Shown: one piece after another, positions 1-43,865 of the stretch
How positions within the stretch are numbered: the stretch's first letter is position 1
Layout of the letters: each line of letters opens with the position of its first letter
Source: a phage
Assembly: GCA_032298335.1 (NCBI GenBank)
Contig: GCA_032298335.1_4702.1
Strand: one strand, 5' to 3'
Length of the DNA stretch: 43,865 bases
Made by a program: the position numbers and the translations under genes
The notes under the pieces: generated by a model
What the model was told of the DNA's origin: nothing
The model's input: only the letters and a program-made list of their open reading frames with translations
Database searches by the model: none

Positions 1-18
1 TCACTCGCTCACGTGTAC

Positions 19-142
19 CTTAGGTTATTACTTGATGGATAGCTTAGGTTAACCTTAGTGGAACGCCTTAGTTAAAGACTTAGTGCTTATCTTAGTAACA
101 GCTTAGTAGTGTACCTTAGTTGGTCTTAGTGAATAGCCTTAG
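19..142. repeat. Periodic CTTAG(T/G) array, about 10 copies at roughly 12-bp spacing
   Basis: CTTAG begins at 19, 43, 54, 67, 79, 91, 102, 115, 125, 138; further copies at 320, 335, 354 and 459. Non-coding left-end region. Confidence 0.8.
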
Positions 143-340
143 TGATTGCACATGCAAGCATGTAAGATGCCAATAGGTCGCGGTCTGTAGACCGCTAAAG
201 AAAGAGAATAGTAATAAGATGCAGTAGGAGGAACACCAGAAGCCTAGCCAACCTAGCCTATCCTAGCTCTGTATCTATTGCTTTTCCTTAGTCTCACATG
301 TTAGACAACCTATATTATTCTTAGTGATGATAACTTAGTG

Positions 341-369
341 TTGACAAGATAATCTTAGTGTAATACCAT
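341..369 (+). promoter_or_regulatory. Candidate host sigma70 early promoter (TTGACA, 17-nt spacer, TACCAT)
   Basis: Perfect -35 hexamer TTGACA at 341-346; weak -10 TACCAT at 364-369; lies upstream of the first early ORFs. Confidence 0.3.
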
Positions 370-470
370 GCATCACGTAGGCGGTGCTGAGGCACCTAGT
401 AGCCAGCTAGTAAGGCATACGAAGAGACTAGCGCTTACATTGCTCTTTAACAATTTGCTTAGTGTAACCT

Positions 471-692
471 ATGTATGCCGTGGTTAATTACTTATTGAAT
501 GAGAGATTAACTATGACATTAAACAACCGTGAACTATCCGTTCTCTTCACTCTGTTGTGCTACATGATTCGTAAAAACGAATTGCTTACAGATGACGAGT
601 TAGCCTTGTATCACCGCTTTCTTAACGAAGGTTGGACCGATACAGTTAATCAATACCGTAACATGATAGATGAGTTGAGGGAGGGTAAATAA
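471..692 (+). CDS. Hypothetical early protein (73 aa)
   Basis: ORF in the early region; no recognisable motif; start codon uncertain (alternative ATG near 513). Confidence 0.45.
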   Translation: MYAVVNYLLNERLTMTLNNRELSVLFTLLCYMIRKNELLTDDELALYHRFLNEGWTDTVNQYRNMIDELREGK

Positions 693-916
693 TGTATCAG
701 CATGAGGTTTTCTTTGAGTCAGCTAGTGAAGCTATCCGCTTCCTTGAAGATATGCTACAAGCTGGCGTAGGTGTTGATGTACATCACTTCCTACTAGATT
801 ACGACACTGAATATCACCGAGTTACCTTAGTATCTGAGTATGACAACCAAGTCATTACTGAGTACCTAGGCAGTGAAGATTACGATTACGATGAAGTAAT
901 CACGACAAATCTCTAA
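692..916 (+). CDS. Hypothetical acidic early protein (74 aa)
   Basis: ATG overlaps the upstream stop (TAATG); GGAGGG ribosome-binding site 7 nt upstream. Confidence 0.5.
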   Translation: MYQHEVFFESASEAIRFLEDMLQAGVGVDVHHFLLDYDTEYHRVTLVSEYDNQVITEYLGSEDYDYDEVITTNL

Positions 917-1303
917 ATTAACTGTTGACAGCCACGGCATACAAGGTTACATTAAGCATCAAGACGGCGACGTCTTTAAACATCCCGCTCTTTAACAATA
1001 CGGTTTGTGTCTTGATAGGCTAACTAACTAAGGTAATTATCATGAAAGGTTTAATTTGTGTAGAACGTATGGTCAATGGTAAACTTGAAATATTACCACT
1101 GGAAAACCAATCTAGCTTCAAAGAGTGGTATGGCTGTTTCTCACTGATTTAAGGTAAAGGCTGGCACTAGTCAGCCTATCAAGGCGCAAACCAAGCTCTT
1201 TAACAATTTGGATGGTAGCTTCTTAGTCTGGATAGGTTAAACCTAGGGGATTCTCTTGAGTCTCCTATAATGTAACCTAACTAACTAAATGAGGATTAAT
1301 AAC

Positions 1304-1657
1304 ATGGCTATGTCTAATATGACTTACTCTCAGGTTTACAACACCGCTCATGCTGCATTAGTTGAACGTATCTGGAATGATGCTATTGATTGTATTGATA
1401 ACGCACATGATGCAATCCATGATGCGGCGGATAGTGCTGTACCAATCTATTATGCTGACATCTTCTCCGTGATGGCGAGTGAAGGAATTGATCATTTCTT
1501 CGAAGACTCCGGCCTGATGCCAGACACTAAGGATGTAACCGTAGTATTGCAAGCCCGTATCTATGAGCAACTCACAATTGATCTATGGGAACGTGTTCAG
1601 TATATGATTGTTGAATACGTCAACTCCGCCGAATATTTAGAAGAAGAAGAGGAATAA
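1304..1657 (+). CDS. ocr: Ocr-like anti-restriction DNA-mimic protein (T7 gp0.3 homolog)
   Basis: 117-aa acidic protein. Starts MAMSNMTY and contains [42 protein letters not shown] and [15 protein letters not shown] with an acidic C-terminus, matching T7 Ocr as I recall it. GAGGA ribosome-binding site before the ATG at 1304. Confidence 0.85.
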
Positions 1658-1659
1658 GA

Positions 1660-1773
1660 ATGGAAAAGCTATACAACTTCATCTTTTCAGACGGTGTAAC
1701 CCTGAAGTGTTCCCTGCGTTTCGCACAAATTCGTGAGGAAGCACTAGGCACTACATACAAACTATTTAGCTGA
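1660..1773 (+). CDS. Small hypothetical protein (37 aa)
   Basis: Short ORF directly after ocr; its stop lies inside a promoter-like element; weak support. Confidence 0.3.
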   Translation: MEKLYNFIFSDGVTLKCSLRFAQIREEALGTTYKLFS

Positions 1774-1788
1774 CACTATAAGAGAAGG
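1762..1788 (+). promoter_or_regulatory. Phage-promoter-like element with altered +1 (ATTTAGCTGACACTATAAGAG)
   Basis: Close to the SP6 consensus ATTTAGGTGACACTATAGAAG but TATAGAAG is replaced by TATAAGAG; upstream of the RNA polymerase gene. Confidence 0.3.
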
Positions 1789-1849
1789 CTTAACAAGGCG
1801 TTGCTACGGTAGCGCCTGATTAAACTTTCACTTACTAGGAGTTAAGACT

Positions 1850-2077
1850 ATGGATTTAGATAGCATCATTATGGCATTTGCTCTTATTGGCTTAAGCTGG
1901 TGCTCCTATCACCTTTACCGTGAGTTCTTATTTGATAAAGCTAAACGCAAACTAAGAAAAGAAGGCGGCAATTACCTTTGTGTAAGAGGTGGGCTTGTAG
2001 AATACATTGCACCTAACGGCACGGAATGCGCCATTAGCAAAGATGCATTTATAGAAACGTGGCATTACATCAAGTAA
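1850..2077 (+). CDS. Hypothetical small membrane protein (75 aa)
   Basis: N-terminal hydrophobic segment IIMAFALIGLSWCSY; AGGAG ribosome-binding site upstream. Confidence 0.5.
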   Translation: MDLDSIIMAFALIGLSWCSYHLYREFLFDKAKRKLRKEGGNYLCVRGGLVEYIAPNGTECAISKDAFIETWHYIK

Positions 2078-2140
2078 CTAGCCTATAGCCTACCTGAGTG
2101 GGTTATGTGATATTTACTTACACTATATAAGGTGACTATT

Positions 2141-3064
2141 ATGACTACTGAAAACATCCTCCTGTCTGTCCGTGAAGCTGCAACCGCTGAGATTAAGCAG
2201 CATTTGGATAATATCGGCACTTCTTACATCAAAGTTGGCGCTTGTCTGAATGAATTACGCGGTGATTTCGAAGGTCAAAAAGACTTTTTAGCTTATGTAG
2301 AATCAGAGTTCGGCATCAAGAAAGCACAATGCTACAAGCTGATGAGTGTAGCCCGTGTCTTTGAAGGAGACGAACGCTTTAAAGGTGTGGCTATGCGTGT
2401 AATGCTGGCGCTTGTTCCTTTCGCTGATGAAAATATAATCATGGAGAAGGCCGCAGAACTCGCCGCAGAGGGCAAGCTGGACACTAACGCCGTAAACGCC
2501 CTGATTGATCCTAAGAAAGAGACAAAGGCCGAGACGGTACAATCTAAGGTTGAGTCGGTAAAACCGCAGGAGAACGCGACTGAGGCCGCAGAAACTATGC
2601 AAGGACATGCAACCTTTGAGGATTTCATCTTAGAGAAGGCGAAAGAGGATTTACAAAGTGTGCCGCCAGTAAGTGAGTCGGGTAACGACGAATCCGCACC
2701 GTGGGAAGATGAAAGCAAGCCGGAAGACACAAAGGCAGCGCCACGGGATAACACGGCTAATACTGAGAATGCCGCTATTGCTGGTCTGCTGGCACAAATT
2801 AAAGCACTGACTGAGCAATTACAGGCAGCTAATGGCCGCATTGCCTCCTTAAGCAGCGCACGCGAAAGCAAGAAAGCAGCCGCGCCTATGCTGCCGCAAT
2901 TCAAATCTTCCTGCTTCTATGCTCGCTTAGGTTTAAGCGCTGAGGAGGCAACGAAGAAAACAGCAGTTAACAAGGCACGCCGCGAACTGGTTAAGCTAGG
3001 CTACGGCGAAGGCCATGAAGCATGGCCCTTAATCTCTGAGGCAGTAGAAGAATTAACTAAGTAA
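2141..3064 (+). CDS. Hypothetical early protein (307 aa)
   Basis: Long early ORF at the position T7 uses for the gp0.7 kinase, but no kinase motifs seen; ribosome-binding site AAGGTGA before the ATG at 2141 (the ORF track starts at a GTG at 2132). Confidence 0.6.
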   Translation: MTTENILLSVREAATAEIKQHLDNIGTSYIKVGACLNELRGDFEGQKDFLAYVESEFGIKKAQCYKLMSVARVFEGDERFKGVAMRVMLALVPFADENIIMEKAAELAAEGKLDTNAVNALIDPKKETKAETVQSKVESVKPQENATEAAETMQGHATFEDFILEKAKEDLQSVPPVSESGNDESAPWEDESKPEDTKAAPRDNTANTENAAIAGLLAQIKALTEQLQAANGRIASLSSARESKKAAAPMLPQFKSSCFYARLGLSAEEATKKTAVNKARRELVKLGYGEGHEAWPLISEAVEELTK

Positions 3065-3127
3065 CCTTATCGGTGGCATCTTCTTAGGTGTCACCTATTA
3101 AGGTTTCTTTCACTAGGAGTAAACAAG

Positions 3128-5755
3128 ATGCAAGACCTACACGCTATTCAACTTCAACTTGAAGAAGAAATGTTTAACGGCGGTATCCGTCGCTTTGAAG
3201 CGGACCAACAACGCCAGATTGCATCCGGTAATGAATCAGACACGGCATGGAATCGCCGCTTATTGTCCGAGTTAATCGCGCCAATGGCTGAAGGTATTCA
3301 GGCATACAAGGAAGAGTATGAAGGTAAAAGAGGCCGTGCACCGCGTGCATTAGCTTTCATTAACTGCGTAGAAAATGAAGTGGCAGCGTATATCACGATG
3401 AAAATCGTTATGGATATGCTGAACACGGATGTAACCTTGCAGGCTATAGCCATGAATGTAGCTGACCGCATTGAGGACCAAGTACGTTTTAGCAAGCTGG
3501 AAGGTCACGCCGCCAAATACTTTGAAAAAGTTAAGAAGTCACTTAAGGCAAGTAAGACTAAATCATATCGCCATGCGCACAACGTAGCGGTAGTGGCTGA
3601 GAAGTCAGTAGCTGACCGTGACGCTGATTTCTCTCGCTGGGAAGCGTGGCCTAAAGATACCTTGCTACAAATTGGGATGACCTTGCTTGAAATCTTAGAG
3701 AATAGCGTATTCTTCAACGGGCAACCTGTCTTCCTCCGCACCTTGCGCACTAATGGCGGAAAACATGGTGTTTACTACCTACAGACTAGTGAACACGTAG
3801 GTGAGTGGATAACTGCATTTAAAGAACATGTAGCGCAACTTAGTCCCGCCTATGCACCTTGCGTTATTCCTCCGCGTCCGTGGGTGTCACCCTTTAACGG
3901 TGGGTTTCATACTGAGAAAGTAGCAAGCCGTATTCGTCTGGTAAAAGGCAATCGTGAGCACGTCCGCAAGCTGACCAAAAAGCAAATGCCAGCGGTTTAC
4001 AAGGCTGTTAACGCTTTGCAGGTGACTAAGTGGCAGGTTAATAAAGAGGTTTTACAGGTTGTGGAGGACGTTATACGTCTAGACCTCGGCTATGGTGTAC
4101 CTTCCTTTAAACCACTCATCGACCGTGAGAACAAGCCAGCTAATCCGGTGCCGTTAGAGTTCCAGCACCTGCGAGGCCGTGAACTGAAAGAAATGCTTAC
4201 GCCGGAACAATGGCAAGCCTTTATCAACTGGAAAGGTGAATGTACTAAGCTGTACACCGCTGAAACTAAGCGCGGAAGCAAATCGGCGGCAACCGTTCAC
4301 ATGGTTGGTCAGGCCCGTAAATATAGCCAGTTCGACGCAATCTACTTCGTGTATGCACTGGACAGCCGCAGCCGTGTATACGCGCAATCTAGCACACTCT
4401 CACCGCAATCAAATGACTTGGGCAAGGCCTTGCTCCGTTTTACCGAAGGGCAGCGTCTTGATAGCGCTGAGGCGCTTAAGTGGTTTTTGGTGAACGGGGC
4501 TAATAACTGGGGTTGGGATAAGAAAACTTTTGACGTGCGCACTGCTAACGTGCTGGATAGTGAATTTCAAGACATGTGCCGCGACATTGCAGCGGATCCG
4601 CTGACCTTCACTCAATGGGTAAATGCCGACTCCCCTTACGGCTTCCTTGCATGGTGCTTTGAATATGCGCGTTATCTGGATGCACTGGATGAAGGCACGC
4701 AAGACCAATTCATGACGCACCTCCCAGTCCATCAAGATGGTAGTTGTTCTGGTATCCAGCACTACAGTGCTATGCTACGCGATGCAGTAGGTGCGAAAGC
4801 AGTAAACCTTAAGCCCTCTGACTCTCCTCAAGATATTTATGGTGCCGTTGCGCAGGTAGTAATTCAGAAGAATTATGCATACATGAATGCAGAGGGTGCG
4901 GAAACCTTCACTTCTGGCAGCGTGACTTTAACAGGTGCGGAACTGCGTAGTATGGCTAGTGCGTGGGATATGATAGGAATCACTCGCGGCCTGACCAAAA
5001 AGCCCGTAATGACACTACCTTATGGCAGCACACGTCTAACCTGCCGTGAGTCAGTGATTGATTATATCGTTGATTTAGAAGAAAAAGAGGCCCAACGGGC
5101 TATTGCGGAAGGGCGTACCGCCAATCCTGTACACCCTTTTGACAATGACCGTAAGGACAGCCTGACACCTAGCGCAGCTTATAACTATATGACAGCTTTA
5201 ATCTGGCCTTCTATTTCGGAAGTGGTTAAAGCTCCTATAGTGGCAATGAAAATGATTCGTCAGCTTGCACGTTTCGCAGCTAAAAGGAATGAAGGCTTAG
5301 AGTACACCTTGCCTACTGGCTTCATCTTGCAACAAAAGATAATGGCGACAGATATGCTCCGCGTATCTACTTGCTTGATGGGAGAAATCAAGATGAGTCT
5401 ACAGATTGAAACGGACGTAGTGGATGAAACGGCTATGATGGGCGCTGCTGCCCCTAACTTTGTGCACGGTCATGATGCCAGTCACCTTATCTTAACGGTC
5501 TGCGACCTTGTTGATAAAGGGATTACATCTATCGCAGTAATTCATGATTCTTTTGGCACTCATGCAGGTCGCACCGCAGACCTACGTGATAGTCTAAGGG
5601 CAGAAATGGTGAAGATGTATCAAGGCCGTAACGCTCTGCAAAGCCTGTTAGATGAGCATGAAGAACGCTGGTTAGTAGACACCGGAATCCAAGTGCCAAA
5701 GCAAGGAGAGTTTGACCTTAACGAAATCTTAGTATCTGACTATTGCTTCGCATAA
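3128..5755 (+). CDS. Single-subunit DNA-directed RNA polymerase, SP6-type
   Basis: 875 aa. Begins [32 protein letters not shown] and contains [33 protein letters not shown] and IHDSFGTHA, near-identical to SP6 RNA polymerase as recalled; T7 RNAP-family catalytic motifs present. Confidence 0.97.
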
Positions 5756-5763
5756 TATTAATA

Positions 5764-5795
5764 GGCCATTCCTTCGGGAGTGGCCTTTTCTTTTT
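5764..5795 (+). terminator. Intrinsic terminator after the RNA polymerase gene
   Basis: 9-bp stem GGCCATTCC / GGAGTGGCC (one G-U pair) with a TTCG tetraloop, followed by TTTTCTTTTT. Confidence 0.75.
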
Positions 5796-5829
5796 ACCTA
5801 CTACCGGTAACATTTCATTAACATAAAGT

Positions 5830-5845
5830 GTCTCACATGTGAGAC
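5830..5845. repeat. 16-bp perfect palindrome GTCTCACATGTGAGAC (copy 1)
   Basis: Exact self-complementary 16-mer immediately upstream of a promoter variant. Confidence 0.9.
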
Positions 5846-5847
5846 TT

Positions 5848-5868
5848 ATTTACCGGACACTATAGGAT
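5848..5868 (+). promoter_or_regulatory. Phage RNA polymerase promoter variant (ATTTACCGGACACTATAGGAT)
   Basis: Matches the window consensus ATTTACTGGACACTATAGAAG except at -11 and +3/+4. Confidence 0.6.
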
Positions 5869-5916
5869 AGCCGTCGGAGACGGGAAAGAAAGGGAAGATA
5901 AAGGATATAAAAGGAA

Positions 5917-5963
5917 GTAATAGGTATTAAAGGTTATATAGGTTATCTAGGAATACCTATTAC
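5917..5963. repeat. 12-bp perfect inverted repeat flanking a 23-bp AT-rich spacer
   Basis: GTAATAGGTATT at 5917-5928 and its reverse complement AATACCTATTAC at 5952-5963, inside an AT-rich non-coding stretch between two promoters. Confidence 0.8.
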
Positions 5964-6011
5964 CTTCTTCCTTCCTCTTATTACTACTTAGAGGAAGGGC
6001 AGATCTAGGTT

Positions 6012-6027
6012 GTCTCACATGTGAGAC
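6012..6027. repeat. 16-bp perfect palindrome GTCTCACATGTGAGAC (copy 2)
   Basis: Exact repeat of the palindrome at 5830, again directly upstream of a promoter variant. Confidence 0.9.
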
Positions 6028-6032
6028 TTCGT

Positions 6033-6053
6033 ATTTACCGGACAGTATAGATA
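6033..6053 (+). promoter_or_regulatory. Phage RNA polymerase promoter variant (ATTTACCGGACAGTATAGATA)
   Basis: Promoter-like sequence with C to G at -5 and a changed +3; upstream of the gp1.1-like and primase genes. Confidence 0.5.
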
Positions 6054-6079
6054 AGACTAACTTACTTTGGGATTTAACC

Positions 6080-6208
6080 ATGCGTAACTTTGAGAAGATG
6101 ACCCGTAAAGCTAACCGCTTTGACATGGAAGAAGGGCAGAAGAAAGGCAAGAAGCTGAATAAACCTGTCCGTGACCGTGCATCTAAACGCGCTGCGTGGG
6201 AGTTCTAA
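6080..6208 (+). CDS. Small basic protein, T7 gp1.1-like (42 aa)
   Basis: Begins MRNFEKM and ends WEF; lysine/arginine-rich; sits directly downstream of the RNA polymerase gene as T7 gene 1.1 does. Similarity is from memory. Confidence 0.6.
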   Translation: MRNFEKMTRKANRFDMEEGQKKGKKLNKPVRDRASKRAAWEF

Positions 6209-6211
6209 ATT

Positions 6212-8200
6212 ATGGCTATTATTCAGAATGTACCGTGTCCTGCCTGTCAAAAGAATGGACATGATATTACTGGCAACCATCTTATGATATTTGAGGATGG
6301 CGCTGGTTACTGTAACCGTGGTCACTTCCATGATAATGGGAAGCCTTATTACCATAAGCCAGAGGGTGGTATCGAGATAACCGAATTGCCTATTACTGGC
6401 AATATCAAATATACACCTTCTCAATTCAAAGAAATGGAGAAGGAAGGGAAGATAAGCGACCCTAAGCTACGCGCCATCGCACTTGGTGGTATGCGTATGA
6501 AAGACCGTTGGGAGGTTATGAATGAGCAAGAAAGGGCAGACCAAGAAGCAGAGTGGAAACTTGATGTTGAATGGTTCCTCACGCTTAAGCGTAAGAACCT
6601 TGTATCCCGTCACATTCGAGGTGACATCGCAGCAATGTACGATGTGCGCGTTGGACACGATGAAGAGGGAAGAGTCAACCGTCACTATTATCCACGATAT
6701 GAAAAGGGTGTGCTTGTTGGAGCAAAATGCCGGACGTTGCCGAAGGATTTTAAGTTCGGACACCTAGGTAAACTCTTTGGTATGCAAGATCTTTTCGGTA
6801 TGAATACTTTGTCTCACGTGTTAGACAAGGGGAGGCGAAAGGATTGCTTGCTTATTGTAGGCGGTGAACTTGATGCACTAGCAGCGCAGCAGATGCTCCT
6901 TGATTCTGCCAAGGGTACTAAGTGGGAAGGACAACCATATCATGTGTGGTCTGTCAACAAGGGCGAGTCTTGCCTTGAAGAGATAGTGCAGAACCGTGAG
7001 CATATCGCCCAATTCAAGAAGATTATATGGGGTTTTGATGGAGATGAGGTAGGGCAGAAGCAGAATCAGCAAGCGGCTCGCCTGTTTCCTGGCAAATCCT
7101 ATATCCTTGAATACCCCTCTGGTTGCAAAGATGCTAACAAGGCATTGATGGCTGGCAAGGCCAAAGAGTTTGTTGATGCATGGTTTAATGCCAAGTCATC
7201 TGATGAAGTCTTTGGTAGCCAGATTAAATCTATCGCATCTCAAAGGGATAAGCTCAAGGCTGCACGTCCAGAGCAAGGACTATCATGGCCTTGGCCTAAG
7301 CTGAACAAGGTAACGCTAGGTATTCGTAAGAACCAACTTATCATTGTAGGCGCAGGCTCTGGTGTAGGTAAGACTGAGTTCCTTCGTGAAGTAGTTAAGC
7401 ACCTCATTGAAGAACACGGTGAATCTGTAGGCATCATTTCTACAGAAGACCCGATGGTCAAGGTGTCCCGTGCTTTTATCGGCAAGTGGATTGATAAGCG
7501 TATTGAGTTACCGCCAACCAACGACCCTAAAGAAGACGGATACCGTGAGGTGTTCGACTACACCGAGGAAGAAGCTAACGCCGCCATTGATTATGTAGCT
7601 GATACAGGTAAGCTGTTTGTAGCTGACCTAGAGGGTGACTATTCGATGGAAAAGGTAGAGCAAACTTGCCTAGAGTTTGAGGCTATGGGCATTTCTAATA
7701 TCATCATTGATAACTTAACGGGGATTAAATTAGATGAGCGTGCTTTTGGTGGGAAGGTTGGTGCACTTGATGAATGCGTCAAGCGGATTGGTACTATCAA
7801 AGACCGACACCCGGTTACTATATTCCTTGTATCACACCTTACACGTCCTCCGGCAAACCGTACCCAACACGAAGAAGGTGGCGAAGTTATCCTTTCTGAC
7901 TTCCGAGGCTCAGGCGCTATCGGATTCTGGGCATCTTACGCCTTGGGGATTGAGCGTAATACAAGAGCTGAAACGCTTGACGAAAGGACTACCACGTACA
8001 TCTCTTGTGTCAAAGACCGCGACCAAGGAATATTTTCCGGTACTCGTATAATGCTTAAAGGTGATATTGCTACTGGTCGATTACGTGAACCAGAGCAAAG
8101 ATCTCGACCGTTTGATACTGGTGCTCCAAAAGAACAAACTGTACCAGAAGAAGTAGTGGATAAAGGAGGATTTATTGCTGACGAAGTTGAAGAGTTTTGA
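6212..8200 (+). CDS. Bifunctional DNA primase/helicase (T7 gp4-like)
   Basis: N-terminal zinc-ribbon CPACQ...CNRGHFH; Walker A GAGSGVGKTEF; helicase motifs IIIDNLTG and VSHLTRPPANRTQHEEGGEVILSDFRGSGAIG paralleling T7 gp4; acidic C-terminus ending EEF. Confidence 0.95.
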   Translation: MAIIQNVPCPACQKNGHDITGNHLMIFEDGAGYCNRGHFHDNGKPYYHKPEGGIEITELPITGNIKYTPSQFKEMEKEGKISDPKLRAIALGGMRMKDRWEVMNEQERADQEAEWKLDVEWFLTLKRKNLVSRHIRGDIAAMYDVRVGHDEEGRVNRHYYPRYEKGVLVGAKCRTLPKDFKFGHLGKLFGMQDLFGMNTLSHVLDKGRRKDCLLIVGGELDALAAQQMLLDSAKGTKWEGQPYHVWSVNKGESCLEEIVQNREHIAQFKKIIWGFDGDEVGQKQNQQAARLFPGKSYILEYPSGCKDANKALMAGKAKEFVDAWFNAKSSDEVFGSQIKSIASQRDKLKAARPEQGLSWPWPKLNKVTLGIRKNQLIIVGAGSGVGKTEFLREVVKHLIEEHGESVGIISTEDPMVKVSRAFIGKWIDKRIELPPTNDPKEDGYREVFDYTEEEANAAIDYVADTGKLFVADLEGDYSMEKVEQTCLEFEAMGISNIIIDNLTGIKLDERAFGGKVGALDECVKRIGTIKDRHPVTIFLVSHLTRPPANRTQHEEGGEVILSDFRGSGAIGFWASYALGIERNTRAETLDERTTTYISCVKDRDQGIFSGTRIMLKGDIATGRLREPEQRSRPFDTGAPKEQTVPEEVVDKGGFIADEVEEF

Positions 8201-8663
8201 GGCAGCAGGATATACCATCAAGGAGGATGGTACTATCCTTAACCCTAAAGGTGTAATACTTAAACCGAGCCAATCAGGAAGGAAATTAAAGTATTTATAT
8301 GTAAGTTGGAGACATCAAGGAAGAAGAGTAACAGAGCTTGTACACAGATTGGTTGCTAAGAAGTACATACCCAACCCACACAGTTTACCAGAAGTTCATC
8401 ATAAAGACTTTAACCCTCTTAATTGTCATAAAGACAATCTTGAATGGACAGATGGTAAGACTAATTGTGAGTATAGTTATGCAAGGGTAGAAGCTGCACT
8501 TGCACGTCATGCTACTTTATTGTCACCTGATGGCATTAAGTACGACATATTTAATGTTCGTAAATTCTGCCGCGAACATGGCCTCAATCCACCTAGTGTA
8601 TTTGAGGTGCTTAGTGGTAAACGGAAGTCACATAAAGGGTGGACTATTTACCGGACACTATAG
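8175..8663 (+). CDS. HNH homing endonuclease
   Basis: HRLVA...NP...PEVHHKDFNPLNCHKDNLEWTDGKTN HNH motif; AT-rich relative to neighbours; overlaps the helicase 3' end; paralog of the gene at 43214. Confidence 0.85.
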   Translation: MLTKLKSFEAAGYTIKEDGTILNPKGVILKPSQSGRKLKYLYVSWRHQGRRVTELVHRLVAKKYIPNPHSLPEVHHKDFNPLNCHKDNLEWTDGKTNCEYSYARVEAALARHATLLSPDGIKYDIFNVRKFCREHGLNPPSVFEVLSGKRKSHKGWTIYRTL

Positions 8664-8666
8664 AAG
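8646..8666 (+). promoter_or_regulatory. Phage RNA polymerase promoter (ATTTACCGGACACTATAGAAG)
   Basis: Near-consensus promoter; the HNH gene's TAG stop (8661-8663) ends on the predicted +1 G. Confidence 0.8.
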
Positions 8667-8776
8667 ACATTATTCGTAAGCAAGGGTTGAAGGGTCTTCA
8701 CATCTTAAATGGTGAAGAATTACTGTACCTACCTATCGTTACTGAAGAAACCTACGTGAATATCTAAGAGTTAATC

Positions 8777-8995
8777 ATGACTAAAGTATTAATTTATATG
8801 CGTGGACCTCATAAATGCTATGCAGTTGTAGCACCAAATGGTGTTAAGCCCTATAGTACTTCAAAAGGATTGGCATTAATAGGTGCTAGTAGTAGTGCAA
8901 GTTTCCAAATGGAACTTTTTGGTCATTGGACTGAATGGCAATTCCGTGAGGATTTTAAAGTCATTGGCAGCTTCATGGTGAAACATGCAGAATAA
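8777..8995 (+). CDS. Hypothetical protein (72 aa)
   Basis: ORF with no recognisable motif. Confidence 0.5.
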   Translation: MTKVLIYMRGPHKCYAVVAPNGVKPYSTSKGLALIGASSSASFQMELFGHWTEWQFREDFKVIGSFMVKHAE

Positions 8996-9008
8996 ACATA
9001 GTCTTAAA

Positions 9009-9158
9009 ATGTTCGATGGTCATGAAGACCTGCAAGCCAAGATTACTAACCAAGCCTTCCTGTTCGCACAGTTAACTATGGCTGAAGCAAAGAAGAATAG
9101 CCTGACGCGTGAACAGGTTATCAAGGAAAGTGAAGTGAAACGTAAGATTCGCAGTTGA
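9009..9158 (+). CDS. Small hypothetical protein (49 aa)
   Basis: Short ORF found by manual translation; no clear ribosome-binding site. Confidence 0.25.
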   Translation: MFDGHEDLQAKITNQAFLFAQLTMAEAKKNSLTREQVIKESEVKRKIRS

Positions 9159-9170
9159 TAAGTCAAGGGT

Positions 9171-9188
9171 TGTCTCACACGTGAGACA
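9171..9188. repeat. Palindrome variant TGTCTCACACGTGAGACA (copy 3)
   Basis: 8-bp arms identical to the 16-mer palindrome with an altered central dinucleotide; followed by a T-rich stretch. Confidence 0.8.
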
Positions 9189-9218
9189 GCCTTTCATCAT
9201 ATTGATTGGAGGTGCATT

Positions 9219-9326
9219 ATGCCACGTGATTATGATTCTGATTGGGACTATTATGACTCAATGAATCCAAAACCCGAACGTTCAGATGATTACTACGAAA
9301 CAGAGGCAATGTATGAAGACTATTAA
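9219..9326 (+). CDS. Small acidic Tyr/Asp-rich protein (35 aa)
   Basis: GGAGG ribosome-binding site 8 nt upstream; sequence MPRDYDSDWDYYDSMNPKPERSDDYYETEAMYEDY. Confidence 0.4.
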   Translation: MPRDYDSDWDYYDSMNPKPERSDDYYETEAMYEDY

Positions 9327-9462
9327 ATTAAGCAAGGTTTGCTCTTGCGGTAAAGGCTATCGCAGTCGTATTGATGGTAAGTGTGGACATTGTAGGTCTA
9401 AGAAAGAGGCTGCTTTGTTTACAAATACCACAATGAACTCTCCTATAACTACCCTCATCTAA
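9313..9462 (+). CDS. Small zinc-ribbon-like protein (49 aa)
   Basis: Cys pairs CSC and CGHC (C-x-C ... C-x2-C); overlaps the upstream ORF stop. Confidence 0.4.
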   Translation: MKTIKLSKVCSCGKGYRSRIDGKCGHCRSKKEAALFTNTTMNSPITTLI

Positions 9463-9516
9463 CACCTAATTCTTTATTAGGACTTGGTTATAGGGCTAAA
9501 TACTTTGGAGCAATCT

Positions 9517-12063
9517 ATGAAATCAATTGATTGGAAGAAGGAAGCGGAAGGGCGCATCCTAGTTATGGACGCCGAGGCGAAAGGTCTACTTGATGCTATA
9601 CGCTATGGTCATCGTGAAGACGTGCATATCATCTGCTGTATGGACCTGTTGACTACAGAGGAGTTTCTCTTCTTCGACCCGTATGAGATGCGTGACCCTG
9701 AAGCAAGAGAACGCCTGAAGGAATGGGAAGGTCATCAAGATGGTGACTTGGTTGATGGTGTTAACTTCCTGAAGCACTGTGAGGCTATTGTGTCGCAGAA
9801 CTTCCTAGGGTATGACGGTCTTCTCTTTGAGAAAGCATTCCCTGATATTTGGAAAGGCTTTAACTATACCGAGAAGCGCGGTAAGGGCAGACTCCGTGCT
9901 GACCTGTGTCCGGTGCGAGTCATGGATACGCTGGTGATGAGTCGCCTGTTAAACCCCGATAGACGCCTTCCTCCGCAAGCATATGCCAAAGGTATGGGTA
10001 ACGTCGCCCCTCACTCAATTGAGGCGCACGGCATCCGTATAGGTCGCTATAAACCGGAGAACGAGGACTGGTCTAAACTAACTGACCACATGGTTCACCG
10101 TGTACGTGAGGACGTGGCGATTGGTCGTGACTTGTTCCTCTGGCTCTTTAACGGGGAATGGATGGAGCACAAACGCCGTGGCGTGAATAAACGCACGGGC
10201 CTAGGCATTGAGACAGCCTTCCACATGGAGTCCATTGTGGCGCTGGAGATGAGCCGTCAGGCCGAGCGCGGGTTCCGTCTGGACATCGACAAGGCTTTGG
10301 CCCGATGCGAAGAATTGGACGCTAAGATTGATGAGACAGTCGCAGCGTTCCGCCCTCACATGCCTATGCGTATCAAGTCTAAACCTTTTAAACCGGAAGA
10401 AAAGAATGAAGTATGCCAACGCGCAAATGAGTATGGAGCTAGCAACAATATACCTACTGTCCTTGACCCCTCACACTTTCTTCATGCCGAGAGACGAGGA
10501 GATCGCAAGACAGTATGGAGTGTCACTACTAAGTCTGGTGATTGGTCGGCTAGTGTCAAGAAAGACTTTCCTCACCTTAGAGGAAACCGTAATGACACGC
10601 CAAGCATCAAGTGGATTGGCGCTTACTCGCCTGTTACTTTCGAAGAGATTCCCTTGGGTAACAGGGATGCAGTTAAGCAAGTGCTCTATGAGTATGGATG
10701 GAAAGGTGTTGAATTTAACGATACCGAGCAAGCTCATCTCGATGAGCACGGAGTGTTACCAAAACCTTGGAGTGGTAAGATAAATGAAAAGTCCCTCACT
10801 TTATGGCAAGAAAGAGCCGCACGTGAAGGTAAAACAGCCCCTGATTGGTGCTTGGGTATCGCTGCATGGTACATACTCGTATCCCGTCGTGGTCAGATAC
10901 TCAACCGTGGTGACGTTGAAGCCTTCAACGAGAAGGGAACGTGGCCCTCGCAGGCTGGTGTACGAAAGTGTCGCGGCCTTGTACCTGTAGCATTCAACAA
11001 GGAGCTAGGAATCAATGCGCAGCAATACTACGAGAGGTACGGATGTTGGCCTACGTCTGACAAAGATGACGGAGAGTGGCGTGTTCCAGCTGTTGCTATT
11101 AGTATTGGCACTTCTACGTTCCGTATGCGTCATCGTAACGTGGTTAATATTCCTGCCCGTGGCTTGTATCCTTTACGTGATTTATTCATAGCAGGGAAAG
11201 GCAAGCTAATCCTTGGTTGTGACGGTGCAGGTCTTGAACTGCGTGTCCTGTCTCACTTCATGAATGACCCTGAGTACCAAGAGATTGTACTGCACGGTGA
11301 TATTCATACGCATAACCAGATGAAGGCTGGTCTTCCTAAGCGTGATATGGCGAAGACGTTTATATACGCCTTCCTCTATGGTTCTGGTATAGCCAACCTT
11401 GCAGCAGTCTGCGGTGTTACTGAGGAAGAAATGAAGGAAGTTGTGGCAAGATTCGAGATTGAACTACCGTCTCTTGCACGTCTTCGTGAGAATGTTATCG
11501 CACAAGGTAACAAGTTTGGCTACCTGCAAGCACTTGATGGGCATTGGGGTCGCATCCGCATGTCTGGTGGTGAACTTAAAGAGCACACGATGCTTAACGT
11601 ATTACTCCAGATGACTGGCTCTTTGTGTATGAAATATGCATTAGTCAAGGCATTTGCAGTAATGCGCAAGGAAGGTGTAGCTTTGGATGCTATGGGAAAT
11701 CCTTGTGGTGTGGCTAACGTGCATGATGAAATCCAGATGGAAGTTCCTGAAGAGGAGGTCTTGTATCTTAACTACGACCTACCTTTCACCTTAGATGGGT
11801 TCGAAACAGAGAAGGCTGCTGTGAAAGCAGTTTTCGATGCAGAGGAGAAACGTGTTCATGTGGATTCTGAAGGACGTATGTGGTCTGCTGCAAACCTAGT
11901 TAGCGTTGATGCTGATGCTGGTGTATTGCATTGCCAGCGCCGTTATCACCGTGCAGGTCATATCATTGCCGACGCCATGACTTGGGCAGGGCAGTATCTG
12001 AAGATGCGTTGCCCGATGGCAGGAGAATATAAGATTGGCGCAAGCTGGAAGGAAACACACTGA
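9517..12063 (+). CDS. DNA polymerase, family A (T7 gp5-like)
   Basis: Motifs DGAGLELRVLSHFM, GDIHTHNQ and AKTFIYAFLYGSG match T7 DNA polymerase motifs A/B; ATG at 9517 with a ribosome-binding site (the ORF track begins at an upstream TTG at 9484). Confidence 0.95.
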   Translation: MKSIDWKKEAEGRILVMDAEAKGLLDAIRYGHREDVHIICCMDLLTTEEFLFFDPYEMRDPEARERLKEWEGHQDGDLVDGVNFLKHCEAIVSQNFLGYDGLLFEKAFPDIWKGFNYTEKRGKGRLRADLCPVRVMDTLVMSRLLNPDRRLPPQAYAKGMGNVAPHSIEAHGIRIGRYKPENEDWSKLTDHMVHRVREDVAIGRDLFLWLFNGEWMEHKRRGVNKRTGLGIETAFHMESIVALEMSRQAERGFRLDIDKALARCEELDAKIDETVAAFRPHMPMRIKSKPFKPEEKNEVCQRANEYGASNNIPTVLDPSHFLHAERRGDRKTVWSVTTKSGDWSASVKKDFPHLRGNRNDTPSIKWIGAYSPVTFEEIPLGNRDAVKQVLYEYGWKGVEFNDTEQAHLDEHGVLPKPWSGKINEKSLTLWQERAAREGKTAPDWCLGIAAWYILVSRRGQILNRGDVEAFNEKGTWPSQAGVRKCRGLVPVAFNKELGINAQQYYERYGCWPTSDKDDGEWRVPAVAISIGTSTFRMRHRNVVNIPARGLYPLRDLFIAGKGKLILGCDGAGLELRVLSHFMNDPEYQEIVLHGDIHTHNQMKAGLPKRDMAKTFIYAFLYGSGIANLAAVCGVTEEEMKEVVARFEIELPSLARLRENVIAQGNKFGYLQALDGHWGRIRMSGGELKEHTMLNVLLQMTGSLCMKYALVKAFAVMRKEGVALDAMGNPCGVANVHDEIQMEVPEEEVLYLNYDLPFTLDGFETEKAAVKAVFDAEEKRVHVDSEGRMWSAANLVSVDADAGVLHCQRRYHRAGHIIADAMTWAGQYLKMRCPMAGEYKIGASWKETH

Positions 12064-12179
12064 TGGATAGGCTTGACATTATTTGCCTATTCTTCACTCT
12101 CTTTCTTACACTCCTTATGCTTGCTTGTTATGGGAGTATGAGACTAGATATACCTGATGAAGAAGAGGGTTACGACTAA
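12063..12179 (+). CDS. Mini membrane protein (38 aa)
   Basis: ATG overlaps the DNA polymerase stop (TGATG); one hydrophobic helix then an acidic tail ending YD. Confidence 0.4.
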   Translation: MDRLDIICLFFTLFLTLLMLACYGSMRLDIPDEEEGYD

Positions 12180-12277
12180 TGCAAACTGCTTTTATTATTC
12201 TTGGTATCATATTATTTATGGTAGTACTCTGGGCCTTCTCTGGCATTGACCCGGATTGTGATGGTAACTACGACTGA
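12179..12277 (+). CDS. Mini membrane protein (32 aa)
   Basis: ATG overlaps the upstream stop (TAATG); one hydrophobic helix then an acidic tail ending YD; same architecture as the preceding peptide. Confidence 0.4.
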   Translation: MQTAFIILGIILFMVVLWAFSGIDPDCDGNYD

Positions 12278-12345
12278 GTTATACTCAAGGTCACTTACGA
12301 GTGGCCTTTATGGATAACTTATCCCTACTTATTTTGTCTAACATG

Positions 12346-12366
12346 ATTTACTGGACACTATAGAAG
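12346..12366 (+). promoter_or_regulatory. Phage RNA polymerase promoter (ATTTACTGGACACTATAGAAG)
   Basis: Exact match to the consensus defined by the other copies in this window. Confidence 0.85.
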
Positions 12367-12432
12367 GAAAGCCTAGACAATCTAGGTTTATAAGGTAGTA
12401 TAGGTAATTAAGTAAATATAGGAGATATAAAC

Positions 12433-12810
12433 ATGTCTATGGTAACTACTCTGGTATTTGTAGCTCAATACTTTCGTGGTCTGGCTAATAAGTTCAAGTC
12501 CAAGGCTATCAAAGCTATTGAGTCTCGCATCGAGGCAGTACAGGCAGAGCAAGTTAAAGTTGAAGAACATCGTAGTTCTAAAATGATTGACCGCCATAAC
12601 CGCTACTATGCATCTCGTGATGACCTTAATGCACGCCAAGTCAAAGAGGTTGAAGAGATGCTGGCACGTCACCAGCAAGAGCGCGACAGTCTGAAAGCTG
12701 AATTTGAAGAGAACAAGGCATCCATCGCCCTTGTACACCAATCTGCATCTGACAGTCTGAAGAAAGAGATTGTTATGCTTGAAATCGAACTGGACAACCT
12801 GACCAAATAA
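12433..12810 (+). CDS. Hypothetical coiled-coil protein (125 aa)
   Basis: AGGAG ribosome-binding site; charged heptad-like sequence. Confidence 0.6.
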   Translation: MSMVTTLVFVAQYFRGLANKFKSKAIKAIESRIEAVQAEQVKVEEHRSSKMIDRHNRYYASRDDLNARQVKEVEEMLARHQQERDSLKAEFEENKASIALVHQSASDSLKKEIVMLEIELDNLTK

Positions 12811-12816
12811 GGAATT

Positions 12817-13116
12817 ATGATGGAAGAAGTAATTCAAGCTAAACATGTAGGTATCATTTTTCGTGATCTAGAGCAGCGTAAAGTTGCAGGTCACACTCGT
12901 CTGGCTAAAGAGGAAGACACCGCAATCACTACGGTAGAACAAGCAGATGCCTATCGTGGTCCGGAGTTCACTCAAGGTGAAACTTGTCACCAATTGAGCC
13001 TATCACTTTGTGACACTATGGCTATTGTAAATGTGCAAGAAGTCGAAGAGGGTGAGTGTGTCAGTTACATCTACCCTTTAGATACTATTGCACGCATTAA
13101 GGTAATCCATAAGTAA
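12817..13116 (+). CDS. Hypothetical protein (99 aa)
   Basis: ORF with a ribosome-binding site; no motif recognised. Confidence 0.55.
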   Translation: MMEEVIQAKHVGIIFRDLEQRKVAGHTRLAKEEDTAITTVEQADAYRGPEFTQGETCHQLSLSLCDTMAIVNVQEVEEGECVSYIYPLDTIARIKVIHK

Positions 13117-13135
13117 TTACTGGACACTATAGAAC
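13115..13135 (+). promoter_or_regulatory. Phage RNA polymerase promoter (AATTACTGGACACTATAGAAC)
   Basis: Consensus core CACTATAGAA; overlaps the upstream stop codon. Confidence 0.8.
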
Positions 13136-13276
13136 AATAGGTCGGCTTAGTTCGGCCTATGATTGTAAAGTGTTGAACCATTGTGCATCTTGCACAACCC
13201 GATACCGTATCGGGCTTTCTAGTGAGTACATGCTTGTGCTCAGTACAAAGCTAACTGACAATAGGAGACTAAATAA

Positions 13277-14083
13277 ATGGCACGTGGTGATTTTGATTTT
13301 GGTGCTTCCGTATCTAAAGCTGAAGGTAAAGTCTTTAAGAACCCAGAAGTAGGTGATCATGAAGCAGTAATCTCTGGCATCATTCATGTTGGTTCCTTCC
13401 AAGATATCTTTAAGAAAGGTAATACCACTGAAGTTAAGAAGCCAGCAAACTTTGTTCTTGTTAAGATTATCCTGATGGGTGACGACGATAAGAATGAAGA
13501 TGATTCTCGCATGGAACAATGGATGGCTGTGCCTCTGAAGTCTGGTGATAAGGCAACACTGACTAAGTTCCTGAATGCAGTTGACCCTAAAGAGTTGCTG
13601 GGTGGCTTCGATGATTTTATCGGTGAATGTCTGACTGCAACTATGGTTGGCTCTGGCGACAAGAATGATGATGGTACTTTCAAGTATGTTAACTGGAAAG
13701 GCTTTGGCGGTATGCCTGATAAGTTGAAGAAGCTTGTACTGGCTCAGGTAGAAGAGGAAGGTCTGTCTATGACAGGTCATATCACCTTCGACAAGCTGAC
13801 CAAAGAAATCCTTGATGACATTCCTGCTAACTGGGTGCGTCAATACTTCCTTAATGAAACACCTCGTGGTAAGAACCTGTCTGTTGCTGGTTCTCACGTA
13901 GAAGCAATCATTAAAGCTGCTCGTGAAGAAGACCCAGAGTGGAAGAAAGCCAAGAAGAAAGATGACGAGGATGCTACTCCAGCTAATCGTAAATCTCTGG
14001 ATACTGGTGAGTCTGTTCCACAGGAAGTACCTGAAGCAGAAGATACTCCTGCACCGGAGATGGATGAGGACGCGGAATATTAA
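13277..14083 (+). CDS. Acidic-tailed protein, candidate ssDNA-binding protein (268 aa)
   Basis: High-expression codon usage; acidic C-terminal tail ending DEDAEY; comparable in size and position class to T7 gp2.5. The functional call is an inference. Confidence 0.6.
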   Translation: MARGDFDFGASVSKAEGKVFKNPEVGDHEAVISGIIHVGSFQDIFKKGNTTEVKKPANFVLVKIILMGDDDKNEDDSRMEQWMAVPLKSGDKATLTKFLNAVDPKELLGGFDDFIGECLTATMVGSGDKNDDGTFKYVNWKGFGGMPDKLKKLVLAQVEEEGLSMTGHITFDKLTKEILDDIPANWVRQYFLNETPRGKNLSVAGSHVEAIIKAAREEDPEWKKAKKKDDEDATPANRKSLDTGESVPQEVPEAEDTPAPEMDEDAEY

Positions 14084-14092
14084 GGAGAAAGG

Positions 14093-14311
14093 ATGAAAGT
14101 ACAAATCGTAACCCTGCACTGCAAGAAAGGTGTCACAACGCTCGGAGGTAGCACTTTCCACTCTTTCTCCGAAGGGGAGATTTATGCTGACCTGCACTAC
14201 ATCTGGCGCGACGGACAGCACGTGGTGAACTACAGCGACCCAGCTACGGGGAAACGCCACGGCGTATCGCTTCCTGCGCATGACATTGCTCAGGTGAACA
14301 CAGTTTTATAA
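14093..14311 (+). CDS. Hypothetical protein (72 aa)
   Basis: AAGGAG ribosome-binding site; no motif recognised. Confidence 0.55.
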   Translation: MKVQIVTLHCKKGVTTLGGSTFHSFSEGEIYADLHYIWRDGQHVVNYSDPATGKRHGVSLPAHDIAQVNTVL

Positions 14312-14312
14312 A

Positions 14313-14328
14313 GTCTCACATGTGAGAC
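14313..14328. repeat. 16-bp perfect palindrome GTCTCACATGTGAGAC (copy 4)
   Basis: Exact copy, 16 nt upstream of the promoter at 14344. Confidence 0.9.
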
Positions 14329-14343
14329 AAATCGGTGTCCGGT

Positions 14344-14364
14344 ATTTACTGGACACTATAGAAG
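14344..14364 (+). promoter_or_regulatory. Phage RNA polymerase promoter (ATTTACTGGACACTATAGAAG)
   Basis: Exact consensus. Confidence 0.85.
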
Positions 14365-14415
14365 AGAAGAATTTTAATCGGCGATAATGCCACAACTAAC
14401 AAAGGAGAATTTAAT

Positions 14416-14790
14416 ATGTTCAAGATTGAAACTATCGTAAACCGTGTTGTTAAAGGTGCTGCTCTGGTATCCGTTGAGTCTTTCATTATCGTCGATGAAG
14501 CTGATCAACTGGTAGCTGGTACTAAGGCTTATGATACTCGTGAAGAAGCTCAGGCTAAGATTGACAGCATGGGTAACTTCGCTGCGGGTCTGGAGTTCGC
14601 TCGTGCTTGCTTCCCTGAGCAGGCTGACAAAGCTCAGATTGGTAAGGCTAATATCGTAGCTGAATATCTGGATTGGATTGCTGCTGGTAAGCCGGTGAAA
14701 GAAGTTAAAGCTGCGGAAGAAGTTGAAGCTCCGGCAGTAGAAGAAGTAGCTGCACCGGAAGTTCCGGTAAGCGAAGAAGAAGAGTTTTAA
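14416..14790 (+). CDS. Small highly acidic protein with C-terminal EEEEF tail (124 aa)
   Basis: Strong ribosome-binding site; codon usage like the capsid gene; net charge about -13; own promoter upstream and terminator-like hairpin downstream. Confidence 0.7.
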   Translation: MFKIETIVNRVVKGAALVSVESFIIVDEADQLVAGTKAYDTREEAQAKIDSMGNFAAGLEFARACFPEQADKAQIGKANIVAEYLDWIAAGKPVKEVKAAEEVEAPAVEEVAAPEVPVSEEEEF

Positions 14791-14801
14791 TTGATGCCCT
14801 G

Positions 14802-14828
14802 TCTGCCTTAGTGTAGGCAGGGTCTTTG
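14802..14828 (+). terminator. Candidate terminator hairpin
   Basis: Stem CTGCCT / AGGCAG (6 bp plus one G-U) with loop TAGTGT, then TCTTT. Confidence 0.45.
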
Positions 14829-14853
14829 CGTAATAGTTATTGTAGAATGAATT

Positions 14854-15144
14854 ATGCCGACTATTGAAGAACGTTTCCTGATTCACGTGAGCTTCTCATC
14901 CATACATCTTGGTTATCTTATCACTATTCTCTTAGGTGAAGAGATTTATCTGCATAACCACTTAATACCAGAGTATGTATGTCACCGAGATAAGATACAC
15001 CCTGCTAATTGGGCGAAAGAGTGGCTGCGTGAACATGTGCTGAAGGAGTGGCCTACATGCGACCAAACTTCGACTTCGGAGCTACAGTATCGGAAGACAA
15101 TAACCTGTTGCTGTGGCCAACTGAAGGTAATCGAATCGCTTTAA
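14854..15144 (+). CDS. Questionable ORF (96 aa) overlapping the exonuclease start
   Basis: Fills a 230-bp gap but has no ribosome-binding site and overlaps the exonuclease gene by about 90 bp in another frame. Confidence 0.25.
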   Translation: MPTIEERFLIHVSFSSIHLGYLITILLGEEIYLHNHLIPEYVCHRDKIHPANWAKEWLREHVLKEWPTCDQTSTSELQYRKTITCCCGQLKVIESL

Positions 15145-16085
15145 TAGATGCTGATATGTTACCTTACATCGTCGGGTATACAATCAGTGACATGACTTAT
15201 GTACGAGCTACAACTCGTGTTAAGTCAGGACAAGTCCCATCAATCAAAGATACCCCTGAGTGTAAGCAAGCGTGTGACCGTGTGAACTCCTTGCTTAACT
15301 CTTGGGTGTATGCAGCAGAGTGTGATGCAGCTAAGTTATTCATGACGAAATCAGAAGCTAACTTCCGTGTTCGCCTAGCCTTCACCAAGCCTTATAAGGG
15401 TCAACGTAAGACCGAGAAGCCTCCGTTCTTCTATGAATTGCGAGAGCATCTCTTAGAGGTTCATGGTGCAATCTTGGCAGATGGAGAAGAGGCTGATGAC
15501 CTCATGAGCATTGCACAATGGGACAGCCACCGCCGCTTCCAGCAAGATACAGGTAACGAGTTCCCTATCGGTAGTCCAGAGCATAAAGCATTCTCTGATA
15601 CTTGCATCGTTTCCTTAGATAAGGATTTGATGATTGTTCCCGGTTGGCATCTTCAGCCGGGTCAAGAGAAGAAATGGGTAGAGCCTATGGGTTGGCTTGA
15701 GTTACGCCGTAAGGCTAATGGTCAGGTTAAAGACCTTAAGGGTGCTGGCCTCATGTTTCATTATGCACAGATGATTATCGGTGATGATATTGATAACTAT
15801 GCTGGCATACCTGGACGTGGTGCTAAATACGCCTATGATCTTCTCAAAGATTGTAAGACAGAGAAAGAGTTGTACATGGCAGTGCTTGGTGCTTACAAGG
15901 CTAAGTTCGGACATGGACAAGTTAAGATTAAGAATTACCGAGGGGGTTATCGTATCGGCAAGGCTTTTGACCTGATGCTCGAATGTGGTCGCCTAGCTCA
16001 CATGGCAGGATTCAAAGGTGATATATGGCGAGCCGATAAGAACCCAATCTTGTGGGGAGATGATGCGGAATGGTTAGCAAATTAA
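15057..16085 (+). CDS. 5'-3' exonuclease (T7 gp6-like)
   Basis: IALIDADMLPYIV and GDDIDNYAGIPG parallel T7 gp6 ILVMDGDWLVF and GDITDGYSGIAG; GAAGGAG ribosome-binding site before the ATG at 15057. Confidence 0.9.
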   Translation: MRPNFDFGATVSEDNNLLLWPTEGNRIALIDADMLPYIVGYTISDMTYVRATTRVKSGQVPSIKDTPECKQACDRVNSLLNSWVYAAECDAAKLFMTKSEANFRVRLAFTKPYKGQRKTEKPPFFYELREHLLEVHGAILADGEEADDLMSIAQWDSHRRFQQDTGNEFPIGSPEHKAFSDTCIVSLDKDLMIVPGWHLQPGQEKKWVEPMGWLELRRKANGQVKDLKGAGLMFHYAQMIIGDDIDNYAGIPGRGAKYAYDLLKDCKTEKELYMAVLGAYKAKFGHGQVKIKNYRGGYRIGKAFDLMLECGRLAHMAGFKGDIWRADKNPILWGDDAEWLAN

Positions 16086-16480
16086 AATCATCTGAGGTAG
16101 CAGCTTATAAGAGGGAATTGCTAGAGAAGCAAGGATGGAAGTGCCCCCTATGTGGCGGCAGTCTCAAGGCTGTTACTCCTATAAACCGTGTACTTGACCA
16201 TGACCATGAGACAGGATTCTGCCGTGCTGTTGTATGCCGAGGCTGCAATGGTGCAGAAGGAAAGATTAAGGGTGTTATCTCTGGTTACGGTAAGGCGGGT
16301 AACAACCGTTACTTCCAGCTTCAATGGTTAGAGCGACTATATGAATACTGGAAGTTACATAGTACACCTCAGACAGATAAGTTATATCACAAACATCAAA
16401 CGGAGGCAGAGAAGCGCGAGGCTAAGAACCGTAAGGCACGCCTTGCTTATGCAAGAAAGAAGGAGGTTAAAGTTGGGTAA
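16070..16480 (+). CDS. Endonuclease VII-like Holliday-junction resolvase
   Basis: CPLCGG ... LDHDHETG ... CRGCNGAEG matches the T4 endonuclease VII zinc/catalytic signature. Confidence 0.85.
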   Translation: MVSKLKSSEVAAYKRELLEKQGWKCPLCGGSLKAVTPINRVLDHDHETGFCRAVVCRGCNGAEGKIKGVISGYGKAGNNRYFQLQWLERLYEYWKLHSTPQTDKLYHKHQTEAEKREAKNRKARLAYARKKEVKVG

Positions 16481-17480
16481 GCTTCGCAGCTTGTACAAAG
16501 ACTCCGAGGTACTTGATGCAATCGAGCAAGCTACCGACGAGAAAGGTAATGTTAATTACAATGAGATGGCACGTGTATTATCGTGTCACCCTGTGGGTAA
16601 GAAGATTACCCGCCAGTTGGCTCGATACTGGCATGGTCAATTCAAGAAGACCAAGAAGAATGGTGATTATTACCAGACCCTTCTGCAAGAAGATAAGCGT
16701 ATCAAAGAAGAGCGTAAGCTCAGGACTCCTGACCGCTACGAGGATTTGGCTATTGTACCATTGCCTGACTCACCTCATCGAAGTGTACTGGTAATCCCTG
16801 ATACTCATGCACCTTATGAGCATCCAGATACCTTAGAGTTCCTTGCAGCAGTCGCGGCACGTTACCGTCCAGACACAGTGGTACACCTAGGAGATGAGGC
16901 AGACAAACATGCCTTGTCATTCCACGATTCGGACCCAAATCTGGATAGTGCTGGCATGGAGTTAGAGAAGGCTCGTATCTTCATGCACAAATTGCACAAG
17001 ATGTTCCCTGTGATGCGCCTGTGTCACTCCAACCACGGCTCTATGCACTTCCGTAAGGCAAGCGCCAAGGGCATCCCTGTGCAATACCTGCGCACCTACC
17101 GTGAAGTCTTTTTCCCAAATGGAGGTGGCGACCAGTGGGGTTGGCAGCATACACATGTTCTTGAGTTGCCGAATGGTGAACAAGTGGCATTCAAGCATCA
17201 ACCTGCTGGCTCTGTCCTAGCAGATGCAGCGCATGAGCGTATGAACCTTGTGTGTGGTCACTTGCACGGTAAGATGTCTGTGGAGTACGCACGTAATACA
17301 CATGAACAGTATTGGGCTGTGCAAGGTGGCTGCTTAATTGATGAGTCATCCCGTGCATTTGCCTATGGGCGTGAGTCTAAATACAAGCCAGCATTAGGTT
17401 GTGTGGTTATTCTGGAGGGTGTACCTCATATTGTCCCGATGCAAACCAATAGCGACAACCGTTGGATTGGCAAGATTTAG
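16449..17480 (+). CDS. Calcineurin-like metallophosphoesterase
   Basis: Ordered motifs DTH (in VIPDTHAPY), GDEAD, SNHG and CGHLHG follow the DxH / GDxxD / GNH / GHxH pattern. Start is uncertain: ATG at 16449, or TTG at 16473 with an AGGAGG ribosome-binding site. Confidence 0.75.
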   Translation: MQERRRLKLGKLRSLYKDSEVLDAIEQATDEKGNVNYNEMARVLSCHPVGKKITRQLARYWHGQFKKTKKNGDYYQTLLQEDKRIKEERKLRTPDRYEDLAIVPLPDSPHRSVLVIPDTHAPYEHPDTLEFLAAVAARYRPDTVVHLGDEADKHALSFHDSDPNLDSAGMELEKARIFMHKLHKMFPVMRLCHSNHGSMHFRKASAKGIPVQYLRTYREVFFPNGGGDQWGWQHTHVLELPNGEQVAFKHQPAGSVLADAAHERMNLVCGHLHGKMSVEYARNTHEQYWAVQGGCLIDESSRAFAYGRESKYKPALGCVVILEGVPHIVPMQTNSDNRWIGKI

Positions 17481-17495
17481 TTGACACTATAGAAC
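17475..17495 (+). promoter_or_regulatory. Phage RNA polymerase promoter variant (ATTTAGTTGACACTATAGAAC)
   Basis: Closer to the SP6 form (ATTTAGGTGACACTATAGAAG); overlaps the phosphoesterase stop codon. Confidence 0.7.
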
Positions 17496-17579
17496 AAGGG
17501 CTAGGTAAGACTTTATCGGCTGGCGTATCCAAATGATATTGCACTAGCCCTTGATTGTATAGTGAATGGAGGATTCAAT

Positions 17580-18083
17580 ATGTCACACTATGAATGTAAG
17601 AAGTGTCATAAGTGTTATGATTACTGTACTTGTGGTCAAGAGAAAACATCTTTTAAAGTCGGAGACAAGGTATTTCGTAATGAAAAAGATTCTATTCCTT
17701 GGAATCAATTCTGCAAAGAAGCTGGTATTGACCCTGATAGCCCTGTAACCATAGATGATATTGATGGCATTAACTTGTGCTTTCGTGAGGTGAGGGGTAC
17801 AGGTTGGGATTCCAAAAAATTCAAACTTGCATCTGATAAGTTAGACAACAATATGGTAACTCAGCCTAAGCACTACGAGTTCTTTGATGGTGTAGAGGCA
17901 ATCACTATCATTGCCCGCAGTATGACTGAAAAGCAATTCGCTGGGTACTGCATGGGTAATGCCCTTAAGTATCGCCTGCGTGCAGGTAAGAAGTTCAATA
18001 CTGAAGAAGACTTGAAGAAGGCAGACTATTATAAAGAGTTATTCCAGAAGCATCGTCACGAATGTATTGATGAGGATATTTAA
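17580..18083 (+). CDS. Hypothetical Cys-rich protein (167 aa)
   Basis: N-terminal cluster CKKCHKCYDYCTCG; C-terminal conserved-looking block GNALKYRLRAGKK; GGAGGA ribosome-binding site before the ATG at 17580. Confidence 0.6.
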   Translation: MSHYECKKCHKCYDYCTCGQEKTSFKVGDKVFRNEKDSIPWNQFCKEAGIDPDSPVTIDDIDGINLCFREVRGTGWDSKKFKLASDKLDNNMVTQPKHYEFFDGVEAITIIARSMTEKQFAGYCMGNALKYRLRAGKKFNTEEDLKKADYYKELFQKHRHECIDEDI

Positions 18084-18084
18084 T

Positions 18085-18258
18085 ATGGAAGGTAAACTGT
18101 ATAGAGGGTACTTCGGTAACTTATATAAAGTAAGCTCTCGCGGTTTTGTATTGACCTCTGATGATGAAGGTGCAATGTGGCACCTAAGTGCATATGGTTC
18201 TAACTTAGCACACTTTAAAGAGGCAATAGTCAAAGGTGTGATGAAGGAGGTGAAATGA
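18085..18258 (+). CDS. Small hypothetical protein (57 aa)
   Basis: GAGGA ribosome-binding site; stop overlaps the ligase start (ATGA). Confidence 0.45.
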   Translation: MEGKLYRGYFGNLYKVSSRGFVLTSDDEGAMWHLSAYGSNLAHFKEAIVKGVMKEVK

Positions 18259-19202
18259 ACATCTTCCAATTCCTAGGTCTTCCAGAAGACCACCGCAATC
18301 ATCCATTCATGCTGGTGAAGCATCGCGGTGAAGTTCCTGAGAAGAAACTTACTTTTCCATGTTATGCACAGGTGAAACGAGATGGAATATTCAGTGCTGT
18401 TGTGGTGCGCAATGATGGTGCTGTTGCCATCTTTGGTCGTACTGGTAAGAAGCTCGCAAATGTTGAATCCTTGGAAAAGACATTTAGTGTATTTCCTGTC
18501 GGGTTGTATCTTGGTGAGTTGCAATCTATGGCTGTTGATGTTTATCTTGAAGCTCTGTCAGGAGTGGTAAACCCTAATCGTACAGAGCCACTTGACTTCA
18601 TAGGCCAGCAGATTAAAGACAACCTGTATATCGACTTCTTCGATATGTTAACTATTAAGGCATTCCATGATGGATTCACTGATGTTTCTTATCTCAAACG
18701 TTACGATGCTTTACATCGCCGCATCGGCGCTCATCTTAGCGGGTACAACGCTATCCTTCCTATTACTCCTTGCCATAATGAGCGAGAAGTTGAAGCGTTT
18801 GCGCAAGAGCAGATAGACGCAGGCCGAGAAGGTGCGGTATTTAAACTTGACGTGGAGTACGAAAGTGGGCACAAAGGCTATCGTCAAACGAAGATCGTTC
18901 GTATGGTATCTTACGACCTCACCTGTATTGGGTGGGAGGAAGGAAAAGGTAAGTATAAAGGTAAAGTAGCTAACCTCATTTTCAAATGGAAAGGAGGCAA
19001 GTCTATTAAGGCTATGCTGGGCCGTGGCTGGTCACATGAGGATGCAGCCCAAATGTATCACGATATTAAGCACGGTGGCGAACTGAACGTCATTGGGAAG
19101 ATCTTCGCTGTCAAGGCGTTGCAGGAATCTAGCAAGGGAGTCCTGAGACTTCCCAAGGTTTCTGAATTACGCCACGATAAGGAGGTTCCTGATGTTTATT
19201 GA
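18255..19202 (+). CDS. ATP-dependent DNA ligase
   Basis: KxDG adenylation motif (AQVKRDGIFS) and a later EGAVFK block analogous to T7 ligase EGLIVK; strong ribosome-binding site. Confidence 0.85.
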   Translation: MNIFQFLGLPEDHRNHPFMLVKHRGEVPEKKLTFPCYAQVKRDGIFSAVVVRNDGAVAIFGRTGKKLANVESLEKTFSVFPVGLYLGELQSMAVDVYLEALSGVVNPNRTEPLDFIGQQIKDNLYIDFFDMLTIKAFHDGFTDVSYLKRYDALHRRIGAHLSGYNAILPITPCHNEREVEAFAQEQIDAGREGAVFKLDVEYESGHKGYRQTKIVRMVSYDLTCIGWEEGKGKYKGKVANLIFKWKGGKSIKAMLGRGWSHEDAAQMYHDIKHGGELNVIGKIFAVKALQESSKGVLRLPKVSELRHDKEVPDVY

Positions 19203-19317
19203 TTTGAACGAAAAACAGCTTGAATTGTTAATAGAAGCCATTGAGCAATACTATTACATGTGTGGCTATCAGTCAGAAGAATTAGACTCCTTATATTCAC
19301 AACTAAAAGGAGGTTAA
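19192..19317 (+). CDS. Small hypothetical protein (41 aa)
   Basis: AAGGAGG ribosome-binding site; overlaps the ligase 3' end. Confidence 0.4.
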   Translation: MFIDLNEKQLELLIEAIEQYYYMCGYQSEELDSLYSQLKGG

Positions 19318-19319
19318 TT

Positions 19320-19517
19320 ATGTCTTTTGATTCTATGAAGGCAACTCGTGCTGTTGAGGTAGCAGAGGCCATCTTCGAAACTCTATCCTGTGGCATGGAA
19401 GTGCCATATACTTTACTGGCTGATGCAGAAGAACTTGGTCTTTCTGTAGAAGCTATCCAAGAGAAGGTTGACGAATTATATGGTACAGACGAAGAAGAAA
19501 CCGACGATTTCATTTGA
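19320..19517 (+). CDS. Small acidic hypothetical protein (65 aa)
   Basis: AAAGGAGG ribosome-binding site; ends EEETDDFI. Confidence 0.5.
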   Translation: MSFDSMKATRAVEVAEAIFETLSCGMEVPYTLLADAEELGLSVEAIQEKVDELYGTDEEETDDFI

Positions 19518-19527
19518 AGGAATGGAG

Positions 19528-19650
19528 ATGCTTGAGATGATTCTCAAGCCTTCTTCTCCTAAGGTGACTAAGACTCATGAAGAGTTAATCGTTGATGAGG
19601 TTAAGCGTTACATCATGGATTGTGTCAGAGCACAACTGGTGATCCAATGA
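19528..19650 (+). CDS. Small hypothetical protein (about 40 aa)
   Basis: Short ORF whose stop overlaps the acetyltransferase start; start codon ambiguous (19522 or 19528). Confidence 0.3.
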   Translation: MLEMILKPSSPKVTKTHEELIVDEVKRYIMDCVRAQLVIQ

Positions 19651-20108
19651 TACGTCCAGCTTCCTTCCTAGATATTCCTGAGATTATAAACCTTGGGAAT
19701 AAATATGTGGAAGAGGAAGTCAAGGTTGTAGCCCACCACTCAGCCTCATGGAATGCAGAACAAAGTGCACATAACCTTTGTGCATCTCTTAGTAGAGAAG
19801 ATTTATTCCTATGGGTTGCTGTAGATGAAGGGCAGATTGTAGGGTTCCTGTGGGCTGGCTGTCACGAGTTGGCCCCTTGGACACCTGTAAGAGTTGCCTC
19901 TGACATTCTCTTTTATATTATACCAGAGAGGCGAGGAACACTTCTTGGTATGCGTCTCATCAAAGCCCTAAAGCAATGGGCTAGTGATAATGAATGCTCT
20001 GAGGTTCGCCTGTCTATCGCCTCTGGTATTAATGAAGAACGTGTCGGACGTATGTATAAGCGACTTGGCTTTGAACCGTTTGGCACTGTGTATAACATGA
20101 AGTTCTAA
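19647..20108 (+). CDS. GNAT-family N-acetyltransferase
   Basis: RRGTLLGMRLIKAL ... SEVRLSI ... YKRLGF fits the GNAT acetyl-CoA-binding pattern. Confidence 0.7.
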   Translation: MIRPASFLDIPEIINLGNKYVEEEVKVVAHHSASWNAEQSAHNLCASLSREDLFLWVAVDEGQIVGFLWAGCHELAPWTPVRVASDILFYIIPERRGTLLGMRLIKALKQWASDNECSEVRLSIASGINEERVGRMYKRLGFEPFGTVYNMKF

Positions 20109-20117
20109 GGAGATAAC

Positions 20118-20327
20118 ATGGGTGTTGTAAAGAAAGCATTTAAGGCTATCGGTCTTGCTCAAGATGCACCACGTATTGAAGCCAAAGTACCAGCACAGCA
20201 GCTTGAGCGTAATCCTGAGACTGAAGCTGAAGATATTCAAATTGGTGCAGGTGGTGATGATGCGACTGCATCTGCAAAAGGTAAGCGCGGCCTTGTCCGT
20301 CCGGTAGCTTCTAGCTTGAAGGTGTGA
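20118..20327 (+). CDS. Small Gly/Ala-rich protein, possible minor virion protein (69 aa)
   Basis: Strong ribosome-binding site; sits immediately upstream of the portal gene where T7 carries small virion genes. Confidence 0.5.
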   Translation: MGVVKKAFKAIGLAQDAPRIEAKVPAQQLERNPETEAEDIQIGAGGDDATASAKGKRGLVRPVASSLKV

Positions 20328-20328
20328 T

Positions 20329-21879
20329 ATGAAACAGAGCACAGATTTGGAGTATGGAGGTAAGAGATCTAAGATACCTAAGCTATGGGAGAAGTTCTCC
20401 ACTAAACGTAGCTCTTTCCTTGATAGGGCGAAGCATTACTCCAAATTAACCTTGCCCTATCTGATGAATGACAAAGGTGATAACGAGACTTCGCAGAATG
20501 GATGGCAAGGTGTAGGTGCTCAGGCAACTAATCATCTAGCCAACAAGCTAGCGCAAGTACTATTCCCTGCACAGCGTTCCTTCTTCCGTGTAGACTTAAC
20601 TGCACAAGGTGAGAAGGTTCTTAATCAGCGTGGCCTGAAGAAGACAGAGCTAGCTACCATCTTCGCTCAAGTGGAAACACGGGCAATGAAAGAGTTAGAG
20701 CAACGTCAATTCCGGCCTGCTGTAGTAGAAGCATTTAAGCATCTTATTGTTGCTGGCAGCTGTATGCTATACAAGCCGAGCAAAGGTGCAATCAGTGCTA
20801 TCCCAATGCATCACTACGTAGTTAACCGTGACACCAATGGCGACCTGTTAGACATTATCTTACTGCAAGAGAAAGCCTTACGCACCTTTGACCCAGCTAC
20901 ACGTGCTGTAGTAGAGGTTGGCCTGAAAGGTAAGAAGTGCAAGGAAGATGACAGCATTAAGCTGTACACACATGCTAAGTATCTTGGTGATGGATTTTGG
21001 GAACTCAAGCAGTCTGCTGATGATATCCCTGTGGGTAAGGTGAGTAAAATCAAATCAGAAAAGCTACCTTTCACCCCATTAACTTGGAAGCGAAGCTATG
21101 GTGAGGATTGGGGTCGCCCTCTTGCAGAGGATTACTCCGGTGATTTATTCGTTATCCAATTCTTATCTGAAGCGGTTGCCCGTGGTGCTGCGCTGATGGC
21201 AGATATCAAGTACCTGATTCGTCCGGGTGCTCAAACTGATGTTGACCACTTTGTTAACTCTGGCACTGGTGAGGTTGTCACTGGTGTAGAAGAAGACATC
21301 CATATTGTACAGTTAGGTAAGTACGCAGACCTCACACCTATTAGCGCGGTTCTAGAGGTATACACTCGCCGTATCGGTGTTGTCTTTATGATGGAGACAA
21401 TGACACGCCGTGACGCCGAACGTGTTACTGCTGTAGAAATCCAGCGAGATGCGTTAGAGATTGAGCAGAACATGGGTGGTGTATACTCCCTCTTTGCTAC
21501 TACTATGCAATCGCCAGTAGCGATGTGGGGTCTGCTGGAGGCAGGGGAGTCCTTCACTAGTGACCTAGTAGACCCTGTGATTATCACAGGTATTGAAGCT
21601 TTAGGACGCATGGCTGAGTTGGATAAACTGGCTAACTTTGCCCAGTATATGTCACTGCCATTACAATGGCCTGAGCCTGTCCTAGCTGCTGTGAAATGGC
21701 CTGACTATATGGATTGGGTGCGTGGTCAAATCTCTGCTGAACTGCCGTTCCTTAAATCGGCTGAAGAGATGGCACAAGAACAGGAAGCACAGATGCAAGC
21801 ACAGCAAGCACAGATGCTTGAAGAAGGTGTGGCTAAGGCCGTGCCGGGTGTAATTCAACAAGAACTTAAGGAGGCGTAA
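20329..21879 (+). CDS. Portal (head-to-tail connector) protein
   Basis: 516 aa; NGWQGVGAQATNHLANKLAQVLFP parallels T7 gp8 TPWQAVGARGLNNLASKLMLALFP. Confidence 0.92.
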   Translation: MKQSTDLEYGGKRSKIPKLWEKFSTKRSSFLDRAKHYSKLTLPYLMNDKGDNETSQNGWQGVGAQATNHLANKLAQVLFPAQRSFFRVDLTAQGEKVLNQRGLKKTELATIFAQVETRAMKELEQRQFRPAVVEAFKHLIVAGSCMLYKPSKGAISAIPMHHYVVNRDTNGDLLDIILLQEKALRTFDPATRAVVEVGLKGKKCKEDDSIKLYTHAKYLGDGFWELKQSADDIPVGKVSKIKSEKLPFTPLTWKRSYGEDWGRPLAEDYSGDLFVIQFLSEAVARGAALMADIKYLIRPGAQTDVDHFVNSGTGEVVTGVEEDIHIVQLGKYADLTPISAVLEVYTRRIGVVFMMETMTRRDAERVTAVEIQRDALEIEQNMGGVYSLFATTMQSPVAMWGLLEAGESFTSDLVDPVIITGIEALGRMAELDKLANFAQYMSLPLQWPEPVLAAVKWPDYMDWVRGQISAELPFLKSAEEMAQEQEAQMQAQQAQMLEEGVAKAVPGVIQQELKEA

Positions 21880-22799
21880 TGTCTTTCTCATTTACTGAAC
21901 CGTCAACCACTCACCCCACTGCTGAAGAGGGTCCGGTAGAAACCAAGGAGGTAACAACTGATGCTGCTACTACTGATGCTCCTGCTGACGCTGGCACTGC
22001 TGTACAAGATGACAATGCTGGTGCACAACCTACTGAAGACACCGGAGGAGAAGCTTCTGGACAGCCTTCAGAAAAAGGAGACAATGGCGGAGAGAATGGT
22101 GAACCTAAGCCAGATGATACCACGACCGACACTGAGGAAGTGCAATACTTCTTCGGAGAACATGAAGTAACAGTAGACATCCCACAGGATGTAACTGACA
22201 GCCTTAAAGAGAAAGGCATTGATGCCAAGCAGGTTGCCAAGGAACTCTATTCCAAAGGTGGCAAGTTTGAACTGTCAGATGCAACCAAGCAGAAATTGTA
22301 TGATGCTTTTGGCAAGTTTGCGGTAGATGCTTACCTGTCAGGTCTTAAGGCTCAAAATGAAGCCTTCTTCCTGAAAGAAGCCAACGCAGCTAAAGAGTTG
22401 GAAGCAGCTAACACCCAACGCTTCTCTGATGTTTCTAAGGAAATTGGTGGCGAAGAAGGTTGGTCCCGTCTTGAGGAGTGGGCGCTTGAAACCCTATCCG
22501 ATGACGAACTCACGGCATTCAATGCGGTGATGGAGTCTGGCAACCAGTACCTCCAGCAGTACGCTGTGCGTGAACTGGAGAGCCGCCGTAAGGCTGCACA
22601 GGGTGATGACAAACCAAACCTGATTGAACCCTCTGCACCTGCTGCTGCATCTGAAGATAATGGCCCACTCTCTCGTGAGCAGTACCTGCGTGAGATGATG
22701 ACTCTTAGCTCTCGCTTCGGTACAGACAAGAAAGCTGCTGCTGAGTATCAGGCTAAACTGGATGCTCGCCGTCGTGCGGGGATGGCTCGCGGACTCTAA
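21879..22799 (+). CDS. Capsid assembly scaffolding protein
   Basis: Acidic, low-complexity N-terminus and alpha-helical remainder; lies between the portal and capsid genes; ATG overlaps the portal stop. Confidence 0.8.
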   Translation: MSFSFTEPSTTHPTAEEGPVETKEVTTDAATTDAPADAGTAVQDDNAGAQPTEDTGGEASGQPSEKGDNGGENGEPKPDDTTTDTEEVQYFFGEHEVTVDIPQDVTDSLKEKGIDAKQVAKELYSKGGKFELSDATKQKLYDAFGKFAVDAYLSGLKAQNEAFFLKEANAAKELEAANTQRFSDVSKEIGGEEGWSRLEEWALETLSDDELTAFNAVMESGNQYLQQYAVRELESRRKAAQGDDKPNLIEPSAPAAASEDNGPLSREQYLREMMTLSSRFGTDKKAAAEYQAKLDARRRAGMARGL

Positions 22800-22804
22800 T
22801 CAGT

Positions 22805-22825
22805 ATTTACTGGACACTATAGAAG
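22805..22825 (+). promoter_or_regulatory. Phage RNA polymerase promoter upstream of the capsid gene
   Basis: Exact consensus ATTTACTGGACACTATAGAAG. Confidence 0.85.
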
Positions 22826-22875
22826 GGAGAAATGTCTCCCTAAAATATCACTTTGATTTATAAGGAGGTTTATTA

Positions 22876-24084
22876 GTGTCTACGCCGAATAACCTGACCA
22901 ACGTTGCAGTCTCCGCTTCCGGTGAGGTAGACAGCCTTCTCATTGAGAAATTCAATGGTAAGGTAAATGAGCAGTACCTGAAGGGTGAGAACATCATGTC
23001 ATACTTTGATGTTCAGACTGTTACTGGTACTAATACTGTAAGCAACAAATACTTAGGTGAAACAGAGTTGCAGGTTCTGGCACCGGGTCAGTCTCCTGCT
23101 GCAACCTCTACTCAGGCCGATAAAAACCAGCTGGTAATTGATGCCACTGTTATCGCTCGTAACACCGTTGCACACCTGCATGACGTACAGGGTGATATTG
23201 ATAGCCTGAAGCCGAAGCTTGCTACTAACCAAGCGAAGCAGCTGAAGAAGATGGAAGATGAAATGCTGATTCAGCAGATGCTGCTGGGCGGTATTGCTAA
23301 CACTCAGGCTAAGCGCACAAACCCTCGTGTGAAAGGCCACGGCTTCTCTGTCAACGTAGAAGTTGCAGAAAGTGAAGCGCTGGTCAACCCGCAGTATGTA
23401 ATGGCGGCTGTAGAGTTTGCTCTTGAGCAGCAGCTTGAGCAGGAAGTAGACATCTCTGATGTAGCTATCCTGATGCCGTGGCGCTACTTCAACGTACTGC
23501 GTGATGCAGACCGTATCGTTGACAAGAGCTACACCATTAGCCAGTCGGGTGCAACCATTCAGGGTTTTGTTCTGTCTTCTTACAACTGCCCTGTTATCCC
23601 GTCTAACCGCTTCCCTAAATTCTCTGCGGGTCAGAAACATCACCTGCTGTCAAATGAAGACAACGGTTATCGTTATGACTCGACTGCAGAAATGAATGGC
23701 GCTATCGCTGTACTGTTCACAGCTGACGCTCTTCTTGTTGGTCGTTCAATTGATGTAACAGGTGATATCTTCTATGAGAAGAAAGAGAAGACCTATTACA
23801 TTGACACCTTTATGTCTGAAGGTGCAATCCCTGACCGTTGGGAGGCAGTGTCTGTAGTTACCACCAAGCGAGAGACAAGTGGCAAGCCTACCACTCCTGC
23901 AACTCAGGCCGCACAGCACACTCAGGTTCTTAACCGTGCACAGCGCAAAGCTGTATACGTCAAGAATGCTGCCCCGGCAGGTGCCGCTGCCGCTGCTAGC
24001 TTGTCTGCTGAAGACTTGGTTGCTGCTGTTCGTGCTGTAATGGCTAATGACATTAAGCCGACTGCAATGAAAACTACTGAGTAA
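22876..24084 (+). CDS. Major capsid protein
   Basis: 402 aa; GTG start 6 nt after TAAGGAGGT; high-expression codon usage; followed by a strong terminator as for T7 gene 10. Confidence 0.9.
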   Translation: MSTPNNLTNVAVSASGEVDSLLIEKFNGKVNEQYLKGENIMSYFDVQTVTGTNTVSNKYLGETELQVLAPGQSPAATSTQADKNQLVIDATVIARNTVAHLHDVQGDIDSLKPKLATNQAKQLKKMEDEMLIQQMLLGGIANTQAKRTNPRVKGHGFSVNVEVAESEALVNPQYVMAAVEFALEQQLEQEVDISDVAILMPWRYFNVLRDADRIVDKSYTISQSGATIQGFVLSSYNCPVIPSNRFPKFSAGQKHHLLSNEDNGYRYDSTAEMNGAIAVLFTADALLVGRSIDVTGDIFYEKKEKTYYIDTFMSEGAIPDRWEAVSVVTTKRETSGKPTTPATQAAQHTQVLNRAQRKAVYVKNAAPAGAAAAASLSAEDLVAAVRAVMANDIKPTAMKTTE

Positions 24085-24092
24085 CACCTATG

Positions 24093-24125
24093 CCCTATCT
24101 ACCTTGCGTAGGTAGGGTTCTTTTT
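24093..24125 (+). terminator. Intrinsic terminator after the capsid gene
   Basis: 10-bp stem CCCTATCTAC / GTAGGTAGGG (one G-U pair), loop CTTGC, then TTCTTTTT. Confidence 0.8.
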
Positions 24126-24138
24126 GTTAGGAGGATTC

Positions 24139-24876
24139 ATGCCTGTAATTAGACAAACCAGTAAATTAGGACATATGATGGAAGATGTGGCCTTCCAGAT
24201 TATTGATAGTAAGCTGGAAGCGGTAAACTTGTGTATGCGAGCTATTGGTCGTGAGGGTGTGGATTCCCTCGACTCAGGGGACTTGGACGCAGAAGATGCA
24301 AGCAAAATGATCGACATCGTATCCCAGCGGTTCCAGTACAACAAAGGAGGTGGCTGGTGGTTCAATCGTGAACCAAACTGGCAACTTGCACCAGACACTA
24401 ACGGTGAAGTTAATTTACCTAACAACTGCCTAGCAGTATTGCAGTGTTATGCTTTAGGTGAAAAGAAAGTACCTATGACTATGCGAGCAGGTAAGCTCTA
24501 CTCTACTTGGAGTCACACCTTTGATATGCGTAAGCATGTTAATGCTAATGGTATGATTCGTCTTACCTTACTCACCTTACTACCCTACGAGCATCTACCT
24601 ACAAGTGTAATGCAGGCTATTGCCTATCAAGCTGCTGTAGAGTTTATTGTGTCTAAGGATGCAGATCAGACTAAGCTAGCCACTGCGCAGCAGATAGCCA
24701 CTCAGCTTCTTATGGATGTACAATCTGAGCAAATGTCACAGAAGCGATTAAACATGCTGGTACATAACCCCACTCAGCGTCAGTTTGGTATCATGGCTGG
24801 TGGCTCTCAGAATGTACCTGCTTACTCTCATTCACCTTATGAGAGTTGGGCGCTCCGTCCGTGGGAGGATCGTTAA
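24139..24876 (+). CDS. Tail tubular protein A (gp11-like)
   Basis: Follows the capsid gene; AGGAGG ribosome-binding site; W.FN.E pattern as in T7 gp11. Confidence 0.75.
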   Translation: MPVIRQTSKLGHMMEDVAFQIIDSKLEAVNLCMRAIGREGVDSLDSGDLDAEDASKMIDIVSQRFQYNKGGGWWFNREPNWQLAPDTNGEVNLPNNCLAVLQCYALGEKKVPMTMRAGKLYSTWSHTFDMRKHVNANGMIRLTLLTLLPYEHLPTSVMQAIAYQAAVEFIVSKDADQTKLATAQQIATQLLMDVQSEQMSQKRLNMLVHNPTQRQFGIMAGGSQNVPAYSHSPYESWALRPWEDR

Positions 24877-27278
24877 TGGAAGTACAAGGTTCATTAGGTA
24901 GACAAATCCAAGGGATTAGCCAGCAGCCGCCAGCGGTACGCTTGGATGGTCAGTGCACAGCTATGGTTAATATGATACCTGATGTAGTGAATGGTACTCA
25001 ATCACGCATGGGTACAACTCATATTGCAAAGATACTTGATGCTGGGACTGATGACATGGCTATTCATCATTATCGCAGAGGTGATGGTGATGAAGAGTAT
25101 TTCTTCACGTTGAAGAAAGGACAAGTTCCTGAGATATTTGATAAGTATGGGCGCAAATGTAATGTGACTTCACAAGATGCACCTATGACCTACCTCTCTG
25201 AGGTTGTTAATCCAAGGGAAGATGTACAATTCATGACGATAGCTGATGTTACTTTCATGCTTAATCGTAGGAAAGTAGTTAAAGCTAGTAACAGGAAGTC
25301 ACCTAAAGTTGGAAACAAAGCCATTGTGTTTTGTGCGTATGGTCAATATGGTACATCTTATTCCATTGTAATTAATGGGACCAACGCTGCTAGTTTTAAA
25401 ACACCGGATGGTGGAAGTGCAGACCATGTTGAACAAATTCGAACTGAACGTATCACTTCTGAATTGTACTCTAAGTTGCAGCAATGGAGCGGTGTGAGTG
25501 ACTATGAAATACAAAGAGACGGTACTAGTATATTTATCGAGAGACGGGATGGTGCTAGCTTTACAATAACAACCACCGATGGTGCAAAAGGTAAGGACTT
25601 AGTGGCTATCAAGAATAAAGTTAGCTCTACTGACCTACTCCCTTCTCGTGCGCCTGCTGGTTATAAAGTACAAGTGTGGCCTACTGGCAGCAAACCTGAG
25701 TCTCGTTACTGGCTGCAAGCTGAGCCTAAAGAGGGAAACCTTGTGTCTTGGAAAGAAACAATAGCTGCTGATGTATTACTTGGGTTTGATAAAGGCACAA
25801 TGCCTTACATTATTGAACGTACAGATATCATCAACGGCATAGCTCAATTCAAGATAAGACAAGGTGATTGGGAAGATCGTAAAGTAGGGGATGACTTGAC
25901 TAACCCTATGCCCTCTTTTATTGATGAGGAGGTACCCCAGACAATAGGTGGAATGTTCATGGTGCAGAACCGCCTATGCTTTACAGCAGGTGAAGCGGTT
26001 ATTGCTTCTCGTACATCATACTTCTTCGATTTCTTTCGTTATACGGTTATCTCTGCATTGGCAACTGACCCATTTGATATTTTCTCAGATGCTAGTGAAG
26101 TCTACCAGCTAAAAAATGCAGTGACCTTAGATGGCGCTACCGTGTTGTTCTCTGATAAGTCACAATTCATACTGCCAGGCGATAAGCCTTTAGAGAAGTC
26201 AAATGCACTGCTTAAGCCTGTTACAACATTTGAAGTGAACAATAAAGTGAAGCCAGTAGTAACTGGTGAATCGGTAATGTTTGCCACTAATGATGGTTCT
26301 TACTCTGGTGTACGAGAGTTCTATACAGACTCTTATAGTGACACTAAGAAGGCACAAGCAATCACAAGTCATGTGAATAAACTCATCGAAGGTAACATTA
26401 CCAACATGGCAGCAAGCACCAATGTCAACAGGTTACTTGTCACTACCGATAAGTATCGTAACATAATCTACTGCTACGATTGGTTATGGCAAGGAACAGA
26501 CCGTGTACAATCAGCATGGCATGTATGGAAGTGGCCTATAGGTACAAAGGTGCGAGGTATGTTTTATTCTGGTGAATTACTTTACCTGCTCCTTGAGCGA
26601 GGAGATGGCGTATATCTGGAGAGGATGGACATGGGTGATGCACTAACCTACGGTTTGAATGACCGCATCAGAATGGATAGGCAAGCAGAGTTAGTCTTCA
26701 AGTATTTTAAAGCAGAAGATGAATGGGTATCTGAACCGCTCCCTTGGACTCCTACTAACCCAGAACTTTTAGATTGCATCTTAATCGAGGGTTGGGATTC
26801 ATATATTGGTGGCTCTTTCTTATTCAAGTACAACCCTAGTGACAATACTTTGTCTACAACCTTTGATATGTATGATGACAGTCATGTAAAAGCGAAGGTT
26901 ATTGTTGGTCAGATTTACCCTCAAGAGTTTGAACCTACGCCTGTGGTTATCAGAGACAATCAAGACCGTGTATCCTACATTGATGTACCAGTTGTAGGAT
27001 TGGTTCACCTTAATCTTGACATGTACCCCGATTTCTCCGTAGAAGTTAAGAATGTGAAGAGTGGTAAAGTACGTAGAGTATTAGCGTCAAACCGTATAGG
27101 TGGTGCTCTCAATAATACAGTAGGCTATGTTGAACCGAGAGAAGGTGTCTTCAGATTTCCACTGAGAGCTAAGAGCACGGATGTTGTTTATCGTATTATT
27201 GTAGAGTCACCTCACACATTCCAGCTTCGTGATATTGAGTGGGAAGGGAGCTACAATCCAACCAAAAGGAGGGTCTAA
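24876..27278 (+). CDS. Tail tubular protein B (gp12-like)
   Basis: 800 aa ORF translationally coupled (TAATG) to the tail tube A gene; size and position match T7 gp12. Confidence 0.8.
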   Translation: MEVQGSLGRQIQGISQQPPAVRLDGQCTAMVNMIPDVVNGTQSRMGTTHIAKILDAGTDDMAIHHYRRGDGDEEYFFTLKKGQVPEIFDKYGRKCNVTSQDAPMTYLSEVVNPREDVQFMTIADVTFMLNRRKVVKASNRKSPKVGNKAIVFCAYGQYGTSYSIVINGTNAASFKTPDGGSADHVEQIRTERITSELYSKLQQWSGVSDYEIQRDGTSIFIERRDGASFTITTTDGAKGKDLVAIKNKVSSTDLLPSRAPAGYKVQVWPTGSKPESRYWLQAEPKEGNLVSWKETIAADVLLGFDKGTMPYIIERTDIINGIAQFKIRQGDWEDRKVGDDLTNPMPSFIDEEVPQTIGGMFMVQNRLCFTAGEAVIASRTSYFFDFFRYTVISALATDPFDIFSDASEVYQLKNAVTLDGATVLFSDKSQFILPGDKPLEKSNALLKPVTTFEVNNKVKPVVTGESVMFATNDGSYSGVREFYTDSYSDTKKAQAITSHVNKLIEGNITNMAASTNVNRLLVTTDKYRNIIYCYDWLWQGTDRVQSAWHVWKWPIGTKVRGMFYSGELLYLLLERGDGVYLERMDMGDALTYGLNDRIRMDRQAELVFKYFKAEDEWVSEPLPWTPTNPELLDCILIEGWDSYIGGSFLFKYNPSDNTLSTTFDMYDDSHVKAKVIVGQIYPQEFEPTPVVIRDNQDRVSYIDVPVVGLVHLNLDMYPDFSVEVKNVKSGKVRRVLASNRIGGALNNTVGYVEPREGVFRFPLRAKSTDVVYRIIVESPHTFQLRDIEWEGSYNPTKRRV

Positions 27279-28000
27279 TGGCTATAGGTTCAGCCGTTAT
27301 GGCTGGTATGTCTTCTATTGGTAGCATGTTTGCAGGCAGTGGTGCAGCAGCCGCTGCTGGAGGTGCTGCCGCAGGTGGCGGAGGCTTGCTAGGTTCTCTA
27401 GGTGGCTTCCTAAGCGGCTCTACTGCTGGCTTCTCTAATGCTGGGCTTCTTGGTGCTGGCCTTCAAGGTTTAGGCTTGATTGGTGATCTCTTTGGTGGAA
27501 GTGATGAAGCCAAGGCAATGAAGAAAGCACAAGAAGAACAGTGGCGGCAGCAACTTATTGCTACACAAGAAGCATACAAAACAGTAGCAGATGCAGAGCG
27601 TTCTGCTGCTAAACAATATCATGCAGATGCAATAAGCAATCAGGCTTCACTACTACAGCAGCGAGCACAGGTTGCATTACTAGCAGGTGCTACTGGTACT
27701 GGTGGTAACTCTGTAACTTCTATGCTGAATGACTTAGCAGCAGAGGGCGGGAGGAACCAGAGTACAATTATTGATAACTATGAGAATCAGAAGATTAACT
27801 TCACCAATCAGCTTAAGTCTATCCAGCGAGGTGGACAGATGCAGATGCGTGAGTTTAAGAAGCCTTCTGCCGTGAGCACCTTGGTGCAAGGTATACCGAG
27901 TCTGGCATCTGCCTATGTAACAGGTAGTAAGTCCGGCATGGCTTTAGGTAAAGCTTTAACTGATTCTCGTACATATTCATCTGGAACAAGAGGTATTTAA
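27278..28000 (+). CDS. Internal virion protein, Gly/Ala-rich
   Basis: Low-complexity N-terminal region; translationally coupled within the tail/core module. Confidence 0.7.
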   Translation: MAIGSAVMAGMSSIGSMFAGSGAAAAAGGAAAGGGGLLGSLGGFLSGSTAGFSNAGLLGAGLQGLGLIGDLFGGSDEAKAMKKAQEEQWRQQLIATQEAYKTVADAERSAAKQYHADAISNQASLLQQRAQVALLAGATGTGGNSVTSMLNDLAAEGGRNQSTIIDNYENQKINFTNQLKSIQRGGQMQMREFKKPSAVSTLVQGIPSLASAYVTGSKSGMALGKALTDSRTYSSGTRGI

Positions 28001-30948
28001 TGGCAATTGAGCGACAAGCAGTACAAGGTCTGCCACAAGTGCAGGCCACTTCTCCTAATGTCATGACCTTTGCACCTCAGCGAGTTGGAGGTGTGGAGGC
28101 TGGTGTAGCTTCTACCTCCGGTAGTCGATTTATCGAAGACCTTATTCGAGCAGCCAGTAGTGTAGCTGATGTAACCACTGGTATCCTTAATCAAAAGATT
28201 GAGGAAGATAAGGTTGTTCAAATGGAACGGGCATATAACGGATTAATGCCTTCTGAGGATGCAACTCGTGGTGGCGCTCGTGCTAACATGCTTGTCAAAG
28301 CTCAACTGCTAGCTAATGATGAAGCAGCACGAATGAAAGACATGGCTACTCGTTTCCAAGGGACGGATGACGAGTGGACACAACTTATGGTTGACTCTCG
28401 TAATGAGATGCAGAATAAGCTGTTCCAGCAATACCCTGAGTTGCAAGGTGACAAAGATACTATGCGTATGGTCACTAATGTCTTCCAAGAACAGCAGCCT
28501 CAGATTTGGGCGACACGAACCCAGCATAAACTTGACCGTGAACAAGCAGACCGTGAGGATACCTTTGACGGGCGAGTGGCTTCTACTTGGGATTCTAATA
28601 TTGACCCTGAAGCATCTGGCTATGCTTTACAGGAACGAATCCGCGAAGGTCTTACTCAAGGATTACTACCTGAACAGATGCACAAGAAGTTAGTCCAGCG
28701 AGCAATTTCACTTGCACAAGGCGGTGATGTTAGCATGGCTGAAGCCCTGAAGTATGTGAAGGACGATAAGGGTGTTTCTGTTTATGCTAAGAATCCACAG
28801 CTTATCACAGCCATCACTAGTGGTAATGCAGTTTGGGCTAGGAATAATGTAGCTGATGTAACTCGTATGTCTTTCGAAGTTAAAGAATCATACCTTGCAG
28901 GTGATTTAACTGATGAAGAATTGTTGGAACGAGCACAGCACATTAATAATCTGACAGGTAACTATGTCTTCTCTAATCCAGAACTAGAGGCACTGATGCG
29001 CCAACGGGCTAAGCAGAATGCAGAGCTAGGTGCAATGCAGGATATGCGACGTGAGCTTTACTCCGACCGCCTGACTGGCTTCCAAGGTAAGACTGATAAA
29101 GAGAAGAAGGCTTACATTGATGTTATCAAACAGGATAGCCAACTTTATGCAGACCAGCAAATCAAACAACGTGGCTTGGATCCTTACAGTCAAGAGGCTG
29201 AAGCTATTCGTGGTGCAGTGGAAGTGCAGCGTCTGCAATTCATGAACTCCAAAGGCTTAGTGGATGACACCTTTGAGTCTCGTATCAAAGCCATGGAATC
29301 TATGCTATCGCCTGAGCACTTTGCCAAGGGCGAACCACAGGAGTTGATGACTATTCGCCAGTTGTGGGAACAGTTGCCAGAAGAGAGCCGAGGTGTCTTT
29401 GGTGACACGGTTAATGGCTACATGGATAACTACAACACTGCACTACAAATGGGAGAGACACCTTTGCAGGCTGCAAGGTTTGCGCGTGAAGCACAGCAGA
29501 AATTCTCTCGTACTGAGAAGGAAACCAAGAAGTTCAACTCAGCTATTGGAGATGCACTGGATGAGGTGTCTGGTGCTGGCTGGTTTGATGGTAAAACCGA
29601 AGTGTCAGACTTAGGTAAAGCTATTGCGGAAGAAGAGTTACGAGCTAAGGCCAATATGTTGTGGTCTAGCGGTATGCGTAACATGGATTCTATCAAGAAG
29701 GCTTTAATTACTTGGGGCAACAAACGCTACACTCAATCAGAGGATGCAAAGACTTCCGGTGGCTATTTCATTAAAGGTGATTACACTTCTGCATCTGATA
29801 TGCTTATGTCAGTTGGGAAAGGTGTAAACCCTACCGATGTCCCTCTGGCGCTTGGTAGGTATGTAGAAACACAGATGCCAGAATTGAAGAAGGAGCTTCA
29901 AGAGTGGGAAACTAAGGATGATGTGTACATTGATTACAATGAACAGAAAGGAACTTTTGTGATTCGTGCTGGTGCAGCAGGTCGCCCTCTTTCTGGAGTA
30001 ATCCCTGTAACTTCTTTGGATACCACTTCACTACTGGATTCTGCCTATCAGAAGAAAGTAGAAGAACGAAATAAAGGCGAGTATGTTCACCCTTATCGTA
30101 CAGATATTGGTGCACAAGAGCCTATGCCAGCTAAACCAACTGCCAAAGATATTGGTAAATTTGGACTAGCTAACTTCCTCATGTCTTCTGCTTTTGCTTC
30201 TGGTGAGAATCTACCTTCTAATTTCGAGATTAACTATCGAGGTAATATGCAACAATTCTATGACAAGCTAGCTATGGATGAGAATAAAGATAAAGTTGGC
30301 TTTAATAAGGCAACTGGAACCTTTACTCCATATAAAGACGCTCACGGCGAGTCTATCGGTTACGGTCATTTCTTAACGGAAGAAGAGAAGCGAAACGGGT
30401 ATATTAAGATTGGCGATGAACTAGTTCCCTATCGAGGATCTATGTCTCAGCTTACAGAGAGTAAGGCTCGCGCTCTTATGGAGCAAGATGCTAAGAAGCA
30501 TGTGCCTTCTACTCGTGACTGGAAGATTCCGTTTGACCAGATGCATCCTGCACAGCAACGTGGCTTGATGGATTTAACCTACAATTTAGGTAAAGGTGGA
30601 ATCCAGAACTCACCGCGTGCTCTTGCTGCATTCAAAGCTGGTAAGCTTACGGAAGGCTTTATCGAAATGCTGGGCACTGCATCAAGTGAAGGTAAACGTA
30701 TTCCGGGCCTACTGAAGCGACGCGCTGAGGCATACAATATGGCAGCTGCTGGTGGTGTACCTAAGATCACAGAAGTGGAGACGAGGGAAGATGGCTCTAT
30801 GTGGGTTAAGTTTGGTGGACCTATGCCAGCAGGCTCTGTTTCTGCGTGGACGCATAAACGTATTGGAGCCGATGGCTGGTATCAGGTTTATGAGGCTGCA
30901 CCTACCAAGTTAGCTAAAGACTCTAAGGTAGGTAAAGTTAAATTGTAG
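28000..30948 (+). CDS. Internal virion (core) protein with C-terminal lysozyme-like domain
   Basis: 982 aa; the C-terminal region (about nt 30250-30750) contains YKDAHGESIGYGHFL and downstream blocks resembling T4 lysozyme YKDTEGYYTIGIGHLL. Confidence 0.8.
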   Translation: MAIERQAVQGLPQVQATSPNVMTFAPQRVGGVEAGVASTSGSRFIEDLIRAASSVADVTTGILNQKIEEDKVVQMERAYNGLMPSEDATRGGARANMLVKAQLLANDEAARMKDMATRFQGTDDEWTQLMVDSRNEMQNKLFQQYPELQGDKDTMRMVTNVFQEQQPQIWATRTQHKLDREQADREDTFDGRVASTWDSNIDPEASGYALQERIREGLTQGLLPEQMHKKLVQRAISLAQGGDVSMAEALKYVKDDKGVSVYAKNPQLITAITSGNAVWARNNVADVTRMSFEVKESYLAGDLTDEELLERAQHINNLTGNYVFSNPELEALMRQRAKQNAELGAMQDMRRELYSDRLTGFQGKTDKEKKAYIDVIKQDSQLYADQQIKQRGLDPYSQEAEAIRGAVEVQRLQFMNSKGLVDDTFESRIKAMESMLSPEHFAKGEPQELMTIRQLWEQLPEESRGVFGDTVNGYMDNYNTALQMGETPLQAARFAREAQQKFSRTEKETKKFNSAIGDALDEVSGAGWFDGKTEVSDLGKAIAEEELRAKANMLWSSGMRNMDSIKKALITWGNKRYTQSEDAKTSGGYFIKGDYTSASDMLMSVGKGVNPTDVPLALGRYVETQMPELKKELQEWETKDDVYIDYNEQKGTFVIRAGAAGRPLSGVIPVTSLDTTSLLDSAYQKKVEERNKGEYVHPYRTDIGAQEPMPAKPTAKDIGKFGLANFLMSSAFASGENLPSNFEINYRGNMQQFYDKLAMDENKDKVGFNKATGTFTPYKDAHGESIGYGHFLTEEEKRNGYIKIGDELVPYRGSMSQLTESKARALMEQDAKKHVPSTRDWKIPFDQMHPAQQRGLMDLTYNLGKGGIQNSPRALAAFKAGKLTEGFIEMLGTASSEGKRIPGLLKRRAEAYNMAAAGGVPKITEVETREDGSMWVKFGGPMPAGSVSAWTHKRIGADGWYQVYEAAPTKLAKDSKVGKVKL

Positions 30949-30965
30949 TACCTAACTCAAGGCTT

Positions 30966-30981
30966 GTCTCACATGTGAGAC
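30966..30981. repeat. 16-bp perfect palindrome GTCTCACATGTGAGAC (copy 5)
   Basis: Exact copy between the two large internal virion protein genes, followed by GGTCTTTA. Confidence 0.9.
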
Positions 30982-31012
30982 AGGTCTTTATGATAGGCAC
31001 TATGGAGGAACT

Positions 31013-34000
31013 ATGGAACAAGATATTAAGACTAATTGGGCTGGATATGTCCAGTCTACTCCTGAGCCGTTTTCTATTGAGGCGGCTCCGGTATCGGCTC
31101 CTACGATACGCCAGCGTAATGAGTTACAAGAGCAAGTTCTTGAATCTAAAGCTGATGCTGATATCTTAGGTGCTGTAGGTGCTGCCTTCCAGAATGAGTG
31201 GTTGGCATTCGGAGGCAAGCGGTGGTATGACCGTGCCACTGCTGATTTCACACCTCAACCAGACTTCGAGATACAACCTGAGCAACGTGAAGCACTACGT
31301 TTCAAATATGGTACAGATATGATGCAGACAATCACTGAGGGTGTTCGTTCTGAGGATGAATTGAACTTCCGTATTCAGAATGCTGATGAAGACCTTGAGC
31401 GCAATAAGCGCATTGCTCAGGCTGGCTGGGTTGGCTCTGTGGCGACGATTGGCGCTGCTGTGCTTGACCCTGTGGGATGGGTTGCCTCTATTCCAACCGG
31501 TGGTGCCGCTAAAGTTGGACTCGTAGGCCGTGCTGTGCGTGGCGCTATCGCCGCTGGCGTAAGTAATGCCGCTATTGAATCCGTATTGGTCCAAGGTGAC
31601 ATGACTCGTGATTTAGATGACATTATGGTAGCACTAGGCTCCGGTATGGCTATGGGTGGCGTTATTGGAGCTGTAGCGCGTGGTAGGGCCACTAAGCTCA
31701 GTGAGCAAGGAGATGACAGGGCTGCGAGCATTGTGCGCAGTGCAGACGCAGGGGACCGCTATGTGCGTGCTGTTGCTGATGATAGTATCGGTGCGATGCG
31801 TGTTAAGGGTGAAGAGGTACTCACTGAGGGTGCATTTGATATCTCTAGCAAAGGTGAAGATTTGCTGAAAACCCTACAGCGGGAAGGTAATGCAATTGAT
31901 ATGACCCCTCGCCGCTGGGCCGGAACTCTGTCTGCCCTTGGGACTGTCGTGCACTCCTCTCATGATGCTAGTGTTCGTGGCCTCGGTGCTCGCCTGTTTG
32001 AGTCTCCGCAAGGTTTAGGTATGCAAAAGGCATCTGCCAGTCTTATGCAGAATACCAACTTGAATCGACTGAAGTCTGCTGATATGAACCGTTTCAATGA
32101 CGGGTTTGACTTATGGCTCAAAGAAAATAATATCAATCCAGTTGCAGGCCATACTAACTCTCACTATGTGCAGCAATATAATGAGAAGGTATGGGAAGCT
32201 GTACGCATCGGTATGGATGAGTCTACGCCTAAGTCTATCCGTATGGCAGCAGAGGGGCAGCAAGCTATGTACCGAGAAGCTTTAGCTTTAAGGAAGCGCT
32301 CCGGTGAAGCTGGCTTTGAAAACATTAAAGCAGATAATAAGTATATGCCTGATATCTTTGACACTATGAAAGCTCGCCGTCAATTTGATAGGATAGGAAA
32401 GGATATAGATAAAGAAGATATCATTGAGTTATTCTCTCGTGCTTATCAGAACGGCGCTCGTAAAATTCCAAAAGAAGTAGCGGATGAAATTGCACGAGCA
32501 CAAGTAAACCGTGTTGTGGATGCCACTCTGACAGGACGTATGAGTTTCGAAAAGGCTATGTCTGGTCAGACTAAAGCCGAGTATGAAGCAATAATGCGCA
32601 AGGCAGGCTTCAGTGATGAAGAAATTGAAAAGATGGTAGAAGCTCTGGATAACAAAGAAACCAGAGATAACATCTCTAACCGAGCTAAAATGAGTTTAGG
32701 ACTAGATGTTACTCAAGAATACAATGGTATTCGTATGCGTGACTTCATGAATACCAACGTGGAAGAGCTAACAGATAACTATATGAAGGAGGCAGCAGGT
32801 GGCGCTGCATTGGCCCGTCAAGGATTCTCTACCTATCAGGCTGCACTTAATGCAATTGACCTTGTAGAGCGAAATGCACGAAACGCGGCTAAGGATAGCA
32901 AGGCTAGCTTAGCACTAGATGAAGAGATTCGTCAAATGCGAGAAGGGCTTCGCTTGATTATGGGTAAATCTATCGATGTAGACCCACAGGCTTTGTCTAC
33001 TAAAATGCTGCGACGTGGTCGTGACATTACAGGTGTACTTCGCTTAGGTCAGATGGGCTTCGCACAGCTAGGTGAACTTGCTAACTTCATGGGTGAGTTT
33101 GGTATTGCTGCAACCACTATAGCTTTAGGTAAGCAATTCCGCTTTACATCTAAGGCTTTGCGGAGCGGTGATGGCTTCTTTCGAGATAAGAACTTGGCAG
33201 AAGTAGAGAGAATGGTAGGTTACATTGGTGAGGATAACTGGCTAACAACCAAGGGTGCACGTCCAGATGAGTTTGGTGATGTAACCACAGTAAAAGGAAT
33301 GATGGCTCACTTTGACCAATCCATGAACTCAATACGTCGTGCTCAGACCAACCTATCACTTTTCCGCATGGCACAGGGTTCTCTGGAGCGAATGACCAAT
33401 AGGCAAATAGCTTTGTCTTTCATTGACCACCTTGAAGGCAAGAAGATTATTCCTCAGAAGAAACTGGAGGAACTTGGTCTTACTCAGGAGTTCATGACTA
33501 ATCTACAGAAGCACTATGATGCTAACTCTAAAGGCTCTGGCTTGCTTGGCTTTGATACAATGCCTTATGTCATGGGTGAAACTTTAGCTAATGCTATTCG
33601 TCGTAAGTCAGGTCTAATTATCCAACGTAACTTCATTGGTGATGAAGGTATCTGGATGAACAAAGCACTAGGTAAGACATTTGCACAGCTTAAGTCATTC
33701 TCTCTTGTATCTGGTGAGAAGCAATTTGGTCGAGGGATTCGCCACGATAAAATTGGTCTTGCTAAGAAGACAGCTTACGGGTTTGCTTTGGGTTCAATAG
33801 TGTATGCGGCAAAAGCCTATGTGAACTCTATTGGGCGAGAAGACCAAGATGAATATTTGGAAGAGAAGTTATCTCCTAAAGGGTTGGCCTTTGGTGCAAT
33901 GGGTATGATGAGTACAACTGCTGTATTTAGTCTAGGTGGAGATTTCTTAGGTGGCCTAGGTGTTCTACCTTCTGAGTTAGTACAATCCCGTTATGAGGCT

Positions 34001-34210
34001 GGCTTTCAGACTAAGGGTTTGATAGACCAAATACCACTAGTAGGTGTTGGTCAAGATGCATATCGTTTAGCAGATTCTATAACTAAATATGCAGAGGGTG
34101 ATGCAGAAGGTGTAGATGTGGCACGTAGGGTTTTACGCTTAGTGCCTCTAACTAATGTAATAGGAATCCAGAACGCATTGCGTTATGGCTTAGATGAACT
34201 GGAGGATTGA
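31013..34210 (+). CDS. Large internal virion (core/ejection) protein
   Basis: 1065 aa; position equivalent to T7 gp16; GGAGGA ribosome-binding site. Confidence 0.8.
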   Translation: MEQDIKTNWAGYVQSTPEPFSIEAAPVSAPTIRQRNELQEQVLESKADADILGAVGAAFQNEWLAFGGKRWYDRATADFTPQPDFEIQPEQREALRFKYGTDMMQTITEGVRSEDELNFRIQNADEDLERNKRIAQAGWVGSVATIGAAVLDPVGWVASIPTGGAAKVGLVGRAVRGAIAAGVSNAAIESVLVQGDMTRDLDDIMVALGSGMAMGGVIGAVARGRATKLSEQGDDRAASIVRSADAGDRYVRAVADDSIGAMRVKGEEVLTEGAFDISSKGEDLLKTLQREGNAIDMTPRRWAGTLSALGTVVHSSHDASVRGLGARLFESPQGLGMQKASASLMQNTNLNRLKSADMNRFNDGFDLWLKENNINPVAGHTNSHYVQQYNEKVWEAVRIGMDESTPKSIRMAAEGQQAMYREALALRKRSGEAGFENIKADNKYMPDIFDTMKARRQFDRIGKDIDKEDIIELFSRAYQNGARKIPKEVADEIARAQVNRVVDATLTGRMSFEKAMSGQTKAEYEAIMRKAGFSDEEIEKMVEALDNKETRDNISNRAKMSLGLDVTQEYNGIRMRDFMNTNVEELTDNYMKEAAGGAALARQGFSTYQAALNAIDLVERNARNAAKDSKASLALDEEIRQMREGLRLIMGKSIDVDPQALSTKMLRRGRDITGVLRLGQMGFAQLGELANFMGEFGIAATTIALGKQFRFTSKALRSGDGFFRDKNLAEVERMVGYIGEDNWLTTKGARPDEFGDVTTVKGMMAHFDQSMNSIRRAQTNLSLFRMAQGSLERMTNRQIALSFIDHLEGKKIIPQKKLEELGLTQEFMTNLQKHYDANSKGSGLLGFDTMPYVMGETLANAIRRKSGLIIQRNFIGDEGIWMNKALGKTFAQLKSFSLVSGEKQFGRGIRHDKIGLAKKTAYGFALGSIVYAAKAYVNSIGREDQDEYLEEKLSPKGLAFGAMGMMSTTAVFSLGGDFLGGLGVLPSELVQSRYEAGFQTKGLIDQIPLVGVGQDAYRLADSITKYAEGDAEGVDVARRVLRLVPLTNVIGIQNALRYGLDELED

Positions 34211-35172
34211 TGAGTTATACTTTCACAGAACATATAGCCAACGGTACGCAAGTAACCTATCCCTTTAGATTTGCTGGCAGGGATAAAGGCTATCTTCGTG
34301 CCTCAGATGTGATAGTGGAATCTCTTCAAGGTAACACTTGGATTGAGGTTACATCTGGCTGGCAACTAACTGGCATGCACCAGATTACTTTTGATGTAGC
34401 ACCAGTTGCAGGTTTGAAGTTCCGTATTCGAAGGGAAGTACAAAAGGAGTATCCATACGCTGAGTTTGACCGTGGTGTTACCTTGGATATGAAGTCTTTA
34501 AATGGTTCTTTCATTCATATACTGGAGATTACACAGGAGTTACTTGACGGGTTTTATCCAGAAGGATACTTCATTAAACAGAATGTAAGCTGGGGCGGCA
34601 ATAAGATTACTGATTTGGCTGATGGCACAAATCCTGGAGATGCAGTAAATAAAGGGCAGCTTGATGCCATCGACAAGAAGCATACAGATTGGAACGCCAA
34701 ACAGGACATTGAGATTGCTGGCCTTAAGGTTGGTATGACTTCTGGTATTGCGCACAGAACTGTTCCTTGGTACACGATAGCCAAAGGTGGTGAGATTTCC
34801 GTAAAACCACCTTATGAATTTCAAGATGCACTAGTTTTCCTTAATGGGGTATTGCAGCACCAAATTGTAGGCGCATACTCTATAAGCAACAACACTATCA
34901 CTTTCGCAGAGCCGCTTGTGGCGGGTACAGAGGTGTATGTGCTGATTGGTAGTCGTGTGGCTACATCTGAACCTAATATTCAGTTAGAGTTGAACTTTGA
35001 CTTAGTAGAAGGCCAACAAGTAGTACAGATTGGCTCTGCATTTAAGTACATTGAGGTCTACCTTGATGGATTATTACAACCTAAACTTGCTTATCAGGTA
35101 GACGGTGACATTGTTACTTTCTCAGAGGGAGTGCCAGAATGCCGGATGACTGCTAAGATTATCACAGCATAA
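34210..35172 (+). CDS. Tail-fibre adaptor protein (T7 gp17 N-terminal-domain-like)
   Basis: 320 aa; tail-attachment-domain-like N-terminus; sits directly after the core proteins, while the actual tailspikes are at the right end. Confidence 0.75.
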   Translation: MSYTFTEHIANGTQVTYPFRFAGRDKGYLRASDVIVESLQGNTWIEVTSGWQLTGMHQITFDVAPVAGLKFRIRREVQKEYPYAEFDRGVTLDMKSLNGSFIHILEITQELLDGFYPEGYFIKQNVSWGGNKITDLADGTNPGDAVNKGQLDAIDKKHTDWNAKQDIEIAGLKVGMTSGIAHRTVPWYTIAKGGEISVKPPYEFQDALVFLNGVLQHQIVGAYSISNNTITFAEPLVAGTEVYVLIGSRVATSEPNIQLELNFDLVEGQQVVQIGSAFKYIEVYLDGLLQPKLAYQVDGDIVTFSEGVPECRMTAKIITA

Positions 35173-35181
35173 GGAGGTGGG

Positions 35182-35376
35182 ATGATTAACTCAGAACCGG
35201 TAGATAGTGGTGTGAAGCTTGCGCCACCTGCATTAGTCTCAGGTGGGTACTTCCTCGGTATCAGTTGGAATGATTGGGTTCTTATAGCTACATTCATTTA
35301 TACTGTATTACAAATTGGCGATTGGTTTTATGTAAAATACAAAGCTAGGAGAGATAAGCGTGAGCGTACACAATAA
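35182..35376 (+). CDS. Holin (T7 gp17.5-like)
   Basis: 64 aa; LGISWNDWVLIATFIYTVLQIG parallels T7 holin FGLSLNEWFYVAAIAYTVVQIG; one transmembrane segment and a basic C-terminus. Confidence 0.7.
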   Translation: MINSEPVDSGVKLAPPALVSGGYFLGISWNDWVLIATFIYTVLQIGDWFYVKYKARRDKRERTQ

Positions 35377-35659
35377 ACATGCAGCTACAGAGGATGAGGT
35401 TGGCATTCTGCATGGTGCTATTACCAAAATCTTCAATAAGAAAGCACAGGCAATACTGGACACTATAGAAGAAGACCCTGATGCAGCATTACATTTAGTG
35501 TCTGGTAAGGATATTGGTGCGATGTGTAAGTGGGTTCTTGATAACGGCATTACCGCCACACCTGCTGCACAGCAGGAAGAGTCCAAGTTATCTAAGCGCC
35601 TCAAGGCTATCCGAGAGGCATCCAGTGGTAAGATAATTCAATTCACTAAGGAGGATTGA
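35360..35659 (+). CDS. Terminase small subunit (gp18-like)
   Basis: 99 aa ORF immediately upstream of, and coupled to, the large terminase gene; GTG start with an AGGAGAG ribosome-binding site. Confidence 0.6.
   Translation: MSVHNKHAATEDEVGILHGAITKIFNKKAQAILDTIEEDPDAALHLVSGKDIGAMCKWVLDNGITATPAAQQEESKLSKRLKAIREASSGKIIQFTKED
35451..35471 (+). promoter_or_regulatory. Internal phage promoter inside the small terminase gene
   Basis: CAATACTGGACACTATAGAAG: the 18-nt core is identical to the consensus, the upstream 3 nt differ. Confidence 0.55.
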
Positions 35660-37557
35660 TGGCTAAGGCAAGAGAATCACAAGCGGAGGCTCTTGCCAGA
35701 TGGGAGATGCTACAGGAGTTACAGCAGACCTTTCCTTTCACAGCGGAAGGTTTGCTTCTCTTTGCAGATACAGTTATTCATAACTTAATTGCAGGCAACC
35801 CTCATCTGATTCGTATGCAGGCGGATATCTTGAAGTTCCTATTTTACGGACACAAGTACCGCCTCATCGAAGCGCCTCGTGGTATCGCTAAGACAACACT
35901 ATCAGCAATCTATACGGTATTCCGTATTATTCATGAACCGCATAAGCGTATCATGGTTGTGTCCCAAAACGCCAAGCGAGCAGAGGAAATCGCAGGTTGG
36001 GTAGTTAAAATCTTCCGTGGCTTAGACTTTCTTGAGTTTATGCTGCCGGATATCTACGCTGGGGACCGTGCATCCGTTAAGGCGTTTGAGATTCATTACA
36101 CCCTACGTGGTAGTGATAAGTCTCCTTCTGTATCCTGTTACTCAATCCAAGCAAGTATGCAGGGTGCTCGTGCTGATATTATTCTAGCGGATGACGTAGA
36201 GTCGATGCAGAATGCTCGTACGGCAGCGGGCCGTGCCTTGCTTGAGGAACTGACTAAGGAGTTTGAATCTATCAACCAGTTTGGGGATATCATTTACCTT
36301 GGTACACCTCAGAACGTAAACTCTATCTACAACAACCTACCTGCTCGTGGTTACTCTGTTCGTATCTGGACTGCGCGTTACCCTTCAGTAGAGCAAGAGC
36401 AATGTTATGGCGACTTCCTTGCACCTATGATTGTGCAGAATATGAAGGACAACCCAGCACTGCGCTCAGGGTACGGGTTGGATGGTAATAGTGGTGCACC
36501 TTGTGCCCCTGAAATGTATGATGATGAAGTCCTGATTGAGAAGGAAATCTCTCAGGGTGCTGCTAAGTTCCAGCTTCAGTTCATGCTTAACACTCGCATG
36601 ATGGATGCTGACAGATACCCATTACGCCTGAACAATCTAATCTTCACCTCGTTTGGTACAGAGGAAGTCCCTGTGATGCCTACGTGGAGTAATGATTCCA
36701 TAAACATCATTGGTGATGCACCTAAGTATGGTAACAAGCCTACGGATTTCATGTACAGACCTGTAGCTCGCCCATACGAATGGGGTACTGTCTCCCGCAA
36801 GATTATGTATATTGACCCTGCGGGTGGCGGTAAGAATGGGGATGAGACGGGTGTGGCTATCGTATTCCTGCACGGCACATTCATTTACGTGTATCAGTGC
36901 TTCGGTGTGCCGGGTGGATACCGCGAATCGTCCCTGAATCGCATTGTGCAGGCCGCAAAGCAGGCGGGTGTTAAAGAGGTATTCATTGAGAAGAACTTTG
37001 GTCATGGCGCGTTTGAGGCGGTAATTAAGCCGTACTTTGAACGAGAGTGGCCTGTAACGCTGGAAGAGGATTACGCCACCGGACAGAAAGAGTTGCGTAT
37101 CATTGAGACGCTGGAGCCGCTCATGGCAGCCCATAGGCTTATCTTCAATGCAGAGATGGTGAAGTCAGACTTTGAGTCGGTACAGCACTATCCGCTTGAA
37201 CTACGCATGTCCTACAGTCTTTTCAATCAAATGTCGAACATAACGATTGAGAAGAACAGCCTCCGGCACGATGACCGCCTAGACGCCCTGTATGGCGCTA
37301 TACGGCAATTAACTTCTCAGATAGACTATGACGAGGTTACACGGATTAATCGCCTCAGAGCGCAGGAGATGCGAGATTACATCCATGCTATGAACACACC
37401 TCATCTACGCAGGGCAATGCTATATGGGGATTACGGTACTGAGCGAAGAGTGACCAACACTTCCGTAGCGATGCAGCAGCGAGTTTACGGGCAGAACTAC
37501 CGAAATAAATCGGCAAGCAGAAATACACTTTCTGCAAGGATTTCAAGGACTTATTAA
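35659..37557 (+). CDS. Terminase large subunit (gp19-like)
   Basis: 632 aa; ATPase N-terminal half and nuclease C-terminal half expected from size and position; ATG overlaps the small-subunit stop. Confidence 0.9.
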   Translation: MAKARESQAEALARWEMLQELQQTFPFTAEGLLLFADTVIHNLIAGNPHLIRMQADILKFLFYGHKYRLIEAPRGIAKTTLSAIYTVFRIIHEPHKRIMVVSQNAKRAEEIAGWVVKIFRGLDFLEFMLPDIYAGDRASVKAFEIHYTLRGSDKSPSVSCYSIQASMQGARADIILADDVESMQNARTAAGRALLEELTKEFESINQFGDIIYLGTPQNVNSIYNNLPARGYSVRIWTARYPSVEQEQCYGDFLAPMIVQNMKDNPALRSGYGLDGNSGAPCAPEMYDDEVLIEKEISQGAAKFQLQFMLNTRMMDADRYPLRLNNLIFTSFGTEEVPVMPTWSNDSINIIGDAPKYGNKPTDFMYRPVARPYEWGTVSRKIMYIDPAGGGKNGDETGVAIVFLHGTFIYVYQCFGVPGGYRESSLNRIVQAAKQAGVKEVFIEKNFGHGAFEAVIKPYFEREWPVTLEEDYATGQKELRIIETLEPLMAAHRLIFNAEMVKSDFESVQHYPLELRMSYSLFNQMSNITIEKNSLRHDDRLDALYGAIRQLTSQIDYDEVTRINRLRAQEMRDYIHAMNTPHLRRAMLYGDYGTERRVTNTSVAMQQRVYGQNYRNKSASRNTLSARISRTY

Positions 37558-37576
37558 TTACTGGACACTATAGAAG
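37556..37576 (+). promoter_or_regulatory. Phage RNA polymerase promoter after the terminase gene
   Basis: AATTACTGGACACTATAGAAG; overlaps the terminase stop. Confidence 0.85.
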
Positions 37577-37649
37577 GAAGGCCCAGATAATAAGAGAAAT
37601 AATAGGTAATATATAGGTTAACCTAGGTTATATAGGTATGCCTTAGTAT

Positions 37650-37669
37650 AGGTGTACTCCTGTACACCT
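37650..37669. repeat. Hairpin-forming inverted repeat AGGTGTAC-TCCT-GTACACCT
   Basis: 8-bp perfect stem with a 4-nt loop in the AT-rich leader after the promoter, followed by a tandem TACCTTAC x2. Confidence 0.7.
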
Positions 37670-37721
37670 TATTCATTACTACCTTACTACCTTACTATAT
37701 TTACATAATAGGAGAGAGACA

Positions 37722-37997
37722 ATGGCTAATGATTATAGTAGTCAACCATTAACAGGTAAGTCTAAGAGAAAGCAGGTACAACCTGTAAGTGAAGAACTAA
37801 TGCTTCCGGTAATCAAAAAAGAGGAAGCTAGTAAGAAAAGCAATGTCATTAATGATGCCACCAAATCAGGTAAACAGAAAGGGGCCATGGTGTGCCTTGA
37901 AGTGGAAGGTGTATTGAAGATTGCTATAGCGGTTGATGGCAAAGAAGATTCAGCGTGGAAGTTAGTAACAAGCGGACCAGCTGTTAACCCAGTTTAA
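37722..37997 (+). CDS. Small protein, paralog A (91 aa)
   Basis: Shares SGKQKGAMV ... IA(I/V)A ... SW core with the next ORF; good ribosome-binding site. Confidence 0.6.
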   Translation: MANDYSSQPLTGKSKRKQVQPVSEELMLPVIKKEEASKKSNVINDATKSGKQKGAMVCLEVEGVLKIAIAVDGKEDSAWKLVTSGPAVNPV

Positions 37998-38015
37998 GAT
38001 AAGGAGGAAGATTAC

Positions 38016-38309
38016 ATGGCTAAATATGGTACTACAGGTTCTGTTACTGGTCAGGCTTTTCGAGTAAAAGCAGTACAAACTATTGCAACGGCAATCCCTG
38101 TGCCTGTTGTTAAAGAAGCAGACCTTAAGAGTAAAGATCACCCTATCAACATCAAACACCTGTCAGGTAAGCAGAAAGGCGCAATGGTTGCTGTTGAGAG
38201 AGATGGCACAATCGTGCATATTGCTGTTGCACGTGGTAGTGAACCAACAGACTCTTGGGATGTAACTGGTATGGAAGAGGCCGCTGTCACTCCAGCAGGT
38301 AGAGATTAA
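38016..38309 (+). CDS. Small protein, paralog B (97 aa)
   Basis: Tandem paralog of 37722-37997; good ribosome-binding site. Confidence 0.6.
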   Translation: MAKYGTTGSVTGQAFRVKAVQTIATAIPVPVVKEADLKSKDHPINIKHLSGKQKGAMVAVERDGTIVHIAVARGSEPTDSWDVTGMEEAAVTPAGRD

Positions 38310-38653
38310 TGCTTAACAAATACTTCAAGCGTAAAGAGTTCGCTTGCCGTTGTGGGTGCGGTACATCCACTGTTGATGCTGAATTACTACAGGTAGTCAC
38401 AGATGTGCGTGAGCACTTTGGTTCTCCTGTAGTTATCACTTCGGGGCACCGCTGTGCTAAGCACAATGCTAATGTAGGAGGAGCTAAGAACTCCATGCAT
38501 CTTACTGGTAAGGCTGCTGACATTAAGGTGTCTGGTGTTGGCCCAATGGAGGTACGTGCATACCTCTGCAATAAATACCATGATAAGTACGGTATTGGTG
38601 CTTATCCTACTTTTACCCATATCGACGTTAGAGATAACAAAGCAAGATGGTAA
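38309..38653 (+). CDS. Endolysin, peptidase M15-type cell-wall peptidase
   Basis: 114 aa; KEFACRCGCG ... SGHRC ... H ... GKAADI ... H pattern typical of zinc D-Ala-D-Ala carboxypeptidase-like phage endolysins. Confidence 0.8.
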   Translation: MLNKYFKRKEFACRCGCGTSTVDAELLQVVTDVREHFGSPVVITSGHRCAKHNANVGGAKNSMHLTGKAADIKVSGVGPMEVRAYLCNKYHDKYGIGAYPTFTHIDVRDNKARW

Positions 38654-38761
38654 GATGCATTGAATGGTGTGAACGCATGGTTGCTAAGGCTTCAGAGGAA
38701 GGTAACTATGAAGATTGGCAGAACTACTCAACTTTATTAGCACAATGGAAAGGGAGGTGCA

Positions 38762-38910
38762 ATGAAAAAGCTGTTCAAATCTAAGAAGGTTGTAGGTGCA
38801 CTAGTTGCATTGGCAATTGCTCTTGTTTCTGTAGGTCTTGGTGTAGACCTTGGCTCTGGCACGGAATCCTCTGTGACAGATGTGGTCTGCCAAGTGATCA
38901 CCTGTGAATA
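38762..38910 (+). CDS. Small membrane protein (49 aa), possible second holin or antiholin
   Basis: GGGAGG ribosome-binding site; basic N-terminus then one hydrophobic helix VVGALVALAIALVSVGLGV. Confidence 0.45.
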
Positions 38911-39125
38911 AGTTTCTAGAAGTTCTGGCAGGTCTTATTGGCCTGCTTGTCTCTGCTAAGAAGAAACAAGAAGAGAAGGAGGCACAAAGTGAAGCGAATC
39001 ATGTTAGTGACAACCCTTCTGATTGGTTCGCTGACCACTTCCGGGTGTCAGCAGGCGTTACCAGAGAAAGCAATGGTGAAACCTCTGAGGCCGACGCTGA
39101 CGGAAGTTTACGAGGTAGACGATAA
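38904..39125 (+). CDS. Inner-membrane spanin-like protein (Rz-like, 73 aa)
   Basis: GTG start; N-terminal transmembrane helix FLEVLAGLIGLLVSA then a charged periplasmic part; overlaps the lipoprotein ORF. Confidence 0.45.
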   Translation: MNKFLEVLAGLIGLLVSAKKKQEEKEAQSEANHVSDNPSDWFADHFRVSAGVTRESNGETSEADADGSLRGRR

Positions 39126-39198
39126 GGTCTGCTTTAGTAAGCCTGACGCTACAAAATTAGGTTTGTATATTCTTTCGCTGGAACGCGGATATAATTAA
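38989..39198 (+). CDS. Outer-membrane lipoprotein spanin (Rz1-like)
   Basis: Signal peptide MKRIMLVTTLLIGSLTTSGC with a lipobox Cys; embedded in and extending past the Rz-like frame; AAGGAGG ribosome-binding site before a GTG start. Confidence 0.6.
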   Translation: MKRIMLVTTLLIGSLTTSGCQQALPEKAMVKPLRPTLTEVYEVDDKVCFSKPDATKLGLYILSLERGYN

Positions 39199-39227
39199 TA
39201 CATAGCTTTATGTATCAGTGTCTTACG

Positions 39228-39248
39228 ATTTACTGGACACTATAGAAG
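39228..39248 (+). promoter_or_regulatory. Phage RNA polymerase promoter upstream of the tailspike genes
   Basis: Exact consensus ATTTACTGGACACTATAGAAG. Confidence 0.85.
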
Positions 39249-39329
39249 AGATAAGATAGCGCCGTTCTTTTGAGCGGCCTATTACTAGCCAATCTTCATA
39301 GGGAGGGTTGGAAAGTAATAGGAGATAGT

Positions 39330-41228
39330 ATGGCTAAATTAACCAAACCTAATACTGAAGGAATCTTGCATAAAGGACAATCTTTGTATGAGTACCTTGA
39401 TGCGAGAGTTTTAACATCAAAGCCGTTTGGTGCTGCAGGTGACGCCACTACTGATGATACGGAGGTTATAGCTGCTTCATTAAACTCTCAGAAAGCTGTC
39501 ACAGTCTCAGACGGTGTATTCTCTAGCTCTGGTATTAATAGTAATTACTGTAACTTAGACGGTAGGGGTAGTGGCGTGCTAAGTCACCGTTCCAGTACAG
39601 GTAACTACTTAGTATTTAACAATCTACGTGCAGGTCGCTTAAGTAATATTACGGTAGAAAGTAATAAGGCGACTGATACAACTCAGGGACAGCAGGTATC
39701 TCTTGCTGGTGGAAGTGATGTTACTGTAAGTGACGTTAACTTCTCAAACGTTAAAGGTACTGGTTTCAGTTTAATCGCATACCCTAATGATGCGCCACCT
39801 GATGGACTTATGATTAAAGGCATTCGAGGTCGCTATTCCGGCTATGCTACTAATAAGGCAGCTGGATGCGTACTTGCTGACTCCTCAGTTAACTCCCTCA
39901 TAGATAACGTCATTGCTAAGAACTACCCTCAGTTTGGAGCAGTAGAGTTGAAAGGTACAGCCAGTTACAACATAGTCAGTAATGTTATAGGGGCAGATTG
40001 CCAGCATGTAACTTACAACGGCACTGAAGGGCCAATAGCTCCTTCTAATAACCTTATCAATGGGGTAGTGGCTAATAATCCTAAGTATGCAGCGGTTGTT
40101 GCAGGCAAAGGTAGTACGAACTTAATATCAGATGTGCTCGTAGATTACTCAACCTCTGATGCTAGGCAGGCTCATGGTGTTACAGTAGAGGGGTCTGATA
40201 ACGTCATAAATAATGTGCTTATGTCAGGATGTGATGGTACTAACTCTTTAGGACAAAGGCAGACTGCTACAATTGCACGCTTTATAGGTACAGCTAATAA
40301 CAACTATGCGTCTGTATTTCCTAGCTACAGTGCTACAGGTGTTATTACTTTCGAATCCGGCTCTACCCGTAACTTCGTAGAGGTAAAGCACCCTGGCAGG
40401 AGAAACGACCTTCTCAGTTCTGCTAGCACTATTGACGGTGCAGCTACTATTGACGGCACTAATAATAGTAACGTAGTGCACGCACCTGCCTTAGGGCAGT
40501 ACATAGGTAGTATGTCAGGTAGGTTCGAATGGCGGATTAAGTCCATGTCACTCCCTTCAGGCGTTCTTACTTCTAATGATAAGTACAGAATGCTTGGGGA
40601 TGGTGCTGTATCATTAGCTTTAGGTGGGGGTACTTCTTCTCAAGTTCGCCTATTTACTTCTGATGGTACTTCTCGTACAGTGTCCCTCACCAAAGGTAAC
40701 GTGCGTCTTTCTACCAGTAGCACAGGCTATTTGCAGTTAGGTGCTGATGCAATGACCCCAGATAGTACTGGTACATACGCATTAGGTTCCGCCAGTCGAG
40801 CATGGTCTGGAGGTTTTACTCAAGCAGCATTCACTGTTACATCAGATGCTCGGTGTAAAACAGAACCTCTTACTATCTCAGATGCCTTACTGGATGCTTG
40901 GTCTGAAGTTGACTTTGTGCAGTTTCAGTATTTGGATCGTGTTGAGGAGAAGGGTGCAGACTCAGCTAGATGGCACTTCGGTATCATCGCTCAGCGAGCT
41001 AAGGAGGCTTTCGAACGCCACGGTATAGATGCACATCGCTATGGCTTCTTGTGCTTCGACAGTTGGGATGATGTATACGAGGAAGATGCCAATGGCTCTC
41101 GTAAACTGATTACACCAGCAGGTTCACGCTACGGTATTCGTTACGAGGAAGTACTGATATTAGAGGCTGCGTTGATGCGGAGGACTATCAAGCGTATGCA
41201 GGAAGCACTAGCTTCCCTGCCTAAGTGA
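39330..41228 (+). CDS. Tailspike 1 with C-terminal intramolecular chaperone domain
   Basis: 632 aa; beta-helix-like repeats rich in Gly/Ser/Thr/Asn; the C-terminal roughly 130 aa (TSDAR ... GIIAQRAKEAF ... RYGIRYEEVLILEAALM) resemble the self-cleaving chaperone domain of endosialidase and K5-lyase tailspikes. Confidence 0.85.
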   Translation: MAKLTKPNTEGILHKGQSLYEYLDARVLTSKPFGAAGDATTDDTEVIAASLNSQKAVTVSDGVFSSSGINSNYCNLDGRGSGVLSHRSSTGNYLVFNNLRAGRLSNITVESNKATDTTQGQQVSLAGGSDVTVSDVNFSNVKGTGFSLIAYPNDAPPDGLMIKGIRGRYSGYATNKAAGCVLADSSVNSLIDNVIAKNYPQFGAVELKGTASYNIVSNVIGADCQHVTYNGTEGPIAPSNNLINGVVANNPKYAAVVAGKGSTNLISDVLVDYSTSDARQAHGVTVEGSDNVINNVLMSGCDGTNSLGQRQTATIARFIGTANNNYASVFPSYSATGVITFESGSTRNFVEVKHPGRRNDLLSSASTIDGAATIDGTNNSNVVHAPALGQYIGSMSGRFEWRIKSMSLPSGVLTSNDKYRMLGDGAVSLALGGGTSSQVRLFTSDGTSRTVSLTKGNVRLSTSSTGYLQLGADAMTPDSTGTYALGSASRAWSGGFTQAAFTVTSDARCKTEPLTISDALLDAWSEVDFVQFQYLDRVEEKGADSARWHFGIIAQRAKEAFERHGIDAHRYGFLCFDSWDDVYEEDANGSRKLITPAGSRYGIRYEEVLILEAALMRRTIKRMQEALASLPK

Positions 41229-41313
41229 GAGACAGGTAGTGCGTAAGCACTGCTTTTCACGCAACTTTTCTTAAAGGTTATCATGGTGGTAGCCTTTCAG
41301 AAGAGGAGGTTAC

Positions 41314-43026
41314 ATGCTTCAAAGATTAAGTGCTTACTTGGTGAAGTACAAGAGTAAACTAACAGGTACTATTGAGCGCCTGCTATCTGATAAACTATCG
41401 GATACAATAGATGTTGCGGATTTTGGAGTTACTCCATCTTCCAATGACAACAGGCAAGCACTTCAAGCTGCGTTCAATGCAGTCAGAGTGTTAGGCGGTG
41501 GCACTGTATTAGTCACTAAAGCTGGAAAATACAAACTCAGTGGTACTGTTGAGATATTTGCTAATACACACTTCAAGGTTGCTAAAGGTGTAACATTTGT
41601 ACGTGACTACGAAACAGGAGATACGCTATTCAGATTATCACAAGGGCAAGCTAGTAATGTAACAGTCAGTGGAGGTATCTATGAAGGCAATGGTCACACT
41701 AAGGGAGATACACCTTTTGTAGTATTTGCATCTACTAGTAATAATGATTTGAAGTTTGAAGGCATAACAGTTAACAATGTAGTGGACTACCACGCCATAG
41801 ATTTAGCAGATTGGAACAACGTAGTTATTCGTGATTGTAAATTCCTAGGTTTTAAGAATACAGGCAGTCGTAACTTCTCAGAGGCTATACAGTTAGACCC
41901 AGGTCTTATTACAGTTGGTCACTATGTACAGTCAAGTGGTATGCTGGTGGAGAATTGCTATGCTGGTCCAAACACAGAATCAGGGTTTGGAGGTTATGGT
42001 GCACTAATTGGAAATCACGCCTCAGCTTACGGTGTACAGGACAACAATATCCGTATCTTGAATTGCACTACAGATGGTGCTCTCTTTGCAGGTGTACGTG
42101 TATTTAACTGGAAAAACTGGACAGTGCGTGGTTGCACATTTAGGAACTCTAATGCAAGAGGTGTCCATGTTACACCTGTCTCATCTCAGACTAAACCGCA
42201 GGGTACTCGACAAGGTAGTATTGTAGATTGCACTTTTGATGGCGTAAGGACACCAGTGCTAATTGCTGCACCATCTTGGCCTTTTACTGATATTAGTGAC
42301 ATTTGGCATGACCATATTGAAATTTCTAATAATACTATGATCCTCACAGAGGATGCATCCTATGGTGTAGATGCAAGGTGGTGTAAGAATTTAATTGTAA
42401 AAGGTAATACAGGCTCTGGCGGCTTAGGTTTAATCGGTTTACGCTTTGGGACAAAATACCACATCGAAGGTAATACTTGGGAGAACGGAAGAGGTAGTGG
42501 GATTTGGTTAGGTGAGTCTGATGCTACTACATTCATTGGTACTGGATTATCGGGCGAAGGTGTACTTAGTCGTAATATCCTCTCTAAATTAGGGCAATAT
42601 GGTATTCATGTAAACTGCAAGGTTGGCGGTCTAGTGATTAAGGCTAATAATATGAAGGAAGTATCTACAGCTGAAGCAGGTATGCACTTCATTAGCATAG
42701 ACACAGGAGCTAACAACATCCTAGTAGAGGGTAATATTGGAGTAGATGGAGAAAGCCCTAACAAGCCAAGCCTTGGTATTCGTGTTACTTCTTCTTGTTC
42801 CAATATTAAACTCATTGGCAATGATTGCTATGGTACACAGGCGCCTCAGAATAACCAAGGAGTTGGTTCTAGTACGGTGATTGTTTATGGACTAAATGGC
42901 AACCCTACAACTTTAGGCGTAGGTGCACCTGTAGGCTCTTTAGCAACTGATATCAATGGTTCTGGTGGTAGTACATTGTACGTTAAAGAATCTGGTACAT
43001 CTGCTCAAGGTTGGGTTGCAAAGTAG
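41314..43026 (+). CDS. Tailspike 2, right-handed beta-helix (pectate-lyase-like) putative depolymerase
   Basis: 570 aa; N-terminal VADFGVTPSSNDNRQALQAAFNAV ... GGGTVLV typical of pectate-lyase-fold tailspikes; repeated beta-helix rungs; no T7 gp17-like tail-attachment domain. Confidence 0.8.
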   Translation: MLQRLSAYLVKYKSKLTGTIERLLSDKLSDTIDVADFGVTPSSNDNRQALQAAFNAVRVLGGGTVLVTKAGKYKLSGTVEIFANTHFKVAKGVTFVRDYETGDTLFRLSQGQASNVTVSGGIYEGNGHTKGDTPFVVFASTSNNDLKFEGITVNNVVDYHAIDLADWNNVVIRDCKFLGFKNTGSRNFSEAIQLDPGLITVGHYVQSSGMLVENCYAGPNTESGFGGYGALIGNHASAYGVQDNNIRILNCTTDGALFAGVRVFNWKNWTVRGCTFRNSNARGVHVTPVSSQTKPQGTRQGSIVDCTFDGVRTPVLIAAPSWPFTDISDIWHDHIEISNNTMILTEDASYGVDARWCKNLIVKGNTGSGGLGLIGLRFGTKYHIEGNTWENGRGSGIWLGESDATTFIGTGLSGEGVLSRNILSKLGQYGIHVNCKVGGLVIKANNMKEVSTAEAGMHFISIDTGANNILVEGNIGVDGESPNKPSLGIRVTSSCSNIKLIGNDCYGTQAPQNNQGVGSSTVIVYGLNGNPTTLGVGAPVGSLATDINGSGGSTLYVKESGTSAQGWVAK

Positions 43027-43037
43027 TAGGAAGTTGA

Positions 43038-43187
43038 ATGCCATTAATCAAATCAGTTAAGCAAAGTGCTGTACGCCAGAACACAGAAGAGCTTATTCAA
43101 TCAGGACGTGACCCTAAGCAAGCTTATGCCATTGCCAAGGATGTTCAACGTCGTGCCTTGAAGAAACCTTCTGCATCTTCTGCGTAA
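43038..43187 (+). CDS. Small basic hypothetical protein (49 aa)
   Basis: Short ORF with an AGGAAG ribosome-binding site. Confidence 0.35.
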   Translation: MPLIKSVKQSAVRQNTEELIQSGRDPKQAYAIAKDVQRRALKKPSASSA

Positions 43188-43213
43188 GCAGGTTAATATC
43201 TTAGGAGGTAATT

Positions 43214-43675
43214 ATGGAAGTTTGGAGGCCTATTGCTGGTATACCAGATTACATGGTTTCCTCCTTTGGTCGTGTTAGATCTCATAAAAGAGGTAAGGTT
43301 ACTATACTAAACCCTCCGCACGACAAAGGGGGTTATCGTAATGTTGTGCTACGTGTTAATGGTGAAAAGATAAATCGCAAGGTACATAGGCTTGTGGCAG
43401 AGGCTTTCTTACCTAATCCTCACGGTTTACCTCAAGTAAATCACAAGGATGAAGTAAGAGACAATAATCATGTAAGTAATCTGGAGTGGTGTGATTGTGC
43501 ATACAACGTAGATTACTCTCAAGCAGCTACTTATACTGTGATGTGCCCTAAAGGTAATATCTTAGTAGTAAGGAATGTGGCTAAGTTTTGTAGGGAAAAC
43601 GGATTAAGCAGTGGTTCTTTTACAGATATGCTTAAGGGGAGACGTAAGCAACATAAGGGTTATCGCTTAGTGTAA
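43214..43675 (+). CDS. HNH homing endonuclease (second copy)
   Basis: HRLVAEAF ... NP ... PQVNHKD ... NLEW HNH motif; C-terminal FCRENGL ... KG(R)RKQHKG block shared with the 8175-8663 protein; AT-rich. Confidence 0.85.
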   Translation: MEVWRPIAGIPDYMVSSFGRVRSHKRGKVTILNPPHDKGGYRNVVLRVNGEKINRKVHRLVAEAFLPNPHGLPQVNHKDEVRDNNHVSNLEWCDCAYNVDYSQAATYTVMCPKGNILVVRNVAKFCRENGLSSGSFTDMLKGRRKQHKGYRLV

Positions 43676-43865
43676 TACTTAGTGAGAGGGCTATACATGC
43701 CAAGTGGAAAATTTGATATGTATATGCGTCAAGTGTCTCGCCCTCGCCCTCGCCGGGTTGCCCCCCATAGGGTGGCCTGAGGGAATCCGTCTTCGACGGG
43801 CAGGGCTGATGTACTCCTTGCCTAGTACAAGGGAGGCGGAGGGAACGCCTAGGGAGGCCTAGGAA

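What the first reader, a model, noticed from the sequence alone, without database searches (positions are those of the whole stretch)
19647..20108. GNAT acetyltransferase immediately upstream of the virion module
A GNAT-fold acetyltransferase is not part of the canonical T7 gene set. Its substrate could be a virion protein, a host protein, or aminoacyl-tRNA or antibiotic-like molecules as in toxin-type GNATs. Its position, coupled to small ORFs just before the portal gene, suggests a role at the start of late expression.
Basis: partly seen in the sequence, partly recalled or inferred. Interest (0 to 1): 0.5.

Follow-up and report, generated by a model that had tools for sequence, protein, structure and literature searches.

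The report
Conserved phage acetyltransferase gene before portal
This is a real, already annotated acetyltransferase gene (gp27 of coliphage K1E, gp28 of SP6) that SP6-like phages carry just before their head-assembly genes; nobody has tested what it does, and it sits where phage T7 has its poorly understood "host range" gene 7.

Summary
Window 19647-20108 (+) encodes a 153-aa GNAT-fold protein: it scores above Pfam's cut-offs, the AlphaFold model has pLDDT 91.6, and dN/dS is 0.06-0.14.

The window is a near-complete Vectrevirus genome (K1E/K1-5 group, SP6 supergroup). The ORF is the orthologue of K1E gp27, K1-5 gp27 and SP6 gp28, all labelled "acetyltransferase" in RefSeq. So the gene is not new.

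It belongs to phrog_1249, found in about 250 podophage genomes. It fills a conserved slot: GNAT, then a T7 gp7.3-like small virion protein, then portal, scaffold and capsid. LUZ19 Rac fills that slot in phiKMV-like phages, and gene 7 fills it in T7. I predict T7 gp7 has a GNAT fold that Pfam does not detect.

Function is untested. My best guess, at about 0.4, is a non-virion protein acetyltransferase tied to particle assembly or infectivity. The main rival, at about 0.3, is Rac-like acetylation of host proteins. Toxin-type and antibiotic-resistance roles are unsupported.

The parts
19647..20108 (+). GNAT acetyltransferase CDS, 153 aa; orthologue of K1E gp27, K1-5 gp27 and SP6 gp28; member of phrog_1249
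19923..19958 (+). Codons 93-104 (P-E-R-R-G-T-L-L-G-M-R-L): the beta4-alpha3 loop, GNAT motif A, which binds the pyrophosphate of acetyl-CoA. R96 and G97 are invariant in 39 homologues down to 24% identity. The sequence is R-G-x-x-x-G/A/S, not the textbook Q/R-x-x-G-x-G/A.
   Evidence: Alignments; secondary structure
20013..20072 (+). Codons 123-142 (S-I-A-S-G-I-N-E-E-R-V-G-R-M-Y-K-R-L-G-F): beta5-alpha4, GNAT motif B. S123, S126 and G127 are nearly invariant. N129 is invariant among close homologues. Tyr137 is Phe in several members.
19480..19650 (+). Small ORF (K1E gp26 equivalent, about 56 aa, phrog_6507). Its TGA stop overlaps the GNAT start codon (ATGA), which implies translational coupling.
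19320..19517 (+). Small ORF (K1E gp25 equivalent, 65 aa, phrog_5860) with a strong Shine-Dalgarno sequence AAGGAGG
19192..19317 (+). 41-aa ORF filling the gap between the ligase gene and gp25. An ORF of the same length and position is annotated in phage NTNC80A. This stretch varies among Vectreviruses.
20118..20327 (+). 69-aa ORF (K1E gp28 equivalent), homologous to the T7 gp7.3 family of small ejected tail/nozzle-assembly proteins (phrog_1320 E 1.8e-11; phrog_9033 E 2.2e-12). AAGGAG Shine-Dalgarno sequence directly after the GNAT stop codon.
20329..21879 (+). Portal (head-tail connector) gene, PF12236 E 5e-87
21879..22799 (+). Scaffolding protein gene, assigned by synteny with K1E gene 30
18255..19202 (+). 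ATP-dependent DNA ligase gene, the last DNA-metabolism gene upstream
17478..17492 (+). Nearest upstream SP6-type phage promoter core (TAGTTGACACTATAG). It starts the transcription unit that contains the GNAT gene.
   Evidence: 12 matches against 1.24 expected by chance
22808..22822 (+). Next phage promoter core (TACTGGACACTATAG), upstream of the capsid gene. No promoter match lies between 17492 and 22808.

Best explanation
SHOWN. The ORF is a functional GNAT-fold gene, the orthologue of K1E gp27 and SP6 gp28. The phage RNA polymerase transcribes it as part of one unit running from the kinase and ligase genes through portal and scaffold. Its start codon overlaps the stop of the preceding small ORF. 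A gp7.3-like gene follows after 9 bases. It occupies the conserved 'gene 7' slot of the T7 supergroup: GNAT, gp7.3-like, portal, scaffold, capsid.

INFERRED (identity about 0.95; mechanism about 0.4). It binds acetyl-CoA through the R96-G97...G101 loop and the S126-G-I-N129 segment. It transfers acetyl to an amino group, with the invariant Asp86 on beta4 as the likely general base. It acts as a non-structural protein acetyltransferase whose job is tied to particle assembly or infectivity. The likely substrate is one of the small ejected virion proteins encoded next to it (the gp7.3-like protein, or the internal virion proteins), or another assembly partner, so that progeny particles are fully infective.

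On this view it is the SP6-group counterpart of T7 gene 7 ('host range'). It would also correspond to the acetyltransferase-like, non-virion 'IVP-A' gene that other podophages carry next to their ejection-protein genes.
For: 1. Identity and integrity.

2. Slot conservation. GNAT, then a small protein, then portal, is found in K1E, SP6, NTNC80A, Era103, Alpheus, a metagenomic contig with a 37%-identical homologue, and AS51, where no ORF is annotated in the 185-nt gap before the portal gene. The same order holds for the Rac-like family in LUZ19, gh-1, J8-65, Sphaerotilus R1 and, with an HNH insertion, phi-2. In T7, gene 7 lies between 6.7 and 7.3.

3. The same sequence family (phrog_1249) sits between tail tube B and internal virion protein B in roseophage SIO1 (PHROG E 2e-36; phmmer E 1e-12 to the window ORF; locus). 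ZP6 carries an acetyltransferase gene at the same place, not tested for family here. So in both arrangements the gene lies inside the morphogenesis block, directly before a gene for a small ejected protein.

4. Published work reads that second slot as the T7 gp13 (IVP-A) slot. It describes gp13 as required for morphogenesis, absent from virions, and HHpred-matching acetyltransferases (PMC4819975; PMC6775973).

5. The window has no other gp13-, gp7- or GNAT-like ORF.

6. The Rac-like 'gp7' and gp13 of phiPsa17 were not among the proteins detected in its virion proteome, which fits non-structural factors.

7. The family is conserved across phages of Escherichia, Salmonella, Klebsiella, Proteus, Erwinia, Vibrio, Pseudomonas, Roseobacter and Nostoc. 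That fits a phage-encoded partner better than a host-specific target.

8. A homology chain links the slot-7 proteins. Window family against Rac family: hhalign 93.9%, E 1.6e-7. The Rac-family HMM hits only phrog_1249 GNATs and T7 gp7 among 1144 ORFs. J8-65 GNAT against the T7 gp7 PHROG: E 2.2e-12. The T7 gp7 model has pLDDT 90.6, and all 50 listed Foldseek hits are GNAT-fold proteins.
Against: - No experiment exists on this protein or any phrog_1249 member. The SP6-type orthologue is listed as 'Unknown' in a genome paper.
- No acetylated virion protein has been reported for these phages in the papers I could search.
- The only homologue with biochemistry, Rac, acts on host proteins, not virion proteins.
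- The link to T7 gp13 is positional and from the literature only. My profile comparison of the window family with a 6-sequence gp13 alignment gave 4% probability, and the gp13 HMM hits nothing outside its own family.
- The chain to T7 gp7 rests on weak E-values (1e-2 to 1e-3), apart from the J8-65 to phrog_2746 step. No unrelated GNATs were in the test set to act as a control.
- 'Host range' for T7 gene 7 is an annotation label. I could not retrieve the underlying phenotype, and it would equally fit a host-directed function.
- The K1-5 reference genome carries a 22-aa duplication inside this gene. That hints at dispensability in laboratory culture, which would be odd for an essential assembly factor.
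Confidence: 0.4

Rival explanations
1. Rac-like host takeover. The enzyme acetylates host proteins (for example unfoldases, proteases or transcription factors) at the middle-to-late switch. [quoted passage not shown]
For: - Rac is a GNAT in the same slot, and its CDS overlaps the first structural gene.
- Rac needs its acetyl-CoA pocket and raises host protein acetylation.
- The window family and the Rac family are detectably homologous: hhalign 93.9%; PHROG cross-hits from 1.5e-5 to 1.7e-3; the Rac HMM picks the window ORF as its only hit with E below 0.5 among 413 window ORFs, at E 0.0025.
- From memory, not checked here: SP6-type phages have no recognised T7 gp0.7 or gp2 homologue.
Against: - Alpha cleavage is genus-specific even within Krylovirinae. 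The LKA1 homologue in the same position does not cause it.
- The window protein is not a member of Rac's family. BLASTP finds nothing, and it does not hit phrog_3986 at E<=0.01.
- The reported cleavage site (EEQ/EDE in the P. aeruginosa alpha linker) is, from memory, not present in E. coli RpoA.
- Host-takeover genes are usually lineage-specific and lie in early regions. This family is conserved across very different hosts and always sits among morphogenesis genes.
Confidence: 0.3
2. Counter-defence enzyme. It acetylates and inactivates a strain-specific host immunity protein, as the anti-CRISPR AcrVA5 does to Cas12a. The gene would then be conditionally required, giving a 'host range' phenotype.
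For: - Precedent of AcrVA5, cited in PMC7552054.
- The 'host range' label on T7 gene 7 in the same slot.
- An apparently tolerated 22-aa duplication in the K1-5 reference genome, which suggests the gene is dispensable on laboratory hosts.
Against: - Strong purifying selection and conservation from coliphages to roseophages and a Nostoc phage are unusual for anti-defence genes. Those typically turn over fast and cluster in early or accessory regions.
- There is no similarity to defence-related models.
- No direct comparison with AcrVA5 was made.
Confidence: 0.1
3. Small-molecule acetyltransferase. It acetylates polyamines (SSAT/SpeG-like), altering the counter-ion pool at the time of DNA packaging, or it detoxifies an aminoglycoside-like or amino-acid-analogue compound.
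For: Weak sequence and fold matches include diamine and polyamine acetyltransferases (2bei E 4e-4; DpA; SSAT1), AAC(6') enzymes and the ArsN1/phosphinothricin group. The family conserves acidic and aromatic residues (D9, E23/E24, D86, W69, W78, Y90), as expected for a cationic amine substrate.
Against: - All NCBIfam scores are far below the family cut-offs, for example ArsN1a 27.9 against 170 bits and AAC(6') group E 24.2 against 140.
- The PDB hits are generic across many GNAT subfamilies, with RimI ranked equally high.
- There is no obvious reason for such an enzyme to be locked in the morphogenesis block of phages from marine to enteric hosts.
Confidence: 0.1
4. Non-catalytic GNAT-fold assembly chaperone. 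The fold is used as a scaffold or chaperone for small virion proteins, and acetyl transfer is irrelevant.
For: In the proteins that share its slots, the motif-A loop is degenerate. The T7 gp7 family has no conserved R/Q-x-x-G-x-G/A, and its model lacks helix alpha4. The gp13 family has no conserved loop motif. In the window family, the Gly at position i+3 of motif A is replaced (Leu99), and Tyr137 is Phe in several members.
Against: R96 and G97 are invariant in 39 sequences down to 24% identity. N129 and the S-G-I-N segment are strongly conserved. The protein still scores above cut-off on three Pfam GNAT models, with full motif A-B coverage. This pattern is typical of active enzymes.
Confidence: 0.07
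5. Toxin-type GNAT (TacT/AtaT/ItaT-like) that acetylates aminoacyl-tRNA to block translation.
For: AtaT and another GNAT toxin appear among low-ranked fold matches of the T7 gp7 model, not of the window protein.
Against: - No toxin family appears among the Pfam, NCBIfam or PDB matches of the window protein.
- No antitoxin-like domain (RHH or DUF1778) is found in the two upstream small ORFs tested.
- Blocking translation while the structural genes are being expressed would harm the phage.
Confidence: 0.03

Closest known systems
K1E gp27 / K1-5 gp27 / SP6 gp28 'acetyltransferase' (phrog_1249), Molineuxvirinae
   Same: Direct orthologues: 94.8% (K1E) and 74.5% (SP6) amino-acid identity, and 98% with K1-5 outside its insertion. 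They share length (except K1-5), the ATGA-coupled start and the neighbouring genes.
   Different: Nothing material. The K1-5 reference copy has a 22-aa internal duplication that the window lacks. None of these proteins has been studied experimentally, as far as I could find.
[quoted passage not shown]
   Same: A small GNAT-fold protein in the same genomic slot: after the last non-structural gene, directly before a small virion protein and the portal gene. The families are related at profile level (hhalign 93.9%). Both probably depend on acetyl-CoA.
   Different: - It belongs to a different PHROG, with no pairwise BLAST similarity (about 17% identity in the profile alignment).
- The Rac family appears to lack the alpha4/motif B segment that the window protein keeps. 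This is a reading of the alignment, not a structural test.
- The Rac phenotype is restricted to the genus Phikmvvirus and to P. aeruginosa.
- The hosts and RNA polymerase linker sequences differ.
T7 gene 7 protein ('host range', phrog_2746)
   Same: It occupies the same position relative to 7.3, 8, 9 and 10. It is predicted here to have a GNAT fold (pLDDT 90.6; all 50 listed Foldseek PDB hits are GNAT-fold proteins). It is linked to the window family through the Rac-like family.
   Different: There is no direct sequence match to the window family (hhalign 0.7%) and no Pfam GNAT hit. The model lacks helix alpha4 and the motif-A loop is degenerate, so it may not be catalytic.
T7 gp13 / 'IVP-A' acetyltransferase-like morphogenesis factor of podophages (phrog_308, DUF2833; PMC4819975)
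   Same: A small, non-virion protein with acetyltransferase-like HHpred matches, encoded next to ejection-protein genes. The slot it occupies in T7 is filled in SIO1 by a member of the window's own family. SP6-type phages, including the window, have no gp13 gene.
   Different: No sequence relationship was detectable here. It lies at a different position in the genome. The gp13 family lacks a conserved acetyl-CoA loop motif.
Cellular GNATs: RimI, polyamine acetyltransferases (SSAT, DpA, SpeG), AAC(6')
   Same: Same fold, with TM-scores of 0.7-0.8. The motif A and motif B regions align.
   Different: Identity is only 15-23%. All scores against curated equivalog models are far below their cut-offs. 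No subfamily stands out, so substrate cannot be inferred.

Membership tests
GNAT superfamily (Pfam PF00583 / PF13508 / PF13673) | Significant match to the family HMMs above the curated gathering scores | tested here: met
   39.3 bits against 20.7, 38.7 against 27, and 26.1 against 23.6
GNAT superfamily | Characteristic alpha/beta fold (beta1-alpha1-alpha2-beta2-beta3-beta4-alpha3-beta5-alpha4-beta6) | tested here: met
   The AF2 model has pLDDT 91.6, with elements E2-4, H7-28, H37-49, E53-60, E63-76, E79-91, H99-114, E119-121 and H130-139. The last strand is modelled with lower confidence. All 50 listed Foldseek PDB hits are GNAT-type acetyltransferases or homologues, with TM 0.7-0.8.
GNAT superfamily | Motif A pyrophosphate-binding loop Q/R-x-x-G-x-G/A after beta4 | tested here: inconclusive
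   The window has R96-G97-T-L-L-G101. R96 and G97 are invariant in 39 homologues, and position i+5 is G, A or S. The canonical Gly at i+3 is Leu or variable. The loop binds through backbone amides, so this variant is compatible with binding but does not prove it.
GNAT superfamily | Acetyl-CoA-dependent acyl transfer | not testable with these tools
   Needs a biochemical assay
phrog_1249 / K1E gp27-SP6 gp28 orthologous group | Full-length HMM match and high identity to named members | tested here: met
   phrog_1249 E 2e-54 over residues 1-152. Identity is 94.8% to K1E gp27 and 74.5% to SP6 gp28.
phrog_1249 / K1E gp27-SP6 gp28 orthologous group | Conserved neighbourhood: ligase, small ORFs, GNAT, about 65-70-aa ORF, portal, scaffold | tested here: met
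   Vibrio phage AS51 has the same order but no annotated small ORF before the portal gene.
Rac family (LUZ19 gp28, phrog_3986) | Sequence membership in the family | tested here: not met
   BLASTP gives no alignment. The window protein does not hit phrog_3986 at E<=0.01. Only superfamily-level relatedness is seen (hhalign 93.9%; HMM E 0.0025-0.007).
Rac family (LUZ19 gp28, phrog_3986) | Position directly upstream of the first small structural gene and the portal gene | tested here: met
   Searches compared
Rac family (LUZ19 gp28, phrog_3986) | Induces cleavage of the host RNA polymerase alpha subunit | not testable with these tools
   Needs an infection or expression experiment. The published work shows the trait is genus-specific.
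T7 gp13 / IVP-A (phrog_308, DUF2833) | Sequence membership in the family | tested here: not met
   hhalign 4% against a 6-sequence gp13 alignment. The gp13 HMM and phmmer find nothing in the window.
T7 gp13 / IVP-A (phrog_308, DUF2833) | Gene located between tail tubular protein B and internal virion protein B | tested here: not met
   In the window, the tail tube B gene (24846-27278) abuts the IVP-B gene (phrog_805) with no gene between them. SIO1, a member of the window's own PHROG, does sit in that slot.
Toxin-type GNATs (TacT/AtaT/ItaT/KacT) | Adjacent RHH/DUF1778-type antitoxin gene, and sequence similarity to the toxin families | tested here: not met
   The upstream small ORFs have no such domains. 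No toxin GNAT appears among the Pfam, NCBIfam or PDB hits of the window protein.
Resistance GNATs (AAC(6'), ArsN1, phosphinothricin acetyltransferase) | Score at or above the NCBIfam equivalog cut-off | tested here: not met
   Best scores are 27.9 bits against a cut-off of 170 (ArsN1a) and 24.2 against 140 (AAC(6') group E)
Anti-phage defence components (PADLOC) | Match to a defence-system model | tested here: not met
   The only hit is PDC-M11A at E 0.016 and 12 bits

The most novel reading that the evidence does not exclude
K1E gp27/SP6 gp28, LUZ19 Rac and T7 gp7 are diverged orthologues of one ancestral GNAT-fold gene. That gene has occupied the 'gene 7' slot, directly before gp7.3 and the portal gene, since the origin of the T7 supergroup. 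Its general role is to acetylate, or chaperone, small ejected virion proteins so that particles are infective on particular hosts. Rac's RNA polymerase cleavage would then be a lineage-specific side branch. This would give a mechanism for the decades-old 'host range' phenotype of T7 gene 7. It would also establish enzyme-mediated acetylation of virion components as a step in podophage assembly.
Probability: 0.25. Interest if true: 0.6.

Novelty: already known. Interest (0 to 1): 0.3.

Why it matters
The gene itself is ordinary, in the sense that it is known and annotated in reference genomes. What remains open is its function. A GNAT-fold gene sits in the assembly-gene block of T7-supergroup podophages and of the Zobellviridae phage SIO1. 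Only one distant member, Rac, has been studied, and its phenotype does not generalise.

K1E, K1-5 and SP6-type phages are used for phage therapy and capsule targeting. Knowing whether this enzyme conditions particle infectivity, shuts down the host or counters a defence would help in engineering them. It would also bear on the unexplained T7 genes 7 and 13. The link between T7 gp7 and the GNAT fold found here gives a concrete experiment to run.

Tried and rejected
- Antibiotic- or arsinothricin-resistance enzyme: NCBIfam hits are 5-10 times below the cut-offs. Rejected.
- Defence-system component: PADLOC gives nothing meaningful. Rejected.
- Toxin-antitoxin GNAT: no antitoxin domain and no toxin-family similarity. 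Rejected.
- Domain fusions as a clue to substrate: eight longer family members (173-385 aa) from the 1.84-billion-protein search contain only GNAT domains, and five appear to be tandem GNATs. Uninformative.
- Fold search for a specific subfamily: RimI, polyamine acetyltransferases, AAC(6') and uncharacterised GNATs all tie at E about 1e-9 to 1e-10. No substrate can be inferred.
- Direct homology to T7 gp13: not detectable with my shallow alignment. T7 gp13 alone weakly hits two spermidine acetyltransferases in the PDB (E 0.4), which agrees with the published HHpred statement but is not significant.
- The R-L-S-G-K-A stretch in T7 gp13 looked like a canonical motif A but is not conserved in the family. 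Discarded.
- hhalign of the Rac family against the T7 gp7 family was weak (3.8%, E 0.011), although the register matched. The link rests on HMMER against phrog_2746 (2.2e-12), BLASTP (1e-4) and the fold prediction.
- Literature: I found nothing on gp27 or gp28 function or essentiality, and no report of T7 gp7 as a GNAT. My text searches of the PhageMaP T7 essentiality preprint found nothing on genes 7 or 13. Kemp et al. 2005 is not in the library.
- A promoter immediately upstream of the GNAT: none found. The sigma-70-like and terminator-like hits in the region are at or near the levels seen in shuffled sequence.
Full report
**What is there**

The window is an almost complete genome of a K1E/K1-5-type coliphage (genus Vectrevirus, subfamily Molineuxvirinae, the SP6 supergroup). 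Bases 19000-20700 are 99.5% identical to Vectrevirus LI10P3 and 94.7% identical to K1E.

The flagged ORF runs from ATG 19647 to TAA 20108 on the + strand and encodes 153 aa. The mechanical ORF list begins it at TTG 19620. All aligned homologues start M-I/V-R, so ATG 19647 is the real start. That ATG overlaps the TGA of the preceding small ORF (ATGA), and the overlap is conserved in K1E, K1-5, NTNC80A and SP6.

Evidence that it is a GNAT:
- Three Pfam GNAT models score above their gathering cut-offs, with PF00583 at 39.3 against 20.7 bits.
- It matches phrog_1249 'acetyltransferase' at E 2e-54.
- An AlphaFold2 model built on 39 homologues has pLDDT 91.6 and GNAT topology.
- All 50 listed Foldseek PDB matches are GNAT-type acetyltransferases or homologues.
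- dN/dS against K1E, NTNC80A and SP6 is 0.06-0.14.

**It is a known gene**

RefSeq annotates the orthologues as 'acetyltransferase': K1E gene 27, K1-5 and SP6 gp28. tblastn finds the family in 250 phage records:
- at 60-99% identity in Escherichia, Salmonella, Klebsiella, Raoultella and Proteus SP6-like phages;
- at 24-43% identity in phages of Pectobacterium, Erwinia, Vibrio, Aeromonas, Pseudomonas syringae, Shewanella, Marinomonas, Roseobacter, Acinetobacter and Nostoc.

The records listed are podophage-sized genomes of about 35-58 kb. A profile search of 1.84 billion representative proteins gives 5864 hits at E<=1e-3, and most of the 150 best are about 150 aa long. I found no experimental work on any member. 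A genome paper lists the SP6-type orthologue as 'Unknown'.

**Acetyl-CoA site**

The protein aligns with SSAT2 and other solved GNATs across beta4-alpha3 and beta5-alpha4.
- Motif A reads R96-G97-T-L-L-G101.
- R96 and G97 are invariant in 39 homologues down to 24% identity.
- Position i+5 is G, A or S.
- The textbook Gly at i+3 is Leu or variable.
- The motif B segment S126-G-I-N129...Y137...G141-F is well conserved. Tyr137 is Phe in some members.
- Asp86 on beta4 is nearly invariant and is a plausible general base. This is inference.

Catalytic competence is likely but unproven.

**Transcription and coupling**

SP6-type promoter cores (consensus TACTGGACACTATAG) occur 12 times against 1.24 expected by chance. 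The ones flanking the gene are at 17478 and 22808, with none between.

The GNAT gene therefore lies inside one unit containing, in order:
- a nucleotide kinase gene;
- the ligase gene (18255-19202);
- a 41-aa ORF (19192-19317);
- gp25 (19320-19517);
- gp26 (19480-19650);
- the GNAT gene;
- gp28 (20118-20327);
- the portal gene (20329-21879);
- the scaffold gene (21879-22799).

All are abutting or overlapping. A strong terminator-like hairpin follows the capsid gene at 24092-24118. The gene is thus made together with early morphogenesis proteins, but it does not head a separate 'late' transcript.

**The slot is conserved, and that changes the interpretation**

The 69-aa ORF downstream matches the T7 gp7.3 family (phrog_1320, E 1.8e-11; T7 gp7.3 itself hits phrog_1320 at 1e-29). 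The local order is therefore GNAT / 7.3 / 8 (portal) / 9 (scaffold) / 10 (capsid), which is the T7 gene order with the GNAT in the place of gene 7.

The same arrangement holds for three groups:
- phrog_1249 members in SP6, NTNC80A, Era103, Pseudomonas phage Alpheus and a metagenomic contig. Vibrio phage AS51 has the same order, but with no small ORF annotated before the portal gene.
- A second GNAT family, phrog_3986, in LUZ19/phiKMV, gh-1 (a true T7-like phage, 6.7 / GNAT / 7.3 / 8), J8-65, Sphaerotilus phage R1 and phi-2.
- T7 itself, where gene 7 (133 aa, annotated 'host range') lies between 6.7 and 7.3.

The phiPsa17 annotators already call the Rac-like GNAT 'gp7' by position.

**Are the slot-7 proteins homologous?**

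The evidence in favour:
- Window family against Rac family: no pairwise BLAST hit, but hhalign gives 93.9% probability, E 1.6e-7 over 82 columns.
- Four of five phrog_3986 members tested hit phrog_1249 as their only 'acetyltransferase' PHROG, at 1.5e-5 to 1.7e-3. gh-1 did not.
- T7 gp7 belongs to phrog_2746. The J8-65 GNAT hits phrog_2746 at 2.2e-12 and the phi-2 GNAT at 1.5e-5.
- T7 gp7 hits phrog_3986 at 0.025.
- BLASTP of J8-65 against T7 gp7 gives E 1e-4.
- In a set of 1144 ORFs from all fetched loci, the Rac-family HMM hits, beyond itself, only phrog_1249 GNATs (9.8e-4 to 0.68, the window ORF at 6.9e-3) and T7 gp7 (7.6e-3). There are no other hits with E<=1.
- T7 gp7 has no Pfam match. 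An AlphaFold2 model built on 11 homologues has pLDDT 90.6 with the order beta1-alpha1-alpha2-beta2-beta3-beta4-alpha3-beta5-beta6. All 50 listed Foldseek PDB hits are GNAT-fold proteins, the best at E 8e-6 and TM up to 0.70.

The caveats:
- hhalign of the Rac family against the gp7 family was weak with shallow alignments (3.8%).
- My test sets contained no unrelated GNATs. Specificity within the superfamily is therefore supported only by the PHROG scans.

I conclude that T7 gp7 is very probably a GNAT-fold protein, lacking alpha4 and with a degenerate motif-A loop. The three families plausibly descend from one slot-7 gene. I found no report of T7 gp7 as a GNAT in the searchable literature.

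**The second slot**

Roseophage SIO1 (Zobellviridae) has a clear phrog_1249 member (E 2e-36; phmmer E 1e-12 to the window ORF). There it lies between the tail tube B-like gene and the internal virion protein genes. Alteromonas phage ZP6 has an acetyltransferase gene at the same place, whose family I did not test.

Hardies et al. (PMC4819975) describe this as the T7 gene 13 ('IVP-A') slot. They state three things:
- phiRIO-1-like phages carry an acetyltransferase-like non-structural gene there;
- T7 gp13 also matches acetyltransferases by HHpred;
- gp13 is required for morphogenesis but is not retained in virions.

Bischoff et al. equate the SIO1 GNAT with gp13 (PMC6775973).

I could not confirm a sequence link between gp13 (phrog_308) and the window family. 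hhalign gives 4%, the gp13 HMM has no cross-hits, and the only gp13 hits to PDB GNATs are at E 0.4. The window has no gp13 gene: the tail tube B gene abuts IVP-B, and no other ORF resembles gp7, gp13 or a GNAT. Neither the Rac-like gp7 nor gp13 was among the proteins detected in the phiPsa17 virion proteome.

**What it most likely does**

Two models fit.

Model A: a non-virion acetyltransferase tied to morphogenesis or infectivity. Support:
- The family always lies inside the assembly block.
- In both slot types it lies immediately before a gene for a small ejected protein.
- It is translationally coupled to its neighbours.
- It is conserved across phages of unrelated hosts.
- The occupants of the same slots in T7 carry 'host range' and morphogenesis labels.

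Model B: Rac-like acetylation of host proteins. Support:
- It has the only experimental precedent. [quoted passage not shown]

Against it:
- That phenotype is absent in the LKA1 homologue, so it is not the general function of slot-7 GNATs.

I rate model A at about 0.4 and model B at about 0.3. The remainder goes to counter-defence (0.1), small-molecule substrates (0.1), a non-catalytic chaperone (0.07) and a toxin-type role (0.03). None of these is shown. The shown facts are identity, fold, conservation, synteny and transcriptional context.

**Verdict**

This is a correct but unremarkable gene call. It is a known, annotated, conserved SP6-group gene whose function is still unknown. Its framing as a non-canonical addition to a T7 genome is wrong. 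The most useful outcome is the by-product: one GNAT-fold 'gene 7' slot shared by T7, phiKMV-like and SP6-like phages. That makes T7 gene 7 and K1E gp27 jointly testable.

Noticed in passing
L011 1631-2032 (T7 gene 7, NC_001604 19130-19531): T7 gp7 ('host range') has no Pfam match but is predicted to have a GNAT fold (AF2 pLDDT 90.6). All 50 listed Foldseek PDB hits are GNAT-fold proteins. The model lacks helix alpha4, and the acetyl-CoA loop is degenerate. It is linked by HMMER to the Rac-like family: J8-65 GNAT against phrog_2746 gives E 2.2e-12. I found no report of this in the searchable literature.
   Followed up: yes
L020 601-1128 (K1-5 reference genome, NC_008152 19630-20157): The K1-5 copy of this GNAT is 175 aa, not 153. 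A 66-bp partial tandem duplication inserts 22 aa (HHSASWNAEQSA repeated, plus a scrambled linker) into the alpha1-alpha2 loop. Either the loop tolerates this, or the gene is dispensable in laboratory culture, or it is a sequence artefact.
   Followed up: partly
L007 2974-3435 (roseophage SIO1): A clear member of the window's own GNAT family sits between the tail tube B-like gene and the internal virion protein genes (the T7 gene 13 slot), not before the portal gene. One sequence family therefore occupies two different morphogenesis slots in different podophage groups.
   Followed up: partly
window 19518-19560: A stable RNA hairpin (-21.1 kcal/mol, z -2.98, 1 of 200 shuffles as good) lies inside the gp26 coding region, just after the gp25 stop codon and about 90 nt upstream of the GNAT start. 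It is identical in K1E, K1-5 and NTNC80A, so there is no covariation to test, and it is absent from SP6. It could be an RNase III site or a translational-coupling element.
   Followed up: partly
window 19192-19319: The stretch between the ligase gene and gp25 holds a 41-aa ORF, annotated only in some relatives. It is a variable spot. Many Vectreviruses align only from window position 19320 onward, and three records (phage 6949, EEc2 and LI10P3 OZ035807) carry about 310 extra bases somewhere within 19000-20700.
   Followed up: no
window 43214-43675: A 153-aa HNH homing-endonuclease ORF (phrog_59, E 1.4e-41) lies at the right end of the genome. It is probably a mobile insertion.
   Followed up: no
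window 17478-17492 and 1265-1279: The promoter core that heads the GNAT-containing unit is a variant (TAGTTGACACTATAG) of the common TACTGGACACTATAG. One further match lies on the minus strand at 1265-1279 (TAGGTTACATTATAG), which is unexpected in a genome transcribed entirely rightward.
   Followed up: no
window 27239-28000: The listed 253-aa ORF for internal virion protein B matches its PHROG (phrog_805) only from residue 67 onward. The GTG start overlaps the tail tube B gene, so the true start is probably further downstream. No gp13-like domain is hidden in the N-terminal extension.
   Followed up: partly
L014 2808-3224 (T7 gene 13) and alignment A5: T7 gp13 contains R-L-S-G-K-A, a perfect match to GNAT motif A, but the stretch is not conserved in T3, Kayfunavirus, Pseudomonas, Vibrio or Ralstonia homologues. 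A motif-B-like segment (N-x-x-H-I-R-F-L-K-x-x-G-A-x-F) is conserved.
   Followed up: partly

Follow-up and report, generated by a model that had tools for sequence, protein, structure and literature searches.

Gene content and layout of the lysis region

The window, a 43,865-nucleotide stretch of phage DNA (GCA_032298335.1, contig GCA_032298335.1_4702.1), belongs to a K1-5-like Vectrevirus, and the region analyzed here is 95–98% identical to K1-5, KMB14, VEc3, and other known phages. The region carries the usual lysis genes of a K1-5/SP6-like coliphage, which are already catalogued, and comprises the following genes and promoters.

35182–35376, + strand: T7-type (gp17.5-like) holin gene, 64 aa, immediately before the small terminase gene, which it overlaps
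35458–35471, + strand: SP6/K1-5-type phage promoter core GGACACTATAGAAG, exact match, inside the small terminase gene
37563–37576, + strand: phage promoter core, exact match, just past the large terminase stop codon (37557)
37722–38309, + strand: two paralogous small genes sharing the transcription unit of the lysis genes
38309–38653, + strand: endolysin, 114 aa, M15 zinc peptidase (PF08291 Peptidase_M15_3, E 3e-33)
38647–38784, + strand: orf45, 45-aa soluble peptide (phrog_1312, E 4e-18)
38762–38911, + strand: orf49, 49-aa predicted single-pass inner-membrane protein (phrog_4712, E 3e-27)
38904–39125, + strand: orf73, 73 aa, GTG start (phrog_9219, E 5e-32)
38989–39198, + strand: o-spanin-type lipoprotein, 69 aa (phrog_8971 'Rz-like spanin', E 2e-38)
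39235–39248, + strand: next phage promoter core, exact match, closing the lysis transcription unit

The holin gene adjoins the small terminase gene, and the promoter-bounded lysis cassette lies downstream of the large terminase gene. The promoter at 37563–37576 starts the transcription unit that contains the cassette, and the one at 39235–39248 drives the tailspike gene (39270–41228). The window holds eight exact copies of the core, all on the + strand, and 19 matches with ≤3 mismatches compared to 4.4 expected. In the cassette, the gene for the soluble M15 endolysin is followed by four tiny genes that overlap, namely those for orf45, orf49, orf73, and the 69-aa lipoprotein. An earlier note on this DNA described these ORFs apart from orf45, and all are present where it placed them, give or take the stop codon; the small membrane protein gene given as 38762–38910 ends at 38911, one stop-codon base having been omitted. 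The note also singled out the split arrangement of the lysis genes. The layout is as described, but it is the norm in T7-like phages, which have their lysis genes dispersed; in T7, gene 17.5 lies beside gene 18, genes 18.5/18.7 are further on, and the lysozyme gene is elsewhere.

None of the four tiny genes is new, and prior annotations exist in RefSeq, the LL11 and SP6 records, and SpaninDB. All ORFs match PHROG families with E-values of 4e-18 to 3e-45. The pN/pS values given throughout were calculated from 27 SP6-like genomes and reveal purifying selection on all four tiny genes, compared to values of 1.2–13 in the wrong reading frames of the same stretches. These low ratios, together with the PHROG matches, indicate that the ORFs are more than chance.

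The holin belongs to PF10746 (Phage_holin_2_2) with E 5.8e-24 and a score of 84 bits against a Pfam cut-off of 25.4, which confirms its earlier designation as T7-type. It matches phrog_920 'holin' (E 4e-26), its counterparts in K1-5, LL11, and KMB14 are annotated as holin or class II holin, and the gene occupies the same position in T7 and ICP3. The endolysin assignment is likewise borne out by the Peptidase_M15_3 domain and by phrog_894 'endolysin' (E 3e-45), and the gene has a pN/pS of 0.23. The endolysin amino terminus MLNKYFKRKEFACRCG is hydrophilic and no signal or SAR segment was found in it, so a hole-forming holin is needed for the enzyme to reach the cell wall. The paralogous genes in the same transcription unit (37722–37997, 91 aa; 38016–38309, 97 aa) match phrog_2725 with E 4e-36 and 1e-43, respectively. 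Public records name the pair 'acetyl-CoA acetyltransferase'. A Pfam search of both proteins returned no family above its cut-off, and the two are apparently not lysis genes.

Features of the four tiny genes

The 45-codon gene shares 7 nt with the end of the endolysin gene and 23 nt with the beginning of orf49. Its product carries a conserved CxxWC motif, is kept in SP6, PM116, MR4, and Klebsiella phages, and has a pN/pS of 0.27. A natural in-frame orf45-orf49 fusion occurs in P0337.

The orf49 gene (pN/pS 0.28) is preceded by a GGGAGG Shine-Dalgarno sequence at 38752–38757. Its product consists of a basic amino terminus (MKKLFKSKK), a transmembrane domain (TMD; residues 10–28), and a predicted 21-aa periplasmic tail that ends in an invariant CxxxxC (C43, C48). 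The best 19-aa window has a summed apparent free energy of −1.2 kcal/mol, a value comparable to that of lambda Rz (−2.5). The strong TMD and the highly basic amino terminus predict an N-in/C-out orientation. The note's suggestion of a pinholin is not supported; orf49 has one TMD instead of two, and the endolysin lacks a SAR or signal segment. The antiholin that it also suggested, or another holin-related role, is possible. Existing labels conflict, with i-spanin in the LL11 and SP6 records and holin in RefSeq and PHROGs. The gene occupies the slot where distant relatives have a two-TMD holin-like gene, hhalign weakly aligns the orf49 profile with TMD1 and the loop of such proteins (64% probability, E 7e-5), and a two-TMD holin matches phrog_4712 at E 0.004.

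The first 8 nt of orf73 are also the last 8 nt of orf49 (GTGAATAA), and throughout the family the start codon always overlaps the stop of an upstream holin-like or orf49 gene. The protein is ordered as a short hydrophobic/amphipathic amino-terminal helix, KKKQEEKEAQ, the motif NPxDWFxxHF (aa 37–46), and an acidic tail. The motif is conserved and the tail is unconstrained, with pN/pS values of 0.33 (aa 4–28), 0.19 (aa 29–46), and 0.89 (tail). The AlphaFold2 model is of low confidence (mean pLDDT 60) and contains helices at 2–36 and 38–45 followed by a disordered segment (46–73). The family comprises 137 phage records and 356 clusters at 50% identity, and homologue length is 49–95 aa throughout the best 150 of the 356 clusters. 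In most of 141 cluster representatives the amino terminus is an amphipathic helix that is not transmembrane, and only 5 of the 141 contain Cys. The family-wide median longest uncharged run is 6 aa, with a median of 5 charged residues among the first 20. The hydrophobic moment (0.58) and mean hydrophobicity (0.22) resemble those of a surface-seeking amphipathic peptide, and the free energy summed over 19 aa has a median of +8.7 to +11 kcal/mol. The window's own orf73 is borderline, with 12 uncharged residues followed directly by KKK; no conserved or credible transmembrane segment was found across the family members. The window protein has no Cys, and no coiled coil is predicted beyond one helix. 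There is no similarity between orf73 and T7 gp18.5 (hhalign probability <1%), and no match to Pfam or NCBIfam spanin models. The earlier description of this ORF as 'Rz-like' is backed by its constant overlap with the lipoprotein gene but not by gp18.5 similarity, spanin family matches, or a conserved TMD; moreover, the SpaninDB i-spanin of K1-5, K1E, and SP6 is the 49-aa protein.

The start of the lipoprotein gene lies within orf73 and its end is 73 nt beyond 39125, as previously described. The likely start is GTG 38989, located 6 nt after AAGGAGG (38976–38982), which gives an overlap of 137 nt; the mechanically called ORF from TTG 38938 likewise starts inside orf73. The signal peptide ends at the lipobox LTTSG/C, in agreement with the earlier lipoprotein call, and the +2 residue is Gln, which predicts that the lipoprotein leaves the inner membrane. 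The 50-aa mature protein includes a KPxRPTL linker and a single conserved Cys, and its carboxy terminus VCFSKPDATKLGLYILSLERGYN is conserved (pN/pS 0.13). No other credible lipoprotein signal lies in a genic context within the window, and no other TMD or lipoprotein candidates for a spanin were found there.

Candidate partners of the outer-membrane lipoprotein

Two tiny conserved proteins, orf49 and orf73, are candidates for the inner-membrane partner of the outer-membrane lipoprotein. Homologues of orf73 overlap a lipoprotein ORF in 76 of 77 non-redundant loci, the sole exception being cut by the contig end, and the reverse search located an overlapping orf73-family ORF beside every non-redundant lipoprotein homologue (~25 distant IMG/VR loci). 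The pair is kept even where the endolysin is of another type and the upstream membrane protein is a different one, and the lipoprotein family is present in many phages without orf49. Linkage alone is no proof of interaction because overlaps, once formed, persist by inertia. Selection on the overlap is divided. The orf73 frame dominates over the motif (pN/pS 0.19 compared to 0.81 for the signal-peptide frame), and the lipoprotein frame dominates over the orf73 tail (0.51 compared to 0.89). On a TARA scaffold present in two samples, a holin-like TMD1 and loop are naturally fused to the orf73 motif region; this 95-aa protein has a type II layout and still overlaps the lipoprotein gene.

Judging from sequence, the preferred reading, to which we assign a probability of about 0.45, is that orf73 and the lipoprotein would form an outer-membrane-disruption pair with orf49 as an inner-membrane accessory, the whole being the standard late lysis set of a K1-5/SP6-type podophage. 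The T7-type holin, made alongside the structural genes, would permeabilize the inner membrane and release the soluble M15 endolysin. The outer-membrane step would fall to the last three genes of the cassette, translated as a coupled string, with the lipoprotein as the component anchored in the outer membrane (o-spanin type) and the orf73 product as its cognate physical partner. The functional part of orf73 would be the amino-terminal helix and NPxDWFxxHF, and the tail may be a by-product of the overlap. Orf49 is probably an inner-membrane protein of N-in/C-out orientation that descends from TMD1 and the loop of holin-like proteins with two TMDs, or is related to them. It may tether the orf73-lipoprotein pair to the membrane or may act on the holin step. 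The lack of a family-wide TMD and of Cys, the low AlphaFold2 confidence, and the dissimilarity to gp18.5 speak against orf73 as an i-spanin. The topology of orf49 is that of a canonical i-spanin, and its relatives pair elsewhere with another lipoprotein where orf73 is absent, which also counts against the preferred reading, as does the one-TMD + coiled-coil protein of many distant loci, a possible i-spanin there.

These last points fit the 'separated' model of SpaninDB, which we consider rather unlikely. Orf49 would be the i-spanin and the lipoprotein the o-spanin, their tails would meet in the periplasm, possibly via disulfides between the orf49 CxxxxC and the conserved lipoprotein Cys, and orf73 would be unrelated. 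Besides its strong TMD, basic amino terminus, and i-spanin labels in SpaninDB and the LL11 and SP6 records, orf49 has a same-PHROG homologue (E 7e-23) that in ICP3 takes the T7 18.5 slot ahead of a lipoprotein gene, and a further homologue beside an ICP3-type mini-lipoprotein in contig L189. However, the predicted periplasmic residues number 21 + 50 (~20 + 22 in L189), too few to bridge a periplasm roughly 20–25 nm wide. The SpaninDB curators flagged the entries 'Too small?' and 'Too short' (PMC6139136). Many phages have the same lipoprotein family without orf49, whose holin-like profile match and holin labels also disagree with this model, and neither the obligate orf73-lipoprotein overlap nor the selected orf73 motif is accounted for. 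The amphipathic, Cys-poor character of the orf73 family, its constant start overlap with the upstream membrane protein gene, and the near-neutral tail over the mature lipoprotein would suit a cytoplasmic or peripheral-membrane lysis regulator, such as an antiholin-like factor coupled to that membrane protein. Orf73 would then be no spanin subunit, the lipoprotein would work with orf49 or another partner, and the overlap would be historical. Small additional lysis factors have precedents, including the cytoplasmic antiholin RIII of T4. Another is the membrane protein Lcc6 of LambdaSo (10.1101/2024.01.23.576932). A regulator is nevertheless improbable, since the pair has stayed together in 76 of 77 loci although the remaining cassette is extensively rearranged, and in the TARA fusion one TMD precedes the motif region and no other segment spans the membrane, indicating a periplasmic location. 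It would also leave distant phages with an orphan o-spanin, unless their partner is the one-TMD + coiled-coil protein that many distant loci encode upstream of the endolysin and that could be their i-spanin. Least credible, and very improbable, is that the lipoprotein has no part in lysis and just happens to be encoded next to the endolysin, serving instead in superinfection exclusion or receptor masking like lipoproteins of the Cor/Llp kind. Orf49 and orf73 are both too small for a canonical spanin, and SpaninDB's sole argument for its pair is the position just behind the endolysin (PMC6139136). Yet the family stays in lysis cassettes, after the endolysin and holin, across different tail types and very different hosts and sources (Escherichia, Salmonella, Klebsiella, Proteus, Pseudomonas, Vibrio, and marine metagenomes), which favors a host-generic over a receptor-specific function, and the lipobox and +2 residue are compatible with sorting to the outer membrane, as for o-spanins.

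Comparison with known lysis systems

T7 belongs to the same phage supergroup, and its holin gene 17.5 likewise adjoins the small terminase gene. Its spanin genes 18.5/18.7 lie between the two terminase genes, a slot that is empty in the window, whereas the window's spanin candidates follow the endolysin gene beyond the large terminase gene; orf49, like orf73, shows no similarity to gp18.5 by hhalign (probability <1%). The vibriophages ICP3, VP4, and N4 also encode a 47-aa orf49-family protein (phrog_4712, E 7e-23) with a carboxy-terminal CxxxxC ahead of a small lipoprotein gene, but their 65-aa lipoprotein is of the unrelated family phrog_10167, orf73 is absent, and the genes occupy the T7 18.5/18.7 slot.

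The overlapped spanins LysB/LysC of P2 share the gene arrangement, in which the lipoprotein gene starts inside its partner in another frame and runs past its stop, and pairs of this type also lie at the end of the lysis cassette. Most i-spanins have ~100–190 aa compared to 73 aa for orf73, which lacks a robust family-wide TMD, Cys, and sequence similarity to P2-type i-spanins. The predicted combined periplasmic length of orf73 and the lipoprotein (~105 aa) is at the low end of the 62–300 range (PMC6139136). Lcc6 of the Shewanella phage LambdaSo is a ~65-aa membrane protein required for lysis besides the holin, endolysin, and spanin (10.1101/2024.01.23.576932). It is likened by role, not sequence, and works with a pinholin and a SAR endolysin, neither of which the window phage has.

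SpaninDB lists orf49 as the putative 'separated' i-spanin of K1-5, K1E, and SP6, the lipoprotein as the putative o-spanin of K1-5, and the orf73 homologue as the putative 'overlapped' i-spanin of UAB_Phi78 (Kongari et al. 2018, PMC6139136). The K1-5 orf49, orf73, and lipoprotein are 98–99% identical to those of the window and are the same genes, and UAB_Phi78 has the same four small genes. The predicted i-spanin role is therefore given to orf49 in three of these entries and to the orf73 homologue in the fourth.

Layout of the lysis genes

The region 35100-39300 aligns over its full length with 94-98% identity to many Vectrevirus genomes (K1-5, KMB14, VEc3, LL11, and others) and is matched by 141 phage records, which include SP6-like phages of Salmonella, Klebsiella, Proteus, Citrobacter, and Vibrio. 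The findings therefore concern the well-sampled K1-5/SP6 group of Autographiviridae. The cassette is already known; dozens of K1-5/SP6-like phage sequences contain near-identical versions, and RefSeq and SpaninDB list the genes.

Lysis genes and phage promoter cores
35182-35376, + strand: holin gene
38309-38653, + strand: endolysin gene
38647-38784, + strand: orf45, 45-aa gene spanning the end of the endolysin gene to the start of orf49
38762-38911, + strand: orf49, 49-aa membrane protein
38904-39125, + strand: orf73, 73-aa ORF with a GTG start
38989-39198, + strand: lipoprotein ORF, likely GTG start at 38989, 6 nt after AAGGAGG
35458-35471, + strand: promoter core, exact GGACACTATAGAAG (SP6/K1-5-type)
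37563-37576, + strand: promoter core, exact GGACACTATAGAAG
39235-39248, + strand: promoter core, exact GGACACTATAGAAG
8653, 12353, 14351, and 22812, + strand: further exact GGACACTATAGAAG copies

All of the ORFs described in the earlier note (holin, endolysin, membrane protein, 73-aa ORF, and lipoprotein) are present, and orf45, which it missed, is added here. The lipoprotein ORF starts inside orf73, as had been reported, and its stop at 39198 lies 73 nt beyond the end of orf73 at 39125. The successive overlaps of the five cassette genes from endolysin to lipoprotein are 7, 23, 8, and 137 nt, the last being that of orf73 with the lipoprotein gene. The holin gene lies apart, between a tail fibre ORF (end 35172) and the small terminase ORF (start 35360). 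Its product matches Pfam PF10746 over residues 5-55 with 84 bits (curated cut-off 25.4; E 5.8e-24), and with the gathering score exceeded and a gene position like that of T7 17.5, the earlier assignment as a predicted T7-type holin stands. The endolysin is a Peptidase_M15_3 protein with a hydrophilic N-terminus.

The promoter cores at 37563 and 39235 flank the lysis cassette, and the core at 35458 falls within the small terminase gene, a short distance past the holin gene. These three cores therefore define 37722-39198 as a single promoter-bounded unit, in which the four tiny genes are preceded by two small paralogues and the endolysin gene; the holin gene shares a transcript with the structural genes upstream of it. 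The paralogues (37722-37997, 91 aa; 38016-38309, 97 aa) match phrog_2725, and Pfam gave no family above cut-off for them, just a weak DUF7486 match. Their public name, 'acetyl-CoA acetyltransferase', seems to be a misnomer that has spread between records. In Klebsiella phage VLCpiA2b, their homologues adjoin a 'Hoc-like head decoration' gene. Elsewhere in the window, the abutting tiny ORFs 12063-12179 (38 aa, with a lipobox-like LLMLAC) and 12179-12277 (32 aa) each encode a very hydrophobic segment; they could represent small membrane proteins from the early/middle region, or could be chance ORFs.

Constraint on the tiny reading frames

Each of the four tiny genes matches a PHROG family (orf45, phrog_1312; orf49, phrog_4712; orf73, phrog_9219; lipoprotein, phrog_8971). 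The genes are collinear in 24 related loci and are also found in SP6, Proteus PM116, Pseudomonas MR4, and Klebsiella phages. Scanned against Pfam and NCBIfam, the four products gave nothing above curated cut-offs and only chance-level NCBIfam matches (E 0.07-0.13). The pN/pS ratio was computed per frame over 27 SP6-like genomes, which gave 0.23 for the endolysin, 0.27 for orf45, 0.28 for orf49, 0.33 for the non-overlapping part of orf73 (aa 4-28), and 0.13 for the lipoprotein C-terminus, compared to 1.2-13 in the wrong frames of the same stretches. Judged by their family matches, their collinearity, and their patterns of substitution, the small ORFs are real genes.

Constraint changes frame within the overlap. 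Over orf73 aa 29-46, which carry the NPxDWFxxHF motif, pN/pS is 0.19 in the orf73 frame versus 0.81 in the frame of the lipoprotein signal peptide. From aa 47 to 73, the orf73 frame is close to neutral at 0.89, versus 0.51 in the lipoprotein frame, which encodes a KPxKPxL linker. The selected part of orf73 is therefore residues 1-46, and the tail is a by-product of the overlap.

orf45 encodes a soluble 45-aa peptide in which a CxxWC motif is conserved, and the peptide is found conserved across SP6-, PM116-, and MR4-like phages. The MR4-like phages (L027 1005-1340, L058, and L059) have an extra 104-111-aa gene between the orf45-like and orf49-like genes, and their transglycosylase endolysin has a hydrophobic N-terminus that may be of the SAR or signal type. 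The comparison protein P0337 (3 member sequences, 2 contigs) is an 87-aa in-frame orf45-orf49 fusion. A 1-nt change within the A5 stretch 38765-38769, just after the orf49 ATG, explains the fusion. If real, it is a hint that orf45 works at the cytoplasmic face of orf49; alternatively, it could be a homopolymer sequencing error. Programmed frameshifting from orf45 into orf49 was rejected because that 1-nt change explains P0337 equally well, and frameshifting from orf49 into orf73 was rejected because their junction has no slippery site.

The lipoprotein and its overlapping candidate partner

The lipoprotein has the signal MKRIMLVTTLLIGSLTTSG/CQQ, with Gln at +2 and not the inner-membrane-retaining Asp, and the lipobox Cys is invariant in 10 diverse homologues. 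The product is 69 aa (50 aa mature), and its gene is the last of the endolysin cassette. The lipobox, the +2 Gln, the small mature domain, and the overlapping gene in a lysis cassette support the prediction of an o-spanin-type lipoprotein, in agreement with the earlier note. The o-spanin assignment of the SpaninDB curators is positional (PMC6139136). A unimolecular spanin of the T1 gp11 type was rejected because the lipoprotein has no C-terminal transmembrane segment (TMD); the longest hydrophobic run in its C-terminus is LGLYILSL (8 aa). A TMD or lipobox scan of all + strand ORFs of the window gave no other spanin candidate in a genic context.

An i-spanin is defined in part by a transmembrane anchor at its N-terminus; its periplasmic domain usually consists of coiled-coil helices and, combined with that of the o-spanin, has the length to bridge the periplasm. 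The orf73 segment FLEVLAGLIGLLVSA of the window scores +0.9 kcal/mol over 15 aa, versus +1.6 for T7 gp18.5, with a 19-residue sum of +8.3; it has just 12 uncharged residues, with E6 within the stretch and KKK directly after it. Hydrophobicity statistics for the family were calculated from 84 and then 141 members. The longest uncharged run has a median of 6 aa and reaches at least 15 in 3 of 141 representatives, and a median of 5 of the first 20 residues are charged. A hydrophobic moment of 0.58 and a mean hydrophobicity of 0.22 are magainin-like rather than TMD-like, and MKTLEILLRLLDNLLAAIKF... is an example of such an amphipathic member. Cysteine occurs in 5/141 members. The AlphaFold2 model built from 84 sequences has low confidence (pLDDT 60) and consists of a helix at 2-36, a short motif helix at 38-45, and a disordered tail, with no tertiary information. 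Comparison of orf73 to T7 gp18.5 using hhalign detected no similarity (probability 0.15%). The lack of a family-wide TMD, the helix-only model, the lack of gp18.5 similarity, and the rarity of Cys mean that classing orf73 as a canonical i-spanin is too simple. The earlier description of this ORF as 'Rz-like' holds for its overlap with an o-spanin-type gene but not for its sequence, for which Pfam, NCBIfam, and hhalign comparisons gave no link to the lambda Rz or T7 gp18.5 families.

Linkage to the lipoprotein is the strongest argument for pairing orf73 with it. A scan of 1.84 billion cluster representatives returned 356 orf73-family clusters at E <= 1e-3, the best 150 of which are all 49-95 aa, and the profile search located distant relatives (28-46% identity) in uncultivated viral contigs. 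Among all fetched loci, 76 of the 77 non-redundant orf73-family ORFs have an overlapping lipoprotein ORF, and the exception is cut by the contig end. A search from the lipoprotein side added about 25 non-redundant loci, all with a 59-85-aa NPxxWFxxHF ORF overlapping the lipoprotein start. Around this pair the gene content changes. Endolysins of the M15_3, M15_4-like, and transglycosylase types occur, as do others. The stop codon of the next gene upstream overlaps the orf73 start; in 33 cases this gene is orf49-like, and in the remainder its product is a small membrane protein that mostly has two hydrophobic segments, as read from the sequences themselves, the automatic threshold being too strict and under-calling them. 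Of these membrane proteins, one has a match to Pfam Phage_holin_10 (E 1e-15), and phrog_34682 'holin' is matched by others. The persistence of the pair despite this variation argues for orf73 as the lipoprotein's cognate partner, as in overlapped Rz/Rz1 equivalents. Many distant loci encode a 76-130-aa protein upstream of the endolysin with a coiled coil and one TMD at its N- or C-terminus (phrog_462, weakly DUF2730- or XhlA-like; L106, L118, L139, L145, L151, and L066), and the window has no equivalent. This protein could be the i-spanin or the holin of those phages, which weakens the argument from the absence of an alternative partner in the distant cases.

The fusion protein P0278 bears on the topology of orf73. 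Its gene (TARA scaffold L192 329-616, two samples) lies directly after an M15-type endolysin gene, still overlaps a lipoprotein gene, and encodes 95 aa in which the first TMD and loop of a two-TMD holin-like protein run into the motif region of an orf73-like protein; a second membrane-spanning segment is absent. If functional, this single case would place the motif in the periplasm on a type II anchor, which is the i-spanin layout.

Public records label these homologous genes in conflicting ways.

Public labels of orf49, orf73, and the lipoprotein
RefSeq K1-5: orf49, holin; orf73, not annotated; lipoprotein, Rz-like spanin
LL11: orf49, putative i-spanin; orf73, not annotated; lipoprotein, putative o-spanin
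KMB14: orf49, holin; orf73, hypothetical protein; lipoprotein, not annotated
SP6 AY288927.2: orf49, i-spanin; orf73-frame ORF, 'o-spanin'; lipoprotein, not annotated
SpaninDB K1-5, K1E, SP6: orf49, i-spanin, 'separated'; orf73, not listed; lipoprotein, o-spanin
SpaninDB UAB_Phi78: orf49, not listed; orf73, i-spanin, 'overlapped'; lipoprotein, o-spanin

Elsewhere orf49 is also called hypothetical and an orf73 homologue a membrane protein. The 'o-spanin' of SP6 AY288927.2, gene 48 (L025 1664-1861), is in the orf73 frame and has no lipobox; the actual SP6 lipoprotein ORF is at L025 1728-1937 and is unannotated in that record. UAB_Phi78 has all four small genes, and the SpaninDB calls for it and for the K1-5-type phages are therefore inconsistent on homologous cassettes. 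The curators marked the K1-5-type entries 'Too small?' and 'Too short', their sole argument for the pair was its position behind the endolysin, and nearly all spanin experiments have been done on lambda (Kongari et al. 2018, PMC6139136).

Assignment of orf49 and comparison with known systems

The 19-aa window VVGALVALAIALVSVGLGV of orf49 sums to -1.2 kcal/mol and is a strong TMD. Five Lys precede it in the N-terminus, type II topology is predicted, and the 21-residue periplasmic tail ends in an invariant CxxxxC. A pinholin has two TMDs, the first SAR-like, and works with a SAR endolysin. The earlier suggestion of a pinholin is excluded because orf49 has a single hydrophobic segment and the hydrophilic N-terminus of the endolysin has no SAR segment. 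Antiholins, most often isoforms of a holin or dedicated partner proteins, bind the cognate holin and inhibit it. The sole evidence for a putative antiholin role, also raised earlier, is the similarity of the orf49 profile to the first TMD and loop of otherwise unrelated two-TMD holin-like proteins in the same slot of distant cassettes, which is weak (hhalign 64%, E 7e-5) and of a kind that transmembrane composition can inflate; one two-TMD holin matches phrog_4712 (E 0.004).

The favoured assignment, given a probability of about 45%, is that the overlapped orf73-lipoprotein pair is the outer membrane disruption unit and orf49 is an inner membrane accessory. The two products would contribute ~55 + 50 periplasmic residues, toward the bottom of the 62-300 range in the literature (PMC6139136). 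The SpaninDB arrangement, in which orf49 is the inner membrane partner of a lipoprotein encoded 77 nt downstream of the orf49 stop, ranks second and is rather unlikely. It draws on gene contexts in which members of the orf49 family accompany small lipoproteins. In the T7-like vibriophages ICP3, VP4, and N4, an orf49 homologue (E 7e-23) occupies the T7 18.5/18.7 slot between genes 18 and 19 and is followed by a 65-aa lipoprotein unrelated to that of the window, with no orf73, and in the 45-kb ENA contig L189 a Cys-less relative of orf49 occurs together with an M15 endolysin and a mini-lipoprotein of the ICP3 type, whose mature form is 22 aa. However, the periplasmic residues of the two partners total 71 in the window and ~42 in L189, too few to bridge the periplasm as Rz/Rz1 does. 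A cytoplasmic regulatory role for orf73 ranks third and is improbable. The KKK after the hydrophobic stretch might be read by the positive-inside rule as the sign of a cytoplasmic C-terminus, but this sign is weak because lambda Rz has it as well. Lambda Rz has more K/R after its TMD than before and was shown experimentally to be N-in/C-out.

The pairing of orf73 with the lipoprotein could also take the form of a non-canonical mini module, a reading that is doubtful. The family has at least 356 clusters in SP6-like phages and many uncultivated marine and freshwater phages, and the pair would be a widespread, outer membrane-disrupting unit that is not Rz/Rz1-like. The partner of the lipoprotein would be a ~65-aa protein with an amphipathic helix, the aromatic NPxxWFxxHF motif, and no transmembrane anchor of its own. 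A co-translated upstream membrane protein, here orf49, may anchor orf73 to form a split three-part spanin, as the joining of TMD1, loop, and motif in P0278 suggests. Alternatively, orf73 may be cytoplasmic and reach the lipoprotein only once the holin opens the inner membrane. Either way, the mini module would account for the fact that neither component is long enough to bridge the periplasm beforehand. If the partner truly has no membrane anchor, a different mechanism would be needed for the spanins that were flagged in 2018 as 'too small to span'. Little is at stake for the window itself, and the remaining value lies in annotation and spanin biology. K1-5/SP6-like phages serve as therapeutic and depolymerase chassis.

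In hhalign, no link was found between orf49 and T7 gp18.5; the 'GLGxxLGS' patch that they share scores a probability of only 0.65%. The split lysis layout described in the earlier note is real but not notable, since it is normal in T7-like phages; the holin is placed in the window as it is in T7 (17.5) and ICP3, with the tail fibre gene followed by the holin and then the small terminase.

Follow-up and report, generated by a model that had tools for sequence, protein, structure and literature searches.

A candidate late promoter for the phage RNA polymerase within the small-terminase gene of a K1-5-like coliphage

Within the coding sequence of the small terminase subunit (gene 39) of a K1-5-like coliphage, we found a site that closely resembles the intergenic promoters of the same phage. 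Our preferred reading, to which we give a probability of about 70%, is that the phage's single-subunit RNA polymerase would use this site as an auxiliary late promoter, functional although short of the full consensus. The DNA analyzed, hereafter called the window, is a stretch of 43,865 nt. The 4 kb around the site share 96–98% identity with the Escherichia phages KMB14, Sem1, and K1-5, and 91% with K1E. From its sequence, the window is the genome of a K1-5/K1E-like coliphage, of the genus Vectrevirus and the subfamily Molineuxvirinae, that is, the SP6 group of T7-like podoviruses.

Position of the site and its likeness to promoters of the same genome

The local gene order runs from internal virion protein to tail adaptor, holin, gene 39, and gene 40 (Table 1). 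The homologues of gene 39 in K1E, K1-5, and SP6 carry the annotation terminase small subunit, and the ATG of gene 40 (35659) overlaps the TGA stop of gene 39 by one base. In relatives, the terminase region is a hotspot for insertions of HNH homing-endonuclease genes, which occupy at least four distinct positions: between genes 39 and 40 (L008, L021, L042, L043, and L048), at codon 389 of gene 40 (L002, which is K1E, L005, L023, L025, and L050), at codon 539 of gene 40 (L014), and between the holin gene and gene 39 (L047 and L042). None was present in the window.

Table 1. Coordinates of the site, of the surrounding genes and signals in the window, and of a second embedded site in related phages
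Feature	Position	Strand	Details
Promoter-like site for the phage RNA polymerase	35451–35473	+	−17 to +6, CAATACTGGACACTATAGAAGAA; in frame in gene 39, codons A31–E38
Predicted transcription start, +1 G	35468	+	Same place relative to TATA as in the nine intergenic promoters
Predicted leader of the internal transcript	35468–35658	+	191 nt, covering the last two-thirds of gene 39; deduced from the predicted +1 and the ATG of gene 40
Tail adaptor gene	34207–35172		
Holin gene	35182–35376		
Gene 39, small terminase subunit	35360–35659	+	Host gene of the site; ORF of 99 aa, GTG start
Gene 40 Shine-Dalgarno sequence	35648–35654	+	AAGGAGG, direct reading; 4 bases before ATG
Gene 40, large terminase subunit	35659–37557	+	
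Nearest upstream strong phage promoter	22804–22826	+	39.6 bits; just before the major capsid gene
Terminator, hairpin and T-run	24092–24128	+	11-pair stem, then TCTTTTTGTT; directly after the major capsid gene
Next strong promoter downstream	37555–37577	+	37.8 bits; conserved core begins 7 nt past the stop codon of gene 40
LGDTIG site of relatives	L003 (SP6), 29393–29415; L007, about 3751–3786		Gene 36 in SP6; also in L011, L013, and L015–L020

The start site was assigned by the SP6/T7 promoter convention, in which +1 is the G that follows TATA. This inferred assignment places −17 at 35451 and +4 at 35471; in K1-5, the predicted +1 corresponds to about position 35505. The interval of the original prediction, 35451–35471, was thus correct and corresponds to −17 to +4. 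When read in the frame of gene 39, positions 35450–35473 are GCA ATA CTG GAC ACT ATA GAA GAA, which confirmed that the match lies in frame within the small-terminase gene and encodes AILDTIEE, as had been proposed. The motif ACTATA, followed by G35468, stands on the plus strand, in the same orientation as all genes. The predicted +1 falls at codon 37 of the 99 codons of gene 39, that is, within the coding sequence and not at its end, and in the same direction. The gene 40 ATG follows 191 nt downstream, so that the earlier figure of about 190 nt holds.

Nine strong copies of the promoter occur in intergenic DNA, with the G at −9 located at 5856, 8654, 12354, 13123, 14352, 17483, 22813, 37564, and 39236, and they yield the consensus tATTTACTGGACACTATAGAAGr. 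The gene 39 site is identical to this consensus at 19 of 19 bases from −14 to +5; the exact core match of 18 nt that had been claimed was therefore borne out and even slightly conservative. Over the longer span from −17 to +6, 21 of 23 bases agree when the A at −16, also present in the strong promoters at 13123 and 37564, is counted as a natural variant. The two mismatches are C for A at −17 and A for T at −15, and the A and the T at these positions are invariant across the nine strong promoters. The upstream element (−17 to −13) reads CAATA versus ATTTA in the consensus; four of its five bases are A or T, and two differ at invariant positions. As for the specificity bases (−12 to −8), they are CTGGA, as in five of the nine strong promoters of the window, and GGTGA in SP6 promoters. 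The interpretation first given to the site was supported in every part that can be tested by sequence.

To rank the site, we used a position-weight matrix built from the nine intergenic promoters, with the gene 39 site left out, and scored both strands. The site reached 25.6 bits and ranked tenth in the genome, both strands included. The nine intergenic promoters scored 32.2–40.4 bits, placing the gene 39 site 6.6–14.8 bits below them, and the best background score on either strand was 7.5 bits. The gene 39 site was the sole strong intragenic match. Two weaker promoter-like sites in intergenic DNA had scores close to that of the gene 39 site, namely TATTTAGCTGACACTATAAGAGA at 1763–1785 (24.1 bits) and TATTTACCGGACAGTATAGATAA at 6032–6054 (21.0 bits).

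With at most two mismatches, the 14-mer core GACACTATAGAAGA had 12 matches, all on the plus strand, versus 0.42 expected, and with at most three mismatches, the 21-mer of the site had eight matches versus 0.00 expected (100 shuffles). Under the window's own codon usage, the probability of finding exactly these six codons, given the peptide ILDTIE, was 4 × 10−4. ATA, the least-used isoleucine codon (17%), occurs twice in the site, and GAC (37%) and CTG (17%) are also minority choices. A chance origin of the match was rejected by both the shuffle counts and the codon-usage probability.

A scan for host sigma-70 promoters found no site between 35070 and 35926, and sigma-70-like sites were not enriched in the region as a whole (30 found versus 33 expected). 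The GenBank records of K1-5, K1E, SP6, and ACG-C91 hold no promoter features. Among the matches listed from 84 GenBank records with the site stretch, none annotates a promoter there, the annotation being CDS only. A full-text search of the accessible literature for transcript 5′ ends or transcript mapping in Vectrevirus/K1-5 returned none. The site may already be tabulated in the primary literature on K1-5/K1E/SP6 promoters.

Synonymous constraint, origin, and expected strength

By parsimony, we counted changes in 33 distinct Vectrevirus sequences covering gene 39 and codons 1–320 of gene 40. Third codon positions had changed 2.45 times each on average. In contrast, the six codons of ILDTIE accounted for 2 third-position changes, versus a mean of 14.7 per six-codon window (Poisson P = 5 × 10−5). 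Eight of 414 six-codon windows were as low as this block, and five of these eight lay in one other stretch. Synonymous heterozygosity of the block, calculated on a set of 31 sequences, was 0.021 versus a mean of 0.19; the block was tied for the lowest value, and 5 of 400 windows were no higher.

The synonymous trough spans −15 to +3, and past +3, the window's own intergenic promoters also diverge. The adjoining codons vary freely, as seen at the third position of Ala31 and at Pro40, Leu44, and Glu38, the last of which reads GAA, GGG, GGA, GGT, GCA, or GAT. Taken over the wider 19 nt from −14 to +5, conservation was unremarkable, as the Glu38 codon (+4 to +6) varies.

Only one other near-invariant synonymous stretch was seen in genes 39 and 40 of the 33 Vectrevirus sequences. 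It comprises codons 78–87 of gp39 (SKRLKAIREA; 35591–35620 in the window), with one to two third-position changes per six codons versus the mean of 14.7. This stretch is located 40–70 nt upstream of the gene 40 start, near the HNH insertion point of relatives, and has no promoter likeness, which indicated that other constraints do act in gene 39.

Homologues of gp39 from SP6, 19 IMG/VR contigs, 12 metagenome contigs, and 18 GenBank phage records were compared at the place of the site. Vectrevirus sequences read ATA CTG GAC ACT ATA GAA throughout, with three exceptions: L008 has GAC to GAT (C-to-T at −7), L014 has GAC to GGC (A-to-G at −8, Asp to Gly), and L010 has A-to-G at +3. The core of the promoter after gene 40 was invariant in the same sequences. 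At the corresponding place, SP6 has ATC CTA GCT GCG GTA GAA (AILAAVEE), and the Proteus/Klebsiella-like clade has ATC CTY GAT GCT ATY GAG. The contig L028, whose gp39 is 85% identical, has ATT CTT GAT GCT ATC GAG and no site in gene 39, but it carries a K1-5-type AATTACTGG promoter after gene 40. The TACTGG-type polymerase specificity thus appears older than the site.

Six substitutions separate the L028 state from the Vectrevirus state, five of them synonymous and one Ala-to-Thr, and all go onto the consensus base. The flanks of the site have nothing in common with the flanks of true promoters, and the protein alignment of gp39 with SP6 gp39 shows no indels through the site or on either side. 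This points to an origin by point mutation and not by insertion of a promoter copy; a copy or recombination origin was ruled out on these two grounds. We propose that the site would have arisen in the Vectrevirus ancestor, through the five synonymous changes and the Ala-to-Thr replacement, and that it would have been kept since by selection on synonymous sites.

The two imperfect positions have a counterpart in the protein. Position −17 is the second base of the Ala31 codon and −15 is the first base of the Ile32 codon; the consensus base would change Ala to Glu at the former and Ile to Leu at the latter. All relatives examined keep both residues, apart from L022, the most distant of them (70% gp39 identity), where residue 32 is Leu. 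Position −16 is a free third position and is polymorphic (A in 24 sequences, T in 5, and G in 1), T being the consensus base. Besides, the promoter core has only two stop-free reading frames, the third frame containing TAG. Given that −17 and −15 fall on conserved residues and that two frames are available, the promoter would be approximately as good as the protein permits.

Because it departs from the nine strong promoters at −17 and −15, where these never vary, the gene 39 site is probably weaker than they are. In the T7 polymerase–promoter structure, the upstream element is read through the minor groove, which is poor at telling A:T from T:A; such a reading mode, combined with the AT-rich CAATA at −17 to −13, argues for a predicted partial activity. 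On the other side, a single change at −13 lowered the in vitro output of one T7-like polymerase about four-fold (PMC13029058), so upstream AT-rich positions can matter. That study, the only one found to contain the K1-5-type core sequence, examined promoter variants at +2, +3, and +5 for the corresponding polymerase, and none at upstream positions (PMC13029058).

Core substitutions in two relatives, together with the existence of SP6-type relatives without the site, suggested that it is auxiliary. Moreover, the changes at −7 in L008 and at −8 in L014, where substitutions would be expected to be critical, indicated that it is probably dispensable, and SP6, the Proteus/Klebsiella-like phages, and L028 manage without it. 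From these comparisons, the gene 39 site looks constrained but dispensable.

Late transcription and alternative explanations

Between the capsid promoter at 22813, with the terminator that follows the capsid gene (24092–24118), and the promoter at 37564, the gene 39 site is the sole candidate promoter. The terminator occupies a position analogous to that of the Tφ terminator of T7. Given its hairpin, the tail genes through gene 40 need read-through over about 11 kb, unless the gene 39 site fires. Since a strong promoter follows 7 nt past gene 40, only gene 40 would gain uniquely from an internal promoter.

In the mechanism that we propose, the polymerase would bind −17 to −5, melt TATA, and start at G35468. 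The transcript would open with a leader of 191 nt, in which the 3′ part of gene 39 is left untranslated, and continue into gene 40 with its own strong ribosome-binding site. This would add gene 40 mRNA beyond that supplied by read-through, which begins about 12.6 kb upstream at the capsid promoter and passes the capsid terminator, and it would shift the balance of the two terminase mRNAs toward the large subunit. Where relatives have an HNH gene between genes 39 and 40, that gene would also be transcribed from the site. The predicted fold of the leader leaves the Shine-Dalgarno sequence and the AUG unpaired in the centroid structure (z = −2.05, weak evidence).

Further downstream, we noticed a hairpin, AGGTGTACTCCTGTACACCT, at 37650–37669, about 85 nt after the promoter at 37564 and in the 5′ leader of the next transcript. 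In phage KAW1A4500, the homologous hairpin bears the annotation of a putative terminator, although the one in the window does not stand at a transcript end.

Of the alternatives, the one that survives best, although we consider it unlikely, is that the sequence is a cryptic or inactive look-alike: the −17 and −15 changes, or transcription traffic from upstream, would prevent useful firing, and its persistence would reflect shared ancestry. A look-alike would fit with the mismatches at two positions that never vary in the nine strong promoters, with the lower score, with the tolerance of changes at −7 or −8 in two relatives, with the outgroups devoid of the site, and with the lack of a promoter annotation at the site among the GenBank matches listed. 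However, the genomes are not that close, since 23 distinct sequences of genes 37–40 were on average 89% identical in pairs, with 80% for the least similar pair. Two changes in the six codons of the block, versus an average of 2.45 per third position, make a local trough between freely varying codons, which shared ancestry alone does not predict. Lastly, all six substitutions from the outgroup state reach the consensus base, with rare codons, which also speaks against a look-alike.

We hold it to be quite improbable that the block is conserved for a reason other than initiation, be it a homing-endonuclease target or flank, an RNA structure, or slow translation at the two rare ATA codons. Many relatives do carry HNH genes, whether between genes 39 and 40 or inside gene 40, and codons 78–87 of gp39 provide a near-invariant stretch devoid of promoter likeness. 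Yet none of these constraints predicts base-for-base identity over 19 nt with the phage's own promoter, conservation stops at about +3, after which the window's own promoters diverge, and the distance from the site down to the HNH insertion points is about 190 nt or more.

In T7, the RNA polymerase has a part in replication and in the processing of concatemers, as do particular promoters close to the ends of the genome, and conserved promoters can act as linkers for recombination. A polymerase-binding site with such a non-mRNA role, either in recruitment or pausing for DNA packaging or as a recombination hotspot between co-infecting phages, would suit a location within the packaging-gene cluster, but we regard it as the least probable alternative of all, since the site is about 8 kb from the window's right end with no repeat or junction-like feature seen nearby, and the SP6 gp39 homology is indel-free on both sides, which argues that the site is not a module boundary.

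None of these rivals accounts for both the identity with the cognate promoter and the synonymous trough from −15 to +3. A functional, sub-consensus auxiliary promoter thus stays our preferred reading.

Comparison with known promoters and implications

Promoters for phage polymerases within coding sequences are already established, and the gene 39 site is a further example. In T7, φ4c is annotated at 12671, inside the coding sequence of gene 4A (11565–13265; gene 4A/4B) in NC_001604. It is an internal class II promoter that adds transcripts for downstream genes. Like the gene 39 site, it goes with the single-subunit RNA polymerase of its phage, is embedded far within a coding sequence, and points in the same direction. 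In contrast with the gene 39 site, it occurs in the Studiervirinae and not in the Molineuxvirinae, has a different consensus, and is embedded in a primase/helicase gene rather than a small-terminase gene, in the middle rather than the late region. Also, φ4c is an accepted T7 promoter, whereas the gene 39 site is a predicted one.

The canonical promoters of the same genome, such as those at 22813, 37564, and 39236, share with the site the −14 to +5 sequence, the orientation, and the initiating GAAGA. They differ from it in being intergenic, in having A at −17 and T at −15, and in scoring 32–40 bits versus 25.6. Furthermore, the cores of the canonical promoters are invariant in relatives, whereas the gene 39 site changed in two of them.

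A second embedded sequence was observed in SP6 and many relatives, where an SP6-type promoter-like stretch, TTA GGT GAC ACT ATA GG, lies in frame in the internal-virion-protein gene and encodes LGDTIG (Table 1). It resembles the gene 39 site in being in frame in a late structural gene, in its GAC ACT ATA reading frame, and in its C at −17. It differs in its SP6-type specificity bases, TAGGTG, and in its location in another gene, about 6.2 kb farther upstream. Three clades retain its synonymous positions, and these include some Vectrevirus phages, which have TACTGG-type promoters of their own. The LGDTIG site was absent from the window, whose allele of that gene (at about 29782) is 30% identical. 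Seen together with the gene 39 site, the LGDTIG site suggests that embedded late promoters may recur and shift in the Molineuxvirinae.

A tentative extension, possible but which we would not favor, is that in-coding promoters have turned over: the LGDTIG site would be ancestral, the gene 39 promoter would have been built de novo in Vectrevirus, and window-like lineages would now rely on gene 39 alone. The lineages relying on the gene 39 promoter would then be those that carry the divergent virion-protein allele without the older site. Much less likely still, a gp39 lacking its N terminus, with Met55 as its start, would be made from the internal transcript as well.

Mixed promoter types were also seen on one contig. 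The IMG/VR contig L012 has a K1-5-type AATTACTGG promoter after gene 40 (7755) and an SP6-type ATTTAGGTG promoter before the tailspike module (10103), a combination that hints at mosaicism and at a degree of cross-recognition. The SP6 promoter is reported to be transcribed also by an SP6-like polymerase with a consensus promoter that is apparently of the K1-5 type (PMC13029058).

Pipelines that seek phage promoters in intergenic DNA only would miss the gene 39 site, and a published promoter screen was limited to intergenic DNA (PMC13029058). If the site is active, recoding or refactoring gene 39 would remove a promoter unintentionally, and cloning gene 39 where the K1E polymerase is expressed would introduce one unintentionally. 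The levels of large- and small-terminase mRNA would be uncoupled, which would matter for models of late expression in therapeutic phages of the K1-5/K1E type. More generally, an active site would mean that a compact phage gains a regulatory signal without extra DNA, by way of the synonymous positions of an essential gene, and that the constraint on the protein decides which promoter bases remain imperfect.

Follow-up and report, generated by a model that had tools for sequence, protein, structure and literature searches.

Adjacent paralogous genes 41 and 42 of a K1-5-like podophage encode probable trimeric capsid accessory proteins mislabelled as an enzyme

Two small adjacent genes lying between the large terminase and endolysin genes of a K1-5-like podophage encode paralogous proteins, gp41 and gp42, which we consider probable trimeric capsid decoration or cement proteins. 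The stretch of DNA analyzed (hereafter the window, 43.9 kb) is an approximately complete genome of a K1-5/K1E-like podophage (Autographiviridae, Molineuxvirinae, Vectrevirus); across positions 37400-38700, it shares 97% identity with Escherichia phage vB-Eco-KMB14 and 94% with K1-5. In the K1-5 record, both ORFs are present as genes 41 and 42, with the large terminase gene (gene 40) on one side and the M15 peptidase endolysin gene (gene 43) on the other. As genes, gp41 and gp42 are therefore already known, under a wrong label, and their novelty in this respect is modest.

A preliminary description of this DNA had noted two adjacent proteins of roughly 90 aa, and ORFs of this size were confirmed at both positions on the plus strand. 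The gene 41 ortholog (37722..37997; type A paralog, clade A) encodes a protein of 91 aa (9.7 kDa, pI 9.1) with 91% identity to K1-5 gp41, and the gene 42 ortholog (38016..38309; type B paralog, clade B) encodes a protein of 97 aa (10.2 kDa, pI 8.1). Both proteins matched phrog_2725 (gp41, E=3.6e-36; gp42, E=9.6e-44) at profile positions 4-100 of 238. Pairwise alignment by BLASTP gave 47.4 bits with 29/83 identical residues (35%), a significant similarity (E=1e-13); the earlier account of a duplicated gene pair downstream of the terminase, with no function assigned to it, is thus upheld. The common core that had been pointed out, SGKQKGAMV followed by a later tryptophan, is present in both proteins, and its S-G-K...W residues are invariant across 70 diverse family members. 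The N-termini, which had been called divergent, are so only in part, as the alignment begins with residue 1 and TG, R, and P positions are conserved within it. At the nucleotide level, the two genes share 27 of 36 nt at the SGKQKGAMV motif.

Based on an alignment of 16 sequences (A1), which includes orthologs of gp41 and gp42 together with long paralogs, similarity spans almost the full length of the proteins, and residues T11, G12, R16, and P30 are invariant. Among the 70 diverse members, including both window proteins, five residues (N45, S50, G51, K52, W81) are invariant and five more (G12, G55, A72, G74, P93) are conserved in at least 90%. Both proteins carry the family signature, which consists of an N-terminal TG, N, SGK(Q/K)xG, A.G, W, and a C-terminal (V/I)TP; the C-terminus of gp41 reads VNPV, not VTPA. 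Estimates of dN/dS relative to the Proteus phage Premi orthologs ranged from 0.08 to 0.29, which reflects purifying selection, and estimates among close Vectrevirus relatives were mostly 0.35-0.7, with a value of 1.46 for one near-identical pair that has very few substitutions. These values indicate that both frames are real coding sequence and that evolution among close relatives is somewhat relaxed or diversifying. For the gp42 monomer, AF2 predicted that residues 30-85 form a small beta core and that the N-terminus (residues 1-30), although conserved, is disordered.

In RefSeq and PHROGs, these proteins are labelled acetyl-CoA acetyltransferases (thiolases). Thiolases are approximately 390 aa long and have N- and C-terminal domains with a catalytic Cys/His/Cys set. 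At 91 and 97 aa, gp41 and gp42 have about a quarter of this length, and gp42 lacks cysteine altogether. No thiolase match was found in Pfam (E up to 1) or NCBIfam (E up to 0.1), nor did sequence searches of the PDB return one. All that speaks for an enzyme is the label itself, which traces back to a "putative" entry in the 2016 annotation table of UAB_Phi78 and has since spread through the records. We assign the enzyme reading a negligible probability; judged by sequence, the acetyl-CoA acetyltransferase label of phrog_2725 is refuted. Searches for other assignments gave little. Neither gp41 and gp42 nor alignments A1 and A4 found a homolog in sequence and profile searches of the PDB. At E <= 0.001, all matches of a Foldseek search of BFVD were family members; non-family viral proteins occur among the weaker matches. 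Pfam DUF7486 was rejected as a candidate, because gp42 scored 16 bits (E=0.0085) against a gathering threshold of 27 and only 1 of the 70 members matched. PADLOC anti-phage-defence models gave no match to gp41 or gp42 at E up to 0.1, and a search for a published function of gp41-43 of K1-5, K1E, or SP6 found nothing.

The family is widespread and its genomic slot is conserved. Using tblastn, we identified relatives of gp42 in 188 phage records and of gp41 in 143, from podophages of Escherichia, Klebsiella, Salmonella, Proteus, Pectobacterium, Erwinia, Vibrio, Aeromonas, Pseudomonas, and Ralstonia; the 110 orthologs of gp42 lie nearly all on contigs of about 44 kb. The family genes directly follow the T7-type large terminase gene in the window, K1-5, P3a, fTuEco01, Kp7, SP6, PP1, phi-A318, Reminis, and Premi. 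The sole exception among the loci that we opened is Klebsiella phage vB_Kp_Z1, in which the upstream gene encodes an unannotated hypothetical protein.

Within the Molineuxvirinae, the copies separate into three orthologous types in a tree. Type A comprises window gp41, K1-5 41, SP6 42, Kp7 45, PP1 43, and Premi 45; type B comprises window gp42, K1-5 42, SP6 43, Kp7 46, PP1 45, and Premi 46. Type C proteins are longer, with the common N-domain followed by a C-terminal extension (an Ig-like or other display domain). The gp41-type and gp42-type clades stay separate across Vectrevirus, Zindervirus (SP6), Acadevirus, Axomammavirus, and Kp7, which indicates that the duplication is ancient and that the A+B pair has been conserved. 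Type C is represented by proteins of 225 aa in fTuEco01 and Raoultella phage P3a and by the 178-aa Kp7 gp47, which contains an Ig domain; it is absent from the window and from K1-5.

Comparison of the type C loci (L002:2858-3571, L003:2405-3082) with the window showed that the type C gene (~680 bp) is a presence/absence polymorphism in Vectrevirus, located exactly at the junction of gene 42 and the endolysin gene (window position 38309); carriers are fTuEco01, Raoultella P3a, UTI89UKE2/3, KAW1A4500, and Phi100-A. In SP6, the product of gene 44 (L005:2798-3043; 81 aa), a hypothetical protein by annotation, is a truncated remnant of type C that has the TGQRS...SGKREG motif and is missing the C-terminal part of the core. 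A 95-aa protein found on two contigs (P0110; L015:1632-1919, L016:1023-1310) combines a type A N-terminal half with a type B C-terminal half, joined at SGKQKGAMV. This arrangement suggests an A/B recombinant or a deletion that left a single gene; it may also be an assembly chimera, as both contigs end just after the gene.

Evidence for a three-part unit comes from fused relatives. A profile search of 1.84 billion representative proteins identified 270 relatives, and a domain HMM was used to score 156 family proteins, mostly representatives from that search. A single domain was found in 109 proteins, exactly three tandem domains in 38, and two domains in 9, and none had four or more. At 275-288 aa, most proteins with two domains have room for a divergent third copy. 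The two triple-domain genes whose position could be established, P0265 and P0264, each directly follow a T7-type TerL gene, in a slot equal to that of genes 41 and 42. They lie on metagenomic contigs that both encode T7 tail-fibre and packaging domains and one of which (L011) also encodes a T7-type RNA polymerase. Some other triple-domain proteins (P0184, P0196, and P0253) carry one C-terminal extension, an architecture that parallels the split arrangement of A, B, and C-with-extension.

In a further relative, P0239, one N-domain leads directly into approximately 23 G-X-Y collagen triplets. The collagen helix is an obligate trimer of three chains. Together, the three-copy fusions and the collagen fusion point to the module being a trimeric anchoring unit, and from this domain architecture we infer that gp41 and gp42 themselves probably form trimers. 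AF2 modelled the triple-domain P0265 with a pTM of 0.69 and domain cores at pLDDT 80-88; the model suggests that the domains pack confidently against one another, as such a pTM would otherwise be hard to reach. The conserved GDxxRK linker or arm segments of P0265 were predicted to be disordered, and segments that are conserved and disordered alone may become ordered on a partner, for example the capsid surface. Downstream of the triple-domain gene on L011 (L011:8903-9456), a 58-aa ORF starts like the module (MDKRRKAVRPIV...NPIN) and then breaks, and it is followed by a 113-aa ORF; this region may be a fourth copy of the module that is frameshifted or extension-bearing.

A place in the virion is indicated by work on a relative. 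In phage Kp7, gp45, gp46, and gp47 are encoded directly after TerL and before the endolysin, and their annotation reads minor capsid protein. The tree places Kp7_45 with gp41 (46% identity) and Kp7_46 with gp42 (46%), whereas Kp7_47 is of type C. The text of the Kp7 preprint states that SDS-PAGE and mass spectrometry of purified virions revealed all three proteins, which it calls minor capsid proteins and lists apart from the tail proteins gp36, 37, 41, 51, and 52. Mass spectrometry of virions, proposed earlier as a check on the pair, has in effect been done for the relative Kp7, whose proteins are 46% identical, and it points to a structural role. The text of the Premi paper, which covers virion mass spectrometry, does not name the family homologs. 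The Ig domain of Kp7 gp47 also matches two PDB chains named "Decoration protein" (8zvi_a, E=6e-17; 5lxk_A, E=2.8e-16).

The major capsid protein encoded in the window (22876..24084, plus strand; 402 aa) aligns to PDB entry 7y3t with E=2.2e-174, and the 7y3t chain is identical (100%) to the Kp7 capsid protein gp35. We regard this protein as the probable binding partner of gp41 and gp42. In entry 7y3t, 7 chains have the sequence of the capsid protein; the gp41/gp42 family has no matching chain in the PDB. The minor proteins were accordingly not built in that entry, for which low occupancy, disorder, or an off-lattice location are possible reasons, and this speaks mildly against a cement layer that is rigid and fully occupied. 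The 363-aa Kp7 protein in 7y3t aligns to residues 1-363 of the 402-aa window protein, whose last ~40 residues form an Ala-rich tail (...AAPAGAAAAASLSAEDLVAAVRAV...) that has no counterpart in 7y3t.

The same gap in 7y3t would suit a trimeric anchor elsewhere on the particle, on the tail, neck, or adaptor, with gp41 and gp42 as small collar or whisker-base proteins. Such a location fits the fusion of family members to collagen-like stalks and to domains with a tail-fibre label in PHROGs (P0239), and it also fits the BFVD matches of a family domain, some of which carry a tail fibre or SGNH esterase annotation; a trimeric module with collagen or enzyme-like cargo would be equally at home on a tail-attached fibre. 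However, the "tail" labels in PHROGs stem from the collagen repeat and not from the N-domain, cargo-free forms of 90 aa are poorly suited to fibres, and the Kp7 authors place gp45-47 with the minor capsid proteins rather than with the tail proteins. We therefore judge a tail or neck location unlikely, and the capsid, rather than another part of the virion, is the probable place of binding.

The signals upstream of the pair are in keeping with a strongly expressed late unit. The preliminary description had placed a consensus promoter ahead of the two genes, and this promoter is real and can now be typed: an exact 21-mer, TTACTGGACACTATAGAAGGA, lies at 37558..37578 (plus strand), directly after the terminase stop codon, and corresponds to the phage-RNA-polymerase promoter of K1-5/SP6 type. 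A count of TTACTGGACACTATAGAAGGA matches with at most 3 mismatches over the whole window found 8 copies, all on the plus strand, against 0 expected by chance; another copy (22807-22827) lies upstream of the major capsid gene. A sigma-70 promoter was rejected, as the scan stayed at background (4 found, 4.2 expected). The promoter at 37558-37578 drives genes 41-42 and probably the lysis genes as well. Each gene also has the strong ribosome-binding site attributed to it: AGGAG at 37710..37714, 7 nt before the ATG at 37722, and AAGGAGG at 38001..38007, 8 nt before the ATG at 38016, both read directly on the plus strand and both at optimal spacing. This combination of promoter and strong ribosome-binding sites fits what is expected of abundant structural proteins.

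Between the promoter and gene 41, a terminator-like scan, an inverted-repeat search, and RNA folding identified a perfect 8-bp hairpin, AGGTGTAC-TCCT-GTACACCT, at 37650..37669 (plus strand), followed by TATTCATT. This is an odd site for a terminator-like element, and the hairpin may serve in processing or stabilisation, or it may act as a leaky terminator. The leader RNA as a whole (37575-37725) showed no unusual stability (RNA fold z=+1.17). In Vibrio phage phi-A318, the equivalent spacer contains an annotated phage terminator (L007:2905-2950).

Abundance bears on a further alternative, in which gp41 and gp42 are assembly or packaging accessories, or internal proteins, that enter the virion in small amounts and leave its surface undecorated. 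Their genes adjoin the terminase genes, the proteins are mildly basic (pI 8.1-9.1), the Kp7 homologs are called "minor" in the preprint, and none is modelled in 7y3t. Yet the strong promoter and ribosome-binding sites suggest that the products are abundant, the Ig-like domains of type C are homologous to surface decoration proteins, and the collagen stalks of other relatives are features of external display. An internal or packaging role consequently appears quite improbable to us.

The pair had also been placed at the head of the lysis cassette. This stands with regard to position, as gene 42 lies directly upstream of the M15 endolysin gene, its stop codon overlaps the endolysin start (TAATG, a translational overlap), and the promoter is probably common to the holin and spanin genes. 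With regard to function, a role as antiholin, lysis-timing regulator, or endolysin partner is very improbable. Both proteins are hydrophilic, neither has a transmembrane or signal segment (maximum 19-residue Kyte-Doolittle means of 1.47 for gp41 and 1.24 for gp42), and neither matches a lysis PHROG, whereas the downstream ORFs match endolysin, holin, and spanin families. In phi-A318, the single family homolog is separated from the endolysin gene by genes for proteins of 558 aa and 88 aa, a gene order that indicates linkage to TerL and not to lysis; the reported presence of homologs in Kp7 virions also argues against a lysis function.

Two features were observed downstream of the pair. A 45-aa ORF at 38647-38784 overlaps the endolysin gene at its end and is followed by the holin gene; it belongs to a conserved family (phrog_1312, E=4e-18), is unannotated in K1-5, and is present in UAB_Phi78. 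The region 38904-39198 has the look of a spanin pair: a 73-aa ORF corresponds to phrog_9219, and an Rz-like spanin match (phrog_8971; residues 21-86 of the ORF at 38938-39198, with a lipobox-like LTTSGC) is embedded in another frame.

Our preferred reading remains that of trimeric capsid decoration or cement proteins, and a model for it can be proposed. Genes 41 and 42 would encode the type A and type B subunits of a virion accessory family found in SP6-like and some other Autographiviridae. Each subunit would begin with a conserved N-terminal arm that is flexible (M..TG[K/Q/D]..R/K..P-V-V), continue with a small beta core centred on the invariant SGK[Q/K]xGA...A.G....W, and end in a tail with the conserved C-terminal (V/I)TP(A). 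After late transcription from the consensus phage promoter and translation from the strong ribosome-binding sites, three modules may assemble into a trimer, either homomeric or heteromeric, that binds the outer face of the T=7 head. The most likely docking sites are local three-fold positions where capsomers meet, and trimers docked there would act as cement or decoration. Both the three-fold location and a stabilising function of gp41 and gp42 are put forward on the basis of the module's architecture and its relatives, and they should be taken as presumptive. In relatives, a type C paralog or a fused third repeat would bear an Ig-like, beta-sandwich, or collagen-stalked display domain; this phage would have the two bare subunits only. 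With two paralogs rather than one or three, A2B, AB2, or separate homotrimers are all possible.

A more specific extension of this model is tentative, and we hold it to be somewhat doubtful. According to this extension, the ~85-aa module would be a previously undescribed capsid-anchoring trimer fold that occurs as a homotrimer, as a heterotrimer of two or three tandem paralogs (A/B/C), or as a single-chain pseudo-trimer. At most one subunit of a heterotrimer would then carry a display arm, and gp41 and gp42 would be the minimal, cargo-free heteromer. If this were true, Autographiviridae could set exactly one display domain at each three-fold site.

K1-5, K1E, and SP6-like phages are candidates for therapy and models for capsule-targeting podophages, and two of their highly conserved late genes are mislabelled as an enzyme. 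If gp41 and gp42 are virion accessory proteins, the annotation of well over a hundred phage genome records would be corrected, and the family would point to an unsolved decoration or anchor fold and suggest sites for phage display that are natural and dispensable, as Ig, collagen-stalked, and other domains are already found on the module in relatives. The pattern of split and fused forms would also provide a clean natural case for the evolution of hetero-oligomeric capsid accessories. With no solved structure and with split, fused, and collagen-stalked architectures, the family is a reasonable structural target.

Among known systems, the direct orthologs of the pair are K1-5 41/42, K1E 41/42, and SP6 42/43, with 88-92% identity to the K1-5 proteins and 34-52% to those of SP6 and no substantive difference. 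Kp7 gp45/46/47 are true homologs in the same slot between TerL and endolysin; the window differs in having no Ig-bearing type C subunit. Trimeric decoration and head-fibre proteins are small modules that bridge capsomers at three-fold or quasi-three-fold sites, sometimes with a fibre or display domain, and are optional for assembly. By analogy, lambda gpD, phage L Dec, T4 Soc, and the phi29 gp8.5 head fibre may be the nearest functional models for gp41 and gp42, although no relation in sequence or in fold (beta-tulip, OB-fold, or similar) to any of these four was detected. This comparison draws on general background and on a review (PMC7602432).

Within the Autographiviridae, decoration pairs with one bare and one protruding member that clamp capsomers have been described as alpha-claw/alpha-paw in Pectobacterium phage PhiM1 and as gp55/gp54 in the phiKMV-like Ar-KM; a similar pair of bare and protruding proteins, gp47/gp48, has been described in a related Shigella podophage (HRP29/"Buco"). 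The proteins of PhiM1, HRP29/Buco, and Ar-KM are helix-turn-helix homodimers that form four-helix bundles at two-fold or quasi-two-fold axes, whereas the gp41/gp42 family is predicted to be beta-rich and its architecture points to trimers, which would make it an analog and not a homolog of these pairs. PhiM1 and Ar-KM were accordingly rejected as sources of homologs because their proteins are helical dimers, and the decoration proteins of PhiXacm4-11 and Peru-2 were rejected as jelly-roll dimers and Ig pentamers, respectively. With the Ig decoration proteins of the T5 pb10/Hoc-like kind, type C (Kp7 gp47) has only the display domain in common; the anchoring N-domain, which constitutes all of gp41 and gp42, is unrelated to them.

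Follow-up and report, generated by a model that had tools for sequence, protein, structure and literature searches.

A predicted free-standing I-HmuI-type HNH homing endonuclease gene beside the right terminal repeat of a Vectrevirus genome

The DNA analyzed here, referred to throughout as the window, is a phage contig of 43,865 nucleotides (GenBank assembly GCA_032298335.1, contig GCA_032298335.1_4702.1). Megablast searches with both of the regions considered below against 50,697 phage records identify it as a member of the genus Vectrevirus, within the K1-5/SP6-like Autographiviridae (subfamily Molineuxvirinae). About 110 relatives were matched in this collection, nearly all of them Escherichia phages of the same genus, including K1-5, K1E and their relatives. 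The right end of the window is matched best by LL11 (MH729818) and vB_Ec-G9 (PQ433351), and the gene order of the window is that of LL11. Ten SP6-type phage promoters are present in the window, all on the plus strand.

The right end begins with the second tailspike gene (41314..43026), which precedes a conserved 49-aa gene on the plus strand (43038..43187; phrog_2423) that is gene 48 of K1-5 and SP6. The gene under study, designated HNH-R, follows on the plus strand at 43214..43675; it encodes 153 amino acids, opens with ATG and closes with a TAA stop codon at 43673-43675. A Shine-Dalgarno sequence, AGGAGG, can be read on the same strand at 43203..43208, 5 nt upstream of the ATG, and the LL11 record carries an annotated ribosome-binding site at the equivalent place. 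Downstream of the stop codon, a 24-nt spacer leads to a variant pre-repeat element, CCAAGTGGAAAATTTGATATGTATATGCGTCAAGTG(TC), at 43700..43737 (plus strand), which was recognized by comparison with genomes that lack the gene and is the putative homing-site region. The right direct terminal repeat comes next, represented by its first 128 bp (43738..43865), and the window ends inside it. Alignment with gene-less relatives delimits a mobile cassette at 43205..43737 (plus strand), composed of the ribosome-binding site, HNH-R, the spacer and the variant element.

Comparison with K1-5 defines the terminal repeat. In K1-5 the repeat measures 234 bp: bases 1-234 of the record, which opens TCGCCCTCGCCCTCGCC..., equal bases 44152-44385, and both copies begin TCGCCCTCGCC. 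The repeat ends ...GGGCTA at its 3′ side and the genome then reads TCTGTT, so that a T7-type ATCTGTT signal straddles the repeat end. The first base of the window maps about 30 bp beyond the right edge of the left repeat. HNH-R is the last gene of the genome, because the right repeat begins at 43738, 62 nt beyond its stop codon. A preliminary description of this DNA had placed the gene after the tailspikes and next to a GC-rich terminal region. This placement is correct, with the 49-aa gene lying in between: GC content downstream of HNH-R is 57%, against 45% for the whole window, and the GC-rich region corresponds to the initial 128 bp of the right direct terminal repeat.

Scans for a sigma-70 promoter and a terminator belonging to HNH-R scored no better than on shuffled sequence. 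The nearest phage promoter lies at 39229, and the gene is probably transcribed by read-through from this late promoter. No Rfam family, group I introns included, was detected anywhere in the window; hence HNH-R and a second HNH gene of the window, HNH-L, are both free-standing.

The identification of HNH-R as an HNH endonuclease gene, proposed in the preliminary description, is confirmed by the open reading frame, by Pfam and by its top PHROG, phrog_59 (HNH endonuclease, 1.4e-41). A NUMOD4 domain (PF07463) covers residues 2-47 with E=1.1e-13 and 51.6 bits against a cut-off of 23.4. The HNH_3 family (PF13392) is matched marginally, at 24.9 bits against a cut-off of 24.8, and the I-HmuI_NUMOD-like family (PF22083) reaches 23.8 bits, below its cut-off of 27. 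The only solved structure that matches HNH-R by sequence is I-HmuI of phage SPO1 (PDB 1U3E; E=2.9e-15). The match falls into two stretches, one covering NUMOD4 and the HNH motif and the other the C-terminal helix-turn-helix; the NUMOD4 domain aligns with residues 3-55 of I-HmuI, and residues 121-151 align with residues 137-167.

This alignment assigns N76, H77, N89 and N98 as the motif residues of HNH-R. H77, N89 and N98 correspond to H75, N87 and N96 of I-HmuI, and N76 takes the position of the metal ligand D74. H77 and N98 never vary across a family alignment of 67 members, and N76, N84, N85 and N89 hardly do. The AlphaFold2 model of HNH-R built on this alignment has a mean pLDDT of 91, and 1U3E is once more the sole significant match that Foldseek finds for it in the PDB (E=1.3e-12; 34% identity over 170 columns). 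The model contains helices at residues 122-128 and 133-140. A C-terminal helix-turn-helix is indicated together by the I-HmuI alignment, by these two helices and by the full-length match to 1U3E. The marginal HNH_3 score, the sub-threshold score of the C-terminal domain and the asparagine at the D74 position are caveats on the family assignment.

HNH-R shares with I-HmuI the three-part architecture and fold, and the catalytic histidine and two asparagines of I-HmuI are conserved in it. It combines an N-terminal NUMOD4 domain with an HNH ββα-metal motif, and its presence among relatives is patchy, with an empty site where it is missing. The two differ in genomic setting: I-HmuI resides inside a group I intron of a DNA polymerase gene, whereas HNH-R lies at the genome end, in the intergenic space that separates gene 48 from the terminal repeat, and is not intron-encoded. 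They also differ at the D74/N76 position, and the predicted target of HNH-R is unrelated to that of I-HmuI. Taken together, HNH-R is very probably a free-standing I-HmuI-type homing endonuclease gene, and its product a predicted enzyme.

Close copies of HNH-R are few. Among the 50,697 phage records, its DNA occurs in three, which represent two phages, vB_Ec-G9 (99.4% identity) and LL11 (98.1%). At the protein level, the vB_Ec-G9 copy (XKC20100.1, ‘HNH endonuclease’) is 100% identical and the LL11 copy (AXY85424.1, ‘putative HNH endonuclease; SPO1 like; NUMOD4 family’) 96.7% identical. Both copies lie at the same place, between gene 48 and the right terminal repeat, and represent the same gene with no difference of substance. 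The gene is an ordinary one, already annotated in both phages, and the window is another isolate or assembly with the same cassette. In IMG/VR, a search by protein for further close carriers returned only LL11 as close, the other loci being 42-52% identical. The next-closest relatives occupy other sites: ahead of the primase/helicase gene in another Vectrevirus, among structural genes, and behind a DNA polymerase gene. A homologue with 71% identity is found at the right end of L009, a more distant SP6-like phage whose RNA polymerase region is ~67% identical.

When gene 48, HNH-R and the repeat were used as a single query, 139 records were matched. For about 110 relatives the match covers gene 48 and breaks off at query base 167 (window 43204), and in many of the gene-less genomes it restarts near query base 665 (window ~43702). 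Relatives with the same flanks and no HNH-R, which the preliminary description had proposed to look for, are therefore abundant: the gene is absent from ~97% of relatives that have the same repeat and gene 48. Other sequences fill the same slot. K1-5, 6949 and EEc2 carry the small gene 49 (42 aa) in place of HNH-R, and KMB47, VEc3 and ULINTec6 carry other short sequences. Sem1-4 possess a different, 124-aa NUMOD4-HNH gene without the C-terminal domain, whose product shows 53% identity to HNH-R over 103 aa. Because the contents of the K1-5, KMB47 and Sem1 types differ, the slot is hypervariable, with at least two separate entries of homing-type genes.

The truncated Sem1-type copy at the same locus raises the question of whether HNH-R is itself a decaying, inactive relic of an old invasion, and five of the nine substitutions between HNH-R and the LL11 copy change an amino acid. 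This reading is nevertheless extremely improbable. The open reading frame is intact in all carriers found, namely 14 contigs with the exact protein together with LL11, vB_Ec-G9 and L035. The L035 copy is 95% identical in protein and 90% in DNA, and over this distance (dS=0.50, dN=0.028) dN/dS is 0.057; HNH-R is thus under purifying selection. The motif residues are moreover conserved, and the fold is predicted with confidence.

The second nuclease gene of the window, HNH-L, is located on the plus strand at 8175..8663. It is a free-standing HNH gene of the same family, with a TTG start and 162 codons' worth of protein (162 aa), and it matches HNH_3, the I-HmuI-like C-terminal family and phrog_59, as HNH-R does. 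Its start overlaps the final 26 nt of the primase/helicase gene. Homology with EC120, which lacks HNH-L, ends at window position 8092, and the helicase C-termini on the two sides differ, ...VPEEVVDKGGFIADEVEEF versus ...VPDLPDTIEETNFDEESEF. The EC120 helicase ends ...VPDLPDTIEETNFDEESEF, and its codons DLPDTIEE contain a phage promoter, TTTACCGGACACTATAGAAGA; this promoter is located within the 3′ end of the helicase gene in relatives without HNH-L. In the window, the last 36 codons of the primase/helicase gene are a replacement 3′ end (8093..8200, plus strand) that travels with the HNH-L cassette. HNH-L follows, and after it comes a remnant of the old helicase C-terminus, ...DYLPDTIED, within which the phage RNA-polymerase promoter TTTACCGGACACTATAGAAGA is found at 8647..8667 (plus strand).

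ULINTec6 presents an intact form of this arrangement of HNH-L and helicase remnant. Orthologues of HNH-L with 76-88% identity occupy the same site in PDP21P3, NIC06P3, ULINTec6, BP12B and GRNsp03, and most relatives lack the gene. HNH-L arrived independently of HNH-R; it is inserted in the 3′ end of the primase/helicase gene and brought with it a replacement of the sequence it interrupted. The insertion parallels that of HNH-R, since HNH-L is flanked by a replacement helicase C-terminus on one side and the remnant of the old one on the other.

The relationship between the two nucleases can be examined directly. BLASTP aligns HNH-R and HNH-L with 42% identity over 139 aa (E=3e-31). The aligned part takes in the HNH core and the C-terminal block that the preliminary description had ascribed to both. 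The similarity goes well beyond a generic HNH motif and amounts to homology over nearly the whole length. The N-terminal 20-30 residues are left unaligned by BLAST, and HNH-L has no significant NUMOD4 match, in partial agreement with the different N-terminus reported initially. In the family alignment, though, HNH-L keeps the Y and G of the NUMOD4 region and misses only the leading E-x-W motif. Its N-terminus is therefore a diverged and shortened version of the same NUMOD4 domain, and not another domain. Searches of the whole window with each protein by tblastn gave no third copy.

The shared architecture and the 42% identity could reflect a recent duplication within this genome, in which one of the two genes was derived from the other and subsequently gained an N-terminus and a target of its own; HNH-R orthologues are also among the better matches of HNH-L once its own orthologues are set aside. 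At the DNA level, however, the similarity of the two genes is limited to one 40-bp stretch at 75% identity, which leaves no trace of recent duplication. Measured on a single phmmer scale, the match of HNH-L to HNH-R reaches 91 bits, while all 120 listed database clusters score at least 105 bits; HNH-R thus has relatives closer than HNH-L in at least these 120 clusters and among many phage proteins. In a search of 5.8 billion proteins, the best non-orthologous relative among the matches listed is 71% identical (P0002), followed by a series at 42-52%. Proteins with 44-50% identity to HNH-R along the whole length, closer than the in-genome copy, occur among Autographiviridae in Erwinia phages Era103 and phiEa1H, Vibrio phage D530, Klebsiella phage K1-ULIP33 and Salmonella phage BP12B. 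The nearest relatives of HNH-R lie at the right end of other genomes (L009 at 71%, Sem1 at 53%) or at other sites.

The two genes also occur independently among genomes. LL11 and vB_Ec-G9 have HNH-R and no HNH-L orthologue, and the HNH genes that LL11 has elsewhere lie before the primase/helicase and before the DNA polymerase gene. Conversely, HNH-R is absent from PDP21P3, NIC06P3, ULINTec6, BP12B and GRNsp03, which carry the HNH-L orthologue. The closest relatives of HNH-L are those orthologues in other phages, so that HNH-R and HNH-L are not each other's closest relatives, as a recent paralogous pair would be. Recent duplication within this genome is accordingly very unlikely. The preliminary suggestion of intragenomic spread of a homing endonuclease stands as regards the type of gene; the intragenomic part does not, given the closer relatives outside this genome and the independent distribution. 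HNH-R and HNH-L are instead members of one large mobile family that occupies many sites in Autographiviridae. They may have split anciently within the Autographiviridae homing-gene pool, which would not be intragenomic spread in the phage studied here.

Evidence for recent movement comes from the comparison of the HNH-R cassette with its flanks. Fourteen contigs, taken from different samples and sequencing projects, encode exactly this 153-aa protein, in each case after gene 48. The tailspike alleles upstream of it in these contigs number at least five (507, 598, 570, 552 and 485 aa as called), and in five carriers the tailspike 3′ end cannot be aligned to that of the window. With the window as reference, the cassette (43205-43737) has diverged by 0-2% in most carriers, against 3-6% for gene 48 and the repeat, and is 3-10 times less diverged than its flanks. 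The difference is significant in nine of 12 carriers (Fisher p from 0.013 to 2e-6) and not significant in two near-identical carriers and L035; the carriers are phylogenetically non-independent, and the direction is consistent among them. The cassette is younger than its flanks, which is evidence of recent lateral spread.

The position beside the host-range module invites a further interpretation, in which the nuclease serves as a competition weapon that damages co-infecting relatives and drags linked markers, for example tailspike genes, into the progeny. Marker exclusion has been described for I-HmuI and I-HmuII. The strong purifying selection on HNH-R would agree with such a role, as would the occurrence of different tailspike alleles upstream of an identical gene. 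The same allelic differences among carriers nevertheless imply that linkage to the left is broken and that the tailspike genes are not co-inherited with HNH-R; even gene 48 has diverged further than the cassette. We consider this role distinctly unlikely, and it is a variant of the homing explanation that offers no alternative to the identity of HNH-R.

The sequence that abuts the repeat is highly conserved in genomes without the gene, where it conforms to a 37-bp consensus, CCAAAGTCAAAATTTTGATRTAGGCGTGTGTCAGCTC. This canonical element is identical in SP6 and KMB47, although SP6 belongs to another genus and its gene 48 is 85% identical. K1-5, 6949 and Sem1 differ from it at the R position only; one further substitution is present in VEc3, and in ULINTec6 several are clustered at the end nearest the repeat. 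A recognizably related form of the element occurs in Era103, where the record annotates the repeat boundary. The canonical element is retained in Sem1-type genomes beside an HNH gene of their own, a point to be set against the target assignment discussed below.

All carriers of HNH-R possess the variant CCAAGTGGAAAATTTGATATGTATATGCGTCAAGTG instead of CCAAAGTCAAAATTTTGATRTAGGCGTGTGTCAGCTC. The variant was not found without the gene: in IMG/VR it occurs only in LL11, and in the phage collection only in LL11 and vB_Ec-G9. In L009, the canonical element is interrupted after ...GGCGTGTGT / ...GATATAGGCGTGTGT by the ribosome-binding site of the gene, and a second, diverged full copy of the element follows the gene and abuts the repeat. 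The L009 gene is preceded by an ORF resembling gene 49. The insertion in this phage is thus inside the element itself.

The left edge of the cassette was also considered as a homing junction (43204|43205) and rejected. L035 retains gene 49 upstream of its HNH gene, between two TATCTTAG octamers, which points to a later deletion of gene 49 between these repeats. Since a deletion between the TATCTTAG octamers would leave the arrangement seen in the window, LL11 and vB_Ec-G9, the left edge in these genomes is secondary. The informative edge of the insertion is the right one, inside the pre-repeat element.

These observations make the ~37-bp element that abuts the repeat a likely candidate for the homing target of HNH-R, and the cassette would then carry a functional but diverged replacement of that element. 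I-HmuI nicks intron-containing and intron-less DNA alike. An enzyme of this type, acting on either allele of its site, does not need a variant target in carriers; the variant element may be no more than donor flank that was carried along, with the conserved repeat as the right-hand homology arm.

The preliminary description had offered a role in terminus processing as the other explanation for the gene. In such a role HNH-R would work with terminase at the concatemer junction, in the manner of HK97 gp74-type proteins in cos phages, or nick the DNA for duplication of the repeat. In favor of this idea, 62 nt separate the gene from the right terminal repeat, the sequence change specific to carriers affects the element bordering the repeat, and I-HmuI-type enzymes are nickases. 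HNH-R cannot, however, be required for the processing of ends, because ~97% of the relatives with the same repeat, pre-repeat element, gene 48 and packaging genes lack it. In LL11, eight genes and 5.6 kb separate the terminase genes (36233-38430) from the HNH gene (44079). No special hairpin is present in the pre-repeat region either: in analogy to the T7 right end, folding of the element gave z-scores of -1.5, 0.3 and 0.2, no better than shuffled sequence.

HNH proteins of the HK97 gp74 type are small, lack NUMOD4 and the helix-turn-helix, are encoded beside the terminase genes, and are conserved and required. HNH-R resembles them in that an HNH nuclease is encoded near a site of genome-end formation. 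It is unlike them in being sporadic among relatives that share the packaging system, in lying away from terminase and portal genes (5.6 kb from terminase in LL11) and in having the DNA-binding domains of a homing enzyme and a match to I-HmuI, not to the small terminase-associated type. A required role at the terminus thus finds no support in the sporadic presence, the I-HmuI-like family and the lack of terminase adjacency, and we regard a function as terminus-processing factor as highly improbable. The closeness of HNH-R to the terminus is real and is better read as the location of its homing site.

For the homing explanation, a series of steps can be proposed. In a mixed infection, HNH-R would nick or cut gene-less genomes close to the position of its own gene. 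The cut would be expected within or near ATAGGCGTGTGTCAGCTC, and only in the canonical element of gene-less DNA. The break would then be repaired from the carrier genome by the highly active T7-type recombination system, and this repair would copy in the cassette together with a short right flank. The enzymatic activity of HNH-R, its target site and its homing are inferred.

Free-standing nuclease genes of this kind are known from other phages. The T4 Seg and Mob nucleases and the HNH nickases of T5 are encoded by free-standing, intergenic, selfish genes that are patchy among close relatives, and those of T-even and T5-like phages are thought to spread by ‘intronless homing’ with co-conversion of the flanks. 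The cassette of HNH-R, being younger than its flanks, fits this pattern. In contrast to HNH-R, the Seg enzymes are GIY-YIG nucleases, and the targets in T-even and T5-like phages lie in coding genes, whereas the putative target of HNH-R is a non-coding element at the repeat boundary.

Within Vectrevirus, the other HNH genes belong, like HNH-R, to the phrog_59 / NUMOD4-HNH_3 family, and each is present in some genomes only. They are 42-53% identical to HNH-R and have different insertion sites: before the primase/helicase and DNA polymerase genes in LL11, inside the primase/helicase gene in ULINTec6, after it in the case of HNH-L, and at the right end in the Sem1 type. A preprint describes a Vectrevirus with additional HNH genes compared with K1-5 (10.64898/2026.09.20.752992). 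In the literature on LL11, on homing genes of Vectrevirus and on conserved sequences at SP6-type repeat boundaries, we found only general remarks on varying extra HNH genes. Only for the linkage of the gene to the variant element did we find no description, and this linkage offers a modest, testable lead.

HNH-R by itself matters little, as patchy HNH homing genes are routine in T7- and SP6-like phages. For annotation, it is useful as a marker of the hypervariable slot that separates gene 48 from the right terminal repeat, and it accounts for local mosaicism beside the host-range (tailspike) module of phages that are considered for therapy. If the pre-repeat element is the target, it would provide a handle on the specificity of the enzyme and on the bases of the element that the phage tolerates changing. 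A more far-reaching proposal is that the recognition site of HNH-R is this near-invariant, repeat-abutting element of SP6-like phages in its capacity as the place where the left end of the genome is cut from concatemers; we judge this unlikely. Were it true, homing would be aimed at a packaging-related cis element, and the nick could sabotage end formation in gene-less competitors or feed the duplication of the terminal repeat in carriers. A genome-end element as homing target, in place of a coding gene, would then be an unusual niche for a homing endonuclease.

The window breaks off 128 bp (43738-43865) into the 234-bp terminal repeat, and its start (region 1-300) falls about 30 bp past both the left repeat and the ATCTGTT pause signal. 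It therefore lacks about 106 bp of the repeat as well as the junction, and does not represent the complete genome. Such a gap is typical of trimmed short-read assemblies of phages with direct terminal repeats.

Directly abutting the right terminal repeat on its left side is an element of about 37 bp, located at 43700-43737 in the window, with counterparts in the comparison sequences of K1-5 (L010, 514-550), SP6 (L036, 363-396) and Era103 (L037, about 441-469). SP6 and some K1-5-type phages (KMB47) have exactly the same sequence for this element, which is near-identical in other K1-5-type phages and still recognisable in Era103. It presumably acts in cis when the ends of the genome are cut out of concatemers; no description of it was found in the searchable literature. 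A short motif, CTTAG(T/G), often in the form CCTTAGTG, is densely repeated near both ends of the genome and also builds the 8-bp repeats TATCTTAG, which are found at the 43205 junction of the window and at 1320-1500 in L035, an older lineage carrying HNH-R (the 153-aa HNH protein encoded at 43214-43675). Gene 49, the small right-end gene of K1-5-type phages, appears to have been deleted at these TATCTTAG repeats in the lineage of the window, LL11 and vB_Ec-G9.

The second tailspike gene (41314-43026; 570 aa, β-helix) was compared with L026, L027, L032, L033 and L035, and other carriers of the identical HNH-R cassette have unrelated alleles instead. K1-5 carries the K1 endosialidase at this position.

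Downstream of the primase/helicase, the window lacks a 227-aa gene present in relatives (EC120 8214-8897; CPT_LL11_014 in LL11). Its deletion fuses the phage promoter TTTACCGGACACTATAGAAGA (8647-8667) with a promoter-like repeat, TTTGCCGACACTATAGAAGA, situated near the end of the 227-aa gene (compared with 2151-2171 and 2842-2866 in L012, the EC120 sequence). What results is a chimeric 42-aa ORF (8639-8767) that combines the old helicase C-terminal remnant with the final codons of the deleted gene.

Other Vectrevirus genomes carry further HNH genes. vB_Eco_Sem1 (L003, 2793-3167), as well as Sem2, Sem3 and Sem4, encodes a 124-aa NUMOD4-HNH protein that is 53% identical to HNH-R and is without the C-terminal helix-turn-helix domain; the Sem1 genome retains the canonical pre-repeat element. 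This gene is a second, unrelated invasion of the right-end slot of HNH-R. In ULINTec6 (L013, 230-2996), a further HNH gene with the annotation 'phage intron' divides the primase/helicase gene into two parts, and an orthologue of HNH-L, the window's 162-aa HNH protein, additionally follows primase/helicase. Across the Vectrevirus pan-genome, HNH genes have thus inserted at five or more different sites.
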